The notes beneath the pieces are model-generated. The model searched no databases and had not been told where the DNA came from. It saw only the letters and a program-made list of their open reading frames with translations. From Octopus vulgaris (lineage: Eukaryota), in NCBI GenBank assembly GCA_951406725.2, contig OX597815.1:153946001-154010000 (forward strand): a stretch of 64,000 nt of DNA, written 5' to 3'. Positions 1 to 64,000 of the stretch are shown here, piece after piece (the stretch's first letter is position 1; each line of letters opens with the position of its first letter). Made by a program: the position numbers and the translations under genes.

Positions 1-45
<45 letters not shown>

Positions 46-534
46 TTGTGTGTCTGTGTTTGTCCCCCTAGCATTGCTTGACAACCGATGCTGGTGTGTT
101 TACGTCCCCGTCACTTAGCGTTTCGGCAAAAGAGACCGATAGAATAAGTCCCGGGGTCGATTTGCTCGACTAAAGGCGGTGCTCCAGCATGGCCTCAGTC
201 AAATGACTGAAACAAGTAAAAGAGAAAGAGAATAGAGAAATGATGTAACTCTCGAATGTCCAGTCCTTTATTTGTAAACAACGTTCGAACAATGCAGGCT
301 GTAGATGGTCACTAAAAGTGCCAAATAAAACAAACAAACAAACAAACAAAAAAGACAACTAATTATCCATTGATTTATGACCCTATTAGATAATGTATTC
401 TTAGATTCCCTTGAACGAACGGTATGGTTATATTGTCATAATTTTGACCACAGCTCTACCCGATCAGAGCCGAACTGGGAGTAAGCAAAATGTGCAACAA
501 CAACAAAAACAACAACAGTTTTACTTTGTGAAGG

Positions 535-960
535 CGAAGACTGTTACAAAGGAAGAAAGAAACGAACTACCACACCTGAACGAGGCACGAAATAGCGAAA
601 GAAAGAGGCTACCAACTCTAAGAGGAACTGAAAGAGGAAAACTGTGTAAAGTATTGAAAAAGATGGACAGACTGTTCACAAAAATCTACATCGAACATAT
701 AACAGATCTAAACGGCCTTATATACTGCGCAGCCGCTGTCACTGTGCAAATTCTTGATGTGAAAAGTCAAAGAAAAGCAATGGAAAAAGTTCCATGGTGG
801 AATCGAAGGCTTGAGAACGAGAATAAACAGATCTAGAGAGATCTTGGACGGATAAATGCAATCATAGAAAGAAGGGCAAAGGTAAGACGGAGGAACGATA
901 TGCAATAAAATACGTCAGACAGAAAGGACGACAAATAGTTAAAAAAGAACTAAAACAAAA
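535..960 (+). mobile_element. Decayed fragment of an RLE-type non-LTR retrotransposon (R4/Dong-like), region upstream of RT
   Basis: Translation LNGLIYCAAAV...PWWNRRLENENKQI*RDLGRIN resembles the conserved pre-RT P.W.RRLE..I..LR.DL.R segment. Contains in-frame stops. Confidence 0.55.
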
Positions 961-1121
961 TAAAAATCAAGCTGTATATATGTATATATATATAGGTATT
1001 TTGAGTGTCTGTTTTACCATTTATTTTCCTGTTCTTATTGGATAGTATGGGAAGCATGTTTTGTTTTATATATCAATATTATTATTATTATTATATTATT
1101 ATAACTTTGTAGTTATGTATA

Positions 1122-1252
1122 TCCTCTGACGAGGCCTTTGGTTATTTAAACAGACAAATATAATCTTTAATGCCTAAGACAATACTACAATGGCATATAT
1201 GAGCAATTTAAGGTGTATTGCTCTTGACCATAGGCTGAAACAGCTGTAAGGA
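1122..1252 (+). ncRNA. Type I hammerhead ribozyme with long branched stem II and palindromic stem III (GUA site, predicted cut after 1248)
   Basis: TCCT-CTGACGA-GGCCTTTGGTTA...TGACCATAGGCT-GAAAC-AGCT-GTA-AGGA. Stem II pairs at 11 of 12 positions including G-U pairs. Confidence 0.75.
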
Positions 1253-1594
1253 GCAGTTTATTTGTATTACTTTTATTTTATTATTAACTTGCATATTGAT
1301 GTATATTGTTTTGTTCGATTTTCATGTTTCTATTTGTATAATTAATAAATAATATGAAATTGTAATATCCGTAAGTTGGTGATCGAAATGAATTTGTTCC
1401 TCCATTTTCTTATTTGTATTATGAATTTACGGTAAAATATTTTTTACCTTCACCCATTCAATACAACAAATGATTTAATTGCATTGCAATTATAAGCATT
1501 TATGTATTTAGTTTCTGGGTACTTCACCAGCAGTATATTGGATAACTTATATCCCATAGTGGGTTACCCTCATAACCCCTATCTTACTTTGTAC

Positions 1595-1652
<58 letters not shown>

Positions 1653-1682
1653 ATATATATAGGATGTACATTTTTTATGCAG

Positions 1683-1789
1683 CTTTTCAACAGATATTTA
1701 CCATTAGCAATGAAGAATCTTGGCAAACATGAACAAATATCTGATGACTCTGAAAATGAAAATTTCGAAAAAGCTTTGCGGTTGTATAT
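1683..1789 (+). CDS. Villin/advillin/gelsolin-family gene, exon 1 of 13 in window (G2-G3 linker): LFNRYLPLAMKNLGKHEQISDDSENENFEKALRLY(I)
   Basis: ttttttatgcAG acceptor and AT|GTGAGT donor. The 107-nt frame is open and joins the next exon in phase to give LRLYICCDEDGVLKV, the typical start of gelsolin repeat 3. Confidence 0.8.
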
Positions 1790-2226
1790 GTGAGTAAAGA
1801 CTTTATTTATTTGTCCATTCAATGTATTGACAGTTGAAACGAATTCTCAAACATGTCATAGCTATTTTTAAAACGATTTAGCTACCTGAATGTCTTTCGA
1901 TGTCAATGCTGTAATCGTCTTGCGAATAAGTAATAAAAATTTACCATAAGTGAGAATTAAGTTATGGAACAAAAACAACAACAAAACAACAACAACAACA
2001 ATAATAATAATAATAATAAAAAATTGGTTACAGCAAATATTCTGCTCAATACCACAGATTTGCTTGTCAGGTGCATCTCTGACCACGAGCAGAAGTAGTG
2101 GGGGAGCATCATAGCCGTGTGCTGAAAGGAATTCTTGGAGGTTTGGATAATTCACCCTAGGAAACATGGGTGGTTCGTTCAACGTCCTTAAACAATCCTT
2201 ATTGTGTGTGTGTGTGTGCACGCACG

Positions 2227-2258
<32 letters not shown>

Positions 2259-2629
2259 CACTACCGTCAGAAATTAATTAGCACCCTTGATTTGCTCTTC
2301 ACTCAAGGTATGTGCTGTCACCTAGTGGCCATATCTCGAACTATTGCTTTGTTGCGAGTTCACTGTTGCGCAGAACGATGACGTAACTTTGTTCGCAGAG
2401 CAGTTTGAGAGTCTACAGCCTTATGATGTTGACATAGCAGTGCAACAACAACTTGGAGTGCGGATGCAGACAAATTCCTTTGTTTAATAGATATAGGTAG
2501 CGCCTCGCAAGGACCGAAATCACACCATACTAAGTTTTCTCATCGCGTAAGACGTTTTGAACAGCTCATAAGTTAATTGATTTAACCTATTTAATGTAGA
2601 AATTTGAGAAGTGCTAATTAATTTCTGAC
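2259..2629. mobile_element. Tc1/mariner-type MITE
   Basis: Inverted repeats GTCAGAAATTAATTAGCAC (2266-2284) and GTGCTAATTAATTTCTGAC (2611-2629). The left end follows TA; the right end runs into (CA)n. Confidence 0.6.
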
Positions 2630-3751
2630 ACACACACATATGACAGGTTTATTTCAGTTTCCATCTTTCATATCCACTCACAGGACTTTGGTCGGCCCTA
2701 GGCTATTGTAGAAAATACTTTTCCAATGTGCTACGCAGTGGAACTGAACCCGGAACCATGTTGTTTCGAACGAAGCTTCTTACCACACAGCCACGACTAT
2801 GTATGTATGTATGTATGTATGTATGTATGTATGTATGTATGTATGTATGTATGTATGTATGTATGTATGTATGTATATAGTGCTTTGTTCAAGCTTCCAG
2901 CTGAAACGGTGTGTGATTGAGTGATTGGACCTATTGGTTGTGGCGTACTTTGAAGTGGTTTAGTTTCTCCGCATAATTTTTTGTGGTATATGTGTAGCTC
3001 TATATAAAGACACTTGGAATGCGTATTATGGATAGTTTAGCAACTGGCTACGTTTTCGGTCAGATGGATGCTTGATATAAACTGAGCATGAAATCTTGAA
3101 GTAATATCACTAAAGGACAAGTATTTTAGATGTATTTCACGCAATGCTTTTAGAGGAAAGGAAAAATAGAACGAAAGAAGGAGGGGGAGAGAGTGGGATG
3201 GAGAGAGAGAGAGAGAGATGGAGAGTGAGAGAAAGAGAGCAAGAGAAATAGCTTGGAGAAATAGATATAGGGGCAAATAAAGATTTTGTTGGCTTTCAGC
3301 GTCTCATATTCCATTGAGTTATATTCTAACACGAATAAGTATGGAATCGCTTACCTACTCTTGTTGAAACTATTCAGAAACCTTAGAACATTCTTTGTTC
3401 CATTGCAAAATTGCTGTTCGAGAGAGAGAGGATATATAAAAAATAGTCTCAGGTAATTTACCAGGGCTGTAGATGTAATTTATTTTGAAGGATCTACCAA
3501 TCATAAATAAGATCTTCAAATCTGAAGAGGCTAGAAAATGAAATGAAAGAAACGTCTAGCTGTTCTTTATCCACATTTCTTCTTTCTTATCCTTCGATTT
3601 AGTTTTTTTGTTTTTGTCTCTTCTGATGTATAATAAGAACTATATACCTTTCTCTGTGTGCCATGGTTTACCATTTATCCTAGGATGTTTAAATTCTATA
3701 CATAAATAAATAGATGTTTAATTTTTAAATATTTTACTTTATTTACCGTAG

Positions 3752-3830
3752 ATGCTGTGATGAAGATGGTGTTTTAAAAGTAACAGAGCTAAAGAATGGT
3801 CCTCTGTCTTATTCAGATTTGCAATCAAAG
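3752..3830 (+). CDS. Villin-like exon 2 (G3): CCDEDGVLKVTELKNGPLSYSDLQSK
   Basis: ccgtAG acceptor, AAG|GTAATA donor. Matches the villin/gelsolin G3 pattern (SD..G.L.V.EV...PL...DL). Confidence 0.9.
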
Positions 3831-5982
3831 GTAATAAATGAAAAACAAAACATGAATGCAAAAATTCATTAACAGTTATAATGTGAAACACGTGAAATAT
3901 TTATTCCTGCTCATCCCAATACATAATTAGAAAAAATATTTGACTTAACATGAATGAAAAAATGTCGCCTAATAGAAGCAAGATGAAATTTTCTGCACTT
4001 ATACAGTCAGTATATAAATGTATTTGGAATTATATTATGTTGCTATTCATTTAGGTGCTTTTAACACTTAATTTCATTTCTATTTCTTTTTGTAATTGAC
4101 TTCATTTTTCTCGTAATATGTTGCTCTGCCTGCATAAGGCATATTGAATATAACACAACAAAATGACTTAAGTTGAATATAAATGATGATCAGCTATATA
4201 AGTTTCCCAATATATGAAAGAAAAAATTAGGAAAGAAAAAAGAATAAATATTAATGATTGTTTTTTTTTTATCTGACTTAACTTTGATATATACTTCGAT
4301 CTTTGTACCTCCAATAATTTCTGAGATAACAGGTTGGACACTTTAGCAAATAATCAAAGAAAGGATCAGCTCAGAACTGTTGTGCTAGTAGTTTTTGTAC
4401 CATTTTGTGAGAATAAATGTTGTGGTATACAAAAGTAGTTTGCCATATATCTTGTTTTTGAAAAAAATATTTATTTATGTAATAAGAAAAGATGTGTGTC
4501 ACTGCCATTATTTTGTAGTACTGAATGAAATCGCTGTATCGACATAAAAAATGACCTAAGCAATATAATTCTAAAGTACTTTTTACAGTAAAACTATTCA
4601 ATACTTGCTGGCTCACATCACCTGGTCATAAACAGGTACCGTATGGCTGAGTATTTTACTATACTAACAACCATGATTACCCTTTTATTGACGAATGCTT
4701 CGTATTATTGAGCTCAAGATTTCGTATTAACCCAGTAAAGGGATGAGAACATTTTACAGAATTCTTCAGAATTCTGCAGAACTCTCCTCTGAAGATTGTA
4801 CAGACATTTCATCGATAGAATCACAAATAGTTGCTCACAATTTGATAGGGATGCTTATTTTATTTACATCATCCTTTTCCGATCACTTTGAAAAATCTGT
4901 CTGATATCAATCAATTCCAGACACAATATGTTATATTCGAAAACTTGCCTTTGTATTTTACTAACTCATACATATGATATTTTATGTTTATATTTTGAGT
5001 AAAAGATTAAATGAAACCCTCCTATATTTCATCGCAATACTTTCCCTTCAAAGGACTCAGTACGAAACGCCAGAACTCACGTCTCATGATACATGAATCC
5101 TATTAACATTAAATTTTTAGTTCCGATGTAAACTGTTACTAGTTTATTCCAGATTCTCCATTTTCTCTTCTCCTGTTAGATTAAAAGATCGGATATTGCC
5201 AGTATCAATAATGTCACTCAGCTGCACAAACCCTTAATAAATAGAAAATATACAGTTCAATATACAGCTCTCGCTCCAAGATTTGCGATCGATTGTTCGG
5301 CTAAAATGATTAATCAAACATTTTACTAAAAAGTGAGATGAAGACATTTGTGTTAACAGATAATTTACTGCTAGTTTCGAATCTCACATTTATGAATTCA
5401 ACTATCACTTGAACTTGATATTAAATTTCATCCTCGTATTATTGATTAAATAAGAACCAAGTTCACTGCGAAAAATATAACGTAACTGTAAACCTATTCC
5501 ATCCTTATTATTTCGTTTACATGAATGACAGTATATTCATCTACAAGAAAAGAATAAATTAATGTGTGCTGTTGCGTATAAGGTTTTAATATTAAAAGAG
5601 TTACGAGATACTTGTTTTAATGCACATGTCCAGCTGATTTACAGCTAGAATGCAGAACCTGCCTGTATATATTGACACCTCCATGTTTTTCACACACATG
5701 ATACAATGTATGATAAATGATTTTTCAGTTTCCTTTTATTTAGATGTAATTTTTGAAGGAGTAGTATAAGATGAACGAATCTCACATATTGACAAACACG
5801 CAAACACAAAAACACGCACATATATAGACACATATATTACACAACTGAAAATTGTACCACCCTGGTTTCAAGATTGGTTACTTAGCAGTTTGAAACTTCG
5901 TTCAGCTGTGAAATCTATATTTGCACGAAAAGAAAACAATAACTGTAAAGCCGTCAATATTTTTACTATTCAATTCATACAG

Positions 5983-6078
5983 GATATGTATATAATCGTA
6001 AGTGAAGATCACGTATGGATTTGGGTTGGACGCTTAGTACCGAAAACAGCACGTCGAGAAGCAATGAATAACGCTGTT
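5983..6078 (+). CDS. Villin-like exon 3 (G3): DMYIIVSEDHVWIWVGRLVPKTARREAMNNAV
   Basis: catacAG acceptor, GTGAGT donor, 96 nt phase 0-0. D.YI...W.W.G...R.EAM gelsolin-repeat pattern. Confidence 0.92.
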
Positions 6079-7148
6079 GTGAGTAAAACTAGCTTTTATA
6101 TTTCCACTCAATGAAAATATTAAAAAACGAAATATTTAACATGTTCTCTTCTGTTGTTTCACACCAATAAACACAATCATTGTTTCTGTGACACACCTGT
6201 GCTTTTAGTGGCATATAGGACTACTTTATGGAAACATGCCTTTCACCTTTTTAAAGGAGTAGGATGGGTAGGAGGATGATTGGTTGTTATTTCTAGCAAG
6301 TAGATCGACCACATGTATACTTCATCTGTATATTTCTGACCAATAAGCATTTCTGAGATTGAGAGCCGAGATGATACTGCGTCGCCCGAAGAGTTCACGC
6401 TTCGTATCTCATCTTTGATTAGGTCCCTTATGACTTATATTCGTGAGAAAGAATATCGTTGATCGCTCGTGACTGAATTCATGACCAACGACGCAATCAA
6501 GATTCACAGCACTGTTGAAAGAATGCTAAACGCTAGCCTTTTGAAAGCTTGTATTCTATCCACCTTGATCGTTCCATTCCAATCTTCCGAGAATTTTTTT
6601 GTTTTAATTGCTTAAATCAAGCGAGAAATTTTTGCAGAGTTTCCGAGACTTGATTAGGAATGGAGAATTATCCTCCGAACGAAGATTTAAGATTTAATCT
6701 GAACGATTGTAACATAGTGGACTCTGCTAATGTCACCCAAGCGTGTTATATTAGATCGGACGACCGATTAAGCATATCGCTTTTGTGCCATGTGCAAACA
6801 GCCGTTATAAAAATATCTATTTCAAATACTAACACGATTTGTATCAAGTGTTTGCTTTAAGAAAACATGTACAGATGGATTAGACATCGTATAACGATTG
6901 TTTTCATACTGTTGGGTCAGTGGAGATCTCCGTTTCGATGGACAGTCAAGTTTGCATTGTTTCTAAGAAAACAGTCATAGTAACCTCTACAAGTAATTTG
7001 AAAACTGGTTTGCTTGTTTTCCCGAGAAAAATATTAAGTGTCGTAATATTACTCTCATTCGAATTATAAATTCCAGTTGCTTAAAATTTTAGATACAAAA
7101 CTGGAAATGATTATCGTTGTGACTGACATGTAAAATGTTCATTTTCAG

Positions 7149-7284
7149 GGTTTTTCTAAAAAGAAGAATGCAGATTTATGTCAAGTAATTCGAGTCATTG
7201 AAAATGAGGAAACTGAAGATTTCAAGTATTTATTTCATAATTGGCCGGAACCATCTCGGAGAGGAAACTCAAAAATTAAGATAG
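7149..7284 (+). CDS. Villin-like exon 4 (G3 end, G3-G4 linker): GFSKKKNADLCQVIRVIENEETEDFKYLFHNWPEPSRRGNSKIKI
   Basis: ttttcAG acceptor, G|GTATAT donor. V.RV.E..E...FK.LF..W motif ends G3. Confidence 0.92.
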
Positions 7285-7488
7285 GTATATTGTTATTATT
7301 TAAAAGAATTACTTAAATTACTTAACATAGACGACAGAACCAGAACATTTATGTGTGCTGGGGGTATATTTCTATGGTTTATGTTGATCACGTACATAAG
7401 AGTATCATTTCAACGACATCGAAAGAAGGAAAAGTAAAATTAGTTTAGGTATAAATTCAGAATCCATTTTGTCCGTGTCTATCAACCA

Positions 7489-7703
7489 GAGCTGGCAGAA
7501 ACGTTAGCACGCCGGGCGAAATACTTAGCGGTATTTCGTTGTAAGTTCAAATTCCGCCGAGGTTGACTTTGCCTTTCATCTTTTCGGGGTCGATAAACTA
7601 AGTACCAGTTCCGCACTGGGGTCGATGTAATCGACTCAATACCTATGTCTGTCCTTGTTTGTCCCCTCTATGTTTAGCCCCTTGTGGGTAATAAAGAAAT
7701 AGG
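7489..7703 (+). mobile_element. tRNA-derived SINE family A with 9-bp TSD
   Basis: GAGCTGGCAGAA..GTTCAAATTCC (A/B-box-like). TATCAACCA is duplicated at 7480-7488 and 7704-7712. Confidence 0.85.
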
Positions 7704-8140
7704 TATCAACCATTCTGTCAAAATATACAGTTATATAGGAGAGTGTAAGTAAACCTTGATTGAGGACACACAGTCACAATCAACTTGAATCCAGAGAGCT
7801 ACATTGTACCATATTATTCAATATAGCATTTCCGGTATCATTTGAAGGAGGTGTGTGGGCTATTTCTAGTTGACAATTGCTCACGTTGTTCTTAAATGAT
7901 TAAATGGTTAGGACAGCTAATAAACTGCAGATGGTTAAAATAATGCAAAAGCATACTTGGAATTCTATCCAGAGTTGTTAAAAGAATAGAGATCAAACGA
8001 TTAATCAAACAGTCAATTAGTTAATTAGTTAGATAGTTAACCAAGTGGAAAGAGAAATAAAGTACAATAAAACCAATGCATGTAATGTCTCTTCCGAAAT
8101 AAAAAAAAAAGTAATTTAACATAGATTGATATTTTCAAAT

Positions 8141-8543
8141 AGCGGCAGTGTGGTAAGTAGCCTGCTTACCAACCACATAGTGCCGGGTTCCGTTCCACTG
8201 CGTGGAAACTTGGGCAAGTGTCTTCTACTCTATCCTCGGGCCGACCAAAGCCTTGTGAGTGGATTTGGTAGATGGAAACTGGAAGAAGCCCGTCGTATAT
8301 GTATTTATATATGTATATGTATGTGTGTATATATTTGTGTGTCTGTGTTTGTCCCCCCCAACATCGCTTGACAACTGCTGCTGGAGTGTTTACGCCCCCG
8401 TAACTTAGCGGTTCGGCAAAAGAGGCCGATAAAATACGTACTAGCCTTACAACGAATAAGCTCTGGGGTCGATTTGCTCGACTAAAGGCGATGCTCCAGC
8501 ATAGCCGCAGTCAAATGACTGAAACAAGTAAAAATAAAAGAGT
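8141..8543 (+). mobile_element. SINE family B copy
   Basis: Colinear with 37836-38267. Confidence 0.85.
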
Positions 8544-9012
8544 ATATTTTTCTATTACATATTTGATATATTCTTTTAAGTTATATTCCCCAGCATATTT
8601 TATTACAGAATCGCATTTTAATGCTCCGTATAATAACTATATAAAACATAAATATATATAAGAAATATATGATATATTTGTCTAGTGTTGGACATGCAGA
8701 TATGCAGATAACATTTTGGAATTATGTAATTTCTAATACAGCTATAACAAAACTAGGATAAAATTTTATCAATATATTATTTAAATGATATGCCAAAAAG
8801 TGAGTTAACGAATTCTTTATATGAATAGATATATCTAAGTTAATTTCTCTTTCATTCTGCAGAGAGTTAATTTATCATTGGACTTAGAATATGATATATG
8901 TATTCAACCACAAGGGACATATATGAAAATATAAAAAAATGAGAAAAACAGCATAACTCTTTTGATTATCTTTTACATATAGCTTGAATATTTATCTATC
9001 TAGCCAGCTCTC

Positions 9013-9089
<77 letters not shown>

Positions 9090-9247
9090 GTATACATGTA
9101 TATATATATATATGCGTGTATATATATATATATATATTATTGTGATAATTTTAATAAAATGTTGAATAGCGAAGCATTTTCACTACTAATGAAATAAACA
9201 ATAAAAAAGTTAATATTATTTGGTTCATAGTCAAAAACGTATTGCAG

Positions 9248-9298
<51 letters not shown>

Positions 9299-9362
9299 TA
9301 TATATAATATATATATAACAATGATAAATCTCAGAGCGAGTTATAAACAGTAGCAGTAACAC

Positions 9363-9530
9363 ATCGTGACGTATATTTGCCATTTGAATATGGCTAACCT
9401 CTTTGCAAATACTGATAGGGCACAGAAAGTGTGTCTATAGCCAGCTGGAGGAGTTGTCCTCCTGGGGCTACAAACTACAGTAGCATCCACGCTTAGGGGT
9501 TAGCCATATTCAAATGGCAAATATACATCA

Positions 9531-9534
<4 letters not shown>
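9363..9534. mobile_element. 172-bp MITE/fold-back element with ~37-bp terminal inverted repeats
   Basis: ATCGTGACGTATATTTGCCATTTGAATATGGCTAACC ... GGTTAGCCATATTCAAATGGCAAATATACATCACGAT (one mismatch). Confidence 0.7.
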
Positions 9535-9568
<34 letters not shown>

Positions 9569-10753
9569 TTCCCCGTCCATCCGTAAACTTACGAGTACAT
9601 ACGCCTTCATACACCTTCACTTCATATTGTGTTTTTTTAAAAAATAATACCGCTCCCTTGCTAATTTCTGTGATTCGGCTCAAAAAGCAATTTGAATACC
9701 AACAGTGAAATAACCGTGCTCAAATTCCCACTTCCTCTCATTCCCTTATATTTTCTTCTTTCTTCCCTTCTTCCTTGATTTATATACTCCTCTCACACTG
9801 TGCTCTCTACACATTCTGATTGAATCTTCCTTGAGTCAACATGTACCTCCTTACGACATTGCAACCTTTAATCTTATCAAGATATTCTTGGCCCGAAGAG
9901 TAGCCGGCGGTATACACCTCACTTGGATTTTACCACTTCTGAGGTTCCGCTCGCTATGATACATATGTAACTCGGATCTTACCTACTCCATTCCGTAACT
10001 CTTGTACTCTTTTTTGCTCACCTGGTAACGCTGATGCCTACCGTGGAATATAAAAAGATTCTTTTTCAGCTTGTCGGTCTTCAGTGCGAAAATAATCCAC
10101 AACCTTCTGTCTCAATAAACCGCTATTGTCCCCGAAAGTTGCATTTAAAAAAAAATATTTACTAGATTTCTTGAAGCAATATATATATTAACTACAGTAC
10201 GTTTATGACTTTCCCAAGCGCATAACAAATTTCTACAGAGAGGCTCTAATTAGAAGCCTAAATCAGTTTGCAGGGTAGATGCTGCCAAAAATTATAAGCA
10301 GTGATGATAATACAAAATAAAAATCATTTCTAATATAGACGCATTGTAGGAAAGGCCAAATCTCTTATTCCAACTTTAGTAAATGAGTGGTATATATTTT
10401 GTAGAATCTCGAGTGATGAAGGGCAAAATCGACAGCAGACCCCGATTAGTGCAGTTAATTTGTTGCGAATTAAATAAATATTCTAAAAGTTCAGGAACTT
10501 TGTGAGTATTTAGCGTGAATATTTTTAAATGAATTATTTTTACCTCTAGTTATTATGAACCAAATAAACTATTAAATGTTTTTATTGTTTACCTCATTGG
10601 TAGTGAAAATGCTTTCACTATTCAATATATTATTAAAACTACAACGATAACGGGCATTACAGAAGTATGACTTTTAACTCATAAATCACTTTGAGATATT
10701 TCTCTGGCACGAAATGTTGCAGCTGCTATCATTCAATGGTTATATACTCATTA

Positions 10754-10996
10754 AAAATATTTGAAGGCGGCGAGCTGGCAGAAATGTTAGCACACCGGGC
10801 GAAATGCTTTGCGGTATTTCGCCTGCCGCTACGTTCTGAGTTCAAATTCCGCCGAGGTCGATTTTGCCTTTCATTCTATTGGGGTCGATAAAAAAAGTAC
10901 CAGTTACGCACTGGAGTCGATATAATCGACTTAATCCGTTTGTCGGTCCTTGTTTGTCCCCTCTGTGTTTAGCCCCTTGTGGGTAGTAAAGAAATA
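10754..10996 (+). mobile_element. SINE family A with 13-bp TSD
   Basis: Full-length copy. TATATACTCATTA at 10741-10753 and 10997-11009. Confidence 0.85.
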
Positions 10997-11066
10997 TATA
11001 TACTCATTATAAATGTTATACACACCCGTATTTTAATGTAAAGCTGTTTCAAGGGAGGGTATATTA

Positions 11067-13333
11067 CCGTACTTTTGGTGTATAAAAAGCACATTTATAT
11101 ATATATTGACTTGTATACATATCTTGAAAAAGGCAAAATAAAAGCAGCAAATTGAAAAAAATAACTTTGTGTTTATTTGACTTAACTGTATTAAAGGAGT
11201 GTTGCTGATAGCTGCAATATTTTGGGCAGTAGCATTTTCGTCGCTCCAATTTGTTGGTTATTGATTTTTTAAATATAAGATATCGCACCAAGTTATTTCC
11301 TTAGATTAAAAATACCTCTTAAAGATTCTTGAGAACAATTCATGCATCACCGAGGTAACTTTTTCAAGGTTAACATCTGGAACCCTGTTTTCGGCTTATA
11401 AGCCAGCATATGTGTATATGATATACACAGGCCCTATATAAATATATTTAGATAAGACTGCTTAGTACAGTTAATTTGAATGTATCATAGCACCAGTAGC
11501 ATATTTTTAAAAACGTAACTCCTTATAATACTCACGAAAAATATAAAAAATATCATTATACTAATGGAAGAGAGTGAACGAACTTGTCACGGTGATTGCT
11601 GTTTAATGTGCAATAAAAAAGGCCGTTTTCGTTACTGAGAATTGCAGCCCAACTTTTTTAACAAATAAAATACAGATTTTTAGTGTGCGGTTGATCATTG
11701 AAAGTGCTTAATGCGTTTAGCGTTGGCAATCACCTGGCTGGTTATTCAACTTTTAAACGATACTCGACGATCAGGCACGTGTTTACCGTCAAGGTGGAAG
11801 CGTAACCAAAAGCTGAAGAATTGAATTTTAGGTATTTTAGGAAATAGATTCTTAATTTTTCATTTCCTTTTTTCACCCCCTTACGATGTGTAAGGGAAAA
11901 GACTGTCATACAGCACTAAATTCAAATTTTGTGTAATCAATTACGCAAAAAAAACAGCAAAAAACATGGCAATGGAGTGACCGAAAGGCATTTTGTTTTT
12001 TCAACAGAAAAAAGGGTTTTTGTTGGCTCGATCAAGCAGAAAAGTTGAAAAGGATTAAAAGTGATAAATGTAATTTACAGAGATAAGCGGAAAGTAAAAG
12101 GGCAAGATATCGAAAAAAAATTATTGTGGATCATAAAAGCAAGAACTATGTTTCTACAAATATGATAATTTTTGAAGCAATGCATGTGATAATAGTTTAG
12201 AAGATTTTACGTTAGCAGTTTATAAAAAGCAAAGACTTAGCTATGGGAACCAAAACGGAATTTGCTCAAAGAATGCCCCATAGTTATGAAAATATGTGCT
12301 TTTTATAAGTATATCATACAGTTAAGAAAAGAAGGTTTATTTGAACTCTTTCAAATAGCAACCATGGATGAAATTCCATTAACATTTGATGTTCCAAACA
12401 ATTGAACAACTGATATAAATGTTTACTAAACGTATTGTTATGAAGATTATTGGATATGGAAAGTAGCAGTATACACTGGTATTAGCATGATATGGCGATG
12501 GGACAAAATTACCACCTGTGTTCATTTTTAAAAGGAAAACCACTTCCCCCACCACCCAATTTAATCAGTGGGGTTTACTTTCACGTACGTGAAAATTGAT
12601 GGATAGAAATGCAGCTTGGTTTGAATAAAGATTTGGCCGAAGCATCCAGGGAATTTATTAAAAGTGCTTTCTCTCCTCGTCTGAGATTAGTTTAGAGGTC
12701 ATTAAACTGAAAAAAATAAAATACAAGGATAATAAGTTAAAAACACAACTGGCTATTATACTCGGTGATTTAACAAGTCAACTGTTTCAATGATTCTACT
12801 AACAAATCCTTTAAATCTTTAATAAGAGAAGGATGGAACAACTAGTTGCATAAGGGAGATTATACTACAATCCTTACTGGACAAAGAAAAAGACAAACGC
12901 TTTCTCATGAGAGATTGTAGACGAAGAATTCGTGGGAAAAATGAGTGATATAGTGATTAAATCATTTACGAAATGTGGTATCAATAACGCAATGGATAGA
13001 ACCGAGATTGACATTTTATATGACCATTACATTGGATTCAAAGATGAAGTGCTTTAATCCTTTCAAGCACAAATGAAAGCTATGAGGATCTTGTAGATTC
13101 TGAAACAAACTAAATGACAGTAAATCTTTTTATTCAAATTTTTGGCTCTTTTTAATTTTGACGTTTTCAGCTCTTTTGTGTTTAAAACAATATACTCATT
13201 TTTAAAGTATCTGATTGAATTTCTGTTAAAGAAATATCTTTCTAATACCACTGTAGCTCCTTTCTCCAAAACTTTGCTGCTAAAATAAGATAATAGTTTT
13301 AAGACAGTGCATCTTATAATACGAAAAGTACGG
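11067..13333 (+). mobile_element. Full-length but decayed pogo-family DNA transposon (POGK-like: Brinker-type DBD plus DDE_1)
   Basis: TA-CCGTACTTTT...AAAAGTACGG-TA imperfect TIRs with TA TSD. Frameshifted transposase motifs at ~11885-13050: KRLSYSTKFKFCVINYAK, MDEIPLTFDVPNN, KLPPVFIFKRK, LAIILGDLTSQL, NKSFKS, VIKSFTKCGINNAMD. Confidence 0.85.
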
Positions 13334-13409
13334 TAATTTAAGAAGAATAATATATTTTAAGGAATTAATTTTATTCGAAAAATATTTTCGAAGAGTAAAT
13401 TTAACTTGT

Positions 13410-13830
13410 CTTATCATGTCCATAAATTTCTTTAATGATGCTTCTGCTTGTTGCACTACAGTTCTTTGCTCAAGCTTCATCGATCTTACATGCGTTTTAG
13501 ATATTGGGATCGATATTCATTCATACAATGTTTCAAATTTGCGAAAAATCCTAACTTTCTTCGCTTGTTGTTATTTTACCGATTGCTTGATCGTCTGCTT
13601 ATTCTGACGAACGCTACTGATCCAAATTAAGAGGTTTGTGGTCAGTTAATTCTTTCGAATGTGATTCCAGTAAATCGTAAACATCTGTAGCGTAAATCGA
13701 AACTAAGCTCTCTTCAAATCGCTATTTCCTCGATATTTTCTTGCAGATGAATATTAACGAAATCATGGAGGTAGAATAAGTTTCCAACGAATCTTAAGCC
13801 TCTTGCTTTTACTGCTTCCCGTAAATCATC
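13410..13830 (-). mobile_element. Tigger-type transposase C-terminal remnant
   Basis: Minus-strand pieces ENIEEIA.., DVYDLLESHSKELTD, IDPNI and ASLKKF resemble the Tigger C-terminus (DV.ELL.SH...LTD; DPN.ERS). Many stops. Confidence 0.55.
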
Positions 13831-14914
13831 TTACATTTCGTTAGCATTCGTCAAGGTCGACTTTGGTTTTTGTCTTTTTCAGATGAATAACATAAGCACC
13901 CATTAAGCATTCGGGTCGATGCAATACCGTGCTACCTACCATCAAAAACATTCAAGCCTTGTGCTTATAATAGAAAAATAAATAACATCTTTTTTTATTG
14001 AATTGTTCTAAATTCCGTCTGCTGGTCGTGTCTAGAAAGACCGACGGGCTCGAAAGAGAAAAACGCGACTTTTGCAATTACTAGCATATGTAGAAATGCA
14101 CTTCGACAATAGTCGGAGTGCTGCTCTGAAAGCTATTGACGCTGAGCGCTGCCTAACATGACAGGAGCAGATCTCGACGGGGCTCGAAGGGGAAGTGCGC
14201 TCAATGGTGGTGCCATATAGATCGAACACCGATGACGTATTTGCAACCATTTGCCTAATCGAACAATCGACGGTGAAAGCAGTATTTTCAAACAGCGATA
14301 GACTGAATTGTCTCGTGATCGCAATCAACAATCCTAAGCCGACAAAGGGATCAGTACATGGTGGTTCGACCTGGTAAAAATATCATCTAAATCTTCTGCA
14401 AATTCTCTGTTTTCGAAATGAACATATTGAATACTGTGACCATGTGCTTCATGTACATAGAAATAAATCGGGATGGTCACAACTGGAATAACCACCACGT
14501 AGGAGTTCGATGTCCAGAGCACAGACATCGAACGTACTTCCCCTACACATAATTTCTCACTCTCTTTAGACTCGGTGTTGTCCCACGTTCCCAATTATCC
14601 GCGACATAGTGAACTTCACGTATTTATCTTGATCAATCCCGTCGACATTTCTAGTCATAGCTAACAAGAGGAAACGGTCCGTCAATTGTTATGCACGAAG
14701 CTAAGCAATGCGAGATTCATATAGTACCACTGCCTTTCCTTTTTGACTTTAATTTTGTTCAATTAAGGTTCTTCTAGTTCTTAATAACATAGACAATAAT
14801 TAAACAAGCAGTGAAATAAAGCTATAGTTAAATTATTTATGTATTCTTTTATAGGGTTAAATTTGAATATTGATAGCGGCAGATGTTTTACTGTTGTCGA
14901 CTTATAATAGTTGA

Positions 14915-15605
14915 CTAGATAACCCATGACCCGTTGGGTCGGCGGCGAAGTCTGAGTTTCGTAGCAACGGAGTTTTATTTCGTGGATTTTTCTTTTCCAT
15001 GTCCTTTCGCATGCTTTCAACGAATGTGACATCGAAATCACGCATAAACGGCTCCTTTCCGTAGAAAAGGAAAGACTTGGATGCTATTTCTTGCACGCAC
15101 CGCTGCCACGTAACAAGTATATCGGGTTCTTTATCGCAAATAGCTGTTACGTGGTAGCAGGGCGTGTAGAAATAACAGCCAAATATTTGGAGGCGAGATA
15201 TATTGAATGCATTCGAAAGCAACCTATGGAAAGAAAAACTATTTCACACCGAGGTTACGAACTGGTCTTTTAGGAAATATTTACCGTATTTTAAAACTTA
15301 TTTTCACTTAAAAATGTTTTGCCCATCATAATGTGTCTAATGGAAAGGTTAGAGTTTCTTCCCTTTCTGGGTTAAGTTATTTTCAGAGTATTTTCCCATT
15401 ATGCACCGTTTTGGGTATTTATACCCCAAAACCCCGAATATCTCAATAACAAATGATCCGATTTACGTGGAGCGACGTGTGTATTCACATTTAAGGGGCA
15501 CTTTACTTTCAAAATATTTCCCATTATGCGCCAGTTCGGTTGTGTAACATTGCAAACAAGCAAGGAAGGAAGCAAGATTGAACGTCACTTTTAATATATT
15601 ATAGA
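14915..15605 (-). mobile_element. Non-autonomous Helitron (family 2)
   Basis: Minus strand begins A|TCTATAATATATTAAAAG and ends with a GACCC-AAC-GGGTC hairpin then CTAG|T. Confidence 0.65.
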
Positions 15606-15864
15606 TGAACAGCCTCTGTTACTATTATTATTCTGATAACAGTTACAAGTTCACCAAATATAGTACAATATCTTTTCCAGAGTGATCTACAAGTAGTTCG
15701 TTTATTTTGTTTTAGATTTGCTAGAGATACTTATATTCGCATTCAGAGACACTCATCAGCATACACCAACATACACATGTGAAGAAATATATACATGCAT
15801 AACTACCAATGATCCATATTTTTTATATATACAAAATATATTATTTATATAAACATTATCTGCT

Positions 15865-16410
15865 CAACACCGCAGCCCGCTTTCAAGTTTCTTGTGATAT
15901 AGGTTCATCTGGTATCTTGGACAGCAGGAGATCAAGTTGTTTCTTGAAAATATCTACTCCTACTCCACGAAGATCCCTCAGATATTTTGGCAAAGCATTA
16001 AATTGCTGTGGGCCCTTGAATCCCAAGCTCTTGCAGTACATGGCCCTCACTCTAGCCGGGATAGATTGGACCTTTGGATCAATGCAGTGGGGTTCTCTCA
16101 GTAGCTAGTCTGTTCCATTAATGGAAATCTTCCTGGTGTAACACTGCTGAACTGCCTCAAGTTCCGCTATTAATTTGACTATGTGGGGTGGCTACAGTTG
16201 AGAACAGTAGTCCAGATGTCTGAGCACAAATGTCCTCCATAGAATCAGCATAGTTACCTGGTCCATTGTTCTGAAGAATCTCAGAATCTATCCGGCCACT
16301 CGCCTGCAAATTGCCACCATGTGATATGTACGTGATACGTACGTGAAACGAGGCATCGTAGTTCACATCAATCCCTAGATCATGACTCTGGGATTGCCTC
16401 ACCTTTTGAT
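15865..16410 (-). mobile_element. CR1/L2-group LINE ORF2 C-terminal remnant
   Basis: Minus translations WILRFFRTMDQVTMLILWRTFVLRHLDYCSQL and SLGFKGPQQFNALPKYLRDLRGVGVDIFKKQLDLLLSKIPDEP. Confidence 0.75.
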
Positions 16411-16467
16411 CCAAGTTATTGCTGCTGAGGCAGATGAGTACTGGCTTATCTGAAAGCAGAGGGGTTG

Positions 16468-16527
<60 letters not shown>

Positions 16528-16912
16528 TGTGTGTATGTATTTACTTTTGTTTATAGTGTAATATAGCAACCGATGGTTTCATGTTTTCGAGAGCTAAATC
16601 AGCAGGGTAAAGAGTGGTTACAAGAGGAATCCAGGTGAGCAGATATGGGGATAATGATAGAAATACCATTACCTTCTCCCCTTAAATTTTGCCGTTTTAC
16701 GTTGTGTAAATTTGCTCTGTTAACATATCTATATATTTATACATGAAAGTTCATCGTCCGAATATTTTCAGCCTTTGTCTCTATTTACACGCATATATGG
16801 ATATGTATCTTATATATCTAGCGCAAGAGGTTTTATTTGCTTATTTGCATCATTATCTCTCTCCCCATCTCTCTCTATGTACATGGATTCACACACACAT
16901 ACATCCATACAC

Positions 16913-16943
<31 letters not shown>

Positions 16944-18406
16944 TGTATGTATGTATGTTTTTATGAACACATTTGTCTGTTCCAAGCGCTCTAATATTTA
17001 GAGTTATTCTGTTATTCTATACCTGGATAAAATGTATATATTCCAAAAGGGAAATTTCTCGTGACGGTAACTTAAAACTTACTGTAAAGCAATTCTTTCT
17101 CTACAGATTACGCGTATTTCCTTATAGCATATATCAGAGGCTATCTCTTTCACTGTATAGACTTTCACCGCTCCTGATACGTCATAATTTTGTAAATGAA
17201 TGTTGAGCACTTTTGATGAAAAATTCCACTCTTTAGACATTTTAAGGCAAATCTCGAGAAATATATATGCATTATATTACCGAATGTTATGTGCAAGAAT
17301 ATACAGAATATATATGTGCTCTAAAGCCGGACTCGTAACCAAGTTTGAGCTTAGCAATACGCTTCACAGGCCAATCAGAAATCTAGACAGAGCATTAGAC
17401 AAGAAAATCAGCGAGTATGTGGAATATGAGTCATGCAATAGTATTAATAAAATACTTAAGATAAGTTGGCAGAATCGCTTAATTGCTTGTTGACAAATTA
17501 AATACTTACATACATTAGCACAAAGCATTGAAAGTTTGAATTAATAAGACTCTTTAAGCCATTATGTAATCCTGACAGTTATTTTGTCAAAACACGGATA
17601 GTTTTTGTAAAGCTAAAAATAGCAAAACGCATTTATTCATACGAATATACACGCACACACACATGCACACACACATCCAAACACAGATGTATATATGTAT
17701 TTATACATATAATACTTATACACACACATAGTAAAATAATAATAATTCTTGGATGGAATTTATAAATATAAATTTCATTCATGGATTATTATCATTATTA
17801 TTACTATATTTATACTACATTATATCGGGACAGCTCAGTACAACCTCATAAAATTACCATTCGAGTTGGTATCCTTAGGCTGTAGCAGATGTAATGAAAT
17901 AGAGGCATTATCAAAACCGTTTCACGTAAACGAACTTAAAGGATATACAAATATATATACATGATTAATGAGAGAGACAGAAGATGGAACATACGAGAAT
18001 CTTTATTGATCACTACAATCGTTTCGACCCATCTAGCATTGCCTTCCCCACAAACGTCCGTTACCGGCAAACTACCAGGTGACTACCATGCGATTTATTA
18101 ACCATTAAACATATATATATATAGGTTAAAACTTAAAATTTACATGTTGGGTGTGTCCCTAGTAGTATACCGATAAACCACATTCACTGCCTATGGGTAT
18201 CTGGCGGTCATCCACGGTAATTGAACATTGGTCGTTCGATCTACCTCAAGAATTCCTCAGTGTACGTTTAGTATAACAGAAACGATAGAGACAGAAACTG
18301 GAATATATTGATAATTTAAGCGGGAGACCGATGCAGGATGTGTCGAAACGATTTTTGTGATCCATAGTGTTTCCGGTATATTCTATTTTCCGTCTATCGT
18401 TTCTGT

Positions 18407-18483
<77 letters not shown>

Positions 18484-18522
18484 ATATATATATATATATA
18501 TGTGTGTATATAGAGATATATA

Positions 18523-18899
18523 CTCTTTTACTCTCTTTTACTCTTTTACTTGTTTCAGTCATTTGACTGCGGCCATGCTGGAGCACTATCTTTAATCGAC
18601 CCCAGGATTTATTCTTTGTAAGCCTAGTACTTATTCTATCGGTCTCTGTTGCCGAACCGCTAGGTTAAGGGGACGTAAGCACACCACCATCAGTTGTCAA
18701 GCGATGTTGGAGGGGGACAAATACAAACACACAAACATATAGACACACATACATACATATATATATATATACATATATAGGGCGGGCTTCTTTCAGTTTC
18801 CATCTACCAAATCCACTCACAAGGCTTTGGTCAGCTCGAGGCAATAGTAGAAGATACTTGCCCAAGGTGCTACCCTGTGGGACTGAACCCGGAACTATG
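18523..18899 (-). mobile_element. SINE family B copy
   Basis: Reverse complement of the 37836-38267 body. Confidence 0.85.
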
Positions 18900-19456
18900 T
18901 GTGTATGTGTGTGTGTATGTATAAACATTTATGTCCAACTGTTTTGCGAAGAAACAATGTAATTATGTGTGAGGAGCAATGGTTAAGATTGTGTTCGAGT
19001 GAAGCTTTTGGACTTTGAGCAGGGACGTTCTTTCCTTTTGTTCACAGTCTACTCAACTGAAAATGAACGCCAGTCAACAACTGGTGCTATGCTCATAATC
19101 TTCCGCTTGCAAATTTTCGATGTTCCTTTGTAGCAAGAGCACGGGTGCCGAGGAGGTATATATATCTGCCCGGCAAACAATTAACCTAAGCGTAATATAT
19201 GCTACAAATTCATACTTGCTTATGAGTGAGGACTGTGTAATAAATTTCACACACATACATACACACCCATGCACATACTCTCATATTCGATAACAATTAT
19301 TATTTATCCCTTGAGTATTGGGCTGTGCGTGTACTTTTAGGTAACAAGAATATGAATGCGTAAATTGAATGAGTGATCTGGAACACAGTTAACGTCCGTT
19401 GGTTTATTCAGCCTTAATCATAAGGTTAGTCAGATGGTAATATCTTGAATTAGGCA

Positions 19457-19906
19457 AGGCGGTGAGCTGGCAGAAACGTTAGCAGGCCGGGCCAAATGCT
19501 TAGCGGTATTTCGTCTGCCGTTACATTCTGAGTTCAAATTCCACCGAGGTCAACTTTGCCTTTCATCCTTTCGGGATCGATTAAATAAGTACCAGTTACG
19601 CAGTGGGGTCAATCCAATTGACTTAATCCCTTTGTCCTTGTTTGTCCGCTCTATGTTTAGCCCCATGTGTGCAATAAAGAAATAAATGTCTTGAATCAGG
19701 CAACGCAGCAAGTTGGCAGAAACGTCAGGACGCCGGGCGAAATGCTTAGCATGCTTCGTCTGTCCTTACGTTCTGAGTTCAATTCTGCCGAGGTCGACTT
19801 TACCTTTCATCCTTCGGGGTCGATAAATTAAGTTGCGCAATGAGGTCAATCTAATCGAATGCCCCCTCCCCTTAAATTTCGGGCCTTGTACCTGTGTAGA
19901 AAAGAA
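19457..19906 (+). mobile_element. Two tandem SINE family A copies
   Basis: Copies at ~19457-19685 and ~19703-19906, homologous to 10754-10996. Confidence 0.8.
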
Positions 19907-20814
19907 TATCGCGAATCAGGCAGCAGCTTAATGCAGTAGATTGATTAAGGTGAAAGGAAGGCGAAGACAAGCCTTTTTTTTTATTGGAGAAATGGTAAAT
20001 TTTATTGTCATTCATTGTGTAGAAAGTTTCATGAAATAGGAATCAGCTGTTTTTGCCGTTCTGTTTTGAACCTGAGTAGTCCCCTGACCGTAGGCGTTCA
20101 AGTCCTGATCTTGTGGTACTTCGTGTATATCGAAAACAATATATTTAATGGATCCTTATTTAAGATGATTTGAGTGTGATTTGACTGCTGTTTCTCTCAG
20201 ATCGTGAGATCGCGTAGTAATTCTCTCATAGCTCATGCTCGAATATTGGTAAGTAGAGCTGATTAAATATAAAATATGATGATTAGTGCAATGCAAATGA
20301 AAATTACTTTTATATTAATGCTCTGTAAAGTGTTTGTGGTGATGTACGTACTAGGTTTGTGATTCATATGGTCTATTGAATTAGATCCCTAGTCTTCACA
20401 TAGACATTATTTTTGTATTTTCTTAAAACAAGAGTTACATAAATATTTCAAAGTTATCCTTCCAAAAATCTACTTGAGAGTAATTCCGTATTTTAAGATT
20501 ACAGAAATCATCAGATGCCAGAAGTTTATGGCTGAGTTCGATGCCAGTCTTTTGAGCACTTCTGCTTATTGATAGGTGTATACTCCTGCATTTCATTCGC
20601 ATTTCTGAATGTTAAATTGTATTCTGTTTGGATTCACTGATTCTCTTCAGCCTTTGCAAAAGATTCTGATTTTAGTAACTAATTCATTCCGTTGATGATG
20701 TCCCATTTCCGCTGTTCTATCTCTCCAGCTTCTAAAACCATTATTGGTCTTCTTATTGCTGATATATCTATTGTTGAAGGTATTGTTGCTAACACTCAAT
20801 CATTAGAGAATGTC

Positions 20815-20860
<46 letters not shown>

Positions 20861-21464
20861 TTTCTGCAAGAAACAATACATCAATTATTATTGATGCTGA
20901 TGCTGTTGCTGTTACTTCAAGATATATTTACATTGATGGCATTTAGTTTTTACGTTATTGTAGGCAAGTGTTCAAATAGTATTATTATTTTGCCTGTTAC
21001 AATACTGCCACTATATTTTAGGTTCACAGCTACTACTACTACTACCGTGCCCGAATTTGGAGGCGCCATTCTTCTTGCGTATTCGCTAATGAAAATTACA
21101 ATGTCTTGTCAGCTTTGCTCTTTTGAAAGGTGTTTTAAGTTTATTAAAAGGTTTTACTGATCTGCGGTGCAAAGAAAAAAAATTCAAGCCTATTCGGTAA
21201 AGAACCCTGTCTTCAGTGTAGAGCCGTAAAAATTTGCCTGTGTCATCCGTAATAATATATATATAACGAAATGAAAATTAAGATAAACAACTAAAATTTG
21301 AAATAAAAATATTAAAAAAACCAATATAAATGATTATGATAATGATAATGAAATGAACGTTTTTGAGTTTTCGGATTTTAATGCTGATTTCAATAACAAT
21401 TGTAAAAATTTAATCAATATATTACCATGGTTTCAAATTCTGACACAAGACCAACAATTTTAGC

Positions 21465-21810
21465 GAAATCAGAATTCAGCTCGTACCTATGTTATCGACT
21501 CTGAAAGGTTGAAAGGCAAGGTCAACCTCGGTAATATTTAAATTCAGAACGTAAAACACTGGAAGAAATGCAGCAAAGTAAGCATTTAGTTCGATATGCT
21601 AATGATCCTGCCAGGCATACCGCCGTTAATCTATATATTATGCTGATTTCAAAGTTTGAAGGATGGGGTAAGTCGATTACATCGATTTTAATTCAACTAT
21701 TACTTATATTATCGACCCTAAAGGATAAAAGGCAAAGTCGACCTCGGCAGAATTTGAACTCAGAAGGTAAAGACGGGGAAAAAGCCATAAGGTATTTTTC
21801 CAGGCGTGCT
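21465..21810 (-). mobile_element. Two diverged SINE family A copies
   Basis: AAAGGCAAAGTCGACCTCGGCAGAATTTGAACTCAGAA is the reverse complement of the family A core. Confidence 0.7.
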
Positions 21811-21910
21811 AAAAATCTATATATTATATTGAGACCAGAATATTATCTTCTGTCACAAATCTCTAATAACCAATCATTACTGTCCCTGAATAGTTGATTT
21901 CATATATGTC

Positions 21911-21988
21911 TATACATACATACATACATACATACATACATACGTATATACATACATACATACATACATACATACATACATACATACA

Positions 21989-22022
<34 letters not shown>

Positions 22023-22175
22023 CATACATACATACATACATGCATACATACATACATACATACATACATGCATACATACATGCATACATACATACATACA
22101 TACATACATACATGCATGCATGCATACATACATACATACATACATACATACATACATACATACATACATACATAC
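21911..22175. repeat. (ATAC)n microsatellite
   Basis: Directly visible tetranucleotide array. Confidence 0.97.
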
Positions 22176-22289
22176 ACACTCACGCATACACACTTCCGTA
22201 CATCCATACATACATGCGTCAGTATTTTGAGGACGTCTCTTTCAAGAGCTCTTTCTTCTACCTTACTATTTTTGCCTTACTTTTGAGAT

Positions 22290-23285
22290 AAATATGGTCG
22301 GGCATCACGTGACTCAGTAAAGTAAAAGGTATGCTGAAATCGCTGTCTTAAAAGCGTGACATAGTGATACAGATATAGCTCACTTCCTGAAGGTTGCCTG
22401 ATCCTTCGTTGTCAAAGTTCAAAAGGAGCTGGAAACTGCTGACGGGTATCTAAAACAAAACGCAAGCTCAGAATTCTAATTCCACCAGAACACGTAACTT
22501 TGAAAAACAAGCTCAAAAAGTAATCGTTAAAAGTCCCAGGAAGTCAAGCAGAGCCTAGGACTTCACTGCATAGGACTTCAGGGTTTCAAAATGCACCATT
22601 AGAAGAGTTGTGGATGAAGACATCCAGTAAGAGAAGTATGTGATGAGGAGGGGTCAGTTTATGTTTCACAGAAGCGTTCGGTCGGTGCAAAGTGCTTGCT
22701 AAACATTCCAAGAGGCTGGAATGGTTTGGTTTTTCTCTGACGAGAAAAACTTCGATCAGGACAAATAGATAAACCGAAGGAACGATAGATGTTATGCAGA
22801 GAACGGAATAAGATTCCAAAGGTCATACATACTAAGTTTCCAGCAAATATGTTGGTTCTGGGAGTCGTCAGCAACGAGGGAGGTGTCATGCTTCCTCACT
22901 TTTCTCACAGGGCTTAAGAGTCAATACCTTTGTGTACATAGAAGTGTTGGAGAAAGTTGTGAGATCCTGGATAGACAGAGTCCGCAAGCGAAGACTGTAT
23001 GTGTTTCAACAAGACTGCGCCGTCTCATAAGACAAAGACAAGCCAAGTGTGGATGCGTGATTATCTCCATGATCATGTTCTCCCTGACACACGGCCTCCT
23101 AGCACACTAGGAATCAATATACTGGACTACTACATATGGCGCATATTCGAGAAAGAGCTAGTTGAACACACCCATAACACTATACAATATCTAAAATTCA
23201 CCTTTACCAAAAAGTTGATAGAGATCAGCTGATTCGGGCGCGTCAGCAGTTCCGACTCCGATGTGAAGCAGCCATTGATGACAAG
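22290..23285 (+). mobile_element. Decayed Tc1/mariner superfamily transposase (maT/DD37D-like)
   Basis: Frameshifted motifs FSDEKNFDQD, NRRNDR, HTKFPANMLVLGVVSNEGGVMLPHF, YVFQQD and RPPSTLGINILDYYIW (decayed WPP.SPDLNPLDY.VW). Confidence 0.8.
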
Positions 23286-23308
23286 GGATAAACACACACA
23301 CACACATG

Positions 23309-23415
<107 letters not shown>

Positions 23416-23860
23416 GTGTGTGTATGTGTGTGTATGTGTGTGTATTCGTGTGTGCTTGTGTGTGTGTGTTTATATAAAAATACATGCACACACATGTATG
23501 TATATATATAATAGGATGGGGAAGGTCTATGAGATGTTTTGCAAACCTTATTGGACCTGAAATTTTGCAAAGGCATTTCTTTTGCAGTGAATGCTAAACT
23601 CGTCTACAGTTGATATGTATGTATGTATGCATTTCTCATAAATGGAGAGTCAGATTCTTAACCAGGAAACAAGACATCAAACGGAGTAGTCTTGTATGTA
23701 CATATGTATACATACATGTATTCGTGCATGTATCCATGTATGTATATATATATATTGATAGAAATGTTAAGACAACAAAAGAATGAAAGAGACCTCGATA
23801 ATTATGTAAATAGAAGAATTTATCTGCAAATATAATATGTGACAATCATTCGGAAGCCAT

Positions 23861-23920
23861 GATAAAACTCCGAGTTTCAGATGTCAGGGCAGAAACCCAT
23901 GCGGGCATCTCTTAGTTATC
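23861..23920 (-). ncRNA. Hammerhead-like motif with intact stems and an altered core
   Basis: Minus strand GATAA-CTAAGA-GATG...CATC-T-GAAA-CTC-G-GAG-T-T-TTATC. Stem I GATAA/TTATC, stem III ACTC/GAGT. Confidence 0.5.
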
Positions 23921-24029
23921 GGGCCATCAAAAAAAAAAAAATGCTATGAAAATGACCGTTAAGCAAAGTGAAATTATTGTGTGATTGACCGTTATTAAGA
24001 CATAAGGGCTATTAGAATGACCGCTGAGC

Positions 24030-24084
<55 letters not shown>

Positions 24085-24103
24085 AATATAGAATATGTAT
24101 ATG

Positions 24104-24141
<38 letters not shown>

Positions 24142-24723
24142 GGAAGAATTCACGAAAAAATCCCCAAAAGACGAAGACAAGTGGTATAGAAAACAAACAG
24201 ATGTATTAGTATAACGCTCGGGAATTGAAAAAGTCTTTAACGTTTCCACAGAAAGGAACACAGAAAGAAACAAGGAGAGAAAAAAATATGTGTAGTGGCT
24301 ACCGATCTATCATGCCGATATATATATATATATTTCACAATAATTATAGGTAGAAATCTAAACTTACAGTCCTGCAGATTTATCATTAGTTTGGTATAGA
24401 TGTTTTCCTTTTTATTAATCTTTATCACCGTGTTGGCATCTGTTATACAACTGATTTCATAGTTTCTTTTCTCAGTTGCTGATCATTGTGTCTCATCAGT
24501 TGCTGAACATTGTGGGCTTGCATATTCGACTAAAATTGAATTATGTTTTCCGCATGATTTCAGCTTCTGTCTTGTCTCCTCTCGATTATCTTTTCTACGG
24601 CTTTCATTATATAGTGCTCTAGGCAAGACATGCATTTTTTATTTAGGCAAAGAGAAAAACAATGAATCAACGACTCCAGGATTTAAAAAGTATGCTACTG
24701 TCAGTAACATACTTTTTACTGTC

Positions 24724-25554
24724 ACGTAAAAAAGTATGTTACTGTCATGGCGATTCTTACAGTAGTAGAAAAGGAATTTTCTAACTCTTATTTCTAAATA
24801 CGGTATGTGGTGAAGCAATTAGCTGAACCCTAATTATAATTATGCTTATACTTATAAAATATTAGTATAATTTTACCTATAAATGTTATTTCAACGTTTC
24901 GATCTACTTGGTAAAATTATTAATTAATTGATTGATTAATTAATTAATTTAATTAATAAATTTTACCCTGTTATTATTAATTTAAAATTGTAAATTAGTT
25001 CATGATAGAATACTGCAGTTTTCTGCGGTATTGCTCGTAGCACACACGTGGGTATAGAGTTTAAATAGTGTATTCACATTCGGCTCTGTAAATTTTGGAA
25101 GTGTTGGTTGGATATCTGTTACATGATGTCGCTCTATCGTGTGCATATACAGCTAAAGCACTTTCAAATTTTATAATTGGAAATATTATACTAAAGAGAG
25201 AAGTAAGTAAATTTTTAAACACTTTAATCTCGAAACGCGCATGTATTTAATCCTGGTCGTGTTGATTCATTGTTTTTCTCTTAGCCTACGTAAAAAGGTA
25301 TGTTACTGTCATGGAGATTCTTACAGTAGTAGAAAAGGAATTTTTAAACTCCTATTTCTAAATTCGGTATGTGGTGAAGCAATTAGTTGGACCCTAGTTA
25401 TAATTATGTTTATAATTATAAAATATTTGTATAATTTTACCTTTAAAGGTTATTTTAACGTACCGATCTACTTGGTAAAATTATTATATATAATTGATTG
25501 ATTAATTAATTGATTTGATTGATAAATTTTACCCTTTTATTATCAATTTAAAAT

Positions 25555-25555
<1 letters not shown>
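24724..25555 (+). repeat. Direct repeat pair of ~266 bp (24724-24989 and 25288-25555)
   Basis: ACGTAAAAA(A/G)GTATGTTACTGTCATGG...TTTAAAATT is shared, with scattered substitutions. Confidence 0.9.
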
Positions 25556-25587
<32 letters not shown>

Positions 25588-25804
25588 CGGGAAGCTTTAT
25601 GAAAATAAACAAAAGACGAAGGTAGGTGGAATACAAACAAACAATTGTATTAGTATGGCGCTCAGGAATATAAATAAAACATATATATATTCAGTAGAGT
25701 ATATAATACCACTAGCTAAAATCAGAGCCAATGCTTCGAAGACCATCATAAACACGCCCGCGCGCGCACACATACATATATGTAAAGAGAGAGAGAGAGA
25801 GAGT

Positions 25805-25838
<34 letters not shown>

Positions 25839-25949
25839 TGATGAAACAGAATGCAATTTATTCCATACATAAAACATCGGGCACATACTACTACAAATAC
25901 TACCACTAATAATAAAAATCCATTAAATCTTTTTTTTGTTATTTTTCAG

Positions 25950-26050
25950 GTCGCACTATTCAGTCCAGCTATGATGCGAAATCACTGCATGACAATAAAC
26001 CATTAGCTGCTGAATTACAGATGGTAGATGACGGTCAGGGAGAGGTGGAG
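25950..26050 (+). CDS. Villin-like exon 5: GRTIQSSYDAKSLHDNKPLAAELQMVDDGQGEVE
   Basis: tttttcAG acceptor, GAG|GTAAAC donor. Diagnostic D...LH..P.LAA...MVDDG.G motif. Phase-compatible with exon 4 across an 18.7 kb intron. Confidence 0.95.
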
Positions 26051-27158
26051 GTAAACTTTATATGTGTTTTCTTATAAAATCATGGCTGCTTTTGAAGTAA
26101 TGTTGTTATTTAATATTGATCAAATTATGTTTAGTTTCCATAATAGAGTCGATATCTCTGAATATAGGCAGTAGAAGTGATTAAAAAAAAGCCAGTAAAG
26201 TATCTATTGGTTGCTTTAGAACAAACAGTTTGATACAATACTGTTAGGCGATCAAAATAATTTCTCAATAATAAAACGTCTGAGTATTAGAAATATATTG
26301 TGTCTACTCTATTAATTATACTTCTCCAAAAGGTGACATATCGGAATGATCATGAAATATATTTTATTTATGGGTAAATATGTTCGATGAAAGAACGATA
26401 TCTACTGCGCCAACGTGCAGTCTAATGACTAAACCAAAGAAAAGAATACGAATAGGTAAAAAAACAGGAAATTTTAATGGCCTGAGTTTAGTTAATATTA
26501 CCGATCTCAGTATTGGGTCGGGATTTCTTTTTTACCGATGCTGATGTGATGAAAGGAAAAGACAAACCACCGTCCAATTTGAACACCGAATACAAATAGC
26601 CGGAAGAAATTCTGCAAGGTGAATTTGCTGCCCTTAGGTATGGTTCATGTGTATTCGCATTAGAAATACTGCGGCAGAAACTGTAATCCCAGTTGGAAGA
26701 GAAAAGTTAACAGGTGGCGTTTTTAGAAGTAATCTAACAATTCACGAAATAGGATATAAAAATTACAAAAATAATCTTTTCGAGGTTTTCAGTTGAGTAC
26801 CTTTACATCACTATAATAACTACACTTGCCTCAACTTCAAAATTTCTTTTTTCTTTTGCCAAACTATTTTTTGATTGATCCTTATGAATGAAATAAATGT
26901 AACGAGTTCTCATTGTTTCTCTGGAGTAAATTTTTACCCCTTCTAAACAAAAATCTAGAGTCTATCCAGATTATGTCAGACCACTCTTTGAGTGCTGTTG
27001 GTAACATGTAACTTGTTGCATGGTCAGATCGTTGGTGACTGAACCGGCAACATTACCAAGCTTCTTTGATACGCAGGTTGTCTCTATTTTTGAACACCAT
27101 GCGAGATGAAAACAGAATGAGCGGATGAACGCAGGTGAACTAACGACCTTCTAATTAC

Positions 27159-27206
<48 letters not shown>

Positions 27207-27211
<5 letters not shown>

Positions 27212-27420
27212 CGCCATGTTGATTCGCTAGCTTCTGCACGCATTTTTTCTCTCTCCTTGTTTCTCTCCGTGTTTCTTTTCTGCGTATATTTCTGTTGAAG
27301 AGCGTAGGCTCGAAACGCAAAAGACTTGTTTTATTTATATTCCTGAGCGCCATACTAATACAATTGTTTGTTTGTATTCCACCTGCCTTCGTCTTTTGTT
27401 TATTTTCATAAAGCTTCCCG

Positions 27421-27462
<42 letters not shown>

Positions 27463-27640
27463 GGAGTGTTTACGAAAAAAAACCCAAAAGACGAAGACAG
27501 GTGGTGTACAAAACAAACAGATGTATTAGTATAACGCTCAGGAATAGAAAAAGTCTTTTACGTTTCGAGCCTACGCTCTTCTACAGAAAGGGACACAGAA
27601 AAAACAAGGAGAGAAAAAAAATGTGTGTAGTGGCTAATGT
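27207..27640. repeat. Two Penelope-pLTR-derived repeats in inverted orientation around a (TA)n tract
   Basis: 27207-27422 (+) and 27460-27640 (-) are homologous to each other and to 49490-49630, 24140-24315 (-) and 25586-25680 (-). Confidence 0.75.
27555..27590 (-). ncRNA. Variant-core minimal hammerhead-like motif (CUGUAGAA) in a Penelope-associated repeat
   Basis: Minus strand CTTT-CTGTAGA-A-GAGC-GTAG-GCTC-GAAA-CGT-A-AAAG. Homologues at 27288-27325 (+), 49547-49582 (+) and 24235-24255 (-, stem II deleted). Confidence 0.55.
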
Positions 27641-29524
27641 ATATATATGCTCCGTTAATTAATTTGATCGTGCAATCTTCTAGCGCAAATCAGTCAAAGT
27701 GTGGACTAAATTATATATAAAGTTATAGCTTTATTAAATCCGCTCACGGTTACCTCTCTTAAGTACATTTCAGAGACAAGAGTTCAAAAGCTCGGAACAT
27801 TGATGTCTGAGATTCCCGAGAGATGGCGACAATGAACGAAGAATTGACTTTAACATATCCAAATTTACAGCATTTGATTCGCTTTAGGTTTCTGGTATAT
27901 TTCGCGTATATATATATAAGGTTAAATAATGTTATGTGAAACGCAGATTTGTGATTTTGACTTCACTGATTTGTCAGCATGTAATTGATTGAGAACAGCA
28001 TCTTAAAAGGCTTTTTGTTTCCGAAATCTTTGATCAATTTTACAATTCTAAGTGAAGAAATTGACTTTGTTGTTCGCGACATTTCATTAATAATGTTGTG
28101 TAATGTAAAGGTTGTCATATCGTTGCACAAATGCAACAATTTGTTATATTGCGCGTTAATTTGCGACAGAGAAAGGTGAGCAATAAAAATGTATTCGGCT
28201 TCCATATAGGCTTAATATATACAACAATGCCACACTGCAGCAAGTGTCAAAACACTTCAAGCAATTACACATGAGAAACGTGAATGAATTCATAAATTTG
28301 AGTAAAAGGTTGAAATGACTGTTTTACACTGTATTTCAAATGGCTGAATTTGACGTTTATTCAATTGGATTAACTATCATCCTGGGTTAGATTTCCAGAT
28401 GATATCACTTCATTTAAACACTTAAATATCTGAAACGTCTACTTACCACTTTTATCCTGCTTATTTTGCTTCCTTGCATCCACCAGAAGCCTAAATAATT
28501 TGTACCAAAATAAGGAGTCATTTATTCATGGTTTTACTATTGGTCGCAGCTGTTGCAAGGGAAATACTAATTTCTGCACAATAAGAGACAAGATTAGAAA
28601 TTTGAATTTAAAATGAAGCAATTACAAGAAAAAGGAAACATAAAATTCGCATATTTAATTCATTTTTGTGTTGATGTATTACGAGGTTCTTGCATTGTTT
28701 TTTATTGGTGGCAATCATGTATGTCACTATTTCATTCTTTTTAGAAATCATAGGTATCATATAAACAGACTTATTAAACACTATTTTATGAAGAGAAACG
28801 TTTTATTAAAGATGAAAATAATTAAAATCTGGAGGAAATTCTCGAAATACGTTTTCTTTTCTTCAAAGAACGTTAGTACCTCAGGAATTGAGGGATAAAA
28901 GAGAGAACGTTTCCAACTGTTGACAGTGGGCAACGCGTGTGTGCTTTTACGAACAGATACTCATTCGAAGGATTACCGACAAAGAATAACAGCCTGAAAC
29001 AATTCTCTATACCTCAGACTACACATACACACACATACACAAGCACAAAAGAAAGAAAGAGAGATGACGAAGGAAGAAATGATTATCTTAAGAAATTCAT
29101 TAGTTTATAGCTTATAGCTTCATTGGAACCTTGGATACGAGGTGAAATTTATTTGAGAAAGAATTACATTTGTACCTATATAGGAAGTGGCATCATCAAT
29201 GAAAAAGTCAATGCAGATTTGTGTAGGAAAAATCTATGTCCAAAATGTAATTAGATGTATTTGTGGAAAAATATGTGTATGTACGCACCTGCAGATCCAG
29301 AAAGACACAAACACACATACACACATGCAACCCAACTCACAGATACATACAGACACGCACACTCAGCGGGACAGACGTATATATGCGTGTGCGTACCCAG
29401 ACACCCACGCTCGTATATGCACTGATACATATACACACACACAAATGCATTACAATCAATTATATGTAAATTCTTTAAAAAATTCTGTAGCTATATAGCA
29501 TTTCTTTTATGTCTGTATTTTTAG

Positions 29525-29662
29525 GTTCATCGATTTCAAAATTACAATTTAATTCCTGTCACTAAACAACAGTTTGGACAGTTTTTCAATGGTGATTGCT
29601 ATGTCATTGTTTATACATACACAGTGAAAACACAAGAGAAATATATTGTATATTACTGGTTG
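29525..29662 (+). CDS. Villin-like exon 6 (G4): VHRFQNYNLIPVTKQQFGQFFNGDCYVIVYTYTVKTQEKYIVYYWL
   Basis: tttttAG acceptor, GTAAGT donor. GQFF.GDCY.I.YTY...Y.W hallmark of gelsolin repeats 1 and 4. Confidence 0.96.
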
Positions 29663-29904
29663 GTAAGTCATATTTTGTTAATGTCATTCTTAACCTAAAA
29701 TATTAATTAGTTTTCATGAATACATATTGACAAACACTCACGCACACACCAAGGCATTGAGCCGTGGATTAAGAGCTTTTTTTTTTTAAATTGAAGCAAC
29801 GGTATCAGTAGCTCTCTGATCAAAATTTAATCAGCGGCGACATCTTGTCTCTTACATTTCGAGTTCTGTCAAAATACACTTCTTTCTTCCGGCTGTCTCT
29901 TCGC

Positions 29905-29942
<38 letters not shown>

Positions 29943-29987
29943 TTATCTACACACACATATATAGCACATCAATTTATTTAACTGCCA

Positions 29988-30210
<223 letters not shown>

Positions 30211-30547
30211 TGTGTGTGTGTTTGTATGTACGTGTGTGTGTCTTATTTCATGTAGAGCATAATAATTCAAGAGATATTATATTAATGAAGAATACGACTG
30301 CATTGATGAAAGTAATTTCATTCGTCTTTTAGCGTCACCGTTTAATTATCCAGATGCAATCTTTAATTATATATTTCAATTTCGCTTTATCTTCACATAT
30401 TCTATATTTGTGTAGTTGCACATTATACATATTTCTGGATTAATGAGCTAGCGCAATATAGATTAACTAAATAAAATCAAAGCTAAGTTTATAATTGTTT
30501 TATTATTCTGCCATTAATTAATAAAGCTTTTCATTTCTTAAATTCAG

Positions 30548-30634
30548 GGTATTGAATCAAATTTAGAAGATCAAAGAGTTGTGTCTCTTAGAGTAACAGA
30601 ACTGGAAGAAACACTCGGTCATAATGTAATGCAG
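30548..30634 (+). CDS. Villin-like exon 7 (G4 long helix): GIESNLEDQRVVSLRVTELEETLGHNVMQ
   Basis: aattcAG acceptor, CAG|GTATTT donor. The 29 codons are colinear with the gelsolin G4 segment [29 protein letters not shown] (recalled sequence). Confidence 0.88.
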
Positions 30635-32977
30635 GTATTTATCGAATATTTGTGGTATTAAATATCTCGTCTGGAAATTAGATCTAGAAGAAAATAATGT
30701 AATTATTAAACATTTAGATCAACCTCCCGTTTTTGATACTTTCAGGTATTTTGTTCTATTTTGTAATTAGTACACCTGTTCTTGATACTGCTCTGAAGTA
30801 GCTAGATTTTCGTCTTGCACTCGATCTCTTCCAATAATTAACTCTTAAGAGACTGTCGTAAGTTCCTATTCTGTCGTTCCTTTCCAAGATGAATAGATTT
30901 GGTTGCCATTTCTAATAAAGTGAATGACTACGTAGAGGTACCCTCATTGGTTCGACTTTATTTGCCTCAAATGTCTGCGACGTTATTTAAGACACTTGTT
31001 ATCTTTAATTGATAGCCTTCACAGGACTATCCTATGTTTCTGAATATCAAGGGCTAGATTGTTCAATGTCCACCTACCCTTTTAAATAGTATGTTGTAAT
31101 TTAAATGAATTCAGTTGCTATTTTTAGTAGGGCATGCGGCCATGTGAAAGTTCTTTCGCTGGCCTGAATAAATGTATCATAATAACTAGTTTGTATGCCA
31201 TGAGTTTAAATATTTATAGGGAAGTATTTAATTAATTAGAATATATCTCAGATACACGATTAGTTATCATTTATAGACATCGTAGGGATTAAAATACAAT
31301 GTCAGTTTGAAACAGAATTAATGTTTGATGACACAAACTACTACAATTCATTAGATATTTGATATTGTCTCAGTCTATTTAACTCGCACTTCTGCATATT
31401 TCTTCAGAGAACAACATCCTGTATTTGTGTTCAGCACAGGACCAATTATACAGGACCAATTATAAACTATTAAAAAAAAACTTTGACCAACACTTTACAG
31501 TTTTAACATTTCACTATTACCAAACCGATAATAAGAATTTCTAACATAAGAACAATACTTTAGGTTTTGGAAGAAAGAATTAATCTTGACTGGTACTTTA
31601 TGTTATTGACCTAGATATACTACTTTTGATTGAAAGCTGGGCTGATCACGGCTGGAATGTCTTTGATCTTAGGCCTGCTAAATTAGAGTTGATTTTTGGT
31701 TAAGCAGCAAGATGAAATAAGGGGCAAAAATACTTCTTGTTTTGTATTTTCAATCACAATACTATAAATGGCCTAATTAATGTAGAATAGCTATTGCCGG
31801 ATGGTTTAAATCTGGCCTAATATGGACTAGCTATTGTTAGATGATATAAACTTGGGCTTACATCAGTCGCTAAAACATATTTTGGTTTCTATTTCAAAGT
31901 GACAATAACATTTTAACATTTAACATAGGTGAATAAAATATTGTCATACGCGTTTCTCAACAATGTTATTCGCTAGTTAGATAATATGGAGTAGAAGGGC
32001 TCTTCTTACCGGAAGCAAAGTGACCTCTCTATTGATAAAATCCACCAAGTACACCCAGTGAAGGAGTTAGCAACTGAACGAAGATAACGTAAGATTGAGA
32101 GGGTTCTTCAGTTTTACTGAGAATATAAAACCTCTATACTGTGCTAGTGCCACGAGAATAAAAAGAAGAAAAACTGGTTGGTAACAGGAAAAAAAATCAG
32201 TCATAGAAAACACTCTGAACATGGAAATTATGAGGATGAGGGAGACGTGGTTTTCAACCCGTCTAAAAGGTAACTATTCCGAATATGTACTGACTCGGCT
32301 CATGACAACTCCTCTAGGCAATGCTAGCATGGAATAGCAGATGTAAAAGTGATGATGATAATGATGTAGGTAAAGTTAAATTTCACTAAACAAGAATGAA
32401 AACTGCTTTGCAAATTAAACACTATTGCTCACTAAACCGCAACATGCTATGTAATTACATTAATTAGACAATTACATAATTATATGATTTAGATTATATT
32501 TTTTAGTTGTAATTAGAGTATGATTACCATTTATCATATAATATCATGCGATATACCGTATATTTCTAATTAATTGATAAATAGTAAATTACTGTTTCAA
32601 CCGTCTGATAAATCTTCTTCGGCGAAAATTTGAAATCATAATCAACATTTTGAAAATAAATATATCATTTATTTCTAATGTAGCGAAAATAACATTAATT
32701 TGAATGTGAAAACTGGGTGGTGGAAGTAAAAGAAAGCCTAAATTCCTTGAAGAATTTAGGTACGCCGCGTTGGTTTTAAGAGTCACATCACGTCAGTACT
32801 AGTTAAACTTCTCATTCAAGCGGAACCGATAGCTTAAGCACCATTTGTCAGTAATAGGCGTCAACTGAATTGATTAAATCCCTTCATACCATATATAACC
32901 TTGTACCAAAACTATACATGAATAATTAGTTTAAATGAATTTTAAGAATTTATTAATTATAAGATGATTTTTTACAG

Positions 32978-33049
32978 GTCAGAGTAATTCAAGGAAAAGA
33001 ACCGCCACATTTGATGACCATATTTAAAGGGAAAATGGTTATTCTTCTG
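32978..33049 (+). CDS. Villin-like exon 8 (G4 end): VRVIQGKEPPHLMTIFKGKMVILL
   Basis: ttttacAG acceptor, GTATGT donor. Canonical RV.QGKEP.H...IF.GKM motif. Confidence 0.97.
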
Positions 33050-33802
33050 GTATGTCTAACTTTGAGATTCTGTAATACTTGAAATTGTTTAAAGAGTGTT
33101 ATTTAATGGTGAACACCGTGAACATTCTTTGTTATGTTGGGTTTACTTACCTGCTCTATACAACACCGTTAAGCTATTGGGAAACGGTTTTGAAATGTGA
33201 GTTTTGATTCCTGTGTGAACTAGTGTACTGAACCCGCTGTTCATTCCATAATCTTTAGCTAACACCACTACTTGCAATAAATTTATGTTTCTTAGAATGT
33301 GGTACAACCGAAACTGAAAGTCCAGACTTCGGCAAAATTATTTTACTCTGGTAAGAAAATACTTATAGAATAATTAATTGTTCAAAGAGGATTGCGTGTG
33401 ATGGTTCACTTCGTTTCAGTTCACTTCGAGGATGACCAAATGAACGGACCCTGATGAGGCTGCACCGAAAATATTGCAAGGTTACATTTAGAACAGTGAG
33501 TAGTTGCTGCAGCGGAAACACGTGTAGGTCATTATAATATGCTGTATATAGCTGTAAAATAAAGTTTATGGATGTGCGAATCTCCATTATCATTAATATA
33601 TACTCCAGACAATTTTTAGCGTCCAGCGAAGAGTGCATGGTATTACTAATCAAAAGAATTCACTGAGCGACCAACTAAGTGTAGTCACAGACATTAGACA
33701 CAGATCGTTGTGGCTAGCCATCAACTGAAACTTAACTGAGAGCTAATATAGTATCCGCTCGGATAATATATCCCTCCACGCACACACACTAATATATATA
33801 TG

Positions 33803-33850
<48 letters not shown>

Positions 33851-34015
33851 AAGTAATGTTCATAGCCACTTAAACATGACTGTCCGTTCGAACGGATTTT
33901 ACTACGATTGTTTAATCCAAGAAGATATCTCCTCTAGCTGGTTAATGATGCGCAGCTGCATCCGAGATATTGCGAGCAAGGGAGCGAACCCCTAATACCT
34001 TCAAGCGACGGGAGC

Positions 34016-34061
34016 AGTAGACCAGCCTGGTTACGGGCTATTTCCGCTTCTCTTCAGTACT
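34016..34061 (-). ncRNA. Hammerhead copy of the 35271 family with a GAAA>GTAA core mutation
   Basis: Minus strand AGTA-CTGAAGA-GAAGCGGAAATAGCCC-GTAA-CCAGGCTGGT-C-TACT. Confidence 0.65.
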
Positions 34062-34574
34062 CGACACCTCGTCTGCTAGAGATTAATTCTTTATCATGAT
34101 AATACAATATCAATACATAGAAGGGGCAATATAGGACGTTACAAACAATTTGTGTTTATGAGTTCGTTTAATGAGATTCTAAAAATATGATGATTTATAT
34201 TAGATATAATCAAAATTTTCCACTAAAAATTTTACACTTTGGCCGTGAAGTCCACCGGCTACACCGTACGCCTTTACTACGTATCAATTAAGCAGGGTCA
34301 TTCACACCCAACTTCCTTTCCACATCCTTTCATCTTTTTCCGTATACACTTTACGACAAGCGTCTTTTCTCCAGCCCTATCTTCCTCTTCAGATGATATC
34401 TGAAGTAATATAGCAAATCAAGGTCGGGGATATATATTCCCGTCGCGACTCCTTTCATTCTAGTTTTTCATATACACTCTTTCAACACTACAACTGAGCT
34501 TAAAAAAACATGTCTCCCCTTCCTTTGATAGTCTGGGTGCGGTGTAATCTTAATCATGCACTCAGCCGATAGCT

Positions 34575-34850
34575 GTACTCTTCTTAGATGCGGTTCCTGG
34601 CAGCAGACAGAGCGCCTTACAAGAGGCTTTCCTCCCTTCCACAATAAGCGGAGAAGGAGGCGCTCCAATTTGTTTAGCCACGAGTCGGAGCAAGGAACAA
34701 CGGTTACGTGGTAGGCGATTACAGATGAAGTAAACATCTGTACCACCTCCGCCCTTCCTTTCAAGGATAGAGCCCGTCCGGACCAAGTCCGAACTAGAGC
34801 TTCCACCGTCTGCCACCTCGCTCCAATTCTTCTCAGTTTGGAAGTCCGGT
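34575..34850 (-). mobile_element. L1/Tx1-clade LINE ORF2 fragment
   Basis: WQTVEALVRTWSGRALSLKGRAEVVQMF...LERLLLRLLWKGGKPLVRRSVCCQ carries the W..R.LSL.GR motif after RT. Confidence 0.8.
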
Positions 34851-34886
34851 ATACACACGTACACACACACATACGCACACACATTA

Positions 34887-34935
<49 letters not shown>

Positions 34936-35270
34936 AGTAATGTTCGTAGCCACTTCAACATGGCTGTCCGTTCGAACGGATTTTACTACGATTTTTTAAT
35001 CCAAGAGGACATCTCATGGTTGTTAACGATGCATAGCTGCATCCCAGATATTGCGAGTAGAGAAACGAACCCCTGCCACCTGCTAACGTCGCTTTAAATT
35101 ATGTATAATGCAATCTCTAGCAGACGAGGTATCCAGTATTGAAGAGGGGTAGAAATAGCTGGTCTGCTGGTCCTGTCGCACGCACACACACACACACATA
35201 CACACACACACACACATACACACACATACACACGCACACATACACACACACATCTCTAGCTGAGGTGTCC

Positions 35271-35316
35271 AGTACTGATGAGAGGCAGAAATAGCCCGAA
35301 ACCAGGTTGGTCTGCT
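35271..35316 (+). ncRNA. Type I hammerhead ribozyme, apparently intact (GUC site, predicted cut after 35312)
   Basis: Stem I AGTA/TGCT; core CTGATGA (35275-81); stem II G(A)GGC-AGAAATA-GCCC; GAAA; stem III ACCA-GGT-TGGT; C17. Confidence 0.8.
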
Positions 35317-35365
35317 CGTCCCGTCGCGCGCGCAAGCGCACACACACCTGTACGTATACACACAG

Positions 35366-35443
<78 letters not shown>

Positions 35444-35951
35444 GTATATTGTGTATGTTATACCACATGTAATTTTCCAGTTGACAAAAATAGCAGCATG
35501 ACTGTCTTTGATGCATTTAGATTTAGTACTATACACATTATAGAACTATTCTAATCTTATTAGTATTTCGTATTCCATAATACTGCATATAACAACTATT
35601 GCGAAACACCAATTCTATTTTATAACTCTCACCGTTCTCTCTTTCCTTCTGTCTTTCTTGTCTTTCCCCCTTTCTTTCTTTGAAAAATCGAAATAGAAAG
35701 AAATTATAATTAATTTGAAATGATAACAATGTTGACTAGCTACTTCATTTCTCTTGTATAACAGAGGGATGGGTGAAAACTATTTCATCTTATAGAATTA
35801 AATACAAGATAATTAATATTTAATTTTTCTTATGTACCTACGTCCGAAAACAACATGCGTACGTGTTTCTTCAACTACGTGCCTCATCACGATAGATTAA
35901 CTGTCACCTTCAGTTTTTTATATTCGTATTATACTCTTCGCAGTAAATCAG

Positions 35952-36058
<107 letters not shown>

Positions 36059-36150
36059 GTGCTTACATTTTTGTATTTTCCTATCTATCCATCTATTTAT
36101 CTATCAATCTATGTATCTATTTCTATGTACTTACATCTATATATCTTCTC

Positions 36151-36246
<96 letters not shown>

Positions 36247-36476
36247 AAGATAGATAGATGTAAGTACTCATTCCTAAACATCCAAAATGACGAAACTCCT
36301 GTGCCACGAGAACTGATTATTACACAATGTTCCTTGAAAAGCTAATTCAAATAGCGAAAACCGGTGAGATTTCACGACATCCATATAATATGTATATATT
36401 TATCAAAAGATATTAAACTATATGAAACGAAGGCATTTCTCTTCCACTTTTTATATATTTTTTTCTACATATTTTC

Positions 36477-36539
<63 letters not shown>

Positions 36540-36569
36540 CATACATACATACATACATACACACACACA

Positions 36570-36965
36570 TATTGGCTCAAAAGCAAATAGCAAGGCCATG
36601 TAGGGGGACATGGAGTTAAGTACAGGGTGGTGTTCATGTAAAGAGTTCAGGCCACTTGAGGTCAAGGGAAGCTTTGAACAAAGCGGTCGTCGGCATCTTC
36701 ACCATCTCGTCTGGCAGCTTGTTCCACGGATCCGCAACCCGGACGGAGAAAGCTCCTCTCCTTCGATTGAGATGAAATCGTCGCAGGTAGAGCTTTTCGG
36801 AATGACCCCGCAGCCGACGCTCTGGAGCAGGAGTGAAGAACAGCTCTTTCGAGAGGTTACATTTTCTGCTTATGATGTTGTGGGCGAGAATGAGATCACC
36901 ACGGCGACGGCGTTTTTCTAGAGAATAAAGGTCGAGCGTCCTCAGCCTTTCTTCATAGGACACAT
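36570..36965 (-). mobile_element. 5'-truncated CR1-clade LINE (ORF2 C-terminus plus short 3'UTR)
   Basis: Uninterrupted SYEERLRTLDLYSLEKRRRRGDLI...RGHSEKL...FSVRVADPWNKLP...FKASLD, followed by a short UTR and a microsatellite. Confidence 0.9.
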
Positions 36966-37835
36966 TTTTGAGACCATGAATTATTATTATAACCTTTGGA
37001 GATATACCTCCGATTTGATGAACTATTGATTACATGAGGAACGAAATATAGAGCTGGATAACATTCATAACTGAAAATGAATTTCTCAAGGAGGCAAAAC
37101 ATGCAATAAAGAAAGAAATTATAAACTGTAGAGTTTAATCATAAAAGCAAAATGTGGAAAAAAATGTGAGATACAGGGACTGAGGAATTTCTGTAAGTGC
37201 GCGCGCGCACACACACACATACATACACACACAAACACACAAACAAACACGCACGCACGCACGCACAGACACGAGCACGCGCACACACGCACACACACAC
37301 AAATTTGTTGTGCAATATATGAAATCATAGAATTCTATGCTAATCATAAAAACGCTCTTCTAGTGAACCCGGCTAAATATGGAAGGGTGAAATCCGGTAG
37401 ATTCAATCTGTGTGATGAATTCATGAGGAATTTATACATAAAAAAAAGTCAAGAGGTATGGGAGATGCATATATTTATTTCACCAGTCGATATCCATAGA
37501 ATGACGGCCGTTTTGTGGCCTTCATTATGTAATGATAACTTTAATGTATGATAAATCATTTTACATGTCTGCACCAATGTGCATGTTACACATTGCACAG
37601 CGCTATTATACATTTACAAATCAATGCAGATTTTCTCTGTTCCAAACGAGAAGGATTCTAAGCCTGTTATATGTTCCCTGATGAAGGAACTGTTTTTATG
37701 GGAGACGGACAGGAATACTTTATCCACCCTCAATAACATTTTCCATAAACGATCGTAGGATGAGTATTAGACTTTATCTCTGCCATGGAATGCTTTTAAC
37801 ATCTTTTAATTATGTATATTGTAACATATTGTCCA

Positions 37836-37999
37836 TAGGCGCAGGAGTGGCTGTGTGGTAAGTAGCTTGTTTACCAACCAGATGGTTCTGGGTTCAGTCC
37901 CACTGCATGGCACCTTGGGCAAGTGTCTTCTACTATAGCCTCGGGCCGACCAAAGCCTTGTGAATGGATTTGGTAGACGGAAACTGAAAGAAGCCCGTC

Positions 38000-38041
<42 letters not shown>

Positions 38042-38267
38042 GTGCGTGTGTGTGTGTCTGTGTTTGTCCCCTTAGCATTGCTTGACAACCGATGCTGGTG
38101 TGTTTATGTCCCCGTTACTTAGCGGTTCGGCAAAAGAGACCGATTGAATAAGTACTGGGCTTACAAAAGAATAAGTCCCGGGGTCGATTTGCTCGATTAA
38201 AGGCGATGCTCCAGCATGGCCGCAGTCAAATGACTGAAACAAGTAAAAGAGTAAAAGAGTAAAGAGT
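37836..38267 (+). mobile_element. tRNA-derived SINE family B (CORE-like CCTTGGGCAAGT segment, internal TA/TG microsatellite, AAAAGAGT tail), full length
   Basis: TGGCTGTGTGGTAAG (A box) and GGTTCAGTCCC (B box). Homologous copies at 1-228 (+, 3' half), 2645-2797 (-), 8141-8543 (+), 18523-18899 (-), 55491-55661 (-), 57835-58025 and 60136-60325 (+, internally deleted), 62487-62842 (-). Confidence 0.85.
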
Positions 38268-38541
38268 GTCTATAACTTTCTTCCTGCTAGTTTCTAAGAC
38301 GTATGTACCAAGGTCAGGCACTCGCTTACCATTTTATATTTTCATTATATATCCATATACTTTTTTTTATATGTTCATATGTATTTATATGTATATTTTT
38401 ATGCATTTGTATATTTTTGTGTAGTTTTGTGCATGTATATATTTTTTTACGGTTTTATAAGATTAGCCTTAAGTACTCCGATGTTATAAAAGAAACTGTT
38501 TATCGATTACCTGAACATTGGGTCTTCTACCATTGCCTATG

Positions 38542-38572
<31 letters not shown>

Positions 38573-38704
38573 ACATAAATGTGAAACAAGGTGGGAAAAG
38601 CATGACTCGAATACCGGAGGTAGAATAATATGCTTTATTAATAAAGCTGCAAAGGTATCACAAAAACTGTTACTCAGAGTCCCAAAATCCCGTTCATTTT
38701 TGTG

Positions 38705-38746
<42 letters not shown>

Positions 38747-39576
38747 GAATGATACCTATTTAGACCCATTAAATTGCACACACATCTATATATACATAAA
38801 TACGCATATGGATACACATATATGCATATGAGCGTAAGTATCACAAAAAAGGCACATACATACACACATATATACCTAGAGGCATGCAAACAGCTAACAA
38901 TGTACATGTGCACATGTAAATAATTTCGTCTGAAGCCCCGTGTCTTTGAAAATTTTCTGAAGCAGAGGAGTGCAGCTTTTAAACAAAATTCAAAAGCTCG
39001 GTACCTTTTAACCGACGATGTAATTGTCTTTTCTAACTCAACACCCGATTTCAAAACTATTTCTTACTCAGTATCAGCCGTCAGTTTCAGAACGTCATTT
39101 AGACAGATACTACATTCCCTCCTACTCACACATACAGGAATATACACACCCACAAATACAAACATATATGTACATACATGCATACACACAGACATCCGCC
39201 AGTGCATACACACACACACGCGCGCATATACACACACACACACAGAAACATACGCAGGTATACACATGCACGCATGTACAAACATATAAATGCATACACA
39301 CACACACACACACACAGGCATACAGATATACGCACTCACACGTGCGCGTGCCCACACACTCACATACACGCACGCACGCACACACACACACATACACACA
39401 TGGACATGAATAATCACCTAGTTATATAAGGAAATAAAACAATTTTTACATTTCATTTCTCAAATGAAATAATGAAGCATTTTTTTTCTGAAATTGTTAT
39501 CCTGTAATTACCATAACCGAATGTCCGATTCATTTTGATGAGATTTCATCCACAATTTCCTTTTCAACTTAAATAG

Positions 39577-39687
39577 GGAAGCCACGAAAAGTGGGAAAAG
39601 AAAAGCAGTTTATTGGCTTCTGGCCCTGGACGTCATTACATGCTCCATGTACGCGGGACATCGGACTATAACACGAAAGCAGTTCAG
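39577..39687 (+). CDS. Villin-like exon 9 (G5 start): GSHEKWEKKSSLLASGPGRHYMLHVRGTSDYNTKAVQ
   Basis: aaatAG acceptor, CAG|GTATGT donor. L.VRGT...NTKAV motif. Confidence 0.95.
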
Positions 39688-39727
39688 GTATGTAATTTAT
39701 TTATTTATATATGTATTTATATTCTAA

Positions 39728-40240
39728 CTAGCAGTATCGCCCGGCGTTGCTCGGGTTTGTAAGGGAAATAACTATATAAGCATTTTTAGAAAGTTACTTC
39801 CCTTATAGATGCCAATTCGGGCTTTCTTAGCCATTTCTGTTTTGGTGTCTTCAAGCCATGAAGTCGTTGTTCTAAAAGAACGCTGGTCTCCTTGACAACG
39901 CTTTACGACGTTGATTTCCTTACACTCCCTTCCCCACAGCTTCACGAGGGGGGGAAGAAGGGGGAGAAGCAAACAGGTGCAGGTGTGACCATGGACGCCA
40001 ACTCCGCCGCCATCGACACACGAAACATTATGCATTAAAATGGAATAAAAGATGATGTTAAATTATTTTTAAAATCGTAGACTCATCGTAGACGCGCGCT
40101 AATAGCCAGACGGGCTCGATATGAATCACGACTATAAGATACCCGAATTTGGTTAAACTGCACCGCAAAATGTGGGAGTAGTTAGGAATCTAAATCGAAG
40201 GGGACAGACACTCACACAACTACAGTTTTCTATATATAGA
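39728..40240 (-). mobile_element. Non-autonomous Helitron family 1, copy A
   Basis: Minus strand 5'-TCTATATATA...CCCGAGCAACGCCGGG hairpin-CGATACTG-CTAG-3', between A and T, no TSD. Confidence 0.85.
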
Positions 40241-40242
40241 TA

Positions 40243-40755
40243 CTAGCAGTATCGCCCGGCGTTGCTCGGGTTTGTAAGGGAAATAACTATATAAGCATTT
40301 TTAGAGAGTTACTTCCTTTATAGATGCCAATTTGGGCTTTCTTAGCCATTTCTGTTTTGGTGTCTTCAAGCCATGAAGTCGTTGTTCTAAAAGAACGCTG
40401 GTTTCCTTCACAACGCATTACGACGTTGATTTCTTTACACTCCCTTCCCCACAGCTTCACGAGGGAGGGAAGGGGAGAAGCAAACAGGTGCAGCTGTGAG
40501 CGTGGACGCCAACTCCGCCGCCATCGACATACGATGCATTTTATGCATTAAAATGGAATAAAAAATGATGTTAAATTATTTTTAAAATCGTAGACTCATC
40601 GTTGACGCGCGCTAATAGTCAGACGGGCTCGATATAAATCACGACTATAAGATACCCGAATTTGGTTAAACTGCACCGCAAAATGTGGGAGGAGTTACGA
40701 ATCTAAATCGAAGGGGACAGACACTCACACAACTAGAGTTTTATATATATATAGA
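40243..40755 (-). mobile_element. Non-autonomous Helitron family 1, copy B (tandem with A)
   Basis: Same termini and highly similar body. Separated from copy A by TA. Confidence 0.85.
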
Positions 40756-40904
40756 TATGAACCATAGCGTCGCTGGTTACAGATCATGTCCATCAAGTGT
40801 TTCGTATGTTTCTGACTCCGTTTATGACTAGAGAGTGTTTTTAACTTGACATCTAGATGTGGGTCATATATTACTTTCAAATTTTGGCACAAAGAAATCA
40901 TTTT

Positions 40905-41075
40905 AGGGGAGGAGATATGTCATTTACATCGATCCAGGTGTTCGACTGGCACTTATTTTATCGACCCTGAAAGGGTGTAAGGCAAAATCGACCACGGCGG
41001 AATTTGAACTCCGAACATAGAGACGGACCAAATGCTGCTAAGCATTTTGCCCGTTGTGCTAGCGATTCTGGTAGC
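40905..41075 (-). mobile_element. SINE family A copy
   Basis: Reverse complement of the family A core. Further minus copies at ~43335-43503, ~58080-58240 and ~60380-60540. Confidence 0.75.
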
Positions 41076-42026
41076 TTAAATTGGACAATATATATACGTG
41101 TGTGTGTGTGTGTGTGTGTATGTATATGTACGTATGTGAGTGTATAAGTATATCTATGTATATATATATAACTTTACACACACACACACACACATGGATA
41201 CACATGCATGTGTGCATTCGTGTAACTGATGGTTCTTTAATAAAATTTCTGTTGACCAAAATCCTAGGATGTTGGCTACATGAAAGCTAAGCCAGAAGAC
41301 ACTTTACCAAAAATCCGGCTATGGACTTGAGAACGGTACGACGCTCTTTCAAAGTAATCTTTTCAACCAAGCAGCCGTGCTTGTAACCATTTTATTTCTA
41401 CCTGGTTCTTATTTCCGGCTGATATTTTATAGTTTTCATGTAATCTATCCGTTCTATATATTTTTCAATCAGCTTTAAAGTCTTATTAAAGCAAAGAATG
41501 TAAGAATCTTATTATCCGTCTTCTTGAAATAAAACATCCCAGTTCTAATCTAGTCTAAGATTATGTAAATATCGGATCAGATAAGATCTAGTTCACATTA
41601 CAGTCAACATTCGAAATCGCAGAAGATGCAAACCTACATTATTTACGAAGCCAAACTCGTATCCATTATATCTAAGCTGTATCTTAAGTGTATCATAAGG
41701 AATATATGAATGAATTAATTCAGTAAATCATTGTAGAATCAAATATCACATGTTGTGTAAGAATATATGCTTAAGATTTGGCAAGGACAAGCAATACTGA
41801 AATATTGGAGCATAAAACGGCTTATAATTTGGGATAACAGATAATATTGCAACGACATTGAATGCATATACAATGATGGTGTATGTACACACGAAGATAC
41901 ACACATACATACAGAAAATTATGTAAGACTTGTAAAATATGTACACACACATCACATACATATGCGTATATATATAATATTATATTATATTATAAAATAA
42001 GTGCAGGAAAGTTACATCAAAAAATT

Positions 42027-42194
42027 ATCACAGAAGATATACGTCCCAAATAATATTGTATTAATCGATAGATGTATAAATATATATATAGTATGATTAT
42101 TTAAAAGGTTTAAAAGTTTGAACTTTTAAACCTTTTAAATAATCATACTATATATCGATTAATACAATATTATTTGGGACATAACTTCTGTGAT
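42027..42194. repeat. Long AT-rich palindrome with ~75-bp arms and a 2-nt loop
   Basis: ...ATAGTATGATTATTTAAAAGGTTTAAAAGTT-TG-AACTTTTAAACCTTTTAAATAATCATACTAT... extends to GTCCCAAATAATATTGTATTAATCGATA / TATCGATTAATACAATATTATTTGGGAC. Confidence 0.9.
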
Positions 42195-42361
42195 TTTTCG
42201 ATAAAACGGTATAGGGGGAGTTAGCTAACAACTCCACAAACACAACCACAGACAGAATTTCCCACATATGTAGTAGATATATAACATAATATTGACTTAT
42301 GTGATATAGAATTCAAAATACAAGATTAACTATGAATCTGTTTGTGTAACCGTATCTCTTC

Positions 42362-42393
<32 letters not shown>

Positions 42394-42475
42394 TAGGATT
42401 ATACATATATACATATTCATACATATACATACATATATACATACATACAAACATACAAACATATATACATACATG

Positions 42476-42566
<91 letters not shown>

Positions 42567-42579
42567 TTATTCATCCATC

Positions 42580-43235
42580 ATATTCTCCGCCCAGTACTGC
42601 TAAGATGTTCGTGGGAATTGAGTCTTCATATATAATTTAAATATCATCCGACCGTGTCGTTCTTAATCTACCTGTAGTAGGTCTCCCGCCCATTCGCTCG
42701 GCTTGAGAAATCCACCTGGCAATTCTTTCCGGTGACATTCGAATGGCATGTTCATCGTACCGGAGCTGAAACCTCTCAGTGCTGAGATATAGTGGTTCGA
42801 ACTGGTTAGACACACCGGTGCCGGCGCTACGTATCCGGTTGAGTAACGTTACTCCAGCGATGCTTCGGAAGAAACCAATTTCGACCGCTTGTATTAACGT
42901 ATTTTTTCGGCTATTACCCACTATTGATGATAAAGATATGCACGAATTGAAGATAAAAAAGGTTGGCTCTTTTACCAGCTTCTTCTCTTTTGAGCATCGG
43001 AACTGGTGCTGGTCCATTACTGTACCAGCATTTGTAGTTCTACCATCCAATGCAGCTGTCTACCTCCTATCACTCATGAATGTGGCCTTGAAAATCCTAA
43101 ACATCTTCATTTTTCTCAGTAATGGTCCATTAAAATGTAGAGGATACTGGGAAGTCTTTCTTGAGCGGACCGATGTCTCAGATTTTGCAGCACTAATTCT
43201 CATCCCTCCCTCGCAGCACTCGACATTTAGTTTAA
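42580..43235 (-). mobile_element. RTE-clade LINE 3' remnant (Rex3/Expander-like)
   Basis: Minus translations VECCEGGMRISAAKSE and QAVEIGFFRSIAGVTLLNRIRS..EPLYL..ERFQLRY..H.IRMSPER...GGRPT.GRLRT. Confidence 0.75.
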
Positions 43236-43856
43236 ATACTTACATATTTTTTACAAACGAATAAAATAAATAGGATCTTCGATTCCTCAGTTTGTATAAA
43301 ATTGTGTGAGATATGAGCAAACTATAGACATTTGGGGAAGGGGTGAATCAATTACATCACCCCAGTACACAAATGGTACTTATTTTATCACTCCCGAAAG
43401 GTAAAGTCGACCTCAGTGGAATTTGAACTCAGGACGTAAAGACGGACGAAATTCTGCCAGGCATTTTGTCAGGCGCGGTAACGATTCTACCAGCTCGCCG
43501 CCTCACTAAAAACAAATAAGATCGATGTATGCCTGAAGATGTCGCTGTACTTACTAATGATCACACTTCTTTGTGAATGAAGAAATTCAATCTTTACTCA
43601 TCTTGAGTTTGAAAGTTAGTTATTACCCCTCTCTTTTATAAGATTTATCATTCACTTTAATGACTTTTATTTCTATTATGGTGACATTTAATAGAATAGA
43701 ATATTTTTTATGTGCTTACTACATTATATGTAACATTTTTCATTGAAATATATTCACTTAGCACTAACTAAATGAACAGAAATTTACTGTATCAGTTATG
43801 TTACAAATGTGAAGTTAATCAAAGATGTAAAACCTATTTTGTTTGCTTTACTCTAG

Positions 43857-43940
43857 GTACCAATGAGAGCAGCATCACTGAATTCCAACGACGTATTTGT
43901 TATTTTTGATGGACATCGCTGTTTCATTTGGGCAGGAAAG
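43857..43940 (+). CDS. Villin-like exon 10 (G5): VPMRAASLNSNDVFVIFDGHRCFIWAGK
   Basis: ctctAG acceptor, AAG|GTCAAA donor (weak consensus). ASLNSNDVF...W.GK motif. Confidence 0.96.
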
Positions 43941-44484
43941 GTCAAATTTTCTCTTTTCATATGTAATAATTTTATCCATTACATAATTAATTGGATTACC
44001 TCGAATTATCTATCTATCTGTCTATCTGTCTGTCTGTCTGTCTCCCAATCTTATAATAAAATCGTCAAACGATAGCACAGTTGTTACGGGTTTCCAAATG
44101 GAAATCTGGCAGCGAGAGTGATAAGAGAGTATCTCTAACTTGGTATACAACAAATACGGTAGGTGTCTTTGCTCGAAGAGCATATGCCTTTCGTGTTTTC
44201 TCACTGACGCTTACATCATTTCCCGATTTAAAATGTCGGAAGATAGACGCACACTCACATACACACATACACGCACGCACATAACACGCGCGCGCACATT
44301 AACGACACACTTCCACACAGTTTCCGTGTACCAAATTCACAACTTATTTGTCAACTCAAGGTTTCGGCAAATATCTTTCACTAGTTGTTGCACAATTTTG
44401 CAAAAACGTAATTGCAAGACAAATATGTTTACTATTTACATTCTTTATAATTGACGGATATTTGTCTTCATCTTGTTTGTTGGT

Positions 44485-44531
44485 AACACAACATTTCGGC
44501 TGATATACCCTCCAAGCCTTCATCAGGTGTC
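44485..44531 (-). ncRNA. Minimal (Penelope-type) type I hammerhead motif
   Basis: Minus strand GACAC-CTGATGA-A-GGCT..AGCC-GAAA-T-GT-T-GTGTT. Stem I GACAC/GTGTT. Loopless stem III, probably ACGT changed to ATGT by CpG decay. Confidence 0.7.
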
Positions 44532-44836
44532 TTGGGGATATTTTGAACCTGGATTCTCCAATGTTGTTGTTGTTATTATTATTATTATTGGAATCGAACT
44601 CGTAATCTTGGGGTTAGTAGCCCGCGCTCTTAACCACTACGTCATATGCCCGTAGACACTTATGGAGTGAATTTTAGGGCTTATAAATCTAATATTCTTC
44701 TATTCTTCCTTAATACCAGTTCTCATATGCTGTTCATATCTGCACTCGGTCTGCTTAGGAGGTTGTTGTGTCCTAGCATACGTGCTGCTTCTTTTCATGT
44801 ATTCTGTTTCCTTGCTTTCCATGTTAAGACGTTTTG

Positions 44837-46278
44837 ATTAGATATCTTGGTCAGGGTATAAAACAGCAACAAGAATAAGAAACTACAGAATCAACCGCAT
44901 TAGCAGCCGTTAATCTGCCTTTGATCTTAACAGAGATAATATATTAAAGATCCAATATATCGCATTCATGGCATTTCGAATAATTAAAAGAGTACTGGAG
45001 ATAATTGCTGTAATGTTATAAGAATATAGCTTCGGCTGAAAGCGTTGTGTGGACGTGGTTATTTATACATACATCCAATTATATAAATGCGTATATAAGC
45101 TCTGAGTGTGCAATTCTATCAGCATAGTCTGCAGTTGATCGGTGGTTTCAACGATGAGTAAAATGTCATCTGCGAATCGGAGGTTAGTTAGTTGATCGCT
45201 ATTGATGCTAACGCAGCATTTCCAATCAATAATCTTGATGACCATTTCTTGACATGCAGTAAAGAGCTTTGGATAGACGGTGGTACCTCCTTGCTTGTCA
45301 CCCTTCTCAATTGGGACCTTTTCTGCTGGTGATAACAGAATTATATCTGTTGTGCATCCAAAGTTCGCACATATGGGCAGTTTGATCTATTGCACCTCGA
45401 CACCTTGCATTTCCAGAGATTTCAACACTGCATTCACCTCGACCTTATCGAAGGACTTTTCACAATCAACAAAAGCCACATACAGAGGAAGCTTGTATTT
45501 GTTCTCTTGTCTATCATCAGTGTTAGAATGAATATGTGATCTGTCATACTAGATCACATACACACACCTATACATATTATATGAAACCAAATAATATCAG
45601 CTTTAGCTTCACATCTCATGTATATTGTTTAAATCTATTATATATGTTGGCATATAAATGGCAATGCTAACGAAAATAAATATTTGTTGAAATTACAAAG
45701 ATTATGTGACAGAAATCAGTAGAAATGGTTTCAGTTTAAAATACAATGGTAGGCATACTGATTTTCAGCATTTAATTATATTTGCTAAAATGATTTAATT
45801 GCAGTATTCATTCTCATTTCCCCCAACCTTCTCATTTAATTAATCTGGTTTCAAACCAACAAAAGACATTCTATAGTGTATAGCTATCTCCTAGAAATAG
45901 CACCCAAATCTCTCCTAGATAGAATTTTAGTGTTGCAAAGAAACCATATTAAGTAAAATAGACATACGCATCTCTTAAAAGAGGAAAGGGTCAGTCCCGA
46001 AAAGCATTTCATTAGATATCTTGATCGGAGTATAAAGTAACAAGAATAATAAGAAACTATAAAAGCAACTGCATTAATAACCGGTATTCTGCCTTTGATC
46101 TCACCAGAGATAATACATTAAAGATCCAATATATCGCATTCATGGCATTTTGAATAATTAAAAGAGTATTGGAGATGATAACCGCAATGTAAGCTGCTAG
46201 CGAACGGATATAGTTTCGGCTGAAAGTGTTGTGTGGATGTGGTTATTTATACATAATCCAATTATATAGATGCTTATA
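44837..46278 (+). repeat. Diverged direct repeat pair of ~260 bp (44837-45095 and 46011-46278)
   Basis: Shared TAGATATCTTG...ATTAAAGATCCAATATATCGCATTCATGGCATTT...TTCGGCTGAAAG...ATCCAATTATATA. Confidence 0.85.
45105..45545 (-). mobile_element. RTE-clade reverse transcriptase fragment
   Basis: YKLPLYVAFVDCEKSFDKVE and LTNLRFADDILLI (FADD catalytic motif). Confidence 0.85.
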
Positions 46279-46716
46279 TACATACATAACACACATGATA
46301 CGTGCAACCAAATATGTATGTGTAGACATATATATATATATGAATATGTAAATACGTACATATATACATACATATATACAACCAACCAATCAGCTTAAGT
46401 AATTGAGTGATACTACACACTGATTGGTCAGAATACAGTTTGCAAAACCTAGCACTCTGGAGCACTACCCAGCTGTATTTATAGCACAGAATCACTCATC
46501 TTGCTACAGTCAAAAATTGTGAAGCATGACTGTCAACACTACTACATGAACCCGAAGATTGCAGAATTCAATGCATGAAAGTACTAGTTCAATCAGAATG
46601 AATATTTAACATTCTACTATTTCATTTTATTTTATTCAATTATAATATATTATCTTATAATATATCATTATAAGATTGTAAATAAAACGTGAAAATCAGA
46701 CAAGGTTGGAATTCTT

Positions 46717-46926
<210 letters not shown>

Positions 46927-47395
46927 GAGGGCGTGCTGGGAAGTTCTTGGATTGAAGGATATCGCGAAAGGATTAGTTGGAAGCTCAACCTTCTCACAAC
47001 TCACACACACACGCACCCGCGTACATATACATACATATCCCCAGATCTACATACATGCACAAAAGTAAATGGACAAACGAAAGAACGTGGTATTTGCCAC
47101 ACGTGATAGGAAATATATATATACTATTTAATAATAGTTTGATTCAACTTCATGCGACTTAAAGTTCCGTGAGTTCTTGAAACGAATCTAGCTTTTGTGG
47201 CTTAACTAAACTAACTGATTATCTAAGTCTGAAGAGCTATGGTTAATTTTACGGGCTACTAGGCCAGGAAATCTTAAGCTGCATGGAACGGAATCAAACC
47301 GTTTTATAATATATGTATGTGTATACACCAATAGGTTCCTAAATAAATCACACACACATGTATACACATATGTATATGTATATGTGTATGTATAT

Positions 47396-47444
<49 letters not shown>

Positions 47445-47472
47445 ATATATATGACTATACTGATATAATTAT

Positions 47473-47510
<38 letters not shown>

Positions 47511-47717
47511 GTACATAAACACACACGCACACATATAAGTATATCGTATTTTACAAGCAAGAAAGTTCGAACTCAGTAAGACCGTGTAGACAGCACAAAG
47601 ATTGGGTATCATAACCTTATAAGACAGAAAAATGTTCCCAGCAGACTGGAAGCTGTACTCCTCAGACACCAAACACATTCGACGCTTCCAAATGATGTCA
47701 CATAGTTATATATAATA

Positions 47718-48233
47718 CTAGCAGTATCGCCCGGCGTTGCTCGGGTTTGTAAGGGAAATAACTATATAAGCATTTTTAGAGAGTTACTTCCTTTATAGAT
47801 GCCAATTCGGGCTTTCTTAGCCATTTCTGTTTTGGTGTCTTCAAGCCATGAAGTCGTTGTTCTAAAAGAACGCTGGTCTCCTTGACAACGCATTACGACG
47901 TTGATTTCCTTAAACTCCCTTCCCCACAGCTTCACGAGGGAGGGAAGAAGGGGAGAAGCAAACACAGGTGCAGGTGTTTGAGCGTGGACGCCAAATCAGC
48001 CGCCATCGACACACGAAAAATTATGCATTAAAATGGAATAAAAAATGATGTTAAATTATTTTTAAAATCGTAGACTCATCGTAGACGCGCGCTAATAGCC
48101 AGTCGGGCTTGATATTAATCACGACTATAAGATACCCGAATTTGGTTAAACTGCACCGCAAAATGTGGGAGGAGTTAGGAATCTAAATCGAAGGGGACAG
48201 ACACTCACACAACTACAGTTTTATATATATAGA
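47718..48233 (-). mobile_element. Non-autonomous Helitron family 1, copy C
   Basis: Same TC...hairpin...CTAG termini and body as 39728-40755. Confidence 0.85.
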
Positions 48234-48650
48234 TATGGTTGTGAACTCTCCTGCCATTAGCGACAGATCAAGGTTCTGCAGTGTCTTGGTGAATAACCTG
48301 ATTTGTTGGCGGTGATCGAATGTTTGTGCTATCTCAATACTGGAACTGAGTCTACTATCTTTTGACCTTGTGTGCAAGACTCTAACCATTAAGTCACGCA
48401 GAATCACAAAATAATGCTGAAATTAATTTTCCTACATTTACAGATTCAAAATATTTTGTATATGAAGTGTTATCGGAATTAGCGAAAACGGGGGCACCTT
48501 TTAAATACAACTCTTTAAAATATTACGACCTAATGCATACCCACCCACCCCGTCAAAGAACTGCACAAACAGTCTTCTCCCCACAAACATAATTTCGTCA
48601 TATTAAATATGACTGCATGCACTCGAACATGCTGAAGATGAATTTACACC

Positions 48651-48715
<65 letters not shown>

Positions 48716-48737
48716 CATATATATATATATATATATA

Positions 48738-49628
48738 TCCGACTCGGCAATGACACCCCGGTCTCGCGCCATTTCCGCTCTACCTGTCACTCTTTGCAAC
48801 ACCTCTCCGTGTTCGGACTGTCCTTGCATAGGGGCTATTCGGACTCCCGCTTGCGCCGCGAACAGGGCTTAATCTTCTTTCTTAGCTCCTTTGCACCATA
48901 TGGGCTCAACTCTCCTCTTCACCCCTACCCACTCCTACCCACCTTTTCTTCTCTTCACTCCTACCCACCTTCTCCTTCCTCCCTTCATCGTCACCCCTCC
49001 TCGTAAGCCCACCCCACCCCACCCATACACATTCCAACCCCACCTTCCCTATCCTTCCACATTCCACGCCACCCCACCCCTTACACCCATACCCACGTAC
49101 CCCACCTTTACACCCACCCTCCGTCTACCCCAACACCTCCACCCCACCATCAGCCTAACCCACACCCACCTTTGCTTTCCCCACTCCCGCCTCCCAACAC
49201 CACCACACCACACCACACACCACTATATCTTACACGACCATACCACACAACACATCACATCACAACACAAGACCACGCACACATCAGCAATGATCACTTC
49301 CCAGACCCACATTTTCACACCTACACATACACACACGCATACCTCAATATCACCAGCCCTCTTCCACACGCATATACAAACTCTCTTATACACACGCACG
49401 TGCATCTTCGTTTTGGGATCACCACCACCTTGTTATCTCCCCTTCTTCCAAGCTCTCCTGTGTGACCCTTCTGTCCGGCCATCGCCATGATAGATCGCTA
49501 GCCACTAGACATTCTTTATGTTCTCTCCTTGTTTCTTTCTGTGTTACTTCCTGTGGAAGAGCATAGGCTCGAAACGTTAAAGACTTTTTCAGTTCTCGAG
49601 CGTTATACTAATACATCTGTTTGTTGTC

Positions 49629-49630
<2 letters not shown>
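48738..49630 (+). mobile_element. Penelope-like element 3' part: GIY-YIG C-terminus, C/A-rich low-complexity spacer, pLTR with hammerhead-like motif
   Basis: IRLGNDTPVSRHFRSTCHSLQHLSVFGL...RLRREQGLIFFLSSFAPYGLN matches the PLE PV..HF...H...R...E..LI..L....P.GLN ending. Flanked by (TA)n on both sides. Confidence 0.8.
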
Positions 49631-49679
<49 letters not shown>

Positions 49680-49721
49680 ATATATATATATATTATATAT
49701 GTGTGTGTTTGTGTGTATGTG

Positions 49722-50030
49722 TGGAGGCGCAATGGCCCAGTGTTTAGGGCAGGGGACTCGCGGTTGTAGGATCGCTGTTTCGATTCCCAAACCGGGCGTT
49801 GTGCTTATTGAGTGAAAACACCTAAAGCTCCAGGAGGTTCCGGCACGGGGTGGTAGCGATCTCTGCTGTACTCTTTCACCACAAATTTCTCTCACTCTTT
49901 ATTCTGTTAGCCTGCTCGCTTAGCCAGCGGGGTGGCGCCATTTGAAGGTTAAAACAATGCGAATCGCATTGTGACCAGCGATGTGCAGCAACATCTGATA
50001 GCCTGGTCGGTCACGGTGATCACAGTGATA
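49722..50030 (+). mobile_element. tRNA-derived SINE family C
   Basis: GGAGGCGCAATGGCCCAGTGTTTAGG (A box) and TTTCGATTCCC (B box) head, a ~230-bp GC-rich body, ending at (TA)n. Confidence 0.65.
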
Positions 50031-50035
50031 TATAT

Positions 50036-50087
<52 letters not shown>

Positions 50088-50805
50088 ACACACATTTATA
50101 TACACACACAATTATATATATGCAAATGTACATATACGGGCGCGTACGCACTTGCACATTCAGACACATCATATATATGCATCTATACATACCCATACAC
50201 AAACACGTTCTTTTGTGTCGATTAAAACTTTAGAATCTGGTATGTGAGAGATTAAGTTGTTGTTCTTTGCAAGTTGATCATTCACATAGGGGATAGCTTT
50301 TTGTGTTATTTTAGGTTGTTACCGTGTTGCTGTTATTCTTCAAACCCTAGGTCAAGCATGATCTACCATACCCATGACTAAAGGCTTTCCAGCCGTGACT
50401 TTCCTGGTTTTCCAGCCGTAATCTAAGGCCAACATTAATTTTTTCATGATTTCAGAAGAGGTTGATTGTGTGATTTAAAGGAGATTTGGCTGTTATTTTT
50501 ATGGACAACGATACATGGGAGATTTGGTGGCTGCTTCCGCAGACAACGTTTGGGATTCGCTGTGCTGCATCGTGTTATTATGCAATACATAAATGCAAAT
50601 GTAGCAACGAAGAGACTAAACCTGTTTTTGTCTTTAAAGTGTGTGTTCCCTATCTGTGTTACGAGGACGTCTTGTAAAATTTATGACTATTTAAAATTAT
50701 CCCATTAATGTGAACGTTTTATATTAATCAATTATTGACTACTTAATTATGCTGTCTTACATGAATCACTACTGTAATATATGTTTAATGTTTTTTTTCT
50801 GACAG

Positions 50806-50852
50806 GGAAGCACAGGAGATGAAAGAGAAATGGCAAAAAATATTTCCGATGG
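50806..50852 (+). CDS. Villin-like exon 11 (G5 helix): GSTGDEREMAKNISDG
   Basis: ttttctgacAG acceptor, GG|GTATGT donor. GSTGDEREMAK is a villin/advillin signature. Confidence 0.95.
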
Positions 50853-51052
50853 GTATGTGACATTTGCAAATACGTTCACGAACAAGTTATCTGACAAGAA
50901 AAAAGAATAATCAAAAGTGAATATTAATGTTATATATAAAAAATGAAAGGATGAAAACCAGGGATTGAGAAAGGCAGAAAGACTAAAAGAAGAGAGAAAT
51001 GAGAAAGAGAAGGAAAAAGAGAAGAAGAAAGGGAGAGAAAGAAATGGAAAAT

Positions 51053-51105
<53 letters not shown>

Positions 51106-51979
51106 TATCATCCGATAGTGTTTCAGCTAGCATCATACATTCGGACTAGCAATCGAAAGATCAGTAGTTCGTATGCCATAAATAAAACTTGTGTTTCAGG
51201 GATGATCGAGACAATTGACTTTCACTGGCTCTATATATTGACTTGATACATTACTCTATTTAAGTGTAGTTATGCGTTGCAGGAACACTAAATAATTAGT
51301 GATTTAGTGTTGCGCTAGTTTGCAGCGAGCGTTGTTTCGAATTTCTCTCGTGTGCCTAGGCAATGACAAAAATATTGCTACAACAAAATTGTGATACGTT
51401 CACACCTGCATTGGAGAATTCGTTTTTCCTAATAAGAAATTTTCATAATTAGTTGAGATACTGTGATCATATTAAGAAGATAAAACAAATCACTATTATG
51501 AAGTTAATTTCTCTGGTGGATTTATCATTTCGTTACGAGAAATGCCATTACGTTAAAACTCAAATATAAATGATGTTAAATGATAATAAAACGAAGAATC
51601 TAATGGGAAACTGGAGAAAAACAAGTTAATAAGTGCATTATCAATTATCAAAACTAAACTCTTGTTTGGAATGAATGTTACTAATGCACACACACACTAT
51701 GCAGGTGTGTTATGAACTAGTGACATATAATTATATATTCTTTGTAATATAAAGTTGAAATAGTTGCTAAACATACTTGTTTGTCCAGGTGGATTTATTA
51801 TTTAACTCCAATAAATAACTTGACGTTGACAACTGAAAACAAAATTGTTGCTAAAGATTCTTAAAACGGAAAAATCTGAGAAACTCGACTAAAACATGTT
51901 AATGAGTACATTGGCAATCTTCAAAATAAATTAGTTTTGTCATTTGTTGCTTGAAATGTTATTAATATTATTAATTCTA

Positions 51980-52301
51980 AAGACTCCGCCGGTTACGACG
52001 ACGAGGGTCCCAGCTGATACGATCAACGGAACAGCCTGCTCGTGAAATTAACGCGCAAATGGCTGAGCATTCCACAGACACGTGTACCCTTAACGTAGTT
52101 CTCGGGGATAATCAGCGTGACACAGAGAGTGACAAGGCTGACCCTTTGAAATACAAGTACAACTCATTTTTGCCAGCTGAGTGGACTGGAGCAACGTGAA
52201 ATAAAGTGTGTTGCTCAAGGACACAACGCGTCGCCGGGAATCGAACTCACAACCTTACGATCATGAGCCGAATGCCCTAACCACTAAGCCACGCGCCCTC
52301 A
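51980..52301 (-). mobile_element. tRNA-derived SINE family D
   Basis: Minus strand GGGCGCGTGGCTTAGTGGTTAGGGC...GAGTTCGATTCCCGG, then a GTGTCCTTGAGCAACACACTT central domain. Confidence 0.75.
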
Positions 52302-53201
52302 CTATTATTAATTAGTGTATGTGCGTTATGAATAAATAGCCTTATAGAAATATTATCAATTTAAAAAAAATAGTTAAAATAATTTCTAAACCTAGTTATT
52401 TCTCGTGTTCCTAATTACAAATCTCTACTATTTCAATAAGTGGAATGAACAGTTGTGATGTTCAATCGTTTAAAAAATGGGGAAATCGAGAATCGGACTT
52501 CATGCTAATTTTTTGAGGTGGCCTACCCTATATAGTCTTGTTGTCGTTTCTGTCCACCTCACTACTTGGGTTTTGGAGTACCTTGGTCAGTTGTGATCCG
52601 TTGATTCTGTATAAATTTCTATCATATAATTTGTACCAGCACACATATACAGAGATGATGTATTGGAGCAGTTGTAGTTTACTAAATTGAATATAGTAAA
52701 TATTTCCTGCACACTAATACTGGAATAAAATGTAATGTTGAAGCTGACAGGCAAAATTTGAACCGAGGCATTAAACAAAGAAACTGATTACCGCTCAGCA
52801 TGTTAACATCTCTGATACCCTTTAAAACCTTATAATATTACAGTAATTTGCTTTAAGGTAATAGTAATAATACTGGGTTCCAATTTTGGTGCGAGACAGT
52901 AATTCTATAGAGTTGGGGTTGTTGCAGGATTTAATATTTTTAAAGTTTGCATGCTTTCGAAATAATTAACGTTTTAAATAGAACAAAGTTTTATATAATA
53001 TATTTGAGAGTATTAATAAATTTCGTTGACTGGTTATCATTATATGCGTTCAGGCAACCGTTTGCAAGAAGTAAACGAATTCTATAAACGCTTCTCCAAA
53101 GCAACATAGCAAGTTCACTTGCTAGTCAATCACTGTTCGTTAAACTCAGGATACGAAAAAGGAATAAAAACTTAGTTCTTATTATTATTAGCTAAGCTAA
53201 A

Positions 53202-53850
53202 GCGGCGAGCTGGCAGAGTCGTAACCGCATCAGACAAAATGCCTTGCAGTATTTCGTCCGTTTTTATGTTCTGAACTCAAATTCCGTGGAGGTCGATTTC
53301 CTTTTCCTCCTTTCGGGTTGATAAAGAAAGTTCCAATCAAATACCGGGATTGATGTAATCGACTTACCCCACCCTTAAAACTCAAGCATTGTGCTTATAA
53401 CAGAAAGGATTATTACTAGCAAACCTAAGGCGGTGAGCTCGTAAAATTATTATCGTGCTGGACAAAAAGGTCAGAGGCATTTCTTTCAGCTTTAAATTCT
53501 GAGTTCAAATGCCGTCGGGATCTTTGCCATTTATAATTTCAGAAATCGGTAAATTAGGACCCAGTTGAGTACTGGGGTCGGTATAATTGAGTAACTTACT
53601 CTACCTGTATTTCAGGCCTTTTAGAAGGCTATTGTAGAAAAGATTCTTATTATCAAAGCTAGGGTGTAGGTTGACAGAGTCATTAGAGCGTGGCAGACCT
53701 CTCCACCTCTGAGTCTAAATAACACCACAACCAACAGCGCCTTTTATTCTTTCAGAGTTGATAAAATAAAGTTCTTGTCACATACTGCAGTCGATTGAAA
53801 CGGCTAATCCGTTCCAACAAATTTTAGTCTCCATAGTTTTGTTAGAAATA
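53202..53850 (+). mobile_element. Three tandem, increasingly diverged SINE family A copies
   Basis: Units start near 53202, 53428 and 53660, each with the GAGCTGGCAGA/CTGAGTTCAAAT/GGGGTCGAT pattern. Another + copy at ~56905-57115. Confidence 0.7.
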
Positions 53851-55457
53851 ATTATTATTAGTAAAATAACACCACCGAATTCCGTATTTTCAGAATTACT
53901 TCAGCCAAATTCTCAGTAATGGAGTGTGCTCATTACCACTGAGAATTCGTTTATTGTATAGGTAAAAAGGAACTACAGTTTTGTTCACAAAGTCTATCAA
54001 AAGACATGCATGAACTTAGTTGGCCTAAAGAGAAAAGATGAGTATTTTAGTACATGCATGTTATATATATGGACGTTATAGAACAAGAATAGAAATTATA
54101 CTTCAAACAAAATTCCATAAAACCAATAGTAATGAAAAGCAGTGCTTCATCCCGGCGCCAGTTTGATAAACAACATGGTACCGGGAATCACGAAGAGTTT
54201 CGTGCATAGCATTGAATTATTATCAAGGGAGAATTCATTTCTTTCAGGCGTCTGCTACTGATGATAAGGCTGATAACGTGGTAGTTTTTTTTTTCTTTTC
54301 ATCTTCATTTTCATCAATATATTTCGTTGTAAGGAATGGTCTCACGTCACTGCCAATGATTACCGATGAATTTACTTAGCTGTTGTCTTGACATAGTCGA
54401 GTTTGACTGAATGGAGGCGAAACATAATTCACTGTTATTGCTTCTGTATGTGTTCTTTTATGCCAAAGAACCACCTGACCATGAAATACCGATGTATTGA
54501 AACGAATAAAAAAAAAAGAGAAAGGTGTTGTTGACTATCTCTAAACATGTGCATGTGTGTGTGAGTGTGTATATGAGTTTATGTATGCATATGTGTATGC
54601 TTATATATATCTTTACACGCACAGAAACACACACACACACATCTTAATTGCTGTTAGGAACACCGTATTTTGTTTGCAGCCATAATATACTACCAAGTAT
54701 ATAAGTCAATACTGTGGCCTATTTTTACATTAGCAGTGACATGCAATCAGTTTTAAGTTATCTTCACAAATTTTCTATTGAATTTCAAGCCAGCGTTGAA
54801 AGTGACGGCGTTTCGTATACGGATACATTTATGTTAGCAATGGGATCGATAATATAAGAATAGGTAATGGGCATGTATACATATTTCAGGAATTATTGCT
54901 TCTTCAGAATCATATCCAACCCAATAGCTATCCCCGGACAATTCTAACAGCCACTTAGTAACACTGTTGGATAAACCAAGCTAAATATATTCAACTGAAA
55001 TATATTCAACGGAACCAAATGAGTTCTCCTTCAAATGGAACTTGATTTATGGCTCTGCTACCTAAACTGTCTCTTTCTCTATCTATAAAAGATAGATTCT
55101 TGTTTTTTTCTCCACTAGACCTGATAGAATAGTCTTAACCCTCCCCTCCAGTAGTAAATCTAAATAGCAGAGTAAAATCAATGGTAAGCAGTGTCTCCAT
55201 GAAAAAATATTAATTACTATCATGTTTTTGTTGATGAAACTTGTTTCTCTATCTACCTACTTACCCTGTTTGTGATGTTGGTTAATGGAATAACTATAAA
55301 AATGAATCTTTTAAATTTAACTAAATTCTATATTTATATGCAGCTGAAGATTGCTCTACATTTTAAAACTGATGTAATACTTGCATTGTTTAATTAAATG
55401 GAGTCGCATGAAACGATCGTACTGCATTACCTTTGGATATCCTTGTTGCTTATTTTG

Positions 55458-55492
<35 letters not shown>

Positions 55493-55675
55493 GACGGGCT
55501 TCTTTAAGTTTCCGTCTACCAAATCCACTCACAAACCTTTGGTCGGCCCGGGATTAGAGTAGAAGACACTTGCCCAAGGTGCCACGCAGTGGGAATGAAC
55601 CCGGAACCATGTGGTTGGTAAGCAAGCAACTTACTGCCTTACCACACATCCTCTCCTGCGCCTACATATATATGT

Positions 55676-55707
<32 letters not shown>

Positions 55708-57571
55708 TTGTGTATGTATGAATATATGTATATAGATAAGATCAACAAAAAAGTATTTTCTCTGGTGAGAGATAAATATTTAATATACACAATTCATGTT
55801 ATTTATGTGCTACTTATAGTTTATTGTGTGTGTTTGTTTGTTTGTGCGTGTGTGTGTGTGTGCGTGAGCCAAAACACTTTCACAGCATCACGAGCATATC
55901 TTCTGATATAATTACCGATGTACCTTAACATTGTTAATAAAATTGGGAAAACAGAGACAGTGTAGATGCCTGTCGGGTGACAGCCTCTGTATTTCATATG
56001 GTTAGAGTTGTCTCACGCTCTGTTAGTCTAATTCTGCCTTAAGTTTACATTGATAATAGAAAAGACTATGGAATACTTCGATATTTATACAAACAATAAT
56101 GCAATAAGTAGTACATAAACTGATCGAACATCTGGAATCCTCATTGTTGAAACAAATAAGCGGTTCATTTTTTACTGCATATATTTGGTTTTCGAGTTAG
56201 CTCTTAAATTTTTTTAGCGATCATGAAGAAATCCCTGTTGGAGCACCGCCTTCATTGCTAGATTTTCTACACTATTTAAGTCCTTGTAGCATTCTCGTTT
56301 GCCCATAGACTCGAGTTCTATTGGCTTTTTGTCAAGAACTGGGCATCTCATGTTGGTGTACCAACGAGTTAACAGAGATTTCTCTGCTATGGCTGTTGCC
56401 TTTTGGAGATGTTTAGATCCGTATGTTAGAAACCAATAAACTCATCTAGATACTTTTTGAAAGTCTGAGAAAAGATGCTGGTCACATTTCGTAATTTTGT
56501 AGGGTAGATATTGTACAACTGAAGACTTTTATACTGTTACTGAATAGGTCGAGCATGTTGAGAAAGTAAGCGAAACTCCAATTCCTCTTGTTTACTCAAT
56601 CTTGTATAATAATGTATGAAACTACATTTTCGAAAATATTCGAGATATATTATGGCGTATCTTGCCTACTGTTAATTTACAGGATAGAGACAGTTTTCCA
56701 GTACTATGATCGCATTTAACTTAATCTATTTACTTAGTTTTAAGTTGGCGTTTTTCGTATTTAGTTGTTAGGCACAGGCATTCTAAAATGCGGAGGCACC
56801 GTGACCGTGAGCTGCCCAACCAGCTCAAAATAAGGAATTTCCAGATTATGAACATCACTGTCTGATCCCACATGTATAATGACATTAATATCCAGCCATA
56901 GAGAAGGCACTGGGCCGGCAGAAACGTTAATATTCCAGGCAAAATGTTTAGCGGCATTTCGTCTGTCTTTATGTTCTGAGTTCGAATTCTACTGAGGTCG
57001 ACTTCATCATTCATCCTTTCAAGATCGATAAGACAAGTACCAGTTGAGCATTGGGGTCGATGTAATCGGCCTACTCCCTCCTCCAAAATTGTTTGCCTTA
57101 TACCATAACTTGAAACCAATATTCAACCATAGAACTGTCGGTAGATAGTCGACAGGATGAGAACGTGTTTAAGAATACATGCATCCTCTCTGCTTGGGTC
57201 AGAATGTGCTTAAAGTCTGAATAGCATTTGTAATTGACGTAGCATATTTCTCAAGGGTATAATATTTTGTATATGAAGGCATATAATTTTGCGGTGTTGA
57301 ACGACGACATATAGCGACCATGTTTTGGTGGATCACATAGTTACTGTCGGATGTCACGATCTCAGATATTAATATGGGGTTATCTCCATAGCTGCTCAGA
57401 ATGGCTGATTGTATATAGTTGTCTATGTGAGTACCCACTTATTACCACAAACTTTTCAGATAAATCTAATTTTAGGTATTAAAGAAATCAGAGATCGAAA
57501 TGCTCAAACTTATCAATGTTTCTTCGTTTGTGATATAAGATACCAAAGGCGATCTTATGAAGGGCTTTGGC

Positions 57572-58344
<773 letters not shown>

Positions 58345-58349
58345 TCTAG

Positions 58350-58440
58350 AGCCACATTTATTCCAGAGGGACATGAGAAGCCAGAATTTTGGAATTGCCT
58401 CGGTGGTTTCGAGCCCTATATGAATGATAAACAGATACAG
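58350..58440 (+). CDS. Villin-like exon 12 (G5 end): ATFIPEGHEKPEFWNCLGGFEPYMNDKQIQ
   Basis: Long pyrimidine tract plus ctctAG, CAG|GTACAA donor. EG.E..EFW..LGG...Y motif. Phase matches exon 11. Confidence 0.94.
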
Positions 58441-59150
58441 GTACAATATATTTTTATATAGCGAATGTTCATATAATACACTAAATTGCAGAAATGAAGT
58501 GACAGTTATGAAACATTTTAAAAAGTAATTTCTTTATTTATTACACGCAGAATATGATTGACTAAAATAAATGTTCCTAGTGAGGAGAAAGCCATAGTAA
58601 ATCACTTATATTAGATTCAAAACAAAACAAGCCAAAAAGTTTATCTGACAACTCAATTTATCACCAGAACATAATATATAAAATAGATATATACTGTAGA
58701 AATGCATAATGCTTAATCAATTATTAATCGATATATTGTATCTACTTAATCAAAAACCAAAACAAATTCTATTTAGCTGTGAATTTTTCTTCCGACGGCA
58801 ATTAATTTGTTGTATATATTTCAACAGGCTGACACTTTGTAGAACATATTTTGACTTCATGTTGATATGAATTTCTTCTACCAGTTTGTAAAAGAGGGAA
58901 ATACAGTAGCAACAACTATATTTGAATGCAAACCCACACCGTTAAACCTTTAAGGTATATTTTCGACTCATGCTTCAGTTCCTATCAACATAAATTATCG
59001 ACCGAACAAGCGAGAAATTTAAGCGGAAACTAATTCTAGTGACGCGTTCGCTGGAACGCAAGTTCTAAAATAATAATATCACTAAAAAGACAATAATAAA
59101 TTGTTATGAATATTGAATTCAAGAAATCAATCAAACTATATTTCTTTCAG

Positions 59151-59240
59151 AATCTAAGTGCAGAACACAGGCCTCGACTGTTCTGTTTCAGTAAAATCTC
59201 GGAACCAATGAAAGTGGAAGAAATATATAACTTTGAACAA
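59151..59240 (+). CDS. Villin-like exon 13 (G6 start): NLSAEHRPRLFCFSKISEPMKVEEIYNFEQ
   Basis: tttctttcAG acceptor, GTGAGT donor. PRLF..S......VEEI..F.Q motif of G6. No further exon found before the window end. Confidence 0.94.
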
Positions 59241-59940
59241 GTGAGTTTTGAGTTTTACTTTGTTATGTATAATCATGGTAACTGTTTGATAGTGTGTGAA
59301 TACTGAAGAGAGGTGGTGCGTTAACCAAGAATCAGATTGTCACACAAAAGTGCCTTATGAGTCTGTTACATCTGGTATGCCTAAGTATTCAGTTATGTTT
59401 CCCAGATCCTTGTTTCTTTACATTATTTACTATTTAGTGTCACTATTAACTATACACTATTAATTATACACATTCGTATGTCGAGGATACTGTCAGTCAA
59501 TTCTTGATAACCTTTTATGTATAGTCGTTAATCACATCATTCTTATTCATATAATAACTAACAAATTGATAACATATATTATCACACTACCTACACATAA
59601 GTTGCCAAAAAGACCGGGGTCACGAGAATCGACTGTCAAAAGATGTAATGTATTTATATTTCAAATCCGATCAGGATTAATATAATATACAGTGAATAAT
59701 AGCTATTTATAAACATTCAAGTAATTCTCAACGTACTAAGTTTTCTAACTTCTCTGTACGTATTGATACATACTATGTACTTATTCAAATGATCGTTAAA
59801 AGCAGAGGGAATTAAAACGTGAGTAACAGGATTTTTGTGGAAGTTAAATGAACGTAAAGAAACCTAGTTACCTACTGAAAAACTACCTGAAAACAATGTA
59901 TGAGCATATTCTTTTCCAGTTGCAAATAATTTCTATTCTG

Positions 59941-60644
59941 GACTCTAAAGTATACAAACTTGATCCATATAGCAGACTGGCTAGAGTTTTATTTTTGTGT
60001 TTTTGAAGAAGCTGTCAGATGGTGCTTTTTCTAGGACGAAAACTGTTGCAATAGTTTGCACACACACACACGCACACACACACACGCACACACACACAAA
60101 CACACACACACATACACACACACGCACACACCACCATAGGCGTGGCTGTGTGGTAAGAAGTTTTCGTCCATGTACTTTATCCGTTCGACGAAAGAGACTA
60201 ATACAAGTACTAGGATTTAAAAAAAGAAATAAGCCTGGGGTCGATTTGCTCGACTAAAATCCTTCAAGGCAGTTCTCCAGAACGGCCGCAGTCAAATGAC
60301 TGAAACAAATAAGAAAGAATAAAAGTCTATATACATATTTTGTTTTCTACTCTAGGCACGAGGCCCGAATGTTTGTGGCGGGAGGGGGCATTCGATTTGA
60401 TCAACAACAGTATACAACTGGTACTTAATTTGTCGATCCCGAAAAGATGAAAGCCATAGTCGACTTCGGTCTAATTTGAATTCAGAACGTAAAGACACAC
60501 GAAATACCTATTTCTTTACTACCCACAGGGGGCTAAACACATATATATATATATTCGTGTGTAAGTGTATGAGTGTGTGTGTGTGTGTGTAAGATTTAGT
60601 TAAGTTAAAGACTTGTACATTCACTTTTCTTTTGTTATTTTGTC
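59941..60644 (+). repeat. Local duplication copy 2
   Basis: Matches 57572-58344 up to ...CTTTTGTT(A)TTTTGTC. Confidence 0.92.
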
Positions 60645-62910
60645 AAATTTAAGTATTTAAAAATCGAAAGTAGATTTGGACTGACATTCAAAAGCACATA
60701 ATCATCACTTTTATAACTTAAAATATTTTGTATTACTAATTTAAGGTTTCATGCTATTCTGTGAAGTATCTGAGGCGGAAATTTGATGTTAGACAATTTA
60801 GACAAACGTTATGTAGGGTGGTATTTAAAATGTTTTGGAATATTTTTGTTTGTTTTTTGAGTGAGTGTTTTGACAAATTATCTGTGTCATATACATCTAA
60901 TGAAACATTCATGCTTTGAAATTCTTTTACAAACATTTTTAAGCTTTCATTTTAATTACATGTAGTATCGCTGTAGCTACAAGCGCAAAGTATCATTATT
61001 TTTCACTGAAGAATGAAAATAAAATAAACAAACTGAAAAATTGAGAGAAAGAAAAAACATTAGCATTAAAAAAAATCAGTTATTAAGTTTTAAGTGTGTT
61101 TGTACTTTCAACAAAGTGCTATTACTGCCAGATATCTAATTGTAAATTGTTTTCTGTTAGCAATATCATTATTTAGATGTTTCCCCAAATATGAATTAAT
61201 TTCGATTCAACATTAAATTACGTTAACGAAACCTTCATATAATCGGTAATAGCTTTTAAATTGGCTGCATTTCAATATATTTCTCATACAGATAATTTTC
61301 ATAAGAATATATAAGCATAAAATTTATGATTCAAATTTTGCTTGTAATTGTCTCTGCTGTACGATAATTGAATAGATGAAATTATATTTACAATTTTAAT
61401 ACGCGCGTGCGCGTGTGTGATTAAAACATTTGAACTTGTTTTAGAGTGAAAATCAAGAAGTAAATAGTCTTCATTAAAGTTTTGATTTTTTACAAAATTA
61501 TTTCTGGTAATTGAATATACATTTCGAGTGCATATTTAATAGTATTCTTGCAGAGTTACATAACTATATAAGTATATGGGAGAAATGTGCAGGACCGGAT
61601 TCGCTCGCGGAGATTGTAGCTGCAGATTATATCAAATCTACGATGAAGAAAGTCAAAGATGACCTAACCGGACTTGGACGAATATTAATTTGTCCTTTAA
61701 TTAGGAAGGAAGGTAATAGTCATGATCCATTACGGAACCTTCAACACTGTTGGTAGGATAGGAAGGAAGGGATCTTCAAACCGAAAGTGTGGTCCGATAT
61801 TTGTAACAGATTAAATTCCGCTAAAGTTACTTAAGGTCAGGTTGCGGTGTTAAATCGGGTGACGAAGGAAGTTTACCATCCAAGTATGCCATATCAAGAT
61901 TTGAACTCAGAACACAAGGTACCGGAACAAATATCACCAGGACACTTAAGATGAAATAATACAAGATACAATGTCTCTTTCTCTCTAAAAAGGTACGGTT
62001 GATCGCAGCTGATACAAGGACCTGCTTGATCAAAGCTGATTTCGTGTTACATAAGGAGAATACAGAAAGTTATCCAATTAATTTCATAGTAATTGCCAAC
62101 ACCAATTCTTGTTACGATTGGTTTGACGTCTATGTATCCATCTTTATATCTAAGATACATCTTACAGAATGACGTTCCTCAGTCAAGTAATATACTTGAC
62201 TATTTATCTTAGTTATTGAAATTCCTTTCGGTAACAGGAGCTTATTTGATGATGTGCAATAACACTTAGTACAATATCATCTAGCATAGAATATTAATTC
62301 CTATCAAACACTTAACGAACGTATTCATTTCTCTTGCATGATTTGAACACGTTTCAAAAGGAAAATAAATCATACAACGGAACTGTCATTAAGATTTTAA
62401 ACGTGTACGTATGATGCGTTGTATTTGTCATTGCAGGAGTTACAGAGAAAAATTTATATTAAATAGTAATTGATATCTTCTATCGTTTTTCTTGTTTCAG
62501 TCGTTGGACTGAGGCCATGCTGGGGCACCGCCTTGAGCGGGGTAGTAAAAAAAATTCAAGTACTGATGCTTTTTTCTTTAAAGCCTGCTACTTCTTCTAT
62601 TGGTTCTGTTGCTGAACAGCGGTTGTGAAGTGGTGGTGGTGGTGGTGGTGAGGGCGACAAATACAGACATAAAAAGATGCACACATATACGCACGTTTGT
62701 ATATGTATATATACGGGCTACCGCAAAGATTTTGCCTATCAAATCCACTTATTTGGTCAACACGGGGCTGCGCGTTGGGACTGACCACTAAACCAAGAGG
62801 TTGCAAAGCTAGATTCTTAACCACACAGTCATGCCTGCACCTATTAAAAAAATCAATAGGATTTCAATGGCAACAACCAACGAAGAAAAATTCGGGATCT
62901 CGACCTTTCA

Positions 62911-63538
62911 ACCTACAGATTTAAAAAATAATTTTTTGTAACTAAACACTTTCAAACTTCGGACACTGGTAGAATGTGTCATATAAAACATCTTTTAATG
63001 TCAACATTTTTGAGAAAAACTTATATTTACGAAGTTATTTCACGTTAAAGTTGTATTTCGGTAATTTCAACCAATCAACGATGTGTATTCAGCTGAATAA
63101 AATTTCTGCCGTTGTTTGTCAACAACAACTATCGGCTGTGTATTTTCCTTTTGTAACTGTTATTTATGACATCGTTCGTGCGTTTGCACTGGTTTTAGCT
63201 TTAAAGTTTTAGGGTTAGGTTTAAGGTTTTAGGGTTAGGGTTAGGGTTGGGTTTTAGAGTTAAGGTTTTAGGGTTAGGGTTGCCATAAATAACAGTGACA
63301 AACTAAAAATACACCACCGGAAGTTGATAAACACCAGCAGTAATTTTATTCAGTCGAATACATGTCATTGATTGGTTGAAATTACCGAAATAAGACTACT
63401 TTAACGTGAAATAACTTCGTAAATATAAGTTTCACTTAAAAATGCTAAGAATAAAAGATGTTTTATATGACACACTCTACCAGTGTCTGAAGTTTGAAAG
63501 TGTTTAGTTGCAAAAAATTATTTAAAACATTTGTAGGT
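62911..63538. mobile_element. MITE/fold-back element with ~210-bp TIRs and central degenerate TTAGGG repeats
   Basis: 62911-63125 is the imperfect reverse complement of 63323-63538. TTAGGG-like array at ~63208-63281. Confidence 0.85.
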
Positions 63539-64000
63539 CAAAATATAAAATCCAAAATTCGTTCTACGTATGCAAGTGCTGCTAAGGGAAATACAATTAC
63601 TATCATGTAAAGGACAGAGTGTTATGATGATTGCCCTTATCAATGTGAAATGTTTATGAAGAAGTCTGTGACAGAAACAATGTTCTCGAAAGTCAATGAT
63701 ATGTTAGCACAGAATAGTATGCTGAAATCGATTATCTAGAGTAAGGCATGTTGTTGACTTTAACAATATTGCATTAACTGGGAATGCATTTGATCGATAA
63801 CATATTGCAGATATCTTAATCTTGTGTTTTGTTTCGTACTAGACAACCTGGCTTTGTTAAGACATATCTCAATCATACCGTATTAAATAATATAAAGATG
63901 CACAGGTACACTAGACGTACCCTAGCTTAAGCAGCGAATATTCAGAAGAAAACGAAAGAAAAAAAGAATCTTTTAGGGTATTAAGGCATGTAGTATAGGT

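What the first reader, a model, noticed from the sequence alone, without database searches (positions are those of the whole stretch)
35112..35327. Intact GUC hammerhead on the sense strand of the villin-like intron, in a tandem, retrozyme-like ~75-nt unit
Seen: the unit ATCTCTAGC(AGA)YGAGGTRTCCAGTA-[HHR]-TGCTSGTCCYGTCGC occurs twice in tandem (35112-35179 and 35252-35327), separated by a (CA)-rich spacer. The second copy has a complete type I core (CUGAUGA/GAAA/GUC) and three stems, including a 4-bp stem III, so it may fold as a monomer. The first copy has lost the CCGAAACCAGG segment. The two GUC sites are 148 nt apart (35164 and 35312). Known: tandem type I HHR repeats in metazoans (non-LTR retrozymes, newt satellite 2, Schistosoma SMalpha) yield small self-cleaved or circular RNAs. 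Inference: this is a cephalopod retrozyme-like family, and the intact copy could cut the host pre-mRNA inside intron 33050-39576.
Basis: partly seen in the sequence, partly recalled or inferred. Interest (0 to 1): 0.82.

Follow-up and report, generated by a model that had tools for sequence, protein, structure and literature searches.

The report
Decayed hammerhead repeat in villin intron
A self-cutting 'hammerhead' RNA motif sits in an intron of a villin-like gene as one of three damaged copies of a repeat that also occurs on dozens of other genomic contigs; this copy keeps its catalytic letters but is predicted to misfold, so it is likely a relic of a jumping element rather than a switch that cuts the gene's RNA.

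Summary
The letters are as described. Copy 2 (35252-35327) has a complete type I hammerhead core on the sense strand of a villin/gelsolin-family intron; a descriptor finds it once in the window and in 0 of 300 shuffles. Contigs of three genomic runs (370-583 laid) show a dispersed, diverged family. Its majority sequence has a complete core at the positions shown and a perfect 6-bp stem I. The ribozyme continues into a ~150-nt arm ending in (CA)n, and about 20 contigs per run carry an imperfect inverted copy of that arm upstream, so the real unit is likely a long foldback, not a 75-nt or 148-nt repeat. The window copies look neutrally decayed: 2 of 15 substitutions hit the core, 2.3 expected. 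Copy 2 has a C.C mismatch in stem I, and its active fold is predicted 11.2 kcal/mol above the ensemble, against at most 4.5 in 94 control hammerheads. Verdict: a new member of a known kind (retrozyme-type, probably Penelope-mobilised), likely inert here. Cleavage and circles were not testable.

The parts
32978..33049 (+). Villin/gelsolin-family exon upstream of the intron (24 codons)
   Evidence: PDB villin-1, E 1.9e-7; matches residues 479-500 of 9jus villin
33050..39576 (+). GT-AG intron, phase 0, 6527 nt; the GUC of copy 2 lies 2262 nt from the donor and 4264 nt from the acceptor
39577..39687 (+). Villin-family exon downstream of the intron
   Evidence: PDB villin, E 3.4e-5; residues 514-537 of 9jus
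33777..33850 (.). Composite (CA)n(TA)n(TG)n microsatellite at the 3' end of copy 3's arm; self-complementary
   Evidence: predicted hairpin -35.5 kcal/mol
33851..34004 (-). ~150-nt arm 3' of hammerhead copy 3; non-coding; its first part extends stem I
   Evidence: contiguous with the ribozyme in several other contigs (table 8); the right-hand copy of the arm gave no credible protein homologue
34005..34084 (-).
   Evidence: the family majority has the intact letters at 34033, 34062, 34018, 34014
34085..34278 (-). Presumed 3' UTR of the L1/Tx1-type LINE, joined directly to the 5' end of copy 3; the same junction occurs in diverged contigs
   Evidence: ORF match ends about 34279; records 15, 23, 32
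34279..34849 (-). 5'-truncated, internally deleted ORF2 end of an L1/Tx1-type LINE (relatives carry RVT_1 + zf-RVT)
   Evidence: the clade name Tx1 is recalled from sequence style, no tree was built
34849..34934 (.). Second composite (CA)n(TA)n(TG)n microsatellite hairpin
   Evidence: -57.7 kcal/mol; source of the spurious miRNA rows
34935..35091 (.). Second copy of the arm, same genomic orientation as 33851-34004 and so inverted relative to copies 1 and 2: either the upstream arm of copy 1 or the 3' arm of an inverted truncated copy
   Evidence: 84% column identity; the junction to copy 1 appears to recur in independent contigs (joint 33931-34084, X1 record 2)
35112..35179 (+). Hammerhead copy 1: C3-to-U, 12-nt loss of GAAA and stem III; perfect 6-bp stem I; GUC at 35162-35164
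35180..35251 (+). (CA)-rich spacer
35252..35327 (+). Hammerhead copy 2: complete core, bulged stem II, 4-bp near-palindromic stem III, C.C mismatch in stem I, 3-nt deletion in the outer helix; putative cut after 35312
35328..35443 (+). (CG)/(CA) and (CTAT)n microsatellite tail

Best explanation
The motif is one of three damaged copies of a dispersed, non-coding hammerhead repeat, likely a retrozyme-type retroelement mobilised by Penelope-like machinery, and copy 2 is predicted to misfold and so likely does not cut the villin pre-mRNA to a meaningful extent. Shown: the family is multi-copy and diverged; its majority sequence has the intact letters at every core or stem position where copy 3 is broken and a row is shown; the ribozyme is followed by a ~150-nt arm and a microsatellite; an imperfect inverted arm lies upstream in about 20 contigs per run. 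Inferred: source elements were transcribed, self-cleaved after GUC (helped by the palindromic stem III, as double hammerheads in tandem transcripts), possibly circularised as a long hairpin, reverse-transcribed in trans and inserted at microsatellites as truncated tandem and inverted pieces. Here this left arm + copy 1 + copy 2 on one strand and LINE piece + copy 3 + arm on the other, which have since decayed neutrally.
For:: 583, 427 and 370 contigs laid in three DNA-type runs, most under 90% alike to copy 3 (350 of 583, 266 of 427, 239 of 370). A13 is intact in 54, 59 and 43 contigs (98, 98, 94% of depth) and ranks 1st, 2nd and 2nd of the 19 positions compared. Loose ends behind 34083 share one consensus in 20, 23 and 19 contigs; compared by hand, 25 of 30 letters match the inverted arm (using family-majority letters), and 3 of the 5 substitutions give G.U pairs on the ribozyme strand. 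Opposite-strand joints 33963/33994/34010 to 34083 agree. Neutral decay: 15 substitutions in 222 sites over the three copies, 2 in the core against 2.3 expected; chance that a copy keeps 12 core sites is 0.43. Misfolding: 11.2 kcal/mol against median 1.0, maximum 4.5 in 94 control hammerheads, 0 of 94 as high; 15.6 in the 1.6-kb block. The double-hammerhead form halves the gap, 5.1 against 9.9 per ribozyme; stem III self-duplex -12.0 and -16.6. Partial tandems, adjacent inverted truncated copies and microsatellite bias are described for Penelope-like elements (PMC8557442, passages); animal retrozymes are proposed as their non-autonomous derivatives, with monomers common, about 43% of copies intronic in Xenopus and 1 of 9 dimers cleaving (bioRxiv 10.64898/2026.07.22.740005).
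Against: No Penelope RT or GIY-YIG sequence was found next to the element, and no genome was available, so the mobilising partner is inferred. No head-to-tail array of complete units was seen: of the 15 joints shown (5 hidden) only one goes back, by 101 nt. The conservation test is incomplete: 40 variant rows were shown and 120 hidden, and only one core position can be ranked. No compensatory double change among the 3 window copies. The folding controls are monomer-type hammerheads from viral contigs, not animal ones; nearest-neighbour energies ignore tertiary contacts, Mg2+ and co-transcriptional kinetics. Most invertebrate retrozyme hammerheads are reported to cleave well as monomers (PMC7761336, passage). 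The full-length family form with both arms was not folded, so whether it favours the active fold is open.
Confidence: 0.62

Rival explanations
1. The pieces are pseudo-LTR (3' end) remnants of an autonomous Penelope-like element rather than an independent non-autonomous family; the inverted arm would be the usual inverted 5'-truncated copy.
For: Tandem plus inverted arrangement and microsatellite flanks match the described insertion pattern; a bulge in helix II and a palindromic helix III occur in the D. virilis Penelope hammerhead (PMC4209133); Penelope-like elements cover 6.83% of the O. vulgaris genome (PMC13282606 supplement), if the host is an octopus.
Against: The family ribozyme is canonical (6-bp helix I with internal loop, 4-bp helix III), not the minimal form typical of metazoan Penelope elements. 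The upstream arm has one shared, systematically different sequence in about 20 contigs per run, unlike fresh inversions. The two frames of the arm that were searched gave no credible protein homologue.
Confidence: 0.14
2. Copy 2 is an active intronic ribozyme that cuts the villin pre-mRNA, either at its own GUC (35312) or, as a discontinuous hammerhead, at copy 1's GUC (35164).
For: Complete core on the sense strand. Copy 1's 3' strand is a better substrate for copy 2's core than its own: 6-bp stem I and 5-bp stem III, nested topology, 6.1-9.3 kcal/mol above the ensemble against 11.2-13.6 for the own site in comparable windows. The 3-nt deletion in copy 2 removes a 9-bp pairing that blocks the cut site in copy 1. 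In the 1.6-kb fold the antisense copy 3 pairs with copy 1, not with copy 2. Precedents: intronic hammerheads of amniotes and the discontinuous Clec2 hammerhead (PMC6155905, passages).
Against: 0 of 94 controls misfold as badly. In the whole block copy 1 is paired with antisense copy 3 (mean probability 0.93), which puts the hybrid 45 kcal/mol above the minimum. No core protection among local copies. The element is multi-copy and decayed, unlike conserved single-copy intronic hammerheads.
Confidence: 0.12
3. The hammerhead element is tied to the L1/Tx1-type LINE: either the LINE inserts specifically just 5' of the ribozyme, or LINE end + ribozyme + arm travel as one composite.
For: The LINE's presumed 3' UTR abuts copy 3 at 34085/34084. 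Diverged contigs in all three DNA-type runs share this junction (records 15, 23, 32; 37-46 differences). All three window copies start within one base of the same position. Tx1-clade elements often target other repeats and microsatellites (PMC4494074, passages).
Against: Depth falls about tenfold past 34083, so most copies lack the LINE. No target duplication of 6 nt or more at the LINE junctions. The upstream arm is not found on the LINE's 5' side.
Confidence: 0.07
4. The ribozyme + (CA)n unit of 148 nt is itself a minimal retrozyme that makes small circles, or the foldback is a MITE-like DNA transposon that merely carries a hammerhead.
For: Two GUC sites 148 nt apart; copies 1 and 2 both end at the same base before (CA)n; retrozyme families as short as 51 bp are reported. 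Long inverted arms also fit a MITE.
Against: Copy 1's own core is broken, so a second cut needs the disfavoured hybrid. Only two units, with no shared derived substitutions. The family has long arms, and internal deletions of 54-114 nt are seen in 7 of the 15 joints shown, so loss of the arm is simpler. G.U-biased arm differences and microsatellite ends favour an RNA intermediate over a MITE.
Confidence: 0.05

Closest known systems
Metazoan non-LTR retrozymes (coral, mussel, axolotl; Cervera & de la Pena 2020, PMC7229834, parts 2-4 of 6 read; Li et al. 2026, bioRxiv 10.64898/2026.07.22.740005, parts 1-3 of 5 read)
   Same: Canonical type I hammerhead, non-coding body, GC under 50% (47% over 33851-34083), many dispersed copies, solo and intronic copies common, predicted strong self-pairing.
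   Different: No array of complete units seen; long imperfect inverted arms with a (CA)n(TA)n(TG)n hairpin end; local copies broken; no circular RNA shown.
Hammerheads in pseudo-LTRs of Penelope-like elements (PMC4209133, parts 1-2 of 4 read; PMC8557442, passages)
   Same: Palindromic helix III, bulge in helix II, partial-tandem and inverted insertion pattern, microsatellite association, heterogeneous decayed copies.
   Different: Canonical rather than minimal architecture; no RT/GIY-YIG ORF found in contact.
Conserved intronic hammerheads of amniotes (RECK/HH9 and others) and the discontinuous Clec2 hammerhead (PMC6155905, passages; Rfam RF02275)
   Same: Type I fold on the sense strand of an intron; the only Rfam row listed for the 81-nt stretch is HH9; a discontinuous fold is geometrically possible.
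   Different: Score 13.1 against 52 bits; multi-copy, decaying, no sign of purifying selection at this locus.
Rfam-annotated hammerheads in the giant squid genome (235 Hammerhead_1 loci; PMC6962438, passage)
   Same: Shows that type I hammerheads are already counted in a cephalopod genome.
   Different: That passage gives a count only; whether it is this family was not testable.

Membership tests
Type I hammerhead ribozyme (copy 2) | Core CUGANGA / GAAA / UH with G10.1-C11.1 | tested here: met
Type I hammerhead ribozyme (copy 2) | Three helices around the core | tested here: met
   93% of cells paired against 30-48% for slid partners; stem I broken after 4 bp, stem II bulged
Type I hammerhead ribozyme (copy 2) | Active fold is accessible as a monomer | tested here: not met
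   11.2 kcal/mol against at most 4.5 in 94 controls (in silico only)
Type I hammerhead ribozyme (copy 2) | Rfam hammerhead model at gathering score | tested here: not met
   (13.1 of 52 bits)
Type I hammerhead ribozyme (copy 2) | Self-cleavage after GUC | not testable with these tools
   only contigs, no raw reads
Non-LTR retrozyme | Multi-copy family with a canonical type I hammerhead | tested here: met
   43-59 contigs per run with intact A13; majority restores stem I
Non-LTR retrozyme | Two or more consecutive units each with a complete hammerhead (criterion for 'active' in Li et al. 2026) | tested here: not met
   at this locus copy 1 is broken; elsewhere in the genome not examinable
Non-LTR retrozyme | Unit of about 150-450 bp, no ORF, GC under 50% | tested here: inconclusive
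   233 nt for ribozyme + arm, 47% GC; no protein homologue in 2 of 6 frames searched; full length of the upstream arm unknown
Non-LTR retrozyme | Expressed as linear and circular monomers | not testable with these tools
   no RNA holder on record and contigs only
Penelope-like element pseudo-LTR | Linked to an RT + GIY-YIG ORF | tested here: inconclusive
   none adjacent in the window; the adjacent ORF is an L1/Tx1-type LINE; no genome held
Penelope-like element pseudo-LTR | Minimal hammerhead (long helix II, short helix I, little or no helix III) | tested here: not met
   against the description
Penelope-like element pseudo-LTR | Partial tandems, adjacent inverted truncated copy, microsatellite flanks | tested here: met
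   resemblance only
Conserved intronic hammerhead (HH9/RECK type) | Single-copy and conserved across species | tested here: not met
   multi-copy; no core protection among local copies; orthologues of copy 2 itself were not examined

The most novel reading that the evidence does not exclude
The family is a rod-shaped, viroid-like retrozyme: a hammerhead at one end, 100-150-bp imperfect G.U-rich arms and a (CA)n(TA)n(TG)n hairpin closing the other end, giving a circle of roughly 400-450 nt, with an L1/Tx1-type LINE that inserts at a fixed point just 5' of the ribozyme; young copies elsewhere in the genome would still make such circles.
Probability: 0.22. Interest if true: 0.6.

Novelty: new member of a known kind. 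Interest (0 to 1): 0.3.

Why it matters
As it stands it adds one more animal family to the known hammerhead-bearing repeats, and shows that an intact core in an intron is what neutral decay of such a family leaves in roughly four of ten copies. It would matter more if the foldback architecture holds: it would give an animal retrozyme a rod-like, microsatellite-capped RNA close to viroid shape, and a LINE apparently joined at a fixed point of it. My literature searches found no description of an octopus hammerhead family; most subscription papers and Repbase were not searchable.

Tried and rejected
No whole genome is held, so copy number, arrays and flanks could not be counted directly. Pattern scans found no family member: 0 in metagenome contigs, 0 in viral contigs, 0 in prokaryote genomes; an arm 19-mer gave 4 metagenome loci that match over 21-28 nt only and are treated as chance. 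A LINE relative gave nothing in viral contigs. No RNA holder was listed; run X1 is only guessed to be RNA, and its 12 contigs say nothing on expression. One X1 contig begins at 34022, 3 nt from copy 3's cut position; contig ends cannot show RNA ends and that core is broken, so I rejected it as a cleavage signal. Summed depth divided by one locus-like contig gives 67-372 copy equivalents over the ribozyme and 391-818 at the arm peak, but the tool states that this is no copy number. The arm as coding sequence: the + frame gave 0 hits, a - frame gave 4 hits that are summed weak repeats in unrelated proteins. The idea that antisense copy 3 silences copy 2 (duplex -127 kcal/mol in isolation) was not borne out: in the 1.6-kb fold it pairs with copy 1. 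The hybrid hammerhead looked favourable locally and was disfavoured in the whole block. RNAalifold on the three copies returns the competing, inactive fold. nhmmer found no fourth copy in the window. No target duplication at the LINE ends; only a CA run is shared at the block ends. One search used a wrong frame (redone); the dimer structure held a non-pair (redone). miRNA rows are microsatellite hairpins. Earlier findings: none by sequence, by the first word set or by place. The supplement of PMC7229834 could not be read, bioRxiv supplements are closed, and PMC5785218 is not held; a cephalopod retrozyme could be listed there.

Full report
Observation. Copy 2 (35252-35327) has CUGAUGA at 35275-35281, GAAA at 35298-35301 and GUC at 35310-35312. 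A type I descriptor that checks all three stems finds this one site on both strands of the window and none in 300 of 300 dinucleotide shuffles. The flanking exons match solved villin and gelsolin chains in order, so the motif lies on the sense strand of the intron 33050-39576. Rfam support is weak: nothing at gathering score, and on the 81-nt stretch alone Hammerhead_HH9 at 13.1 of 52 bits.

A third copy lies on the minus strand at 34084-34005. It continues into a ~150-nt arm (34004-33851) and a composite (CA)n(TA)n(TG)n microsatellite. A second copy of arm and microsatellite lies at 34849-35091, head to head with copy 1. Between them is the 3' end of an L1/Tx1-type LINE: 5 relatives among 623 candidates, 4 of them with zf-RVT and 3 with RVT_1; the match runs 34849-34279 with an internal deletion. 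nhmmer finds no further copy in the window.

The family. No genome is held. I searched runs with 33852-34850 (24 listed, 12 holding part of it, all contigs) and laid 4 of them on 33852-34250 at 80% likeness. 583, 427 and 370 contigs were laid in the three DNA-type runs, under three organism codes, and 12 in a run guessed to be RNA. Most are under 90% alike to copy 3. Depth falls about tenfold past 34083, and several long contigs span ribozyme and arm together, so these form one element. Where copy 3 is broken, the majority has the intact letter: A13 in 54, 59 and 43 contigs (98, 98, 94% of depth), and the three stem I positions that give the perfect 6-bp helix seen in copy 1. The two positions at 34045 and 34048 agree with copy 2. 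A13 ranks 1st, 2nd and 2nd of the 19 positions I compared, a weak hint of selection in source elements; 40 variant rows were shown and 120 hidden, so the full conservation test was not possible. The position of copy 2's stem I mismatch is not among the 40 rows, so I infer that it is a private lesion. Contigs with only 5 differences over 315-371 nt in organisms B and C look like orthologues of copy 3, so that insertion likely predates their split; copy 2's orthologues were not examined.

The foldback. Loose ends behind 34083 share one consensus in 20, 23 and 19 contigs (agreement 0.63-0.68), against 45-57 contigs carrying the majority letter at 34062. Compared by hand, 25 of its 30 letters match an inverted copy of the arm at 33965-33996 (family-majority letters); 3 of the 5 substitutions give G.U pairs on the ribozyme strand and 1 on the other strand. 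Opposite-strand joints from 33963, 33994 and 34010 to 34083 extend the inverted match to at least about 33930. So in a third to a half of copies stem I is likely prolonged into a hairpin of 100 bp or more. The composite microsatellite is itself a hairpin. How far the upstream arm reaches is unknown. A minority of diverged contigs share the LINE-ribozyme junction (records 15, 23, 32), and internal deletions of 54-114 nt make up 7 of the 15 joints shown (5 hidden).

Is copy 2 active? Against the family majority the three copies carry 4, 5 and 6 substitutions in 76, 67 and 79 sites (counted by hand). Two of 15 hit the core, 2.3 are expected, and a copy keeps 12 core sites with probability 0.43; one intact core in three needs no selection. 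The predicted minimum-energy fold is not the hammerhead. Forcing the active fold costs 9.9-13.6 kcal/mol in five windows and 15.6 in the 1.6-kb block. As a control I took 127 viral-contig loci with a hammerhead pattern; 102 descriptor hits, 2 dropped for short flanks and 6 as duplicates, left 94, with median 1.0 and maximum 4.5 against 11.2 for copy 2. These controls are monomer-type and the model omits tertiary contacts. Stem III is near-palindromic, and a double hammerhead of two copy-2 molecules halves the gap to 5.1 per ribozyme, which fits a dimer design; no intact partner exists here. In favour of activity: copy 2's core pairs better with copy 1's GUC (6 + 5 bp; 6.1-9.3 kcal/mol), a discontinuous fold with a precedent in Clec2 (PMC6155905, passages). 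In the whole block, however, copy 1 pairs with antisense copy 3 (mean probability 0.93) and the hybrid costs 45 kcal/mol; copy 2 stays free of copy 3.

Mechanism. Shown: a multi-copy non-coding family with a canonical type I hammerhead, arms and microsatellite ends, broken local copies. Inferred: self-cleavage of source transcripts, possible circles, reverse transcription in trans, insertion at microsatellites as tandem and inverted fragments. The insertion pattern matches Penelope-like elements (PMC8557442, passages; PMC11167929, part 1 of 4), and retrozymes are proposed to derive from them (bioRxiv 10.64898/2026.07.22.740005, parts 1-3 of 5; PMC7229834, parts 2-4 of 6). No Penelope ORF was found in contact, so the partner is not shown. 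I put this reading at 0.62, a pseudo-LTR remnant at 0.14, an active cutter at 0.12, a LINE-tied element at 0.07 and a 148-nt mini-circle or MITE at 0.05.

Comparison and novelty. It works like a non-LTR retrozyme; strict membership fails here on the criterion of two consecutive complete ribozymes, and circles were not testable. It is not a minimal Penelope hammerhead (PMC4209133, parts 1-2 of 4) and not a conserved intronic one (passages). Hammerheads are already counted in giant squid (235 loci; PMC6962438, passage); the main text and the one supplement of a 2026 O. vulgaris repeat annotation have 0 occurrences of 'hammerhead' (PMC13282606). Eight searches found no description of this family; unread supplements and subscription papers may hold one. 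Tx1 target specificity is from PMC4494074 (passages); the clade name for this LINE is recalled, not tested by a tree. Verdict: real motif, new member of a known kind, likely inert at this locus; the foldback shape and the recurring LINE junction are the parts worth following. Interest 0.3.

Noticed in passing
window 34005-34083 with 35113-35179: Inverted copies 1.1 kb apart are predicted to form a long double-stranded stretch in the pre-mRNA (mean pairing probability 0.93), flanked by (TG)n/(CA)n pairing; a possible A-to-I editing substrate.
   Followed up: partly
window 34085-34849: L1/Tx1-type LINE end joined at the exact 5' edge of the ribozyme; the same junction appears in diverged contigs of three runs.
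   Followed up: partly
window 33917-33965: This part of the arm draws several times more depth than the ribozyme (42,916 against 4,374-8,848 in X2); it may be shared by both arms or by further families.
   Followed up: no
window 62911-63538: A ~630-nt element with ~260-nt inverted arms (84% identical) around a centre of TTAGGG-like repeats at 63195-63281.
   Followed up: no
window 39727-40759 and 47707-48237: A ~520-nt unit in tandem twice, with a third copy 8 kb away, 94-96% identical; looks like a young repeat.
   Followed up: no
window 57572-58344 and 59941-60644: Recent local duplication of about 700-770 nt, 97% identical.
   Followed up: no
window 36634-37029, 42637-43059, 45063-45386 (minus strand): Further LINE-like ORF fragments; only the last gave a weak RVT_1 match (E 6e-4).
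   Followed up: partly
L013, L034, L042, L046, L076, L084 (viral contigs): Two or three hammerhead patterns within 400-900 nt in single viral contigs; used only as folding controls.
   Followed up: no
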